A stretch of DNA of 62,314 bases, counting the filler, from Dirinaria sp. TL-2023a (taxonomy: Eukaryota), in NCBI GenBank assembly GCA_051941275.1. It is 17 parts of 17 records of this genome, joined end to end, with 100 filler letters (N's around TTAATTAATTAA, not from the genome) between each part and the next. Parts side by side here need not be neighbours in the genome. Positions count along the whole stretch, not along the records: positions 58,770 to 62,314 come from JAVEBF010002024.1; 16 more parts are not named here. One strand, written 5' to 3'. Below, one piece after another: positions 1 through 62,314 of the stretch. Position 1 is the first letter of the stretch; every line of letters begins with the position of its first letter. The notes beneath the pieces are model-generated. The model made no database searches and was not told the origin of the DNA. It worked only from the letters and a program-made list of their open reading frames with translations. A program made the translations under genes and the position numbers.

Positions 1-12330: not shown

Positions 12331-13691
12331 AATCTGCTTTCCAAAACTTAGGGAATCGCCCTTTGCGTTTTTGTGGATTTATTTTCTTACGCGTCATCCT
12401 TGCCCTAATTAGCCTGAGAATAGCTTAGATCGCGTATCATGATGAATTTACTCGATACTCAAGTGGCTCACAAACCAGAAAACGCTACTTCAGTCTTTCA
12501 AGAAGCGTGTAAGCTCACGTGACAGTAGTTTTCTGCGTCCAGCGCAAGAAATTACTGTCACGTGAGAGGGGGAAGGATATGACATTGAGAAGGATTACGA
12601 ACCAATTAGATGAGGGTCAGAGGATGCATAGAGCTGTTTAGTGAAAAAGGGGGCATCGCTTCTAACACCGATTCACTGCACAATAATAGGCTGAAATTGA
12701 GCTTGGATGAGATCAAAGAGATAGAACGTGTACACGGCGCCCGCACCGTAGAAGAAGTTCCTCCTTTAGGGTGCTCACACTTGCTTGATAACACAATAAT
12801 TGTATGATAATTTTTTAAAATCACGTTATAACATCACAACACCATGCAATAACCTCGTCAAAATTTGCGCATATAGGCTTCAATATACAAGCAATTAGAT
12901 ACACCCATTTATAGCATAATTCTAGGTGTTCTAGGTGGTGCAATATTAGGATTTGCAAAAAAACGAGCAAAACGGCGGTATTGCTTTAAAGTCAGGGTCC
13001 AGGCGGCCACTAAGCCCAATTGAGTACTAGTTAGTGACTATCATCCTTAGTGACTACCTTACTCAATGAATATTATGACCTGATAAGCAGCATGACAAGC
13101 AGCATGATAACCGTTCACACAACCTCTATGTGAAAATGGTGATGACCTGGGATATCTAGGTGCGAAACACTGCTCAATACACCAAGCAAGCACCATAGCA
13201 TAAGTCGGCAAATCGTAATTGCATGCCTTCCTAACCTCGTGTGCCTTCTTGACCAGGCATGCCTTCTTGACCCCAATAATCTAATAACCATTGCGGCATA
13301 GGCCACCCGGGATAACTTGCTCAAAATGATTCTGAATCTAATGTGATATTAGGCGGTAGCGATCTAGGCTTTCCTCATGCCTAAATCCAACGAGCTCTTC
13401 CTCATCTTCATCTTCATCATACATCGCCGTCGATCTTGATGGCGATGACGATAATAACTGTATTGGGTTAAGAGCCTCGCAACGCCGTTTCATTTCCAAG
13501 TTATCCAAGCGTTTTTCTTCCGCTCTAATAGCAACAGCGTGCGAGACTTGTAACAGAAGCTGCAAAGTTTGACGTTTGAGCTTTAATTCTTGCTCCTTCA
13601 ATGATATACCTCTGCCACCCTTCTTGTTATCCCCATGATAGTAGATCGATATAGGACTATCGTTGAAACGTATACGCTTCACCGAACCCAG

Positions 13692-14549
13692 TCACTCTCT
13701 ACACTTATTGATCAAACGTCGTTGTTGACTATATTCGTCATACAAAGCTTCTCTGACCTGACGACTTTGAATTATTACGCGAGCCTCACTCACAGTGAGA
13801 CGACCGCTAGCATTAACTTGAAAACGACTTCTGTTGCGCTCTTTTCTTGCCGCGATGACGGAGGCCGAAACTTCCAATCTTGCTTCTGCTACACTACCGG
13901 AGTGTATTCTAGCTAACATGCCCTTGAAGAGTCTGATATATATGGCGGTGAGTTCTTGATCGAATGATTTGCGAAGACTGACTTTTATATAGCGATCAAA
14001 GACTTGAAACTCACTAAGAAATTTACCGATGCTTTCTTTTGGTGTTCGTTGCAATATTTCTTCTCTTGAAGGCATTGCAGGTCGTTTCTCAGCACATCTG
14101 GCCTTTTCGATACGTATAACATCTAGTACGATGTCAGGAAAGTATGGCTCCAAATCGATCTTCTTAAACGCCGATTTAATAGTCGCAGATGTAAAGGCTT
14201 GCTGCCGAATTGAGTCATATGCAGCTAAGAGATCGGTCTTGCTATATCGAGCTCCGTTCAAACGAATCGCGACATCAATGCTTTGACGATAATAATGCTT
14301 CAATGGTTGAAAACATCCCACATCTAGCGGTTGACACATGTGTGTGGTATGAGGAACCAATTGAAACGCGATAATTTGAAGCTCGCGACAACGAGCTTCA
14401 ATTTTTTTATGAGCGTGTGAACCATGACCGTCTAATATTAGCATGCACCATTCGCCGACGATAGAAGGTGCATTGTCATTAAAGTGCTCCAACCAACGCA
14501 TACTAATATCATCATTTGAATAACCTGTATCGCTAGTGTCAAATGAGGC
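13692..14549 (-). mobile_element. pogo/Fot1-type (Tc1-mariner superfamily, DDE_1) transposase, C-terminal part
   Basis: TSDTGYSNDDISMRWLEHF, LILDGHGSH, LVPHTTHMCQPLDVGCFQPLKHYY, FT...IKSAFKK are hallmark Fot1/pogo motifs. A basic C-terminal tail continues, broken, to about 13340. Confidence 0.92.
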
Positions 14550-14664
14550 TGTTAGGATTTTTCCTATGCTTTTGGCGTTATGACTTTCGACTTCCTATGG
14601 CTTTGCATCATGCATCTAGCGCATATCGCAACAGGCCCCTTTTCACATGCTCCGGGTCATGGCG
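14550..14664. mobile_element. Probable LTR end inserted into the pogo transposase
   Basis: Transposase homology stops at a TGTTAGG start. The same terminus (as CCTAACA) closes LTR-like segments at about 18167 and 37179. Confidence 0.4.
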
Positions 14665-14764
14665 NNNNNNNNNNNNNNNNNNNNNNNNNNNNNNNNNNNN
14701 NNNNNNNNTTAATTAATTAANNNNNNNNNNNNNNNNNNNNNNNNNNNNNNNNNNNNNNNNNNNN

Positions 14765-15988
14765 AGTAGGTATCAGCGAAGAGGGTTCCTTATCAGACAC
14801 GGACGAGTACTTGCCATCGGACAACGAGTCCGACGAGGCGGAAACTGTAGTCAGTCGTCGGGGGAAGCGGAATGGTAGAGAGACCCGCCTGACCAGGGTT
14901 TTCGACACCATTATAGGATCGAGCTCGAATGACATAGAAACGAGCTTAGATGAGGTAACCAAGGTTTGGAAAGGCAGGGCACCAGAAGAGGCCCAAACGC
15001 TTGACGCATGCGAGTTTCTATCCTCAGCACTGTTGATGCTCCGCGCTCATTGCTATGCTTTCATTAGTGCCGTCAATCATTAAAAAGCCAAAGTGCTCTT
15101 TAGAAAAGACAGACCGGTTTTCAGCGCCGGAGTCGGAGATCAGGCCACGAATGGCCTGTAAAGCCTGCCAAAGCGTCCGAGTGAAATGTGCTCATGCCTT
15201 CAATCCCTGCTAGGTCTGTATAGACACTGATACACCGATCGTGCATTGCATCCACGAATGCAATAACTCAGGATTGCGGGCCGGCGACGTACCTAGTATC
15301 CTCAGTGCCAACGAGAATGTTGTAGTAGTCGTCTTTCGATCGAGCCCCGGCTCGAGAAAGAAGAAAGGTTGGCTGGAACCAATGGAGAAGAACGCCGACC
15401 TGTATGTGAAGAAAGAGGCACCTGAGGGTTTCACATATCAATATCACGTAAGATGGGAGACCACTTCTGCGAGTAAGTTCCTTTGACATCCCTCAACCTC
15501 TTTATGATCATACACTTACGAGGCACGTTTTAGGACACTGTCCGAGCCTCTTGCCACGCCGGTCGGAGGAATTCAACCTTCCATTTATTGATTTGATAAC
15601 GTATCTAGATCAGCTACCAAAGAGTACCACCACGCTTCTGATCTTAGGCTTGGACGGGTTGGGGGTCGAGCTGGACAATTTATTCGATTTTTTCCTCACA
15701 TATATCCATCTTGACATGTCACTAGCAATCTCGAAGGAAGTGGGCCAAGGAGCCCAGAACTTACCATCTCCGTATCACATTTACGCTCGGGAGCAGAAAG
15801 CTTTTGCTACGTTCAACGTCGCCAGAATGGTACAAGTTTGGGTGGGATTTATGGACGATGAAGAGTACAATAATTTAACTCTCAGTTGGGAGCCTTTAAG
15901 AGACTGGAGGAAAGCGCTAAGCGCTGCGTTCTCGGGATTATCTAGTGCGTCAGAGAGAGGGAGGAATAGCAATCCTCGACATATGTGA
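14765..15988 (+). pseudogene. Multi-exon gene remnant with a Zn2Cys6-like cluster broken by a stop
   Basis: 15157-15249 reads CKACQSVRVKCAHAFNPC*VCIDTDTPIVHC (CX2CX6CX6CX2CX9C) with TAG at 15211. It is flanked by an acidic upstream exon and downstream open frames. Confidence 0.55.
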
Positions 15989-16390
15989 CAATGTTCGGTA
16001 GGTGGAAGTTTAATTTGTTGTTTGTAGCTCACAAGATATGTTTACTAGCTATGACTACATCTGCTATATAGCTCGATGATCCATCCAAGATCCAGCCTTT
16101 CCCGCTCCTCTCCCAGTAAGATCGAGGAGATAGATTCGCCCGAAAGAAGCGCTGCAGTCAGCAGCCTTTTCTGATTGCAACGCTAATCATGCTTACCCTG
16201 CTATTTGGATATAGCTCGTTGTCTTTTGATCAAGTAAGTCAAGGCAAAAGTTGAAAGTATGTAATTAGTTAAAAAAACACACACATAAAATTCAAATGCC
16301 ACGGCCCACGGGAATTTATGAAAATCTTATCATTTCTACTGCCGTCTTACGATCCTACTCTACTGCCACACCACCTTCGCCAACCATCCC

Positions 16391-16560
16391 ATTCGGAAAA
16401 GCAAATCACGGTTTCACGAAGTGACGATGGATCAATCCACCATGAAAGTGCCTTCGTCAAAAACGATAAATCGTTCAGTTGTCAAAGGCTCTAACAAAAA
16501 AAGAAAATACCTTAAGCTTTGCAATATCTAATCCTGAAGCATCGAGATGTGAAAGACACG
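16391..16560 (+). repeat. Dispersed ~170-nt non-coding element, copy 1 (copy 2 at 44676-44845)
   Basis: Shares collinear blocks TTTCA.GAAGTGACGATGGA, CACCATGAAAGTG, GTCAAA, an A-run, TTTGCAAT.TCTAAT.CTGAAGCAT and AAGACA with the copy in contig 13. Confidence 0.75.
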
Positions 16561-18112
16561 AAATCTACGTGTTTTTTTTTTGGGTTGCCAAGATGCAACA
16601 AGTATTCTGGAACGACTCAATAGAACCCTCTTCTCTTCGTCTCTCTACAGACTTCTAGCTCGAGTCAATTCGAATGTTTTCAGTGTCTGCTAAAACACTA
16701 CGAGTCAGACCATTGTTGTATACTGCTTTAGTGTCCAGGATAGCTCCTAAGGACGTTCGCGAATCACGTACACCAGAACAATGATTTTTCTCCGATTCAT
16801 CTCCTCCAGTATGCTGAATTATTGGCCGTTGGGCAATTGATGACGCAGGAATATCGAGGTACTGTCTTAAAAAACCTTCCCTGACAGTGATCCAAGCAGT
16901 TGTTCTACCCAGGTATCCTATCGAATGTCTACCTCCTGTCACCATTTTCAGTTCAATTATGATTGTGTATGAGGCGCTGGCTAAAGGCTGCTATACTGCT
17001 TTACGTTGTAGGTTAGTAAAGCAATTTCCAATCTTCAGCTTTTCTTTCGATTGGATTGCGATTGCAGGACTCAGCAGAATTCACCTATTCGCTTAACCTA
17101 TGCCTAGGCAAAAATGGGGCTTGAGTTTTGGCTTGTCCAAGAGCACATCGATTCATATCACTTATTCTCTTCGGTCGCGACATTGATACGAGTTGGCGAT
17201 TTTCCTGATTAGCAAACATTCATCATGCGTAAAGCAGCTTTTGCGTTGAACCTTTTTCTCATGCCCAACGATCTAAACAAAGATGATTGTTGCTGATATG
17301 CGAGGCTATGAAAGACTATGAGAAACGTGAAAGTGGCTGTGGAGTTCACATCATAAGGATTGCCTGAATGCAACAGAAGTCTCGAAAAAAAGTCCTGGGC
17401 GGCAATGCCAAGCTCGATTTACGAATCAAGAGGTTTAACCAGCCGTCGAATACTATTAGAGCTATGAGCTGATAGTCAAACACCCCGGACAAATGCTCCA
17501 ATGCTACTGCAGTATTGCTGGAGTTGGATTGGGAATTGCTGCGTTTGAACCGCATTTCCATCTTGATCCGTGCACTTTATGATTATTTATCAAGTCAAGC
17601 GAAAAGTATCAAGGATTCCAGTGCTTCACAAGGTAGCATAGAAGCTATGTCTGGATAGCTGAGTATTTGTCATGTGAATGTTGACGTCAATAGATTCAGA
17701 TAGATGTGAAGATACGAAAAGGAGCTTCGTGGTTGGGGAAGCAGGATTGAGCTTCATGTCTGTAAATCCCCTACTCTTATACTATTGATACAGTGTGGCT
17801 AATATCTGTTGTAGGAGAGAAGTCACAATCTAGATGCCTCAGAAGCTTTCTCTTAGAAGGTTCGACTACGAAGAATTGTCTTGCAAGGCTCGCTTATTTT
17901 TAGACCTCGTTACGCGGTGGGCTACGACAATGTGCCTCATTTGGCAAAATGAATGACTTAGCATCTGAGAAGTGGTGCGACCTGATAGTGGATAGTAAAA
18001 GCGTCAAGCTAGGAGGGAAAACAAATAGGTCTCCACGAACCCGCCCTTAGGATGAGGAAGAAGCAAAAGAGAAGGGCAAAAATAATAGTGTCAGATTTAG
18101 AAGGTGTTTGTG

Positions 18113-18172
18113 AGGTCAATTGTACCTATGTTTGGCAGTTTGTATGTGTGTGATTAATTGCCTAACATCTAT
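18113..18172. repeat. LTR-like terminus shared with 37131-37184
   Basis: AGGTCAATTG(T/C)ACCTATGT...TAATTGCCTAACATCTAT occurs in both contigs and has a ...CCTAACA end. Confidence 0.55.
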
Positions 18173-18446
18173 AAGAAAAGCGAGGAATTGTGGGTTACTA
18201 TATACCCGATATTACTATTACCCGGAGCCCTGCGATTTACTTATCCGCGGACTGCCATTCTGCGGACTGCCATGTATACTATCCGGGCCACTGCCTATAT
18301 CTATTATTCATTACCTGAGCACTAGCGTTTCCGAGGACTGCCATCTNNNNNNNNNNNNNNNNNNNNNNNNNNNNNNNNNNNNNNNNNNNNTTAATTAATT
18401 AANNNNNNNNNNNNNNNNNNNNNNNNNNNNNNNNNNNNNNNNNNNN

Positions 18447-18593
18447 GTATTTCTCGGCAATCTTGTCGCCTTGCTGGTGCGTTGCCAGGAATCGCACATC
18501 ATGCACTTGCGCCCATCTTTTTTGGGATTTTCGAACGGTTCGTCCGCCTTCTGAGAGTATATGGCGGAGAGCTGGAGCTCGCTGTGATATCAT
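18447..18593 (-). CDS. ATP11: Mitochondrial F1-ATPase assembly chaperone Atp11, 5' fragment
   Basis: Presequence followed by RWAQVHDVRFLATH...KY, characteristic of Pezizomycotina Atp11. Truncated by the contig end. Confidence 0.75.
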
Positions 18594-19022
18594 CTAGGCT
18601 ATAAAATTCTAGCTGACAAGCGCAACGATATGACGCACGCTATGCAATTAGATATATCCTACGGACTCAAATAAACTCAGATGAATATAACCAATGCTGT
18701 GGCAAGATGGCGAGACGTTGAAATGCCCCAAACGGGCAGCTGCTAGCTTGGCGCACTAGCCTCATTCCGGTATGGTGCAACGGTCGGGAATTTGGCTCGC
18801 TTCACGCTTGGTATCCGTACTTGTCTCGGCATTTCTCCGCCTTACCTTATCACTTCCCCTCGTTTCAAGGCGGTTCGAGGGGTTGCATCACCGGACACCG
18901 ACTAAAAGTCCTCTGGTACTACCAGGCTAACTGATGGCTGTTGAGGGTGTAGCTGCTGCAATGCAGGCCTTCGCTCACTCTTGCTCGCCCGTCGGACTTC
19001 TTCGATCTGTAGAATCCGCAGT

Positions 19023-20786
19023 ATGCCTACAGAATCTACATTCCCTCCCATTGACATACCCAATCTCGACCTCTGGGACTTTCTCTTCGAGCGCAAGGAT
19101 CGACCCTTCCCTGACGAAAAAGGCACGACCTCCCATGTGGAAAGACTACTTTTCCATACTAACGTTCTGTGAAGTGATCTATCGCGATGCTGACACCGAT
19201 CGAACCTATACCTACGCTCAGGTCAAGAGCGCCGCAATTGACTTTGGCAAGGGGCTGAAATCTGTCTGGGAATGGCAAAAAGGGGACGTGTTGGCGCTTT
19301 TCACCCCCAATTCCGTAGATACACCTGCTATCGTATGGGGCTGTCATTGGGCCGGCGGCATTGTAACGCCTGCGAACCCAGGATATACGGCAGAAGAGCT
19401 AGCGTATCAGCTCAAAGACGCTGGTGCTAAATCATTACTTACTCAGAAGCCTTTCCTCGATGTTGCGCGGGAAGCTGCTCAGCAAGTGGGCATGCCTGAG
19501 GACCGGATCGCACTCCTGGGCGATGAAAGGGATGAGAGCGGGAAGTTCAAGCATTTCTCGTCGATACGTAATATGGCTGGAACGAGCAGATACAGAAGAA
19601 GCAAGGCTGATCCGGAAAGAGACCTAGCCTTCCTTGTCTACTCATCAGGTACAACTGGCCGACCGAAAGGCGTAATGCTGTCTCATAAGAACATTGTATC
19701 AAATATCGCCATGGTGAAAGCGGGCGAGTCCGAGAATTTGACATGGAACGGTGGGCCAGAAGGGAAAGGCGATAACATTCTGGCGTTCCTTCCCTTTTTC
19801 CACATCTATGGTGCGTCCTTTCTCGTGAGCTGGCGGCTGCTTTGCTAATTGGTGAAGGTCTTACTTGCTTGATGCACTTGAGTTTCTACAACGGCTTGAC
19901 CCTTGTCGTGATGCCAAGATTTGACATCGAGAATTTCTGTGCCACAATACAGAAACACAAGGTCTCCTTTGCCTACGTCGTTCCCCCAGTGGTTTTGCTT
20001 CTCAGCAAACATCCCATAATCGATAAATACGATCTAAGCAGTCTGCGTATGTTGAACTCAGGTGCTGCACCGCTCACACATGAACTCGTGGAAGCTGTCT
20101 ACAAGAGATTGAAGATCCCAATCAAGCAAGGCTATGGGCTCAGCGAGACCAGCCCGACGACTCATACCCAACCATGGCAGGATTGGAACAGGACCATCGG
20201 ATCCGTCGGTTTGCTTCTGCCAAACCAGACGGCGAAATATATGTCACCTGAGGATACCGAAGTCCCAGTAGGGGAGACTGGTGAGCTTTGGATCAAAGGT
20301 CCGAACATCTTCAAAGGCTACCTCAACAATCCTGAGGGGACCAAGAATGCCTTGACGGAGGACGGATACTTCAAGACCGGCGATGTCGGCTATCAAGACA
20401 AAGAGGGCAATTTCTTCATAACTGACCGCGTCAAGGAGCTCATCAAATACAAGGGGTTCCAGGTCCCGCCGGCAGAGCTGGAGGGGCTGTTGCTCAGTCA
20501 TCCTAAGATTAATGATGCTGCCGTGGTGGGTGTGTATAAAAAGGACCAAGCAACCGAGATCCCGCGAGCATACATTGTTCCGGCGCCAGGGGTTCATGGG
20601 GATCAGAGTACCGCAGACGAGATCATCTCATGGCTACAAGCGAAGGTTGCCAATCATAAGCGGTTGAGGGGAGGTGTGCGGTTCGTCGATGAGATACCCA
20701 AGAGTGCCAGTGGGAAGATTTTGAGGAGATTATTGAAGTTACGAGCCCAAGATGAGGAGCAGAAACCACCCAGGGCTAAGCTGTGA
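19023..20786 (+). CDS. Peroxisomal 4-coumarate/phenylacetyl-CoA ligase-like AMP-binding enzyme (3 exons)
   Basis: Motifs YSSGTTGRPKG, QGYGLSETSP, TGDVGY, DRVKELIKYKGFQVPPAELE, PKSASGKILRR and C-terminal PTS1 AKL. Introns at 19123-19174 (GC-AG) and 19811-19857 restore one frame. Confidence 0.95.
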
Positions 20787-21199
20787 TCACTCTTAGCTAT
20801 ATTCAAGGCCAATTGCAGCTGAAGAAGTACCTAGAGCCATATATAGACCTCGATTGCCGGAAAGAAAATGGTTTGATGACACATCTCTTGCCCTCATTTC
20901 GCATCTAGACTATCAGGTATTCTTCGATAGGAAGTAGTGATAGATCTCTCAAGATCCCTTATTTATAAAAATTGAACCTCAAATGCCGTTGTGATTACAA
21001 ATGTTGATAAAGTGGAACCCAGGAGATAGAGAAATGCCATAATACAAAGCCAGCGTCACTACTGCTTAATCATTTGGCAAAAAGGGGCGAGCATGTAGAA
21101 CGCAGGAGAAGATTAAGGGCTGAACCACCGATGTTGATCTCTGAAGAACATCCAAATTAACTCTATATATATGGGAATAAGGAATAGATTCCCAACTAA

Positions 21200-21486
21200 C
21201 ATGTCCAGCAGATTGGTCGAATCGGAAGGATCTTACTCCCCAAAAACGGGTCTACCGAAGGGGGCGTGAGTTCAAGTCCGGGCAACTTCCCCAAAAAACA
21301 AATTGGACGTGTTGAACCCCTTCAGTTCTCGGCCCCGAGTTCGAATCCGCGGAGGGCCCGAAATGGATAGTCTCACATTAGCCCGGTGAGACGCGGTAAC
21401 TGGGGACCTCCTCCGCATCGAGCGACCGAACCCGTCGAGTTCCCCCAAAGACCAGTGGCCGAGGTAAGTAATTCTTTTTGTTTTTT
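21200..21486 (+). ncRNA. Candidate Pol III-transcribed structured RNA of unassigned family
   Basis: TATA at 21164-21171, A-box-like TGGTCGAATCGG at 21214-21225, B-box-like GAGTTCAAGTCC at 21268-21279 and GAGTTCGAATCC at 21337-21348, T5/T6 runs at 21475-21486. Multiple nested helices; a GC-rich island without an ORF. Confidence 0.55.
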
Positions 21487-22127
21487 CAACCTTTGATTCT
21501 TTTCAGTGGGATGTTGTTCGTTCCTTGTTCCACGCCACCTACTGAAAATTCTAATTTACAGCGTCCCCAGGTCTTGCACCAAACCTAAAGCAAGAATCAA
21601 AGACTCTAACCTGTATCATTCATTCGTAGTTCAAATCCTAGGGTAAAGGCTGATGAAAGCAGTATCGGGTCTAGAAAGGGGCTGTTGGTCAATAAACGCG
21701 TCTTCGTAGGAGCAACGCGATCTTCAGATTGTGATTCACTACTTCCAGCTCCACCTTTGCAGACAACGCCCAGGCACAAGACCCAGTAAGCCTTCCAAGA
21801 ACTCATATGAGGTATAGTCGTATATCATAAGTCTAGGTACAGATACAAGCAAATTGTATCCACGAGGCTCGTAACAGTACACGATGAATGGCGGTTCCTA
21901 GATCAGAAGCTTTCAAGAAAGCTGTAGCCGAGTACCCTTCTGTCTTCTCGGACCTACATAAGAGAGAAGTACATCGAGTATGTCATCACCAAGCACCGTT
22001 CTAGAGGCCTTTCGTCCGTGTCCTCTANNNNNNNNNNNNNNNNNNNNNNNNNNNNNNNNNNNNNNNNNNNNTTAATTAATTAANNNNNNNNNNNNNNNNN
22101 NNNNNNNNNNNNNNNNNNNNNNNNNNN

Positions 22128-24292
22128 GAGGAGGAGGAGGAGAGGAGGAGGGAGTGGAAGTGGGTTGAGACGTGGATGAGGAGGGTTATTGCGTGGGTGC
22201 ACAGAGGAGGAGGATTTGGATTTTGGGAGGGGGAAGGGGGGAGATAGGATTTTTGGAACGAAGGCAGGATATGCCCCGCCTCGACGAGCTTGTAGAACAG
22301 ATCGTCGAAGCTGGCCGGGTCCGGGAGAAAAGTGTCCCCCTCGCTGACGGCGAGGGCGAGCGTGGCGAGGAACGGGTGCAGCAGCTGCGTTTGCGTTTCC
22401 GGCCCGTGCTGCGCTTGGATCTGGGCCGCGTAGCTGGTCAGGAACCGCAGCAGGGAGAGCAGCGTCTGCCAGAGCAGCGACCAATGGTAGCGCAGCCGGG
22501 TGCGGGTGCTGATCAGGTGCGTCAGGACGCGGTGCGTGAGGTTCAGGGTTGAGATGTAGAGCGCTGCGTCGAGCCGGAGGCGCAGGTTGTGCGTTAGGCT
22601 GTCGATGCACATGTCCAGGATCACTTCGATTGGAGTGCGGGGTTTGGGGTTTGAGGGGAGGAAGGGCGGGATTTGGCGGCTGAGGCGGACGGTGATGGGA
22701 GATTGAGGGGCCGAGAGATGCTTCGCGAGGCTGTTGTCTTCGAGAATGAGCCGCAGGGTCGAGAGGGAGAGTTGGGAGTAGAGTGAGCAGCGGGATGAGC
22801 GGTGCGCGTGGTGTAAGAGGTAGGATGTGTAGGAGAGGAAGGAGGAGATTGGGGCTTCTTGGCCTTTCGCGGATGCTAGTAGGGAGAGCAGAGTGCTTAT
22901 GAAGAGCGTATTGGCGTTTGCAAATTCGTAGGCTGAGAGCAAAATGGAGGCCTCGGGGCCAGGGCTGGAAACGCATCAGCGGGTGTATTTGGAGGGTATC
23001 AAGAAACTATACAGAGGTGTGAATGCTTCCTTAGCTACATCGTCATTAATTGATGTTGTCTGGGTTCTGCTGGGGGCTAGCGCCCCAAGACCGATATATG
23101 AGAGAGTAGTGGCAAGTGTCCAGCCCTGGTCAACATCGTCTTGGACGGCTACGTATCGATCCCTGGCAAGTGAACAGGTGCTGCCAAAGCCGTAAACGAC
23201 TTTTTGAATCGCAGACTCGTTGACAAAATCTCCCAATCGCAATCTGTAGGGGTTTCGAAATTCGAACTTGTTGTAATTTGCTAGGAGGCCGAGGAGCAGG
23301 AACGGCTTAAATACGGCCGGATTTGTAGGTGTCTCTTGCATGTGCTGTAATTTGTGAGTATAGATCTCTTCGATTTATGGTTGCAGGTGTGCAAGAGCTT
23401 GAAAAGTGCGAAGATTCCCTACAACAAATTATAGATATAGAAAAGGATAGGGCCATTAAGAGCATGGATCTATAACTAAAATAGGAACTTCCGAAAGCAA
23501 TGAAGGAGAATTTTTACCTTCATCAAAGCTGGAAAGAGATCCTTGTGTGTGAGGTAGGAGACCAAACTTGTCTGATAGGCTCCTGACACAAGAGACAATG
23601 CCACCTCTGTAGCTTTCTCACGGATTTCAACTGGAATCGTACATGAGTGAAATTCCAGCTTGGCAGGTTAGGTATTCAGCTTACATGATCTGCCATTTCT
23701 CAGAATGCCCTCGATTGCATTTGCAAAGTCGAAGAATATAGCATCCACCTCATCGAGGCCAGCAAGTACCGCTATGATATCCGAACTCGGATTGGTGTAT
23801 CTCTTGGCTAGCACAGCACCTAAGAAGACTGTCAAAGTCTGAACCGGTAAGTTGCAAATACAGATACAAGAAAGACATAGCTATTGGCCTACATCAAGGG
23901 CATTTTCATCCAGAGGGGCTTTGGCCGCCTTGATCTGTCCCACCGATCGGGCAAATAGCTGCTGTGATTCATGCTGCATTCGGAATAGATCAGTCACTCA
24001 ATCCCTTGATCGGTTTACTCTCGCGCTAGTACCTGGAAGTGGAGTAAATCGTCGGCCTGGAGCCGGTCAAGCCGGTGCTGAAGACTGGCACGGTCTGGCT
24101 TTAGAAGGAAAAACTCCAGCCAGAAACCTTCTGTATCGACCTGCGTTTCTGCGTCTGCCTGCAGCTAATCTCAGTAATAGTTCGGATTTAAAACAGAACC
24201 CGGCCTACTCGAAACAAGTCATCATAAAGATGCGCAATTTTCGGCTGGAAAGAGCTCGGCCGAGCCTGCTGTGTAAGTGGAGAGGCCTCCAT
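22128..24292 (-). CDS. ARMH3/C10orf76-like DUF1741 protein, multi-exon, 3'-truncated
   Basis: Start MEASPLTQQARPELFQPKIAHLY; motifs LLGLLANYNKFEFRNPYRLRLGDFVNE, FLSYTSYLLHHAHRS, LTHNLRLRLD, RLRYHWSLLWQTLLSLLRFL, FDDLFYKLVE. Several short GT-AG introns. Confidence 0.85.
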
Positions 24293-24976
24293 CTCCACAC
24301 CAAGCCTTTGTATGGGTTTGAAATCTTGATTGCGCCTTCAGAAATGTGGCACCTCAGGCGCACTCAGAGCTGCATAACTAAAAGATCATTCTCTGCTGAC
24401 CAGTGGACCTTGCTAGCTAAGAATACTGGTCTACGAAAGACCTATGATAATGTTTGTAGGGTCCCAAGTCGGCTGATTCATGCCTTATCTCACTCATAGA
24501 CGGTTGTATCTGGAATCATACGTTGCAGAAGCTGACTCAGCGATGTTCATCTATGGGCAGACATTTGGCCTCATAGATTTAGTGTTCTAAAGCGTGAGTT
24601 GAGAAGCACGGATGGACTTTGGAGTAATTCTTTGTTTTTCCTAGTCATGTTCTCTCCCACAACTTGTGTCATTTGGTGTCTTTTTACCAGTATCGTATGA
24701 CTTGTCCTTTATTAAAGATAGATTTACAGCATTACGATCAGCTTGCCAATGATTGGTCTGCAGGCACGACGGCCCGAGATTTCCTAGACCAATTATGATC
24801 AAAGCATGACATCGAGTGGTTTCTATTTTGTCAGCTACTAAAATCACTCGAGTCTCCTCAGAACACAGTTTTTCCTACTACCATGTTACTGCAATTCCTG
24901 ACTTGAGCGATGTTCTGCTGCTAATCCTGGAGAGAATCTATGCTGACCATCCAATCCTAAAACCGACATCCCCAAG

Positions 24977-25682
24977 ATGTCTCTCCAACGCTGCGCTCTC
25001 TCCCCGCCAACCTTCAGATTCGCCTCCTCTACCCTGCCACCAGCTGTCTTCCACCTGCCCCGAGCATTCCACACCTTTAACCGTCTCCACCGCGCATCAA
25101 AAAGGGAACTGCAAACCGCGACCGCCTATCAACCTCACTCACTAGACACCATCCCGCCGCCGCCGCCGCGCAATGCCGGAATCCCAGATACTTCAATCGC
25201 GGGCACTGTGCCCAAAGTCCACGAAACTCGGCCGCCGCCAGCTCCCGCTGCGCAAGCCGAGAACCAAGAACCCGTCGTCAGCATCCCCGAAGGCGAGGCC
25301 CAGAAGCCTCAACCTCTCGCTGCTGCTGCTGCTCCTCCAACCGCCGCCCCACAGGAAAAACAAGCCAGCAACAAGAGACCGAAACTCCGGCCGCGCAAAG
25401 CAGCCATGCACCTCACGCCCTCGGCGATCCGGCAACTGCGCACCTTGCTCGCGCAGCCGGACCCGAAAATGATACGGGTCGGGGTCAAAAACCGGGGCTG
25501 CTCGGGATTGGCGTATCACTTGGAGTATGTGGAGAAGGCGGGGATGTTTGACGAGGCGGTGGAGCAGGACGGGGTCAAGGTATTGGTGGACAGTAAAGCG
25601 CTGTTTAGTATTATCGGGAGCGAGATGGATTGGGTGGAGGATAAATTGAATCAGAGGTTTGTGTTTCGGAATCCGAATATAA
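24977..25682 (+). CDS. ISA1: Mitochondrial iron-sulfur cluster assembly A-type protein, last exon missing
   Basis: LRPRKAAMHLTPSA, IRVGVKNRGCSGLAYHLEYV, DSKALFSIIGSEMDW, FVFRNPNI, followed by donor GTACGT at 25683. Confidence 0.95.
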
Positions 25683-26399
25683 GTACGTGTCTTTTATCCC
25701 CCCCCCNNNNNNNNNNNNNNNNNNNNNNNNNNNNNNNNNNNNNNNNNNNNTTAATTAATTAANNNNNNNNNNNNNNNNNNNNNNNNNNNNNNNNNNNNNN
25801 NNNNNNGGGTTTTTGGAGGTGGATGGTGGGTAGTAGAATAAGGGTTAATGGTCTTGCGCGCTTTTGATGGAAGTGGTGCTGGAATTACTCGTCCAAAGTC
25901 TTATATTAAGATGTGTTGAGACGAGGTCCATGTACGTAGGGAAGCATGTGATCGGAGTTTCCTCGGCGTACAGGTTTTGCTTCTTTAGGCTTAGTACCGG
26001 CTGAACCGCGCGTGTTTTTTCGCGGGTCAGACATGATCGCTTGATGCTGTTATTGATATCTTCGAGCGTCTAAGAAGGCGAAAAGTATGCTAGAAGACTG
26101 TAAGTACAACATACATAGGACCATCTGCTAATTCTAGAACAACTAGACATAGACGGTGAAAATTCGCCGGTTTCATAAATTGAGCGGGTCACGACTTGTC
26201 AACGGCTAAGGGTACTGTTTGGCCCCTATACACTACTTGCTTATATATATCGTCGACTACAGTCCTAGCACGTCTGATTCTTAGATTCGGTGCTATTCTC
26301 ACGACACTCCAGCAGCTGTACTGCCAGACAAATGACTTCTCCTTATTTTGCCTAAAAGTAACTTTCTCTGCTAGCATTCTTAGAAATCAGGTGTGTCCA

Positions 26400-29383
26400 T
26401 GATACCTTCATCTATCGCCATGATGCGCTGCTACGGTTTGTCTCAGACAATATCTAAGCAGTGGTTGCTGACCGAGAGCTCCAAAGTCCAATGAAACGCT
26501 CTAGAAGAAACAGAGCGATAATTGACATGAAGCGATTGAGTCGCCAACAGTTGCTAAAGAGCGTTTAATCCATCTTCAGAGCTTGAGTTAGCAGTTCGTG
26601 GCATCGACTCTACACTTCGGTAAAGTTCATTTCATCAGACGTGGGTTGATGAGAAGGAGGAGGATTCGAATGACGAAGTCCATGCTGACTTCGAATATTT
26701 TACATATTGCGAATTGTCCAACAAAATTTCCGCCAAGCGTTCCGTAAGTCTCTGCCGCAAGAATGCACTTGCAATCTAAAGTGCACACGAGAAATAGCGT
26801 CGAGGCAATGTATTTGCCGGTGTGTTCCTGAAACAGAAACAAAGGAGCTTAGAAGAGACCTTACGATTGCTCCCACAAAGAGATACATCTCGCGAACTCC
26901 TCGTCTGAAGTATATCAAAAACACCGCTCCATGCACTGGGAAGTCTTAAACGAATGTACATTGTATGACTTGATAGATGTCTCCCAATATATCAGAAATA
27001 GAAAGGAAGTCCGAGTACGAAATTTGTGTGGTCCTGGCTCTTTCATCCACGCAAAACTTGTATTCTTTGACGCGAGAAATGCGAGTCTGTATCAAAATTT
27101 TCTTCAAGAAGTAATATACCTCCGTCAGAAATAGTGCTCGAGTGTGCATGTTGTCTCGAAATCGCGAAACGTAAGCGCCATTCTTTTATGTCAGGATTCG
27201 CTTTTTTGATTTCTTTTCAGCTGCTCGTGAGTTTTGAGTCGTATATTTTAAGCAAGCGTCCCTGTATTCTTCGACTCTTGATCCTAACAGTGTGATATAG
27301 ATCAGAACCGAGCAAACTCGATTTTGTTGCATGACTGATTTTGATCGCTTCGTGTATGCTTTTCGCTCCAAATCTCACATCGCCTGAAAAATTGATAGAA
27401 AGAAGATAACAAATGACATCAAAGCGTGGAGAGAAGAACGCTTCAAAGTTTTACTTTTCTCCAATTTCCGTCATCTCGCAGAGACTAATTAAAGATCACA
27501 GTAGATGTCTGACAACATCAATGGCCCAAAACGAAGAATACGAACGAGATATTCACTCAGCTAAGATTTCCTCGGATCAAGATCATATCTTCAACTCTCT
27601 CAAGAATACAAACTCAGAGCGTCAATGATACTCAATGTTACAAAATAAGAGTCAAAGAGTTGCTGCGATATTCAGTAGTATTTTTGTTCCGTCATGAGAA
27701 GGTCAAATCCAGCGATGATGAATCGTTAAAAATATTGTGCCAGAGAATTAAAAACTTCAATCAAGTCATGCAAAGCATCGCGAAGTGCATTTCCGCCAGG
27801 GCTTAATCTTTTGACAAAACGCTAAGTGTTATCGTCCTGTCAACCAATCACTAGAATCTCGTTTCAACGATCTTGTCGTATAGCTTTCTGAGACTCTCTT
27901 AAGTATCATCTTTACTCTGCAAAGTCTCCAGCGCAGAAGATACCTTATCAAACGCCCGCAATCCCGGAAGGACAGAACAGAAGATGCGAAAAATCTTGCT
28001 ATCGATTAACTGCAATTGTCGAATACATTAGGACTAACACAATGACCTTTATCTTTTCCTCAGGGGCGATAGATTTAAGACCATCTATTTCCCTCAGCTC
28101 CAACTTCTATCTTAAAAATGTTCGCGCTTTAGACGATTTATTGTTCTCTGCACGAAATTTATATTTCTTTAAAATAAAACAAATCATCATCGATCAGAGA
28201 CACATCCGCCGCACTCATATCTTCATGTCATTCTGTCGCGCCGGCGAATCATCTGTCCTAGTCGACTTCGAAACAATTATTCATCTCATTCTCGTTAAAT
28301 CGAATTACCCTGTTGCAAGTTTCTAATCCTGCTCTCCCTGTGTAGTTCTTCTCGTGTAGCCATTCTCTCCAAAATGCAATTGCTTGGAATACTATTTGAT
28401 CTTGAAAGAAAAATCGATCGTCTCGTTCATCGATCGTAGAGACAGCGTTTTAAAGTGGCGATTCGCAAGACTGGATTTTAATTCGAGTCAAAAAATAGAT
28501 TTCAAATTTCTTGAATAGTCTGGTTCTTTGGAGATCTGTTTCTGTATCAGAATTAGATAATACGCGGCAGAGACCTCGTAGCAAAGTTTGAAAAGGCTTT
28601 CGTGATCTCTTTTTTTCTTGTCGATTATATTTGGCGAATTATATCTATAACCCATGTCAAATCATCATACTAGAACATTTATGGCATGATTCAACATTCG
28701 ATACTTTGTACCCGTTTCGATATCAGAGTATTGTTATCGGACATGAATAAAAATCGTATGCAAATGACGACTATCAATTGTGTACATCTCGTTCTCAGTC
28801 TCGAATGCGGAGTAAACAGTGGCGTTCGATCATTTTCAGCTCTTGAATTCTTTTATCGTCAGATTTTGAAGCTGGAAAGTCCTGCTTTTTTGCTCATTAT
28901 ATCCCCGAAAACAGAGTCTCTCAAATCAAAATTCTGCTTTATGATACACAGTCATATACTGTAGATACTCCTCGAACAGTCAAAGAAAAAGTATGCAAAG
29001 ACTCAGCGAAAAACTGACGCAAAAGAATCCAAAAGAAAAATCATTACAATCTCATTTCTAAGCTCGCTCCAAATAATAAAATAGCACTGATCAGTTTCAA
29101 AACGTCCGACGAGTAACGAGAGATAACTCGTCACTTTACTAATCAACTCATTCTCTTTCTCTAATTCTTCAAACCGGATCACTACAAAGCATACATTTGA
29201 GATACCGAATCTTTATCTCTTGTCTTCAACTTGTTTATCTGTATCTCTTAATATTCAATATCATTCTCATTATCTTCTAAACCTGTGAGCAATATAACTT
29301 GTAAAAAACTTCTAAATACTCTCATGTGTGTATAAATGTGATTCTTCGCGCTTGATGCAGCGAAAAACTGTTGTAGCGTAAGT
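26400..29383. pseudogene. AT-enriched, hypermutated coding remnants of undetermined family
   Basis: Long protein-like frames punctuated by TGA/TAA/TAG (minus ~28980-28060: LFEEYLQYMTVYHKAEF*FERLCF...; plus ~26630-27130). CC/GG dinucleotides are visibly scarce. Confidence 0.5.
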
Positions 29384-29483
29384 NNNNNNNNNNNNNNNNN
29401 NNNNNNNNNNNNNNNNNNNNNNNNNNNTTAATTAATTAANNNNNNNNNNNNNNNNNNNNNNNNNNNNNNNNNNNNNNNNNNNN

Positions 29484-31092
29484 CAATAGCGTTGCAAGTT
29501 CTTCGGCAGACAGATTGTCAAGTAGAAGGACCACACTGCCCACCACCTGCCGTAGACGTATGATGACTTCTTGTGCTTCCTGATCGGAGAAGTCATCTCT
29601 CATTGAGCTGACAAGAACCATTAAGTACATCGCATCAAGTGAGTCTGTCGATTTGTGCTTTGCGACACTTTCTTGACAGACTTGCTCGAGCCGCGCAGAT
29701 GCCGAGACTTGCCGCGGACCGTTGACATATCGACATACAGTAGCAGCGTAGATGAAGAGACCGTCTGCACGACTTGTGATATCTTGAATCTTGTCTGCTC
29801 CAGGCCATGAGTCAGGCAAAGATCTTTCGGTCTTGATTTGCAATAATTCATGAGTGACGAATCTTTTAATATCTTGATCTACAATGGCGCGCGGTACATC
29901 ATGTAGAGCTAATGCAAAATACGCAATGTGCTTCATTTTATTAAATCCTAGGCGGACCGGAATTTCTGGTCGACTGGTCACCAGTACGCGAAGGCCGAGA
30001 CCTATGAGATTTTGAGTGTCACCGAGCAAATGTAGGAGCAGGCGAATGTCGTCGAGGTCGTCACATTCATCTAAAGCATCTAGCACCACGACGAACGAAA
30101 GTGAATGCGATACGCTCCGTCGAGTCCGTTGAAGAGGACGAAGAAGTAATTTGTCGTATTGCTGAGAAAGTGATGCGGAGTCGGCAAGGCCAGGATCTTC
30201 TCGCAGAGCATCGCAGACGAGACTGCCAAAACGAGGTGATCGGATCGCCAGTTGGAAAACAACAGTGGTGATCACCTTTCGTGAGCGAGCTAGGTCACCA
30301 GCACCACGCTTGAAAAAGAAGCTTGCCAGTGAAGCACCTTGTTTGTCAAGTGCTTGAGCTATGGTCAGTGCGATCGTAGACTTGCCTGTACCTGCTCGAC
30401 CTTGAAGCCAAAAGATGTATTGACTAGAGTCACAGATCGCCCAGTCTGTGATCTGTTGTAGAAGGCCAACCCGTGTATTAATGAGACACGACCGATGTCG
30501 TTGATTTTCGTAGGAGTTGTATGCCGCATCTCCGATGCGTGAGATCGATTTCAACAGCTCGTCGTCTCGACCTTGGTCGATTTTGCGATCAATAGTCTTG
30601 GAGATATCGCTAGAAATCATATATCAGTCATGCGAATAGACATAACTTATGAATAGACGAATACTTATTATCGAGCTGTAGAGCAGTATTGAAAATGACT
30701 AGATAGCCTTCCATCAACCTCACCTCTTCATTCACTGAAGATTTCGATAACGGCCACTTGAGCGCTCTTAAGCCGATCCTGCTCATGGTTTTGTGTCCCG
30801 TCTTGGGCTGAAGCTTCTCCTGCAATTTCTTAAGGTCTTGTAAGCACCGATCGACAGATTTCCGCACATTATCAGATAGAATTGAAGGCTGTGGCTTTGT
30901 TTCATCGTCCACTTCAACCATTCTTTGAAGCCTTTGAAGCACATCGCTCAAGGTCATCGCCTTTTGTTGCAGTCGCTCAATGTCCTTACGAGCATCCTTC
31001 ACATCGGCGATGTAGCCGCCACACAATTTCGCTACCGAGCCAGCGACTTGGACCACAGCAATAATGCTGCTCACAGATCCTAGAGCCTCCAT
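29484..31092 (-). CDS. Fungal NLR-like STAND protein: N-terminal helical (HeLo-like/SesA-type) domain plus NACHT, 3'-truncated
   Basis: N-terminus MEALGSVSSIIAVVQVAGSVAKLC..Y...VKDA..DI.RL and ALKWPLSK. Intron at 30610-30664. CLINTRVGLLQQITDW, Walker A GRAGTGKST, ASFFFKRG, Walker B VVVLDALDEC, VLVTSRPE, ADGLFIYAATVCRYV. Confidence 0.92.
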
Positions 31093-33155
31093 GAGTATGA
31101 TAATACCCAAATGATGGGGAGAGGAATAAATCTGGCCTGGTCTATATCCATCTTCAGCCTCAGCTAGTGGGGTGGGAGTGGCTTAGTCGTATGCCAAGCA
31201 ACCGAAATTGTGGTGGCGTAGCTGGCAAGGCTAAAGAAAGAACGCATTCGATTTGTTGAACAACTCTATCTACATTACAAGCCAATACCGTTGTATCATC
31301 GTGTTTTGATCCCAAGCCTTATATTGAATACTGCCGCACAAGACTATATTTCTTCAATCCAAAAATTTCGACTTCATGCCTGTGATGTTTCAATCCTTCT
31401 ATACGTAATATGTCTGTCCATCAGTCGAAGGCTTTTGGGACTTCTTTGATATCGCGCTTCCACTGTATTCCAACCTTCTTGTCTTGAGTGTTGATTATAG
31501 CACTGCCTACTTCAATTGAACGGATTGACAGTCTGACTAGCTTCTCTTTATTTTGCTCAAACAGGCAGTCGTTCGTATCGAAGACAACGACACGGTCAGC
31601 GAGAGTCATTACCTTTAATGATTGATGTATGCCAAACCAGTATTTTGATCGACACTGATGGCGTTCGATTTGCTTAGTGTGTTGTCAAAAGATCGAAGAT
31701 ATGCGTTCAGCGTAATGTCAGTGAGTTTTCCTGTGAGCACAGTGGACATCAGCATCACGCTGAAGGAACAATGGAACCGGCAATGAACAGATTGGATCCT
31801 TTCTTATTCGAAGTATAATTTTAAACTTGCATCTACTCAGCCAAACCATGCCATTTGGATATCATACAAAGCTCTTTCCATCCGGAGCTATGGAAAGACT
31901 ACAAGGACTCCCAGCCCCTAGTAAGAACAAGCTCTTCTTCTCTTTATTCTTTGCTGAGCTGAAAGAGGCGTTGGAAGCAGTGAACGTTGCAAAATCATAA
32001 AATCTACATAATGAAGCGAGTGCGGTCTACAACCTCTTTCGACCGTATCAGGCAGTTGGTTTGGAGGACGATTTCTATGACAAGGCTTGAGTGCTAGCAC
32101 TGAATAGCAGTGACGAGATGTGGAGACTTCTCGTCACTGGGTTTTCAAAGTGGGCATGAATGCAGCATCTACTACTTCAAAGTTCTGAGACGTTGGGCAG
32201 TTGAAAACCCGAGAGACTTTGAGATCTCGAATGCAAGAGCTTCGATGAGAAATGTCGTGAACTGAATGCAGGGTGTATTGTTCAAAGACTTATCTGCTAA
32301 AGTGAACATTTATGATAACAGGCCTGAACTAGAAGATGCTAGCATGTCTCTGATTTCGGATTGCTCTTTTGTCGATGAAACGCAGTCTGTTCAGAAAGAG
32401 GTTCTCAAAATGGAATTTGAATCTGTGCATGAATTCACTGAATCGGCGCACGATGATGCTTTAATAACAAGTCAAGCGTCGAGATTCTCCCATTTCATAA
32501 ACGAGAAGAAGGGAGTTAGGTCTAACAAGTGCCAATAGAGCTTTCCTTGACGGCGCGACGCCGAGCCAAAGTCATCACTCTGCATGGAAATAGCTATACT
32601 CTATATGCGTGGGCAATGTTCAGCGCAGACAGTAATTTGAATCTTCGCTAGGCAATTCACAATGCATAAATCCGAGAGCGTACTCGATGGTTTTACTATC
32701 GGGCAGTTAACATACAATAAATTATTTATTCTGGCTTGCTAGCTGTCTCGGCGTTTAGATTGCATAAGAAAGTAGCATCCTGAGAACATTAATTATAAGC
32801 TCACTAAATATGTTCTTCGGGAATCTCCGATAATGAACTCTCGGAGCGCGGTCCAAGTCGGGACTTCTTGCATACTTGTGACCTATGCTGACCGTCGAGG
32901 GCCAGTCTCTTCAGACCGACACTCGGGATACAACTCTTGCAAGATCGGTTTTGCAAGTCCCTGTGAAAAGTCGTCTCAAAAGGAGCATCAAGATGTTGAT
33001 GATTTTCAAATCATCGCATTGTCTGAGAGAAAGCACTAATCTTTCTTCGCTCTTGNNNNNNNNNNNNNNNNNNNNNNNNNNNNNNNNNNNNNNNNNNNNT
33101 TAATTAATTAANNNNNNNNNNNNNNNNNNNNNNNNNNNNNNNNNNNNNNNNNNNN

Positions 33156-33520
33156 GACCATGAGTGGGTTGATAGCACTGGCCAAAGCGAGGTTTGGATG
33201 AAATGGAGTCGAAGAATAGGGCTGCAGAATGCTCATACATTTCCGTTGACAATTGATGATGACTATGAAAGCTACGTCGTCTTTCGTCAACGGACATGAT
33301 CTTGCATGTGAAGTGTTGACCACATCTCCCTTTCGGCACTCGAATCACGGCAGCATGGTGGCGACTACGTTGGGAAATTCCAATCACTCAACTCCCTAAA
33401 GTGCCTTGGACTGCTGAGAGAATGGTCAAATAAGGGTTTGAAAAATGCTCTGAATGTTGATATGCGTGGCCATTGAACGCAATTTGTTCCGTACCTTATT
33501 GAATCGCCCCCACCATCCCC
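33156..33520 (+). repeat. Diverged second copy of 58285-58669 (gene end plus 3' region)
   Basis: Identical 46-nt coding end (…MSGLIALAKARFG*), then collinear sequence with scattered substitutions and indels. Confidence 0.95.
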
Positions 33521-34596
33521 TCTGACTCTGGTACTTAAGAGGAAATTTTGCGAACGACGCGAGAGAGGCGGTTGCCTAGTTGAACTTGGCCATGCTAAAG
33601 CAGCGACAGGAGTTGAAACGCGTTTGCTTTCACATGAATCCTTGCGCCGGCGATTGGCGCACATCGCCCCACTTGTGATTCTCGCTTAGCTCATCATTGG
33701 CTGGTGTCGAGCGCTAAGCGGCATGCGTCGAGGCTAGGCATCCGGAGTGATGTTAGTGCCGATGAGAGAATTAGAGAGGCTTTAGAGCAGCCAGTCACAG
33801 CCTCAGCAGAGTCAGCACTTCGACAGCCTACTTAAAGAGCTCATCCCCCCGCCGTCGCTTCCTTGAGAGAGTCTTGGCACTCGGCAGATTTGACACGCAC
33901 CCGTCGATTCTCCCTCCCCTTCCTCCTCTCTCTCCTTACCTACACATCAACCTCCCCTTTCTCACCCCCTTAACCCAACCATCGAGATCATCACATCCAC
34001 CACCCCTCAGTAGTGGATCTCTTACATTCCTCTTTTCTGCTAGTATTTTCCTAATTAATACTTGAAAGACGCAACCCTCACTGTGTGTGCGCTTTCCATT
34101 CTCTACCACCAACATCCCAGAATCCCACCTTCCGATTTGATCTTAGCGACTTCTTTGGTGTGACCTCACATCATCCTCACCTTCAAATCCACTCCAAATC
34201 AACTCCAGTCGACACTCCGTCACATCAACAGCACAACACTCATCAGTGGGTCAACTGGGCTGCATCTGGTATCGCGCCCTACCTTGTCCGTGCGATTTAG
34301 TGTTGCGCGACAATCAGACTCAGTGTTGATCGCGCAGCGGCTGTAGGGGAGGCATTCGGTTGTTTATCTCCCACATACGGTACGAACATTACTTACCCTG
34401 GTCGAACCTCGAACCTCGCAGCTTCACCTCGCTCTTTGCGACAAGCCTCGATCTCACCATCGAACTTGGATCCGCGAGATTTAGTCATTTGCCATCTTCG
34501 ACCCAGATTCTAACAGAGCCTTCCTAGACTGCCGACTTCCAAATCAACTCGCCTTCACCTGCTAGCGAACCTGGTCGACATCTGGTGATCTTGACC

Positions 34597-35560
34597 ATGG
34601 ATACTGCCCTTACTACCCACCCCTCCACCGCAACTCAGGCAAATGCCTTCATCTCGCCTGCCAGCTTGTCGTTCCCAGGTGGAGCTGGAGACTTGACGCC
34701 CCCTTCTGAAAAAGATGGAAATACCCAGGCAACTGGACAGGCAAACGGCGCGAGTGCGTACACCAGCGGACAGCAGCCTAATGGAGGGAATGTTGCCAAC
34801 GGCAACGGGGTGACTCCCACAACCCCTGCTGCGACCCCAGGTGCTGGAGCGGGTGTGAGTGGGATTGTCCCAACCTTGCAGTGAGTAGGCTCCTTGCTGC
34901 CTCATCTAATTCATGAGGCTTAATGGCACACTCTTCAAAGGAACATCGTCTCCACGATCAACCTGGCGTGTCGCTTGGACTTGAAGACGATTGCGCTTCA
35001 TGCGAGGAATGCTGAATACAATCCCAAGGTACTGCTGACAAACCATGCCAAAGTTCTGACTTTGTGCTAAACAATTTTCCAGCGTTTCGCGGCCGTTATC
35101 ATGCGTATCCGCGAACCAAAGACCACAGCGTTGATCTTCGCTTCCGGCAAGATGGTGGTCACTGGCGCAAAATCGGAGGACGACTCCAAGCTGGCGTCGC
35201 GTAAATACGCTCGGATTATTCAGAAGCTTGGGTTCAACGCCAAGTTCACGGATTTCAAGATCCAGAATATCGTTGGCTCTTGCGACATCAAGTTCCCCAT
35301 CCGCCTTGAAGGCCTGGCTAGCCGTCATCACAATTTCAGCTCTTACGAGCCCGAGCTGTTCCCGGGTCTCATCTATCGCATGATGAAGCCCAAGATTGTC
35401 CTGCTGATCTTTGTCAGCGGCAAGATTGTTTTGACTGGGGCCAAGGTGCGGGAGGAAATCTATCAGGCATTCGAGTTGATCTACCCTGTGCTTGCCGGTA
35501 TGTTCTTTGTGAGCCATGATATGCGCTTAGCTGACACCTTCAGACTTCCGAAAAGTCTGA
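34597..35560 (+). CDS. SPT15: TATA-binding protein (4 exons)
   Basis: Exons 34597-34880, 34941-35028, 35083-35497 and 35544-35560 give [57 protein letters not shown]...[13 protein letters not shown]...DFRKV*. Confidence 0.98.
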
Positions 35561-36449
35561 ACGATCCCTCCGCGGACGTTCTTTAACAGGCTGATCGTAG
35601 CCTGTGTACCAATAATTACCCTTCTGTACCATACCCTTTTTTTTTTACAACGACACGACACGACCTTATCTGGGACTCGATACCGAAGCGACTCATCAGG
35701 GTCTGCTTGGCCCAGAGCATCCACAAAACAATTATTTGCATGCATAACAATGGAGTTTAATACTATTTCGGTTCGGAAATCAAACCGGCGAGAGCGTCTT
35801 CAACATACATTAGAAAGTCGCTCCTGGCCCAAGCATGACTATGGGCAAGCGGAGAGCGCTGGCGATGGGTGTTTTCAGGGAAGCATCTTTGAGCGAAGAG
35901 CTCGCTCGTGAGATTTGCTGGCGCGCTTCCTGCCATGGAAAGGAAAGCACGATTCTAAATTGTCAGAAACAAAAAAAAGAGGTGAAGTCGTGGAGGGAAT
36001 GGTCTGCTTCAATTCTGCCAAGCAGGACCCACTACTAAGATTGTTGCTCAAAAATTCTCTTTTTGCTCCCCCAAAGAGACCATGCATGTTTCTGCGGGTG
36101 TGTGTGGGCAGAAGTCGTTGAGAACCAAAAAAGATCATGCCGACTTCTATCTAGCATAACCCCCCTCAGCGAGCCAGAAATCAGGTAGATTTTAGTATGA
36201 ATTCAAAAGACTGTCTACCAATATGTGTTAATCCCCCTCCCTCGTGATCCTTGCCTCTGGTACTTTTCCTCCATCTCTCCTCTCTGCTATCTCGTCATCA
36301 TCTCGCGATTACGTGTAGTTCAGTCCCGCCCTTACACGGTTCCATGTTAACCACGCCCTCCCCTCTTTCTTCTTCCCTCGTCCTTAATCAATGTATCTAG
36401 GTGCCTGCCTACCTGCGTACGCAAGTTGAAAAGAAAAGGGGGAGATTTG

Positions 36450-36572
36450 GCATCCACCCATCCATCCATCCATCCACCCCCCCTTTTTCAACCCTTTTTT
36501 TTTTTTTTCGGTCTTGTAGATTACGGGAAGAAAACTAAAGGGGGATGGATGGATGGATGGATGGATGGATGA
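36450..36572. repeat. Inverted (CCAT)n / (GGAT)n microsatellite pair
   Basis: CATCCACCCATCCATCCATCCATCC at about 36451-36475 and GGATGGATGG... at about 36543-36571. Confidence 0.8.
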
Positions 36573-38677
36573 GGGTTGGGATGCGCCCCTGCATCCCGCA
36601 GGAATCCTGAATCCTACAGGAATCCCTCACGGATCTTGGATTCTTGGATCCTACGAAAGGTACGCACACGTCATCCGTGCTGCTCCACTCGGTCGAGAAA
36701 AGGAGGGAGAAGAAGGAAGAGGNNNNNNNNNNNNNNNNNNNNNNNNNNNNNNNNNNNNNNNNNNNNTTAATTAATTAANNNNNNNNNNNNNNNNNNNNNN
36801 NNNNNNNNNNNNNNNNNNNNNNTCATTTAAATGTTGACTTGCTGAGATCTTACTTTTAATGCAGTATCATGAACATGTTTTGTCGATCGATTTACAGTAA
36901 AGGAGTCATCGACTGTGTAGCTCGATTCTCATGATTGCCAGTGAGATTCGTTCTTTAGATCATTTCGTTCTTCAAAGAAACATTTCTACAGTCACTCTAT
37001 AAGATGCTGTCTAATACACATTACGATTGCTATTAGGCTATATAGCGCGCATCTAAGAACACCAAATCTTGAGCCAAACCATATTTTCACGCTGTAGGGT
37101 CAAAAAACCTGTCAGCTTTAGGTGGTGATCAGGTCAATTGCACCTATGTATGTGTATGTTGGTATGTAATTGCCTAACATCTATGGAAAAAGCATTTGTG
37201 GGTAACAAATACTTTTAGGCGTTGAGGTGAGGTTGATTAGTGTACACGACAAACCGTTTTGGTCAATCTATCTAGGAAAAAATTGTTAGAGGTGTTGAGG
37301 TTGCAGTTTTACCAAATCGTAACACCACTGCCCAATCCCATCCAATATCATTGCTCGTCGGGACCAACCGACTTTCTCCAACACGACTTCCACTTGGGAT
37401 TGCTCTCCCATGGGAGCCTCCTTATTTGCCCAGGTCCGGATAGCTTCCGCAACCACTACCTTCACGTTGGCATTGGTATTGATATCGGTGTCGATCTGCT
37501 CAATCTACTGCAGCTTCTGGGCGTCGGTTGGAAGGATCCATCTATCGACTTCTCCCTTTTGCTGGAGAGCATCAGCCTTCCGCAGGTCTTTCTCCCAGTC
37601 TCGGGCTCGGAGGGCACCCAGGCCTTGGTGATGACTAGCAACGTCTCATGACAACGGGGTCAGCACTTTCTTTTATGATCGTTTTTGCTTCGTTCAAGCG
37701 CTTTATATCAACACTCTGCTTCTAGTCCTGAAACTGATGATTCGGGAGCAGTAGGAGGTAGAACGTCGGGAAGGAGTAAAGATGGATATGTGTTAGCCAG
37801 TCGGTATATTTTATAGTTGTATTCTGCTGGTAGGAGGTTCTTGAGATAGAATGTAAAGAGCTGCAGTGTGCTATCGTCATCGTATTGTGGTAAGACTCCT
37901 GCGACAGGTTCCTGTGGGCCTGTTCCAAGTATTCCCTTGCCGGTGCGGTCAAAGTGATGCAGTCACGGCGTCGTGATTATGCATGGATTCAACTTTTAGA
38001 ATGCCTGTGGCATGCTTCGTCTCGATTGAAAGGGGTATTCTTCTTTTTAAGTCGCTTAATAGGTCTAAAACTGCTAGAAGAGTCTTCTGTGAAGCGGTGG
38101 TAGAGATTGGGGAAGCCGATAAACGCTTTTAATAGCGATTAAATAGGTGTGTAGTGCACCGCCATTGCTTCTCCTTATTTTCATCCTCATCGGCATTCTT
38201 ATTGGTATCCTCCTTTTTGGCATTCTGCACATTTTCCTTATTGCCCTGGTTATCACCTTTGCTTTTTGTTATTCCCCTAAATTGCTACCCTGAGTGTTGT
38301 TCTTCTGCTTTTGCTCCTTTTCAGATTTTTCTTTTGCCTGAGTCTATTGAACCTTGCGCAGTTGAATACGCCATGCTTGTGCTGTATAATCGCGTTTGGG
38401 CATGCGATCAACTTCGCCAGAATGTCAAGGCCTGCACAGCGCAATAAGCATATGGGTGCTAATAGACTACTAGATGGAGTTGTAACAGGTGTTGAGCCAC
38501 AAATAGGGGTATTGGCTGATGGCTTTAATGTAGTAGCACTACTGGCAGAAACTGAAGCACCTGCACCTGTATCTGATTTGTTGCTTGCTCGATTTGCAAG
38601 GAAATGACGTTGACGATTATTCAATTGAGTCAAGTAGGTCTTTCAAATCATCTAGCGTTGTTGCGATAGGTGGATTA

Positions 38678-39700
38678 TCAGTCAATCGTCTTTTGCATGC
38701 GCGCAAGAACCCTATCTTTCAATTCCATCATGACATAGCCTTGCGGTATGTCAGCAATAGTGGCGGCAGGCTTGGTGAAGGCCCTATTTGTTTGGCGGTT
38801 ATCGCGTTGTATGTAGGTAGGCCCTCCCATACCCATTTGTATTGCCTCAAAGAATCGGTCCCACCACATCTTAGTGCTTGCTGACATTGAGATTGCAAGC
38901 AGCTCGGCTTCAGTAGAGCTCGTTGTGACTGTTTTCTGCTTGGAGGCCTTCCAATCGATCATACCGTTGAAGAGTTTGAAGCAATACGCGCTTGAGCTTT
39001 GACGCGTGTCAACATCATCGGCGAATGAGGCATCCGATGACCCTAGGAAGATCTCATCGGTCTTGCTTGCCTGACCGTCAAACACGATGGCATAGTCTCT
39101 TGTATGCGCTAGGTATCTTAGGACCCTATTGGCTTGCTCTATATGTTGTGCCGATGGATTTGTAAGGAACTCAGCTAATTTTGATGCTACAAATGCAATA
39201 TCTGGGCGTGTTGTGTGTTGTTGTTGCTGCGAAGTTTATGGACCCAACACGTTGGTATGCTAGTATTTCCTGCGGTGTTGCCTTGCCTTCATTCTTTGTG
39301 AGCGGCGCATAGTTAGAGAGAGGTGCTCCAGGCGGCTTTGAAGACGTGTTGAGGTTGCAGTTTTACCAATTTTTATGTGGGTATCGCAGACACGATAAAT
39401 TAACCCAACACTCTTAGTGTTCCTCTTATATCAGGCGTCAAGGTTCTTCTGGGCGCGTTTCATTTCTTCTCTAATAGAGGCTCTCCTCGACGTGCCATCT
39501 TCCCTTTCAACTATGATTTTCGTGGGTATGGCGGGCATGACTTCGTTGAGTATTCCATTCCAACTCTCATAGGTCATTGCCATGTTCACATTTGCAAGCC
39601 ATTCTAGCCAATTTTGTGACCCATGGAGGTTTTCAAATTGCCACATCAATGATGAGGACCCCACCCCTTCAACCATGATTGCTAGTTGCAAAAGAAAAGT
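38678..39700 (-). mobile_element. Degenerate, internally deleted Ty1/copia retrotransposon (gag N-terminus fused to RT C-terminus/RNase H)
   Basis: TRPDIAFVASKLAEFLTNPSAQH and SDASFADDVDTRQSSSAYCFKLFNGMIDWKASKQKTVTTSSTEAELLA (Ty1 RNase H), with frameshifts. Gag-like LHGSQNWLEW at about 39600-39630. Confidence 0.9.
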
Positions 39701-40568
39701 GAGGTGGCAATGAGGTGTTGAAGGTGCCGAAGGTAAGGTGCCAATGAGAAGTAAGGAGCAACTGTCGAAGCAATTGAAGTGTTGCGCCTTGACCCAATAG
39801 GGTAACAGTACCGAGAAGTGTTAGACTGCCTTGAGGAAGGTGTTGTTGTGTGCTAATTGCTGGGCACCGAAGTAGAGTTGGGGAAGGGGGTATCGATGTA
39901 TGTGGAACGCAATGATGCTGTTGCCGGCGCGCACAGACGCTCCGCGGACGACGAGGTACCTGGAATACGCAGTCGTGGGCGTTCTAGAAGACTAAGTTGC
40001 ACGGTGCAATTGAACAAGGTCAATGTCTTGAGGATGCTTGAGGAAGGGGATAACATCGGCCTAAGATAGGACTGACTCTAACAAGTAGGTATAGTGAGAG
40101 GGTAGATAGGTAGAGTCTTTAAGTAGATAGTATATACTTCGAGAGCTAATTGCCTCTGTAGATTTTGGAATTGACCGTACAATTCTGAGCTAGGACTGTG
40201 GGTGCTTGCTACGATTTAAATAGTGCCGGGAAGATAACAGAAAGCTCAACACATGCACATGCGCGCAACACCTCTCCAACTGCAACAATTCAACATAGAT
40301 GAAGTCGCTGCAGGAAGTAATTATGATGCTCATGTTGAGGAAGGGGGAAGGAGGAAGGAAATCGCTATGAATATGCTCAACAGAAGAANNNNNNNNNNNN
40401 NNNNNNNNNNNNNNNNNNNNNNNNNNNNNNNNTTAATTAATTAANNNNNNNNNNNNNNNNNNNNNNNNNNNNNNNNNNNNNNNNNNNNCTTTATGCTTTT
40501 ATCCCATTGGATTACTTTAGGTATGTAAGTATGTACTTATGTAAAAAAAAAAAAAAAAAAAAAAAAAA

Positions 40569-42014
40569 TCAAGCATGCTCCCTCATCTCCAGCCGCGCAT
40601 TCATGCCCACCACGCACCTCACAATATCCCAATTCCCTTTATACCCAACCCAATCACAGACCACGATCCCCGTACTGCCATCGCCGACGACTTTCCCATC
40701 CCCTCCTTCTCCTTCAACTTCATTATGGCATCGACACAGATACTCCACGATCGCAGGGTTCAGTTTCGCGGCGATCCGATCCGGCCAGCAGCCCACTTTC
40801 CAGAAATTGCTCGCGGTCAGGAAGTTGATGAAGAAGGGCTGACCTTTTTCTGGCGACGAGGAGGAGGGGTCCTGGTCGAGGCAGCAGACGCACTGCGCCG
40901 CGCGGCTGAGATGATCCTGCGAGTACTGGATTTTCTTGTCGATGTTCTCCGTCTCGAGCACTTCGTAGAAATCCTGCACGCAGACGTCGCCGCTGGGACA
41001 CGTCGCGTTGGGCGTGTTGTCGGCCCAGGTGGCCGCGTCGATGCACCAACCTGCGCCCTCCCATTCGTCGTGCAGCCGGCCTTCGAGGTTGAATCGGCGG
41101 ATGAGGACGATTTGCCCGCGGGCTTCGCCGAGCGTCGGGATCCGCGGCGCCGTGAACCAGCGGTGCACGTCGCCGGCGTAGTGATCACGTAGGATGCGAC
41201 TGAGTTGCTCGTCGGTGGCGGAGCCGGGGCCTTCGCGCTTGATGGACATGATGACTGTTTCGCTCGGGTTGCGGTCGAGGAAGGTGAAGACTTCTTTAAT
41301 GAGGTCGCGCAAGTATTTATTTCCAGTTAGTGAGATGGGGAAGACGCTGTGCACGAGGATGAGCCCGTCTTTGCTCGGATCTTCGGGCGCTTCGGGTTGT
41401 ACTCGGATGTCAAAGAAGCGGATGCCGTTGTCAAGTTGTTCGGGTGGAGAGGTTGCTTGGCAACGGACGGAGGGAAGGGCTTTGTGGCAGGTGGGGGAGT
41501 TGTGCGTGCCGGGGATCGAGAGGGCGGATAGGGGCGTTTCGTCTTTCAATTTGCTCATCCAGGATTGAAGGTTAGCGGAGGAATAGATGGTCAGATGGGA
41601 GTGCTGAGGCAGGTATATTGCTGTGTAGCTGAAGCGTGGGTCTGGCGTGATTGGAGTTAGGACCGTGGACCGTTCTTCTGGACATGGCGCATCGAGTTGG
41701 TGTTGTTCACCCTCGGCTTCGAAAGTAAGGCGCACTACATGGATGTTCGGTCCAGGCGGTTTAATGTCTGACTTGAAGCTTTTGAGAGGTTCAATGCCGT
41801 ATGACACCTCCTCATGGCTGAACCGTTTCGCGCCTTCGGGAACAGTTGGAGCTGGCGACGAAGTTTTGTTGCTGAAAAGACTCGTGAAATTCTTCGTGAC
41901 GTTGGACAAACCTTGCCCACTTGCAACGGTTGGGAGTGTCTCGAAACGCTCGATGGCCTTCAGTTCGAAGTGGTTCGGGGTCAAGTTTCGGATAATCAAT
42001 GGTGTCTCTGCCAT
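40569..42014 (-). CDS. Phosphatidylinositol-specific phospholipase C (bacterial-like PI-PLC X domain)
   Basis: Motifs WMSKLKDETPLSALSIPGTHNS, QLDNGIRFFDIRV, LVHS, FLDRNPSETVIMSIKRE, PTLGEARGQIVLIRRF, VQDFYE, GIVVCDWVG. Confidence 0.93.
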   Translation of the reverse strand: MAETPLIIRNLTPNHFELKAIERFETLPTVASGQGLSNVTKNFTSLFSNKTSSPAPTVPEGAKRFSHEEVSYGIEPLKSFKSDIKPPGPNIHVVRLTFEAEGEQHQLDAPCPEERSTVLTPITPDPRFSYTAIYLPQHSHLTIYSSANLQSWMSKLKDETPLSALSIPGTHNSPTCHKALPSVRCQATSPPEQLDNGIRFFDIRVQPEAPEDPSKDGLILVHSVFPISLTGNKYLRDLIKEVFTFLDRNPSETVIMSIKREGPGSATDEQLSRILRDHYAGDVHRWFTAPRIPTLGEARGQIVLIRRFNLEGRLHDEWEGAGWCIDAATWADNTPNATCPSGDVCVQDFYEVLETENIDKKIQYSQDHLSRAAQCVCCLDQDPSSSSPEKGQPFFINFLTASNFWKVGCWPDRIAAKLNPAIVEYLCRCHNEVEGEGGDGKVVGDGSTGIVVCDWVGYKGNWDIVRCVVGMNARLEMREHA

Positions 42015-42607
42015 GGCGGGCAGTTGGTTTCTCACAGATTGCGCGATATTTTATGAGGACACTAGAATAGACAAACCAAATTGAAAGTGAGATTCTATGT
42101 TCCGATATTGACAAGACAAGATGAGAAAAGAGTTCTGTTATATCACTGCGTAGGATGTACGCTAGAGCGTGCCAAAGCGCAAGTATTTACTCCAACGATA
42201 GCGGTTTCCAAGAAGTGTATGAAACAGACCTTGGAACATAGCAGAAAGATACACTCTACCTTGAATTTTTGAGAAGTGTCGCCTAGAAAAAAGGAAAACT
42301 AATGATATTTGATTTGAAGGTACCACGACTTTGTGCCGGTGACGTGTTGGAAACCAGAGCAGGTTGTGATAGGGCTGATCCGAGGTACCGAAGCTCCGAG
42401 GATTAGCCGAGCAGCTTTTGCTCAGGGTGCCCATATTTCAACAGTCTTCTTCATAGAGATTTTCTTTCCTCGTTTTTTCACCATACATTCCTCAAACCAA
42501 ACTCGAAGCCCACAAGTCTGTCCGCAATACCGAACATTCCTGATCAAATCTTCTTAAAAACCCCACCTCAATAAGACCCAAAAGTCAACGCAAAACCCGA
42601 ATCTACA

Positions 42608-42896
42608 ATGGCATCCCGCGAAGCGTACGTGCCCCCTACCACCACTCAACAATCCAGCTCTGGTACCGCCTTTAACACCGCCGCCGCGGCGGACGATGCT
42701 GGCCCTACCTCGCAATACCTGTGCGGCGAGTGCAACCAGAAGGTGCTGCTGAAGAAAGGGGACCCGATTCGGTGCAAGGAGTGTGGACATCGGGTGCTCT
42801 ACAAAGAACGCACCAAACGGTGAGTCGATTTACAGGACCGATTTGGGGAAAGAGCTAATAGCAACTTGAAGCATGGTGCAATTCGAGGCTCGTTAA
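42608..42896 (+). CDS. RPC10: RNA polymerase I/II/III shared subunit RPABC4 (Rpb12)
   Basis: YLCGECN...[24 protein letters not shown], intron at 42820-42871, then MVQFEAR*. Confidence 0.97.
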
Positions 42897-44675
42897 GAGT
42901 TTCTGAATCGCCGGCGCAGAACCCATGAGACGCTGTGGATAGACAGCATGGGTGGTGAATGAGCAACGGAGGTTCGGTAATGTTTGAATATTTGCGTGTT
43001 TGCATGTTGCATTATTGGTGGGATGATCGACTTAGCATGGCGTTGGAGGAGGCTTCCTAAAGCAGCCACTGGAAGTACCTTACCTTACCTTAGGTAGCCA
43101 TGCGGTCAAATCTAAGTTGATGCTCGCAGCTCGCTTCCGTTTCCTTCCTATGCCCTTGAGGCCCCCTGCCGAGCACGATTTGACATCATATATGAGTACT
43201 GTTACGAGTACACTGCTGTCAACACCGAGGTCAGTTGTCATAGCAAATGGAGACAGAGTTTTGAAGCAATTGGCAGTGCTATAGTGTCATTGACCAGCAA
43301 AATGCCAGATGGGACAGTGCTTCACAGGAACAGTCCAAGGTGTACTGCATGTGCCTCGATTAAAAACAGGTCTATTGTTAGCCTGTCAGCTAATTGAAGA
43401 ACTGGGACCGGCCTCAGCTTCATGCCAGTAACTGTTAATTCTAGGAAATAGAGGATCAAGAGAATGCCTTTTCCTTTCATATTTTCATGGTTGACCACAC
43501 ACGTAATTGACCACGAAGAATAACAAGATAAAAAACATTCTGTAAAATCGAAAAGAATTAATTTCTTTAGAAACTTTAGAATACTGCGAAGTGCCGATCA
43601 AGGTATGAAAGTTTCATGAGCCAGAAACGCCCTATGTTGAAAGAGGGGAAAAAAACATTGGAATCATAAAAACTCGATGAATGAGAAAAAAATGCAAAGG
43701 AATGATTGCACTGGGGAAAAATGAGCATATCTATTCTCCACTAAATTATCAAGAGGGTTTTCAGCCCAGCTTTTGTTGGACGGTTTCTCTCGTGTTTCGC
43801 GATCAGCTGATTATATTTTTTTCGCATGGAGATTTCTGCTCTCCAAGGACTTTAGTTAGAAAATTTGCTGTCGCCGACGCAAAATAGATCTACATGCAGC
43901 TTGCCACCTGCTATGCCTCTGTTCTTGCATAATTACCTTTATGTAACGACAATAGGGCCAAAACCCCATCAAAGATCCAAAAACGAGCATTCCAACCTAG
44001 CCGGCACCAACACCTTGATCCTTCTCCTTCGCCTTCCCCTCCTCCTCCAACNNNNNNNNNNNNNNNNNNNNNNNNNNNNNNNNNNNNNNNNNNNNTTAAT
44101 TAATTAANNNNNNNNNNNNNNNNNNNNNNNNNNNNNNNNNNNNNNNNNNNNTACTTTGTAGAAGCGGCTGCTTTCTTTTCAGGTTTCTTAGGAGGTTGAT
44201 GTTAAATTTGAAGTTAGGGTCTGACACGAAGTCGGTTCTTGGTGATTCCAAATGTAGAATGACCCCAAAGCGAGTAGGGATGGCCTAGCGTACCTACTTA
44301 CTTGGCATTATCTACAATACCGTATTGTCATCATTCCAATCGGACATCGGGCAGAGATTCATTAGGTCCCAGTACCATAAATCGCTGAAGCAGATCTCAT
44401 GCATCAGTTTTCATGAGGGCTCCTGTGTGCTGAACCGATGTCCCTATTGTACTGATCTACCAGGATTAGGGCTGTATGAGGGTTGGCTCTGTGTTGCCGA
44501 TTCTTGGCATCTCAAAATTCTTTCCTCAGGTATCTACATACAGTACACATGCGCAGTCAAACAAGCCCATATCAGGTACGTTTCAACCATTCGTTTTCCA
44601 CCTATCGATGCTCTTGATATCTTTTGCTGTCTCTCAGATTTAAATCTATCTGTTCCCCTGTCGCGAAAAGAAGGC

Positions 44676-44845
44676 AATTCAAGGAAAAACAACGTTTTCA
44701 AGAAGTGACGATGGACTCAGTTCACCATGAAAGTGTCCCACTGTCAAATTGGTATTTGATTGAAGTGTTAAAAGACACGCTGAAAAAAGAAAAAATGACT
44801 TTTGCAATTCTAATCTGAAGCATTTGAGTTTTGGAAGAAGACATC
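44676..44845 (+). repeat. Dispersed ~170-nt non-coding element, copy 2 (copy 1 at 16391-16560)
   Basis: Collinear shared blocks as listed for copy 1. Lies about 350 nt upstream of the sphingomyelinase start. Confidence 0.75.
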
Positions 44846-45201
44846 GGTAGACCACAGATAAGTAGTGGTAACTGCGCATGTAAGGGGGAGGGAAGAATAT
44901 TGAGATGCTAAGATCTCACAACACACATGCACACACTAAATATCACATTGCGACTTCCATTGACGACTTTCACTTTCGACTTTCACTTTCTCTTGACTCC
45001 GCACTTGAAGTCTTATCAACACCACCATAATCGGAAGGAACCTTGTGAACACGATGATGCAGATGAAGGACGAGCACGACGCAGTGATGGAGCAGCCATA
45101 CATATTCGGTTCTGCGAAAGCTCTGCTTTTGCTGCTCCTATTCGACTTTGGGATCCACGTTTTTGGACGAATCGAAGCGTTGCTATTTTCCAAGCATCAG
45201 A

Positions 45202-47343
45202 ATGCGTGTCCTAGGTCTACATACAGCTGCCATAACAGCCTTTTCCGGCAGTACTCTTGCACTGCACTATCATGGCGAGCCGTGCCTTGGGCCTTCAGCA
45301 TACACGGTACCAGCAAATTTTCCTACATCGGCTTTCTCATCCTACTATGTCCCGCCATCGTCAACCCAAGAGCCTCAGCCTATACTGCACGACCCTGTGT
45401 TGAACATCACATATCCACGCAATCTCACGGACCCGGCTAAACTCCCTTCTGTGGACAATGACCCAGTATCCTATCCCCGACCAATTACAAATATGTCTAC
45501 TGCTGCCGCGGCATCCTTGGTCCAGGCAGCTATTGCGGATATCAGTAGCATAATCCTGGCAAACAATGGTGTAGACCATTGCTCAAAATGCCAATCAGCT
45601 TTGGCAGTGGCCCAAATTGTGGCGCAGACTTCACCTAGCAGTGTCCCGGACATGCTTGTGACCTTATGCAAGCGGTTCCATTTCAGCTCGGATGCTGCAT
45701 GTACAGAAAACTACGCCGCGACCAGATTTGGTGCTATTTGGACTCAAGTGCTGAATTTTGCTGATGTGACTGGGCTGGATGGAAGGTACATATGTAACGA
45801 GCTGAACGGAAAATATTGCCCAGCGCCCTCAATATCACCATTGGACACGAGCAAGTTGTTTCCCAAACCGAAGCCTAAAAACGCAAAGGCTCCTATGGCG
45901 AGTGGCAAACGTGTCAAGGTCCTCCACCTTTCGGACTTCCACCTCGATCCCCGATATGCTGTTGCATCGGAAGCTAATTGCACGGCCGGTCTATGCTGCC
46001 GGACGAATGTCCACGCTTCGGGGTTGACATTGCCGCACATAGAGCTTCCAGCACCACTTTATGGAGCGTACCAATGTGATACACCGTATTACCTTGCTCT
46101 AGCTGCTTTGCAGTCCATTGCGCCTTTGACTGGGACGAGCCATGACTCGCCATTTGCTTGGACGATCTACACCGGCGATTTAATCTCTCACGAACCGCAG
46201 AATCAGTTGTCGAGGGAGTATGTTGAGTATGCGGAATACAGTATCTATCAGATGCTCAAGGAATACATTGCGAGCCCCGTCTTTGCTGTGCTTGGTAATC
46301 ATGATTCCAATCCAGAAGGCGCCGCTGCTCCCCACAGTGAGCCTGATGGGTTAGGGCAGCAGTTCAGCTGGAACTATGACCATGTCGCTGGCTTATGGCT
46401 GCATAACGGTTGGATCGATCCACAGGCCGCTCAAGACGCAAGACTGCACTACGGCGCGTACTCGATTAAAAACCACTATGGGCTACGGATCATTACATTA
46501 AATACGGATTTTTGGTATAGGTGGAATTACTTGAATTACTACAACATGAGCAATCCCGATGTGTCTGGAATGCAAGCCTTCCTCATCCAAGAATTGCAAG
46601 CCGCTGAGGATGCAGGCGAACGAGTCTGGATTCTTGGTCACGTGCCCACGGGCTTTGATGGGTCTGATCCCTTACCGAATCCATCCAACCTCTTCTACCA
46701 GATTGTGGATCGTTATTCGCCCCATGTCATTGCCAATGTTTTCTTCGGCCACACCCATGACGACCAATTTATGGTCTACTACGCCAACAACGCGAGTGAT
46801 ATCTCTTCGGCGAATGCGCTGATGACAGGATGGATTGGCCCTAGTGTCACGCCGATGAAAGATTTGAACAGTGGCTTTCGCATGTATGAAGTCGATACGG
46901 GATCGTTCGAGGTCTACGAGGCCTACACTTGGTATGCCGATGTTTCCAGCTTTCCAGGTCTGTCGGCTACTGGTCCAACATTCAAGTTGGAGTATTCAAC
47001 CCGTGCTTCATACAACATTGGGTGGCCAGCATCTGCTCCCTTGAATGCCACCTACTGGCACGCAGTCACGGAGGCCATGGAATCCGATATGAGCCTCGTC
47101 TCCAAGTTCAACACCTTCCAAGGCAAGTCGAGCGTCCGGACTCCTAAGTGCGTGAGCAAGGCATGTGCGCAGTCTAAGATCTGCTACATGAGAAGTGGTA
47201 GCTTTGCGTTAGGACAAGCGTGTCTTCAGGGGTAAGTTTTTCTAATCCAGAACTCCGATATGATGGCTCGACTGCTTGCTGAGACCTGTGATGTATCCAG
47301 ACATGGCTCCGTGCAAGGCCCTTTTAACCCACATAGCGCTTAA
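45202..47343 (+). CDS. Secreted acid sphingomyelinase-like metallophosphoesterase
   Basis: Signal peptide, saposin-like Cys region, HLSDFHLDPRY, YQCDTP, TGDLISH, LGNHD, ILGHVP, FFGHTHDD. Intron at 47232-47300. Confidence 0.95.
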
Positions 47344-47984
47344 AAGCCTTGTTCGGAGGGGCTGGGCTGTATGGACTGCCCCTAAAAAGGTGATCATCGA
47401 ATAGCGATTGTACAAAAGCACAATTCACTCGACTGCTGTATTCAATATGTGCATGCAATATTTGAAGTACTGTTTGTTAGGCACAATGACCGATCTTGCT
47501 TCAGCGCTGGGAACGAAGCTTCAGAACAAGCGAAGCCTACATACTAGAATCATGAAAAAACTTTACTCAACCGTACAACTAACCCTCTTTCTCCTTCACT
47601 TGCTCACCAAAAACAATCTTTCCCCCCCTTTTCAAAAAAAAAGCCCCCATCCTCACACTCCCACCCCAACTACCTTACAAACCCTTCTCATCCACACCCA
47701 CACCCACACCCNNNNNNNNNNNNNNNNNNNNNNNNNNNNNNNNNNNNNNNNNNNNTTAATTAATTAANNNNNNNNNNNNNNNNNNNNNNNNNNNNNNNNN
47801 NNNNNNNNNNNTAAGCCTTTGCACGCTGCAACCGTGTATTCGAAAGAGTGGCAAAAAAAAAAAAAAAAAGGCTCGAAGCTCTGTACAGTCAGACGTGAAT
47901 AACATACCCCCGAAAGCTACATGTACTACTAGTGGGCCAATTGATGCTTGATAATCCATACGGAGAAAATAAATGTGTATCAGC

Positions 47985-49537
47985 TTAACGAATGGCTCTT
48001 TCTCCGCTGTGCTCAGAGCCAAACATGTCCCTGTCCCTCCGTGTACCTTCGCCACCCCCCTGGTTTCCAAAAGATCCTTCACTTGATCTTCGCCTATCAA
48101 AATCTGGGACGTCTGACTGAGGGTGACGATCGACATCAAATTCTCGTACCTGATGATCTTCGTTGTACGGTCCTTGAGCAGAACCTCGGTCTGACTCTCT
48201 CTCATAACTGAAGATCTCAGGCTGAGAGCGATGACCTTCATCGTGTCCACCTTGATGACTGAATGAAGTAGGACTAGTCATGGATGCTCTAGGAGACTCG
48301 GAACGACCATTAGAGCTCTGATCTCGCGAATATTGCTCCTCTTCCCTACGGATGGGTCCAACGTCAAAATCGCTGATGAAGTCGGTTCCTGCACGGCTAC
48401 TTCTATGGGACACGCCACCATTAAATGTATATCCGTGCGATCTTACGCGCCCATCAAAGGATGGTGTGGAGGCTCCTGGACCATCCGCCGGGCTTAGATC
48501 TGCGTTCTCATCTGGTCTAGGGCTCAGTTGTGCGGGTACTGGGCTTGCTGGGTAGCCACCATTGTTGGGTCCAGTATTTAGTGGATCCCATCCGCTACTT
48601 GAGGCCCAAGCCTCGCCTATATGTTACGGTACTCGGTCAGCCCAACCCATTTTCTAGTAATTCCGCGCAGCATCTCGACGCTTCTCCAAAGTACATATAG
48701 GGAGAAAATTGGAAGGGCTTTACTTGATTTTGGCCGATTGCTAGGTGCATAGGCTCGTGAAGGTCTGTGAGGCTGTCTGCCAAACTCAAATTGAACGTGT
48801 TCGGGACTTGAATCATGCTTGTCAGCCACGCTCCGCTCGTAATCTGGTGAAGCCGGCAAAGACAACGAAGGTAATGGAGTAGCTGATCTTGCTGATGCAT
48901 AAGGACCTCTTGGAAAAGAAGCAGAAGGACGCTGCGAACGAAGAGGAGAACGAGCATAGTACCGCTGACGACCCTCATATCCAGTAGCATCTGTGTATTT
49001 AGGCTTTTTCGGCAGCTGTCTATCGACATCTACATCTAAGGACTCCCTCTTGTACCAGCCAGCATTCGGTCTCTTAGCCGGGTTCTCGTATGGCGTCCAA
49101 GCAGCGCCATAGTCGTCCCGCGGATCTGAAACATTCCATAGGTCAGCAAATCATCTTTACTGAGTATGGAAATAACTACCATGAGAACGGCTCCTGCCAC
49201 CACGAGCTGGTAGATGTTCTGGGCTCCTTGGTTTTTGTGATCGTCTTCGTTCTTCAGACGTAGGGGACGTTGATATCTCCAAGTCTCTCGGCTTTTGCAA
49301 GCTCCCCAATCTTTCTCGCTCTTCTCGGTCTATTTTCCTCATGTACGCATGGTAGATTACAAACAGCGCAAATGCGATGAAAATAACTCCTAATATCACT
49401 GTCACACCGATAATAGTATTGAAAGTACTTCTCGAAACAGCTTTCTGAGGCTGTCTTCGAAAAATCAAACCTTCCCTAGTAACGGCTCGGTAGATTGGCT
49501 GAAATGGTTTCGCAGACGTACTGATGGTACGGCCCAT
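47985..49537 (-). CDS. Putative multi-exon single-pass membrane protein with long Ser/Pro/Arg-rich tail
   Basis: TM segment IIGVTVILGVIFIAFALFVIY, then low-complexity open frames separated by intron-like segments with CTGAC branch sites and YAG acceptors. Exon boundaries approximate. Confidence 0.5.
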
Positions 49538-50062
49538 TATTTCTTGTCAGGATGACGGAAATGTTGGACCAAAAACTTCACCGGATATCGTCCACGGTGG
49601 GGTTTCTATTTTCCTTTACAATGAAAATAGCAGAAAGTTGACCAAGGACCAGATTGTGACTTCGCCATGAACGACATCCCGTGACTGACAACGCAACCAC
49701 ACCTCCACCCATGGTCAAGAGCAAAGCAATGCCAAACTCCTGTATTTGGGTACCGCTAGTGGTCATGGCTTTGCTTCTGACAGACTCCAAAACCATCGTC
49801 GCTGTCCGATCAGTGGAGACCAACAAACGAGCAACAAAGCCCAAAGGCCTTGCTTGATGAATGGACTGAAAGCAGCCCCGTCTGGTGCCCAAATACTCCA
49901 CTCAGGAAGGGCTGTGTGACTTACAGCAAGCAGCCGTGACCTTGTTCTCGAATCATCCCATGATAGCTTATCCCCTCGTTTTACACGCAAACCTGCAAGG
50001 ATCCGCAATCTATCTAGTGGCTGCACACATGATTGCTCATCGCTACTCTTCCTGCCTGTGGC

Positions 50063-50707
50063 TTACGCATCGTGGTGACGAGCTCGCTGATGCTCTCTTT
50101 GCGACAGTTCCGATCGAGGATCCCTAATCCTGCCCCCCTCGTCTTCGATCCTAACCCTCCGCTGCGGGTTTGGCGGTAACAAGGGCCTTTGGCCAGCCGG
50201 GACCCTCCCACCGTCATCTGGAACACCCAAGGCGCCGCTCATCTCATACCTCTCGCTTGATCGCCGCTCTCTTTGTTCTCCTCTTGAGTTCTGCTGAGTG
50301 CGTCTGCTGGACCTGCCCTTCTCGGAACCTCGACTAATCCTCCGCTGCGCATCAGCATTATCATCTCTAAGATCGCTATTCCGTCTCCTTCCATCGCTCT
50401 CCTTCCGTCTTGGACTAGTTCCTGGCTTCCCCTGCCGTGGACTCCGGCTTCTATCGTTTCGCTCGAGATCACGTCCTCGATCCCGTCTTTCCTCGCCCGT
50501 TTCACCATCTTCCCTCGCCGTCCTCCTGCTCTTCCTCCTCCGCGTTCCACCCCTCGAAGCCAGCCTCTGTCTGCTCCGCTCTTTCCTCTTCTTCAGCCTC
50601 CAGACTGCACAACCTATCACCCCGAGGATCCCCACTACTAGCATCAGAATCGCAGCAATGACCCCTCCCTTCTCGGCACTTGTCCAGCTGGCCCAGCCTG
50701 ATGGCAT
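50063..50707 (-). CDS. Hypothetical single-pass membrane protein with Arg-rich tail
   Basis: 214-aa ORF with the TM segment GVIAAILMLVVGILGVIGCAVW followed by a basic cluster (RLKKRKER). Confidence 0.55.
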   Translation of the reverse strand: MPSGWASWTSAEKGGVIAAILMLVVGILGVIGCAVWRLKKRKERSRQRLASRGGTRRRKSRRTAREDGETGEERRDRGRDLERNDRSRSPRQGKPGTSPRRKESDGRRRNSDLRDDNADAQRRISRGSEKGRSSRRTQQNSRGEQRERRSSERYEMSGALGVPDDGGRVPAGQRPLLPPNPQRRVRIEDEGGRIRDPRSELSQREHQRARHHDA

Positions 50708-51471
50708 GGGAACGTAAAGATGTGGCTGCGCCAGATTTTCGGTGGACTTTAGGAAGTGTGCGGGTTAGTGACGGGGATAACGTGAGTCTTCTCTTTTCTT
50801 TTCTGCTTACTCGATTTTTCTAGAGGAGAAATGAGAAAGAGGGGAAGAATAAGGTAGGAGTGAAAGTAGGCGCGTGTTGAAAGGGAAAAAGGAAGGAGCG
50901 AACCGGACACAGCGGGTTCACGATTGTTTTCTTGAACCTCCTTTTTTTTTTTCCCCCCCCAAATGCCAAATATCAAAGAAGTGGTAAGGAGCGGATGATG
51001 CTGCCTGCCTACTTTACCTGATTCAAACTCGTCTACGAGCAAGAAGCAGAAAAGGACGCAAGAAAGGAAGCTTGAACAAAATAGAACAGTGCAAGTGTTT
51101 TGCCAGCATATGTAATAAAAAAAGGGGTGAACGTAGATATGTTTTTGTTTACTTTATCTTTTTTCCCTCCTTGTGAAGACTGCGATGAGATGAGATAAGA
51201 TCTCTTCAAGTAAAGCACATACCTTACCTAGGCGCGTTGGCTTCACTCTACAGATATGTACATACATTAATTACTGATGTTTGCCAATCGCGTGGTCCTG
51301 CGGATTTGGGAGTGGGGTTTGCTAACCTTTTAGATACCTTACCTAGATTCGATGATTGTTTCTATAGGGGNNNNNNNNNNNNNNNNNNNNNNNNNNNNNN
51401 NNNNNNNNNNNNNNTTAATTAATTAANNNNNNNNNNNNNNNNNNNNNNNNNNNNNNNNNNNNNNNNNNNNA

Positions 51472-54400
51472 TCCAGTACCATACTAGGGGCCCAACAACA
51501 GAGTAATGATGGTGATGAAGAACAAACTACCATAGATGAAGAAACGGCTGAAGATGAAGAAGAAGATCTCTCGAGATTTGACCAAGTTTTTGAGTGCATC
51601 GATTTTGGAAAGGTAGCCGCTTATGCTACTAGCGTCCGTAGATCTCAAAAGGATGCTGACCCAACTGGTTCGCATGACATGGCGGACCCGCTGGAGCTGG
51701 AGATCGACTGCGACATCATGGGCCCACCTTTGTATGGATCTTTTCATATTCTCTTCCCTCTCGCATTCAAAGATGGCAAGAAGTGGATTCTCAAAGTCCC
51801 TGCTGCTGGTTATCGAGGTAAATGGGATTCTCTTGCTGCCAATTCCTTACGATCAGAGGCTTTAGTGATGCGGAAGCTCGCTTCCGAAACCACCATTCCA
51901 CTACCTACCGTGTACTCCTTCGACACATCTCTAGAAAACCAGCTCAAGTGTCCCTTCATCTTGATGGAGTATATGGAGGGAAGCCCATTGTACAACGGTT
52001 GGTTCAACGAAGCGTCTGACTCACTCGAAACGTTCCGAGCACATGCGCTGGAGTCTTTGGCGTCAGCTATGGTTCAACTCAGAGCATATACGTTTTCAAA
52101 AGGTGGTACCCCTTGTTTTGATGATGATGGTAACGTCACGGAAATTACCACCTCTCGTATCTTCGACTCATCAACGTCTTACAATAGACTCGCCCAGCCC
52201 GAGTGCGATGAGGGTGATCCATTCTGCAACATTGGTCCCTTCAACGATGAGCGTGACCGATTGCTGTACTTGTTGAACCGACACAGACCTGGTTCAACGA
52301 TGAGACAAGGATTTTACGAGATGCTGCGGCTCTTCATAAAATGGCTCCCGGAAGACCGAGTAACTGGATATGCGAGGTTTGTTTTGGCGCATCCTGACTT
52401 CGCCTTGCAGAATGTTCTCGTAGCCGAGGACGGTTCTTTGCAAGGGATACTTGACTGGGATGGTGTTTGCGCGTCATCGATAATGCAAGGTTGCGAGAGC
52501 TATCCTGTGTGGTTGACTCGCGATTGGACTGCGCAAATGTATAACTACGATACAAAAACAGGGCAGGCCAAAACCGAATACTACCCACGAGAAAACTCAC
52601 CTCAGGAGCTCGCTTACTATCGAAATATGTACAGCCAGTTCATGGAAAAGCTACTGGCGGAGAAAGAGCCTGACAACGGCCAGCCACGGATGTACCGCCC
52701 AGCTTTCACTGCAGCATCTTCTTTGACGCGCAAATCTCTTATAACAGCCAGTCTGGACGTCGCGGTGAACGATCCTATGTGCACGTTGGGCGTTGCAAGT
52801 CACCTTTTCGACGAAATTCGCCATCTCACAGCGCCAAAATGGGAGAAATTGATTCGAGAGGAAGAAGAAGAATGGAAAGAATATCTCGGTGTAGACGATG
52901 CGTCATCGGAATCAAATGCACCCGAGATGGAAGATGTTGCTCCTAGCGAACAGCCAGTTGAGGAAGAGCAACCGAGCAGTGCACCATTTCTAAATGCCTC
53001 AGTAGCAGCTGGACCCGAATATGGTGACAGCATTGATGGTACACCGGTGCCTGTCGCCACTGAAGCGCATCTAAAACACCTGAAGGAGCAAGTCTACGTA
53101 TGTGACGGAACGAGAACGACGGCTAGCCATGCTAGCTATGACCCACCTACCTCGAGTGCTCCTACAGATCTGGTTGAGTCAGCAGGAGATCAGAAATGCA
53201 ACGAAGGCAACAATGATTTTAGTGCACAAGTTAATGACGACACAGCCAGTCCAAGTTCTGCGCATGTCCCGTCATTGCATACAGATCTTTGCACTCACGA
53301 ATGCAAAGCGCTATACTGCGTTACACATCACAATTTGAAGGTGCCGTCAAGAGTTCTTCAGCTGTCACACGGTTTGCGCTCTATCGTTGACCGCTTACCC
53401 AGTCAAGGAGCTCAGAACAAGCGACGATGGCTCAAAGTACCATCAATGGTCTGCAATGCGTCGGATCACCTTCGAAGCTTGGCCCACCATTTGCCCGAGA
53501 AAGAAGCTGGAGACCGAGCTTGCTTCAACCTTCCCCACGTGCTGTCTGCAATCTCGGATAGATTAAAAACCACTAGCACCAAATTCCACCACAGCCAAGA
53601 AAAGGTTCTACCTGTTCAAGAACCCCAGCCTCCGACAGTGAACAAGCTGGCCCCGAACTTGTGGCCTTCATGGGCTGTATGCTCCCGCAATTCGATCAAT
53701 GGCCCTTCATTGTTGTTGAGTATCTCCGGGCAACTCTACAAGGCAGCTGAGCGCCTGCATGCACAGGAAATGTCTACGGACGTGAGCAAGGGCGTTTCCC
53801 TTCATGAGAGTCACGGGGCCGAGAAGGATGTTTCCTGGGTTGACGTAGCGCAAGAGATGGAGAAGCATGGTATAGCACCGGCCGATATCTACAAGCACTG
53901 CGACAGTATTGCAGCCTTGGTAGAGGAAATTGGACTGGCGGAGAAAGGTATGAGACCCCCAGAGAGGGCGCTTGAGTCTGCTGGCGCAGATATTAGTCTA
54001 ACAGCAGAACTAGCCTCTCCAAGTACTGATCACGACACCAATAATTCCGCTAGTGCTGTCTGTGAGCATGAAGAGCAGCAGCAACATGCTCACGAGCCTA
54101 GTGTCGCAGTCGACTCGGAGAAAGTAATGCATAGTAAAGAAGCAATCGAGAACAATAAGCCAGCCCCATTTGCTGCGGCAAAGGCCGCAAAAGAAGAATC
54201 AACAACTACAGCGAATGTTCAGCAGGGCAAAATGGAATTACCTGGCGACGGAGCGCTCACTAAAGAAAACGAACAAGACCAGAAAGAAGAAGCATCGCCC
54301 AACAACAACAAGGGAAGCACTGAGGATACCGAAGATGATGATGACGACGAGGAATACATCAGCTACAAAACCCTCGACTACGATTTCAATGCCGGGGAGG

Positions 54401-54489
54401 TGGCTCTCGGATTGATGAACGGGACGCTCCACCCTCTAAACCGCCACCGGCTCCAAGAGGGCTTCTACAAGCTATGGGCAATAACATGA
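51472..54489 (+). CDS. APH/choline kinase-like phosphotransferase with long low-complexity C-terminal region, 5'-partial
   Basis: Frame open from the contig start. Motifs GSFHILF.LAFKDGKKWILKVP, LRSEA, IPLPTVYSFD, PFILMEYMEG, Brenner motif HPDFALQNVLV, GILDWD. Confidence 0.9.
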   Translation, partial: SSTILGAQQQSNDGDEEQTTIDEETAEDEEEDLSRFDQVFECIDFGKVAAYATSVRRSQKDADPTGSHDMADPLELEIDCDIMGPPLYGSFHILFPLAFKDGKKWILKVPAAGYRGKWDSLAANSLRSEALVMRKLASETTIPLPTVYSFDTSLENQLKCPFILMEYMEGSPLYNGWFNEASDSLETFRAHALESLASAMVQLRAYTFSKGGTPCFDDDGNVTEITTSRIFDSSTSYNRLAQPECDEGDPFCNIGPFNDERDRLLYLLNRHRPGSTMRQGFYEMLRLFIKWLPEDRVTGYARFVLAHPDFALQNVLVAEDGSLQGILDWDGVCASSIMQGCESYPVWLTRDWTAQMYNYDTKTGQAKTEYYPRENSPQELAYYRNMYSQFMEKLLAEKEPDNGQPRMYRPAFTAASSLTRKSLITASLDVAVNDPMCTLGVASHLFDEIRHLTAPKWEKLIREEEEEWKEYLGVDDASSESNAPEMEDVAPSEQPVEEEQPSSAPFLNASVAAGPEYGDSIDGTPVPVATEAHLKHLKEQVYVCDGTRTTASHASYDPPTSSAPTDLVESAGDQKCNEGNNDFSAQVNDDTASPSSAHVPSLHTDLCTHECKALYCVTHHNLKVPSRVLQLSHGLRSIVDRLPSQGAQNKRRWLKVPSMVCNASDHLRSLAHHLPEKEAGDRACFNLPHVLSAISDRLKTTSTKFHHSQEKVLPVQEPQPPTVNKLAPNLWPSWAVCSRNSINGPSLLLSISGQLYKAAERLHAQEMSTDVSKGVSLHESHGAEKDVSWVDVAQEMEKHGIAPADIYKHCDSIAALVEEIGLAEKGMRPPERALESAGADISLTAELASPSTDHDTNNSASAVCEHEEQQQHAHEPSVAVDSEKVMHSKEAIENNKPAPFAAAKAAKEESTTTANVQQGKMELPGDGALTKENEQDQKEEASPNNNKGSTEDTEDDDDDEEYISYKTLDYDFNAGEVALGLMNGTLHPLNRHRLQEGFYKLWAIT

Positions 54490-55122
54490 AACACATCTCC
54501 TACAAAGCACAACACAAACCTCGCTCAAAGAGATTAAAATCAAAGAAAATCCCCTGAAACAAAAAATAAAAGGGCACGTCCAGCATCCGGCGTGGGGAGG
54601 CAAAGGGGAAGATATGGATCCGTTCTCTCGTACAATAAAGACCTGAAAATGGCAGAGAACACGATTAATAATCGTGGCGAGAGCGGTGGAGAGGAGGGTA
54701 CTGATCTTTGGAACGTGGGACGGGGAAGGTGGAAATAAGGTGGAATGCAAGGAAGAGTGCTATGATGAGGAATAGCATTATTGTATATGAATGACAGGAG
54801 AGGGATTGAGTGGAGAAATTTGATGGTTGAGATAGATTAGATTAGGCATATTTATTGGAAATTTAGATAAAGTATAGGATCCACCAAAGTAACAGGATGA
54901 AAACGTGGACGTTATATCATACCAAATGTGGTAGAAAATCTTAACCCGAAACCGTGAACTTACATCCATACAGTATACTTACGAAAAAAAGAAAAACCTA
55001 AATCTGCCGTCCTTATCGAGACNNNNNNNNNNNNNNNNNNNNNNNNNNNNNNNNNNNNNNNNNNNNTTAATTAATTAANNNNNNNNNNNNNNNNNNNNNN
55101 NNNNNNNNNNNNNNNNNNNNNN

Positions 55123-55679
55123 GGATTGGGGGGACGGAGGAGTTGGGGATGGCGGATATTCATGGTGAGTGGAGTTGCGCTACTGGGGAATTCCATCTTG
55201 GAGGGGTTGGGTTTGTTTGATTGATGCGAGCTTTTGTAGCTGTTTGGCCCTTCCACTGGCTTCTGGACCTCGAGACCGCGATTCCCCCCGAGGTTTTTGG
55301 TAAAGAGCATTTTCCCCACACTCATGCTTGGATTGGCCGCTTCTCCGCTGCTGTAAAGTCCGCTGAGGCTTCGGCGCCGAAGCCGTCCATGTTGAAAGGC
55401 GCTGAAGCGCTTCAGCATATTACGCAGGCGGAATATTTTGATGACGAGGAGGGGGTTGATCCCAAGGATCCGCTTGGCCTGGAAAAGGGTCAGGATGTTG
55501 AAGTGTGGCCCACTGATACCGGGTTCAAGCATAGGGATCGGGGAAGGCTGATTAGCTTGACGAGGGATGAGGTGGTTATCGCGGCGCAGACTAAGGTTGG
55601 TGGGAAAGAGGTCAGGATTCATGCGCCTAGGTCCGGCTTTCGAGTGAAAGCTGTGCAAGGTGGGGATGCGAAGCTGTAG
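55123..55679 (+). CDS. Glutathione S-transferase-like protein, C-terminal exon(s), PTS1
   Basis: VWPFHWL, FPHTHAWIGRF, DPLGLEKGQDVEVWPTDTG, G.L..LT.DEVVI, VRIHAPR.GFRV match a fungal GST family with a C-terminal beta domain. Ends AKL. Confidence 0.75.
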
Positions 55680-55866
55680 TTAGATATATTCGGCCCTCCC
55701 ATAGAAACCATAATTATCATCTTATTTGGCCAGTCTGGATAACGGTAACTAAACCGTAACTTCTAACCATGAAGAATCGACCTTGTTAGATATCCCAATG
55801 CTAGTTGTTGAATTGAAGAAGTCCTCGGCGAAGTTCAACAGGCATAGGCCCACTTTCGTGCGGTGC

Positions 55867-56955
55867 TTACGTAGGCTCATTCTTTCCATTGCGGTCATCC
55901 TCCTGCTTGAAGATGCTTGTGAATCGTTTCGAGATCCAGCTCCATGAGTCCTCGTTTACCGCCTCCTTAGCCCTTCTCTTGAGCTTGTCTTCATTTGGCT
56001 CCACTTTCGGCCTAGCTTCGATGATCCACAACGTCCCGAGGTGTTTTCTTCTCATGCTCTCAACTACAAGTCCACTGTCTTCAACATATCGCGAAATATC
56101 ACGATTCCACCAACAGCCATGGCGATCCGCGTGCTTTGCTGCTGTCATGTCCAAAACTTTATTGATCCACTGATAATAACTTCTCCCGTGCTCCATGAGC
56201 AAGATCTTCCCATGTCTTGGATGAGCCAGCTTGCCAAGGTGCATCAGCAATTGAGTGGGCTGAGGATTGGAACATAAGCCCATGGTTTGGACCACAGTAT
56301 CATAGATTCCCTCCTCTTTCACTCCCCTCGTGATACTCTTTGGTAGGGGATCCAGCGCCGACTGGGTGATGAACGTGGCGTTCGCATATTTCGGGTGCGC
56401 CTCCTTGAATTTTTCTCTCGCAATTTCTGTCATAGGTCGACTCAGGTCCACAAATGTTAAGCTCTTACACTTATCGAGCTGGTAGAAATTGTGATTTCTG
56501 CCCGTGCCTGTGCTAACCTCGAGAACTTGCCCACGGGCTTTCCGCACGAGAAGCCTTCGCTGACGCGTTATACCGTTGAACCATTCAGAGAAAGAGACAT
56601 CGGAGTCGAAGGATTCGGCTGTGATATCATAGCGACTGGATACGTCCGTGTCCTGGACGGGTAGTCCAGAATCTGGCGTTTGCGTAATCGATGTGTAGGC
56701 GTAGAAAGCATAAGCTGAAAAGCCGTAGATCAAGAGCCCACCAACAATCAGGGATGTCTTGCCATACCGCTGAGGGGATTTGGGAAGCGTCTTGGGGAGC
56801 TCTTGGGTTTGGCGGCTGCTAAGCCATCAGTATGTCTTCGTGATGCATTCGGGCGATCATTGAGAAGTATGCGAGGCTTACCAGGGTGGTGCTTGAGATG
56901 GTTCATACGGCAGCGGTGCCTGAATTGTGGTTCTTGGAAGAGGCTTGTCTCTCAT
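55867..56955 (-). CDS. OMS1: Mitochondrial SAM-dependent methyltransferase OMS1-like
   Basis: TM segment, then A.SFD, VLEVSTGTGRN, YDTVVQTMGLCS, LLMEHGRS, HGCWWNRDI. Probable intron at about 56819-56880; start uncertain. Confidence 0.85.
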
Positions 56956-57200
56956 GTGGACTGAGTGCTTCTATCATGTACCCGGAAGAAAGCCGGCCTT
57001 TCAAAGAACTACTGTAAGGCGCCAATGGCCTCCACCAGATGATCAGAGTTCGAGTTACCGCGCCTCAACTGCCAAGCCTCGGCTATCTGATTGACGGTTT
57101 AGCCCTCAAGCTGAAAGTAAGATTACTGTATGCCATGCATGAAGACAAATGTATCAAGATCCGTAGGCTGTACAGCCCCCAACAGATCTTCCTTCTCAAG

Positions 57201-58330
57201 ATGCCTGTACACCATCATCGAGGCACTGCCCATCGCTCTCGTAGTCCGAAAAACTCACATTCCCCATCCAGACGCCGGCGCTCCCACTCTCCGCTCCATC
57301 CGCGTGCCGATCAGTCCTTGGCGCGCAAAGGTCAACGCCATGAACGATCGCTTTACAGCAACCTACCTCCGGGCACTCCCGAAATCAGTAAGCACGACTT
57401 TAGAAGGTTTCGATCCGTATTTGCCCTTTACCTCGAGGTGCAGAAACAGCGGGACATCAATGAGTTGCCAGACAAAGAGGTGATGGGCCGATGGAAGAGC
57501 TTCGTTGGCAAATGGTAAGCCGAACCGAAACATGAAGCTTTGAAACGAGCTTTGCGCACAAAGTGCTGAGCTAACAGTCGTGAGGAATCGCGGAGAACTA
57601 GCAGAAGGATGGTACAGCCCACAGACTTTCGAAAGGGCCGAGGCTTGGGTAACAGACACCCCACCAGACGCTGCAGAAACTCGAATCAACGCTGCTGCAT
57701 CCGGAGATCCAGGGATCGCCCTTGACGTCAGCAGCGATGAGGACATACCTGGACCAGTGCTACCGAGCCACTCCATTCCGGTCGCGAGTAGCACTAGGCG
57801 ATCGGGACCTACGATACCCAGTCTCCAAGATTTGGAGCTACAGCAAGGTAAGACGACGCGTGCTTGGATCCATAGATATGTTGACTCATGATGCTTTAGA
57901 AAACGCCACCGAAGAGTCCCTCCAAAAGCGCGAACATCTACGAGAATTACGGCGGCTCGATCGTAAGCAGCAGAAAGCTCAAACCGAGGACCTTCTACCT
58001 CGCGCTGAGGCTGGCACCAAGGAGCGCATGTTGGAAAAGAAGCGAGAGAAAGCCGATGCCAACCGCGCCTTCGCAGCTGGGAAGACGGAAGCCGGCGGTG
58101 TCGACGATGTAGCGGACAGCGATCTGCTGGGTGGGGAGGACGAAGGCATCGAAGGGTACAAGAAGCAGAAGCGGGAGATGGAGCGGAAGAAGAATGAACG
58201 AGAATTGAAGAGGGAAGAAATCTTACGGGCGAGGCAGACAGAGCGCGAGGAACGTTTGCAGAAATACAAAGAGAAGGAAGAGCGGACCATGAGTGGGTTG
58301 ATAGCACTGGCCAAAGCGAGGTTTGGATGA
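57201..58330 (+). CDS. Conserved fungal hypothetical protein (RS-rich N-terminus, coiled-coil C-terminus), 3 exons
   Basis: FALYLEVQKQ, GRWKSFVGKW|NRGELAEGWY, GPTIPSLQDLEL, LPRAEAGTKERMLEKKRE, ending LAKARFG. Introns at about 57515-57584 and 57848-57899. Confidence 0.8.
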
Positions 58331-59448
58331 AATGGAGTCGAAGGATAGAGCTGCAGGATGCCCATATATTTCATTTGACAATTTCATTTGACAATTGATG
58401 ATGCCTATGAAAGCTACGTCGTCTTTTGTCAACGGATATGATCTTGCATGTGAAGTGTTGACCACATCCCTCTTTGGGCACTCGAATCACGGCAGCATCG
58501 TGGCGACTACGTTGGGAAATTCCAATCCCTCAACTCCCGAAAGTACCTTGGACTGCTGCGAGAATGGTCAAATAATATGGGATTGAACAATGCTCTGAAT
58601 AATGTTGATATGCGTGGCCATTGATCGCAATAATTTGTTCCGTATGAAATCGCCTCCCTCCCCCACCATNNNNNNNNNNNNNNNNNNNNNNNNNNNNNNN
58701 NNNNNNNNNNNNNTTAATTAATTAANNNNNNNNNNNNNNNNNNNNNNNNNNNNNNNNNNNNNNNNNNNNCCCCAAGAGTACCGAGATACGCCCAGATGCT
58801 CAAGACAACAAAAAGGCACACCGTTCTGGATTAGAAAAGGTAAGGCAGCCTACAGATCGAAGCATTCGAATTGAACAGACGTCTGATTCATCTGGCCAGC
58901 TTTGACTCCCACCTTGACTCTAGGGATTATGTGATCCTAATAGCAAAGCTCAAAGAAAAGTATCATTGGATGTAGTATGTGATACTGAAAAATCCTCGCA
59001 GAGAAAGTCTACCTTATGGTTGGGCTCCCTTCTCTTGGCCGGTTCAAAGATGATTTGGCGCGCCCCTGCCCCTGCATTATGTTGTGAGGGAACACTCATC
59101 ATATAAATGCATACCTGAAGGGCGCTGTACGATTTTCGATCGCAACCTCTGCTCTCGCCTTGTTTCGGTGTGTCTCCGACTATCAATCTCATCCTACCTA
59201 GTCAAATGCGCAACGGAGCATCTCCGTTTGCCAAATCTTCAAGGCTAAGGACTATTCTAGAACATACATAATCCGTAGATCTGCACTCATCTTGCGGCAC
59301 AAAGCTGTTTCGCGTTGGACCGTAGGATAGACTACGTATTGGTGGCTTAAGCAATTCATCCGATAATGTGTGCGGCTACCGTGGCCACAGGATAAATATC
59401 TAGAATGCTCCGCCAAACAACAAGACTCCGATATCAAACTACAGTCGC

Positions 59449-60663
59449 CTAGATCACCACATCTCCGCCTGCATATGATGATTTGGACCAGTATAATCCA
59501 TCCGGTGTCCACTGCACCAAGGATTTGTATTCATCGAATAAGTTTCGGCCGAGGATGCCGCGACCTGGACCCCTCGCCTCAGCATCCTGCAAGCTGAAGC
59601 CGATGCTACCGGGTGGGCCTCGAGCTCCTGCCTTCGCAAGCCCATCAGCCACACGATTTGCCTCCCTCGGTACATGTTCAAGCACAAGCGCAACGCCATC
59701 GCTCCGGAATACTTCTACCGCTTTGTCCATTATTTGAAATAGGTCTTTGTTTGCGACGGCCTTCTTCTGTGCGGTACGGTAACCATTAGTCTTCCACATC
59801 GGAATCCAATCATTCAATCCCTGTACAGCATACATCGAATCCGTTAAAACACGGATCCGATTGCAAGGGATGCCTCGTGCATAGATGAAGTGCAAGGCAC
59901 GGATAACGGCGACGAGCTCCGCCCGCTGGTTTGTGTGCTTTTCTTCAAGAGGTAGCAGATTTCCAATATCCCAGTCTCTTGAAAGTTGAGGGAAATGAAT
60001 GCCGTAACCTCCACGGGCTGGGTTATCCTGGCTTTGCCCATTCGATAGGCAACAACCATCTGTGAAGACGACCAGTTCCTCGAGAGTGTCAGGCGGCCGA
60101 GCTGGCAGTTCTAACTGGAAGCCGTTGTCGGTCCATTGCGCACGAATGAAGTAATGTTGTAAGAAATCCATGCCGAGTATAGCGACAAATTGGGATTCAA
60201 ATTCGTGACGGCAGAATATGTGGTTGACGACAAAGAAATCATGCTTAAAGGAGTAACCCTGATGTTGGAGATGGACCGTGCCGATACCGCTGACCTTCCA
60301 CTTCGGTGCAGTCTTGTCATTCAGCGGATCCTCGCCCCTCATATTCCCAAGAGTAGTTGAAAAGGCAACGCGGGATATTCCGACCGAGCCCAGAGAGCGT
60401 TGTGAGCAGGTGACACCTTCGAGGGTCTTGCCAGCGACATGAGCCCGGAAGAAGGACTCTAAAATTAGACTTCTACTTGTGCTATCCTGAACTATAGCTT
60501 TGAAGGTCACAGGAGGGGTATCGACGTCCCCGGGTAGAATCATCTCCACGCCGGACATCTTGGGCAAGGCAGACAGCTCGCCAGAAAGATGGAGCATGCT
60601 TAGAGTGATAGAGCAGGGACGGAGCACCTCAGCATGAGTCGTCGTAGGCATCGTGTGAGGCAT
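59449..60663 (-). CDS. Retropepsin-like domain fused to cellular-type RNase H
   Basis: C-terminal half has VFTDGCCLSNG, TNQRAEL, LTDSMY, W...W..NGY, VANKDL, HVPREANRVADGLA (D-E-D-D intact). N-terminal half has FKAIVQDSTSRSLI...GTVHL...FFVV...ILGMDFL. Confidence 0.85.
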   Translation of the reverse strand: MPHTMPTTTHAEVLRPCSITLSMLHLSGELSALPKMSGVEMILPGDVDTPPVTFKAIVQDSTSRSLILESFFRAHVAGKTLEGVTCSQRSLGSVGISRVAFSTTLGNMRGEDPLNDKTAPKWKVSGIGTVHLQHQGYSFKHDFFVVNHIFCRHEFESQFVAILGMDFLQHYFIRAQWTDNGFQLELPARPPDTLEELVVFTDGCCLSNGQSQDNPARGGYGIHFPQLSRDWDIGNLLPLEEKHTNQRAELVAVIRALHFIYARGIPCNRIRVLTDSMYAVQGLNDWIPMWKTNGYRTAQKKAVANKDLFQIMDKAVEVFRSDGVALVLEHVPREANRVADGLAKAGARGPPGSIGFSLQDAEARGPGRGILGRNLFDEYKSLVQWTPDGLYWSKSSYAGGDVVI

Positions 60664-61371
60664 GACACCGTTTGTTCTGCGACTCGTAAGGACAGCTGCT
60701 AATGGAGACGCCTTGAGAGGTGCACTTTTTTGGGATGGAGGATTGTGCTGAAAGGAGGTAAAACTTTGTAAACGTCGTTAAGAGAGCAGGAAGAGAAAAG
60801 CCGAGCAATATCAATATTACTCAATTGACTATTGAGAGGGGTTTCAGAAGCAGTAGCGAACCGCTTCATCCTAAGCTAACCTGCCGGTGCCCGTCGGTGT
60901 CGACGGGCACATAAGGTATCTCTTCGTTATGAAACGACGATAGGCTCCATAACTTTGTGCTGCGTCTGTGCAAAGCACCGGTAAAAACGAGTCACCAAAA
61001 GACCCTCTAGTACAGAAGTCTAAGGTACGCTAGAAGTCCTAGCTAGCATAGCGTACGCCGAGACCGAGTCGTCTGGGCAAGGTAAGCTTTGGTGAGCGTA
61101 CGATAGGTGCGTCTTGGGTAGAACTTGGCTGATCAAGGGCGAGACACTTAGGTGGTCACTCCAGCTGATCGAACGAGTGGCAGTGATTTCGCTAGTCGGG
61201 GCCTATGGCGAGGACTTGTAGATTGAAAAACAGGAGAGCTGGTTCAATCGAATACAAGTAATGTAAGGTAGATAGATAACCCTAATCTACCCTAATAAGC
61301 GAGGTTGCCTGACCTTATCACCCTCATCCGGCAATCTGGTCATACAATGGGAAATCTAATGGAATTCCAAC

Positions 61372-62314
61372 ATGCCACCAGCAGCCCAATTCACCTCAAC
61401 TCCGACAAATCCACCATCATCCATCCTCGTCATTGGCGCCGGCGTCTTCGGTCTCTCCACCACTCTCTCCCTCCTTCTCTCCCCGCACTACAAACCCACC
61501 CAAATCACCCTCCTCGACACCCACGCTCCTCCTAGTGACGGCCTCCACTCCCAGGACTCCTTCAATCCGCACGCCGCATCCATAGACACCTCGCGCATCA
61601 TCCGCGCCGACTACGCCAACCCTGTATACTCCCGTCTCGCGGAAGAAGCACAACAGCATTGGCGCACCGAATACACGGAAAACGGGATATACCATGAAAG
61701 CGGGATCGCCATCCTGGGAGAACAGGGTAAGAGCGGGTGGGAGTACATAGAAAAAAGCAGGCAGAATGTGGGATGCGAAGCGGGCGGAGAGGTACAGGGG
61801 CTGGATAATGTGGAGGAAATCAAGAAAGCTCTGAAGACAGGAGGTAGCGTGGGCAAGGCCGGGTACATCAACCGTTGCAGCGGGTGGGCGGATGCGGGCG
61901 CAGCGATGGCTGCAATGCGACGACGAGTAGATGAAGAAGCGCGACAGCAAGGGAGGAGAAACCTGTGGAAGCGAGGAACAGCGATCGAACTACTTTCCGC
62001 CGCAGAACCGGGCACTACCAGCACCCAACAACAACGCCGAGAACGACGAAGGAAAATCACCGGCATCCGCCTCTCCTCGGGCGAAACACTCACAGCATCC
62101 CTAACGATCCTCGCAACGGGAGCATGGACAGGCTCACTGATCGATCTGCGGGGCCGCGCCGAAGCCACCGCGCAAGTCCTCGCCTACATCGACCTAACCC
62201 CCACCGAACATACCCAACTGCAAAAAATGCCCGTCGTCCTGAACCTCTCCAGCGGACTCTTCGCCATCCCGCCCTCCCCAACCTCCAAAACCCCAACCTT
62301 CAAAATCGCCCGCC
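61372..62314 (+). CDS. FAD-dependent oxidase (sarcosine/pipecolate/fructosyl-amino acid oxidase family), 3'-truncated; missing from the supplied ORF track
   Basis: MPPAAQFTSTPTNPPSSILVIGAGVFGLST (Rossmann GxGxxG), NPHAASIDTSRIIRADY, YHESG, GYIN..SGWADA, ILATGAW. Frame open to the window end. Confidence 0.92.
   Translation, partial: MPPAAQFTSTPTNPPSSILVIGAGVFGLSTTLSLLLSPHYKPTQITLLDTHAPPSDGLHSQDSFNPHAASIDTSRIIRADYANPVYSRLAEEAQQHWRTEYTENGIYHESGIAILGEQGKSGWEYIEKSRQNVGCEAGGEVQGLDNVEEIKKALKTGGSVGKAGYINRCSGWADAGAAMAAMRRRVDEEARQQGRRNLWKRGTAIELLSAAEPGTTSTQQQRRERRRKITGIRLSSGETLTASLTILATGAWTGSLIDLRGRAEATAQVLAYIDLTPTEHTQLQKMPVVLNLSSGLFAIPPSPTSKTPTFKIAR

Follow-up and report, generated by a model that had tools for sequence, protein, structure and literature searches.

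A hybrid-binding domain (HBD) is what normally targets RNase H1 enzymes, and proteins of retropepsin fold (clan AA) usually work as homodimeric aspartic proteases. Fv1 and Ty1 p22 are domesticated retroelement-derived host proteins that act as restriction factors, and both are gag-derived. To our knowledge, factors of this type derive from gag and not from protease, and none couples its module to a nuclease. According to PMC5028754, the Ddi family is defined by the combination of an RVP and a UBL domain. PMC7072860 gives the consensus active-site motif of retropepsins as D-T/S-G-A, in which the Asp is required and, with one exception noted, the Gly as well; it also distinguishes the consensus helix of Ddi proteases, G-L-D-M-L-K/R, from that of retroviral proteases, G-R-D/N.

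The gene described here, from Dirinaria sp. TL-2023a, has features of several of these systems. Its likeness to the gag-derived factors is at most a possible analogy, in that a retroelement-like module retained by the host may interfere with retroelements. We consider it probable (roughly 70%) that it is a resident, single-exon host gene of Lecanoromycetes encoding an RNA:DNA-hybrid nuclease, in which a dead, Ddi1-like retropepsin replaces the hybrid-binding domain. The RNase H1 domain, with its complete active site, would be the catalytic part, and the position of the hybrid-binding domain would be taken by a Ddi1-like retropepsin fold from which the Asp-Thr/Ser-Gly signature has been lost. 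The dead protease would then have no enzymatic task of its own and would instead bind or act as a scaffold, placing the RNase H in position. The full-length model (pTM 0.85) suggests that the N-domain, the RNase H and a C-terminal hairpin may form one compact body.

The window, that is, the whole stretch of 62,314 nucleotides analysed, consists of 17 short contigs joined by N44-TTAATTAATTAA-N44 linkers. The contig that truly carries the open reading frame (ORF) of the protein, P0001, spans positions 58770-62314 (3,545 nt), and real linkage extends over only 3.5 kb. Because a contig join lies immediately to its left, sequence left of 58670 has no demonstrable linkage to the ORF. The features of this contig and its boundary are:

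58670..58769, strand not applicable: artificial contig join, N44-TTAATTAATTAA-N44
59449..60663, minus strand: ORF of P0001, single exon, complete, 404 aa plus stop
60664..61371, strand not applicable: divergent intergenic region between the ORF and the FAD oxidase gene, 708 nt, presumed promoter region
61372..62314, plus strand: 5' part of a gene for an FAD-dependent oxidoreductase (PF01266, E 1.7e-15)

The initial annotation had reported an uninterrupted 404-aa ORF adjoining an FAD oxidase gene, and both statements hold. The oxidoreductase gene, in divergent orientation, is the sole truly linked neighbour. P0001 aligns end to end with its relatives without an intron-like gap, RNA contigs over the ORF show no splice joints, and the GC content of the locus (0.47-0.53) is unremarkable.

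The N-terminal half of P0001 contains:

60085..60633, minus strand: N-terminal domain, putative pseudo-protease of predicted retropepsin fold (residues 11-193; AF2 model, Z 10.6 to the Ddi1 RVP)
60478..60489, minus strand: degenerate active-site loop Q59-D60-S61-T62 in place of D-T/S-G-A (column counts from 39 relatives)
60160..60174, minus strand: consensus-helix motif G164-M-D-F-L168 of Ddi type (helix 165-170 in the model; column counts)

Modelling supports a retropepsin fold for this half, closest to that of Ddi1. The AF2 model of the N-domain is of high confidence (pLDDT 91.6, pTM 0.88), and an aligner independent of Foldseek matched it to the Ddi1 RVP (7d66_B) with a Z score of 10.6 and an rmsd of 2.6, aligning 108 of 120 residues. 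Scores for the retroviral proteases of EIAV, XMRV and FIV were 8.3, 7.6 and 7.5, respectively. Among the best 24 rows from 48,161 chains, 21 were titled retropepsin or pepsin-type proteases, with Ddi1 first. A Foldseek comparison of the predicted domain, proposed in advance as a check, placed Ddi1 RVP structures at ranks 1-10 of the pdb library and retroviral proteases also among the top matches, at modest strength (one match at E ≤ 1e-3, query TM 0.35-0.41, alignment rmsd 4.5-11 Å). The top matches in the viral library BFVD agreed with a retropepsin fold. ESM-Atlas clusters near the N-domain were retropepsin-like too, with scores of only 0.84-0.86 that make them a lead and nothing firmer. The retropepsin-like N-half claimed by the initial annotation is thus borne out by the model and by both structural comparisons. 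The aligned retropepsin core does not include a further conserved strand near the N-terminus (residues 15-21, LSxLHL). Homodimer prediction with two copies of the N-domain scored 0.00 in both runs, with unfolded controls, and weighs neither for nor against dimerisation.

The likeness to Ddi1 is one of structure, with no similarity detectable at the sequence level by Pfam or by profile. At E ≤ 10, Pfam returned no family match over the N-domain when the whole of P0001 was searched, and a retropepsin match in none of 24 members searched; a profile of the domain found nothing related among PDB sequences, its one hit being a chance match at E 1.4. The Ddi1/Ddi2 RVP is the best structural match and belongs to a host protein, and P0001 shares with it the Ddi-type helix G-L-D-x-L-K/R. 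The P0001 family departs from it in lacking D-S/T-G-A. P0001 also has neither a UBL nor a UBA domain (no Pfam match at E ≤ 10), its N-domain, which has the extra N-terminal strand and an insertion, exceeds the RVP in length by about 60 residues, and it is fused to an RNase H.

The segment AIVQDSTSRSLI (residues 56-67) contains the active-site loop, which directly follows strand 52-58 of the AF2 model. Position 59 is Ser in 21, Gln in 14, Met in 2, Phe in 1 and Cys in 1 of 39 relatives, and Asp in none. Position 60 is acidic in 37 of the 39 (Glu in 24, Asp in 13), position 61 is Ser in 33 and position 62 is Thr in 38. This register was set by sequence alignment and not by superposition of the model on Ddi1. 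The distant member P0107 backs the earlier, ungapped placement of Gln at the catalytic Asp: it has D-I-G-T-A exactly at the Q59 column and is the only member with D-x-G there, and a search with it as query left it a singleton. D[TS]G occurs at the catalytic column in 0 of 24 members; the three sporadic DSG triplets found are at unrelated positions. The motif ILGMDFL, also pointed out previously, occupies residues 162-168, and the family consensus of the helix is G-L-D-F-L-R (G in 26 of 39, L in 21, D in 24, F in 31, L in 38, R in 15 plus K in 5). The alignment supports the view that the N-domain has no D-T/S-G catalytic signature and is a pseudo-protease.

Could the domain still be active as a non-canonical acid protease, relying on the conserved Asp/Glu at position 60? 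The acidic residue is present in nearly all relatives, S61 and T62 are near-invariant, and the active-site register was taken from sequence alignment alone. Such an enzyme would, however, carry Glu for Asp in 24 of 39 cases and Thr where the motif has Gly, and the D-x-G of P0107 sits one column earlier than position 60. The published motif (PMC7072860) needs Asp and, one exception aside, Gly. We regard an active protease as very unlikely.

The remainder of the protein comprises:

59620..60078, minus strand: RNase H1-type catalytic domain (residues 196-348; PF00075; match to human RNase H1)
59563..59607, minus strand: variable linker, predicted to be disordered (residues 353-367; pLDDT <50)
59485..59550, minus strand: C-terminal module of helix and beta-hairpin (residues 372-393; motif K-P-L-V-Q-W-S/T-P-D-G-x-Y-W)

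Sequence comparison supports the assignment of the C-terminal half as an RNase H of cellular type, in which the acidic tetrad is complete and which no hybrid-binding domain accompanies. Pfam RNase_H (PF00075) matches residues 196-347 with E 2.1e-23 and 83.5 bits, against a cut-off of 25.8. At E ≤ 10, PF00075 and PF13456 were the only RNase H families matched, and those of LTR elements gave no match. In the PDB, this half matches human RNase H1 best, both by sequence (E 1e-18) and by fold (Z 21.1-21.2, rmsd 2.0, 145 of 149 residues aligned, 34-35% identity); foamy virus reaches a Z score of 17.8 and Ty3 one of 7.0. D202, E249, D275 and D340 align with the catalytic residues of human RNase H1, whose structure 2qk9 carries D210N at the third catalytic carboxylate, and they are kept in 38, 39, 39 and 38 of 39 relatives, respectively. 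The RNase H with four acidic residues described in the initial annotation is confirmed by the Pfam match and by conservation, and its cellular type is supported by the match to human RNase H1.

P0001 shares with eukaryotic RNase H1 not only the DEDD tetrad and the overall fold but also T-N-Q-R-A-E and the Trp-rich basic protrusion (W286/W290), which are near-invariant among the relatives. It differs in that a four-residue deletion before the last Asp (HVPRE----ANRVAD versus HVPGHSGFIGNEEAD) has removed the His-bearing loop of the human and E. coli enzymes, and in its extra conserved C-terminal hairpin. Pfam finds no hybrid-binding domain (PF01693) in P0001 at E ≤ 10, in keeping with the departure from the usual N-terminal architecture remarked on before; a putative pseudo-protease of 190 aa takes its place. 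The P0001 family is, moreover, found in one fungal class among the named matches.

The linker that follows varies in length, with as many as about 60 additional residues in the Lecanorales clade. Each residue of the C-terminal motif is kept in 33-37 of 39 relatives, and the module is modelled as a helix (373-379) and two strands (382-386 and 389-393) at pLDDT 73-85. Together, the three modules account for the whole 404 aa. When the full-length model is compared, bilobal pepsins align over residues ~32-398, about 40 residues more than with the N-domain alone. This alignment and the full-length pTM of 0.85 are the sole structural hint of a self-closed pseudo-dimer, in which the RNase H, the C-terminal hairpin and the extra N-terminal strand would fill the place of the second protease subunit or pepsin lobe. 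The dead substrate cleft would then face the nuclease and create a composite groove, and the protein would be a restriction factor specific to lichen fungi, able to recognize the Gag/Pol or protease of retroelements and to break down the RNA strand of reverse-transcription intermediates as they form. As a whole, we find this proposal rather doubtful.

About 70 full-length relatives were found at E ≤ 1e-54, and every named one belongs to the Lecanoromycetes. A profile of the N-domain retrieved only 51 clusters among 1.84 billion proteins, in which the domain nearly always accompanies an RNase H. Judged by these searches, the gene is apparently confined to lichen-forming fungi. Of 15 genuine distant N-domain members scanned, 8 have an RNase H domain, 5 of them above the Pfam cut-off. 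Two further candidates, P0095 and P0115, were rejected as repeat or low-complexity artefacts. A quick tree, with lineages checked for two species, has two clades with an SH-aLRT of 97 each, Teloschistales plus Caliciales versus Lecanorales, and follows taxonomy. Across two orders, relatives with 43-78% identity preserve the open frame as well as the three modules. We did not find the architecture of a dead retropepsin with RNase H1 described in the literature searched; the combination of the two folds is, by that measure, undescribed.

Each of the three distinct related DNA loci retrieved is disrupted; the damage is heavy in L004/L005, whereas L001 has one stop and one frameshift and L002 a single frameshift. 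At L004, an FAD oxidase gene (64% identity) adjoins the homolog, as in the window contig; the syntenic copy at L004/L005 is a pseudogene, and its neighbour genes are intact. Several paralogs lack RNase H tetrad residues. Because all three loci are disrupted and such paralogs exist, parts of the family are decaying, and this pattern suggests birth-and-death evolution. RNA evidence comes from three short contigs of a close relative (92-96% identity; one RNA run, 0.06 share of words) that leave 59700-60256 uncovered, and none of them bridges the two domains. Of the 27 listed differences to these contigs, 13 are synonymous, against 25% expected, an enrichment that hints at selection and expression.

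The closest precedent for the order of the two folds is the Pol protein of retroviruses and LTR retrotransposons, which has a retropepsin and an RNase H in one polypeptide, N to C. The PR-RT-RH structure of foamy virus (7o0g) matches both halves of P0001 separately, with Z scores of 6.4 for the protease and 17.8 for the RNase H. Unlike Pol, P0001 has no RT between the domains and no integrase, gag or LTRs; its protease is apparently dead, its RNase H resembles cellular enzymes more than it does that of Ty3, and its gene is low-copy in the clusters seen and flanked by host genes. The claim that RT, integrase, gag and LTRs are absent nearby stands for the true 3,545-nt contig, on which none was found in the two flanks of 679 nt and ~1.65 kb. 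Since the window consists of joined contigs, the claim is limited to these flanks, and for the rest of the window it falls, as linkage is not demonstrable there. No long direct or inverted repeats (LTRs, TIRs) flank the ORF. The 5-6 kb flanks of L001, L002 and L004 contain ordinary genes and no TE domains.

A retroelement relic, that is, a multicopy LTR-retrotransposon pol fragment that has lost its RT and is under no selection, would explain why protease and RNase H, a retroelement combination, occur together, why several copies are disrupted and why copies lie at different host loci. It would not be expected to keep its frame and three modules across two orders, nor to have a cellular-type RNase H that matches no LTR-element family at E ≤ 10 and scores only 7.0 against Ty3. 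The exhaustive N-domain profile search yielded no polyprotein, and no long protein sharing the RNase H part was found in a search that we rate as weak evidence. The window holds one copy of the gene, and each cluster of relatives lies on 1-3 contigs; together with the absence of LTRs, TIRs, RT, integrase and gag from the flanks, this agrees, as far as visible, with the earlier view that P0001 is not a multicopy TE fragment. The enrichment of synonymous differences to the RNA contigs also speaks against a relic, which we consider extremely unlikely.

If P0001 is a host nuclease, it might be a housekeeping RNase H1, acting in R-loop removal or mitochondrial DNA replication, whose hybrid-binding domain was swapped in this lineage. 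Human RNase H1 is the closest match to the catalytic domain, relatives from Mycoblastus and Alectoria are named 'Ribonuclease H1' by their sources, and the tree is consistent with vertical descent. Nevertheless, the same relative search also found the canonical HBD-bearing RNase H proteins P0073 and P0076 (PF01693), which may belong to other organisms, an essential enzyme is not expected to become a pseudogene beside intact neighbours as at L004/L005, and other paralogs have lost catalytic residues. A housekeeping role is therefore unlikely. A dispensable accessory role fits better with a family that is confined to one lineage and includes decayed copies as well as paralogs whose RNase H sites are dead.

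For the target of such an accessory nuclease, action on reverse-transcribing elements is the leading specific guess, though a tentative one. The pseudo-protease may mimic an element's protease or bind Gag/Pol, for example by forming dead heterodimers with protease monomers, and would thereby carry the RNase H into reverse-transcription complexes, where the RNA template would be destroyed prematurely. This reading is a more specific version of the host-nuclease explanation and compatible with it. Both modules have retroelement counterparts. The family is lineage-restricted and rare (51 clusters among 1.84 billion proteins), with pseudogenes and dead-RNase H paralogs; lineage restriction and a birth-and-death pattern are common in conflict genes. 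Because P0001 has no hybrid-binding domain, its targeting must come from another module. On the other hand, the N-domain is structurally closest to the host protein Ddi1 and not to an element protease (Z 10.6 versus 8.3), the consensus helix is of Ddi type, and the main clade, which tracks taxonomy, has diverged moderately and bears no obvious mark of rapid evolution. We also know of no protease-derived restriction factor. An anti-retroelement mechanism of this kind is possible, with the odds against it. Of the interpretation offered in the initial annotation, the retropepsin fold, the lost signature, the cellular RNase H and, as far as visible, the non-TE nature of the gene stand, and the dimerisation, decoy and anti-retrotransposon parts are hypotheses. 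The initial annotation did not include the C-terminal module, the confinement to lichen-forming fungi, the decayed or catalytically degenerate paralogs, or the composite make-up of the window.

In the reading we prefer, a resident host nuclease, one fungal class keeps a dead retropepsin fold, covered by no Pfam family, fused to an intact-looking RNase H1 core and a third conserved element. If the pseudo-protease does direct the nuclease to reverse-transcription complexes, the family would represent a new class of genome-defence protein and a clear case of a protease fold exapted as a targeting module. The pseudo-dimer, if real, would be the first example of a retroelement restriction factor that derives from a protease and is armed with a nuclease, and a housekeeping variant would show that an unrelated fold can take the place of the HBD. 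The family offers a ready-made case for the study of pseudo-enzymes, and lichen mycobionts with decaying copies and paralogs provide natural knock-outs for comparison.

The open reading frame at positions 59449–60663 on the minus strand runs uninterrupted for 404 amino acids, as the initial annotation had it, and a database protein (P0002) is 100% identical to its product, P0001. Both strings quoted earlier, AIVQDSTSRSLI (residues 56–67) and ILGMDFL (residues 162–168), are present in P0001. An FAD-dependent oxidoreductase gene begins 708 nt upstream of the ORF on the opposite strand. The window contains 32 runs of exactly 44 N, paired around TTAATTAATTAA, which we take to be the conventional six-frame-stop contig linker. 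These N44-TTAATTAATTAA-N44 linkers mark 16 artificial joins (within 3597–58769; for example, 58670–58769) and divide the window into 17 contigs of ~3.5–3.6 kb, arranged by decreasing length. Because the contig that carries the ORF spans only 58770–62314 (3,545 nt), the FAD oxidase alone is demonstrably linked to it; as the joins are artificial, neighbourhood-based findings that reach across them are unsafe. Of the 76 ORFs in the window with 120 or more amino acids, 53 were surveyed with Pfam (the other 23 are nested in or overlap longer ORFs), which returned ordinary fungal genes and one DDE_1 fragment. No reverse transcriptase, integrase or gag, noted earlier as lacking, was found among these 53 ORFs, but the contigs surveyed are unlinked. 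The DDE_1 superfamily endonuclease fragment (13695–14594, minus strand, E = 3.9e-17), also on an unlinked contig, is the window's sole transposon-like domain. A fungal NLR-like gene fragment (29439–31182, minus strand), with a PigL_N-type N-terminal domain followed by NPHP3_N/NACHT, crosses or abuts the contig join at 29384–29483.

The N-terminal domain (N-domain) was aligned over residues 11–193 of P0001 and the same region of 23 relatives, giving 24 of the 39 rows of the family alignment. There is no Pfam model for this domain: residues 1–195 of P0001 matched nothing in Pfam even at E ≤ 10, none of the 24 family members matched an aspartic-protease Pfam family at that threshold, and a search of PDB sequences with the N-domain profile gave nothing but one chance match at E = 1.4. 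The AlphaFold2 model has a mean pLDDT of 91.6 and a pTM of 0.88, with all five models at or above 90.0. In a Foldseek search of the PDB, ranks 1–10 are retroviral-protease-like (RVP) domains of Ddi1, followed by EIAV, RSV and XMRV proteases and pepsin lobes, with modest scores (best E = 7.9e-4; target-normalised TM of 0.44–0.63 for retropepsin-type matches; query-normalised TM of 0.35–0.41 for the top ten). A Foldseek-independent aligner, run against 48,161 chains, had as its best match the RVP domain of Toxoplasma Ddi1 (Z 10.6, rmsd 2.6, 108 of 120 residues), with EIAV protease next (Z 8.3). Z values of 7–8 are common for unmatched models with this aligner; 10.6 exceeds that baseline, and the match list is homogeneous, 21 of the 24 top rows being titled retroviral, retropepsin-like or pepsin-type proteases and the other three being 2pma (DUF785), 9iy9 (putative endopeptidase) and 4ehc (Rv0977 C-terminal domain). 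A viral structure library likewise returned retropepsin-type matches, and the ESM-Atlas neighbours are retropepsin clusters (scores 0.84–0.86), a lead only. The N-domain is thus an orphan by sequence and clear by predicted structure, and the retropepsin fold proposed for this half is borne out in the model by both aligners. The retropepsin-aligned core begins at about residue 31; the strand at residues 15–21 (LSxLHL, with invariant L24 and H25) is an addition to the fold.

Four features are published as defining retropepsins: the D-T/S-G-A motif, obligate dimerisation, the fireman's grip and, as the fourth, a helix whose consensus is G-R-D/N for retroviral proteases and G-L-D-M-L-K/R for Ddi proteins (PMC7072860). 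In the N-domain model, the loop Q59-D60-S61-T62 directly follows the strand at residues 52–58, and the helix at residues 165–170 contains G-M-D-F-L; its consensus across the 39 relatives, G-L-D-F-L-R, is of the Ddi type. Position 59 is Ser in 21 relatives, Gln in 14, Met in two, Phe in one and Cys in one, and Asp in none of the 39. Beside this column, position 60 (window 60484–60486) is acidic in 37 of 39 (24 Glu, 13 Asp), followed by near-invariant S61 (33) and T62 (38). No D-T/S-G occurs at the catalytic column in any of the 24 aligned members; three stray DSG strings lie elsewhere. The ungapped register proposed earlier, which puts Gln at the catalytic Asp, is supported by a distant member, P0107 (E = 3.5e-11 against the N-domain profile), in which columns 59 and 61 are occupied precisely by the D and G of an AIVDIGTADSF segment. 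In the alternative register, residue 60 would be catalytic, with Glu for Asp in most members and Thr for the conserved Gly. The signature is lost under either register, in keeping with the inactivity suspected at the outset; a still-active protease is very improbable. P0107 is the sole sequence with D-x-G at the protease column and a singleton in a 5.8-billion-protein search. Like the distant member P0117 (1009 aa), P0107 (512 aa) has a long low-complexity N-terminal extension.

The second half of P0001 matches Pfam RNase_H (PF00075; residues 196–347, E = 2.1e-23) and, more weakly, RVT_3. Among PDB sequences it comes closest to human RNase H1 (E = 1e-18), followed by E. coli RNase HI (~1e-16 to 1e-17), whereas retroviral RNase H domains match far less well (1e-8 to >0.01). 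When P0001 is aligned with human RNase H1, the TDGCC, TNQRAE, TDS and AD motifs coincide, assigning the four carboxylates to D202, E249, D275 and D340, which are kept in 38, 39, 39 and 38 of the 39 relatives. Also aligned is a Trp-rich WxxxWKxNGY segment, presumably the basic protrusion and DNA-binding channel. The full-length model superimposes on the human catalytic domain with Z 21.2 and rmsd 2.0 (145 of 149 residues aligned, 35% identity), compared with Z 17.8 for foamy virus, ~17 for archaeal enzymes and 7.0 for Ty3. These comparisons support a cellular-type RNase H, and all four acidic residues are present, as initially annotated. Unlike canonical RNase H1, P0001 has no hybrid-binding domain (HBD; Pfam, E ≤ 10). 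It also differs from the human enzyme by a four-residue deletion, with HVPRE----ANRVAD in place of the human HVPGHSGFIGNEEAD, in a loop that we assume bears the His that helps product release.

After a variable, low-confidence linker (residues 353–367) comes a conserved C-terminal module of a helix and a β-hairpin (residues 373–393, pLDDT 73–85), whose motif K-P-L-V-Q-W-S/T-P-D-G-x-Y-W keeps each residue in 33–37 of the 39 relatives. The pTM of 0.85 for the full-length model suggests that all parts of P0001 pack confidently into one body. Bilobal pepsins align over residues ~32–398 of this model, ~40 more residues than with the N-domain alone (for endothiapepsin, 169 rather than 130 aligned residues). 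This gain hints that the RNase H and hairpin may occupy the position of a second lobe or subunit.

A word-index search gave 76 matches, 70 of which (P0002–P0071) have E ≤ 1.3e-54, most covering 93–99% of the query at 42–78% identity; the last six cover the RNase H part only, and two of these have an HBD. All 12 named rows come from lichen-forming fungi (Gyalolechia, Xanthocarpia, Teloschistes, Villophora, Heterodermia, Mycoblastus, Usnea, Alectoria and Letrouitia). The two species whose lineage was checked are Lecanoromycetes; we take the others to belong among lichen-forming fungi or Lecanoromycetes as well. A quick maximum-likelihood tree, built from 39 of the 71 sequences once fragments and near-duplicates had been removed, has two clades (SH-aLRT 97 each), one of 15 rows with P0001, Teloschistaceae and Heterodermia and one of 22 rows with Mycoblastus and Usnea; Letrouitia and P0047 form long branches. 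The pattern fits vertical descent. The N-domain profile matched only 51 proteins at E ≤ 1e-3 among 1.84 billion representatives. Among 17 matches scanned, eight show RNase H, five of them passing the Pfam cut-off and three falling short of it, and seven match no family; two were dropped as repeat artefacts. Several divergent paralogs (for example, P0078, P0081, P0098, P0099 and P0103) have lost RNase H carboxylates and retained the pseudo-protease domain, which in them stands without an active nuclease. P0098 and P0099 are ~600 aa long, with long unrelated C-terminal tails. In a further search, no long protein (708–2020 aa) with the RNase H domain of P0001 turned up, a weak test.

A metagenome scan matched 351 stretches, 231 of which encode relatives; only four loci among the best 80 include the N-domain. 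Two of them, L004 and L005, differ at one of 1,200 positions across the gene and carry the same syntenic copy (L004:6001–6921, in a lichen-associated record), a pseudogene broken by several frameshifts and stops. The neighbouring FAD oxidase, 64% identical to that of the window, is intact, and the pseudogene follows ~500 nt downstream of it. L004, in which the K/E-rich gene is followed by TBP and then by the FAD oxidase, is colinear over L004:122–4987 with three window contigs:

Window 34314–35508: contig with the TBP gene, colinear with part of L004:122–4987
Window 57303–58350: contig with a K/E-rich coiled-coil-like gene, colinear with part of L004:122–4987
Window 61410–62292: contig with the FAD oxidase, colinear with part of L004:122–4987

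This colinearity points to a neighbourhood common to L004 and the genome of P0001, in which these contigs, scattered in the window, probably lie together; in L004, however, the protease–RNase H gene is on the opposite side of the FAD oxidase. The L001 copy is interrupted by a single in-frame stop and a single frameshift; that in L002 has one frameshift and Ser for the invariant Gly of TDG. Flanking genes of L001 and L002 encode a ZIP transporter, a gamma-glutamyl transpeptidase and an HhH-GPD protein, and no transposable-element domains were found in the 22 of 52 flank ORFs scanned (the remainder being nested or lying over the homolog). With broken copies, ordinary flanking genes and no transposable-element domains in the ORFs scanned, the family resembles low-copy host genes that duplicate and decay rather than a transposon; a transposable-element relic is very unlikely for P0001.

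In one lichen-metagenome RNA-seq run, three short contigs with 92–96% identity to the P0001 gene cover 59435–59699, 60257–60414 and 60457–60673, without splice joints. Of 27 listed differences (40 in all), 13 are synonymous, compared with 25% expected for random changes. This evidence for expression and selection is weak: all three contigs derive from a relative and leave the domain boundary unbridged, and carried-over DNA may account for them.

Each domain is of a known kind; their combination and the N-domain family appear undescribed. Source names for the relatives are 'hypothetical protein', 'Ribonuclease H1' and 'ribonuclease H-like domain-containing protein', and full-text literature searches on the architecture found no description. 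A survey of the RNase H-like superfamily refers to aspartic proteases in the context of Bel/Pao polyproteins alone (PMC3985635).

In structural and mechanistic terms, we read P0001, with a probability of about 0.7, as an accessory RNase H restricted to one lineage, in which the nuclease would be active and the N-domain would serve for binding or as a scaffold, without catalysis. A dead retropepsin fold like that of Ddi1 would have taken the place of the hybrid-binding domain on a cellular-type RNase H1 core, with the C-terminal hairpin completing the protein. Decayed copies, catalytic residues lost in paralogs and restriction to one lineage argue against an essential housekeeping role, which is unlikely, and mildly favour a role in conflict, for example the control of retroelements, which we put forward tentatively. 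For this family, the L004 pseudogene beside an intact FAD oxidase serves as a natural knock-out.
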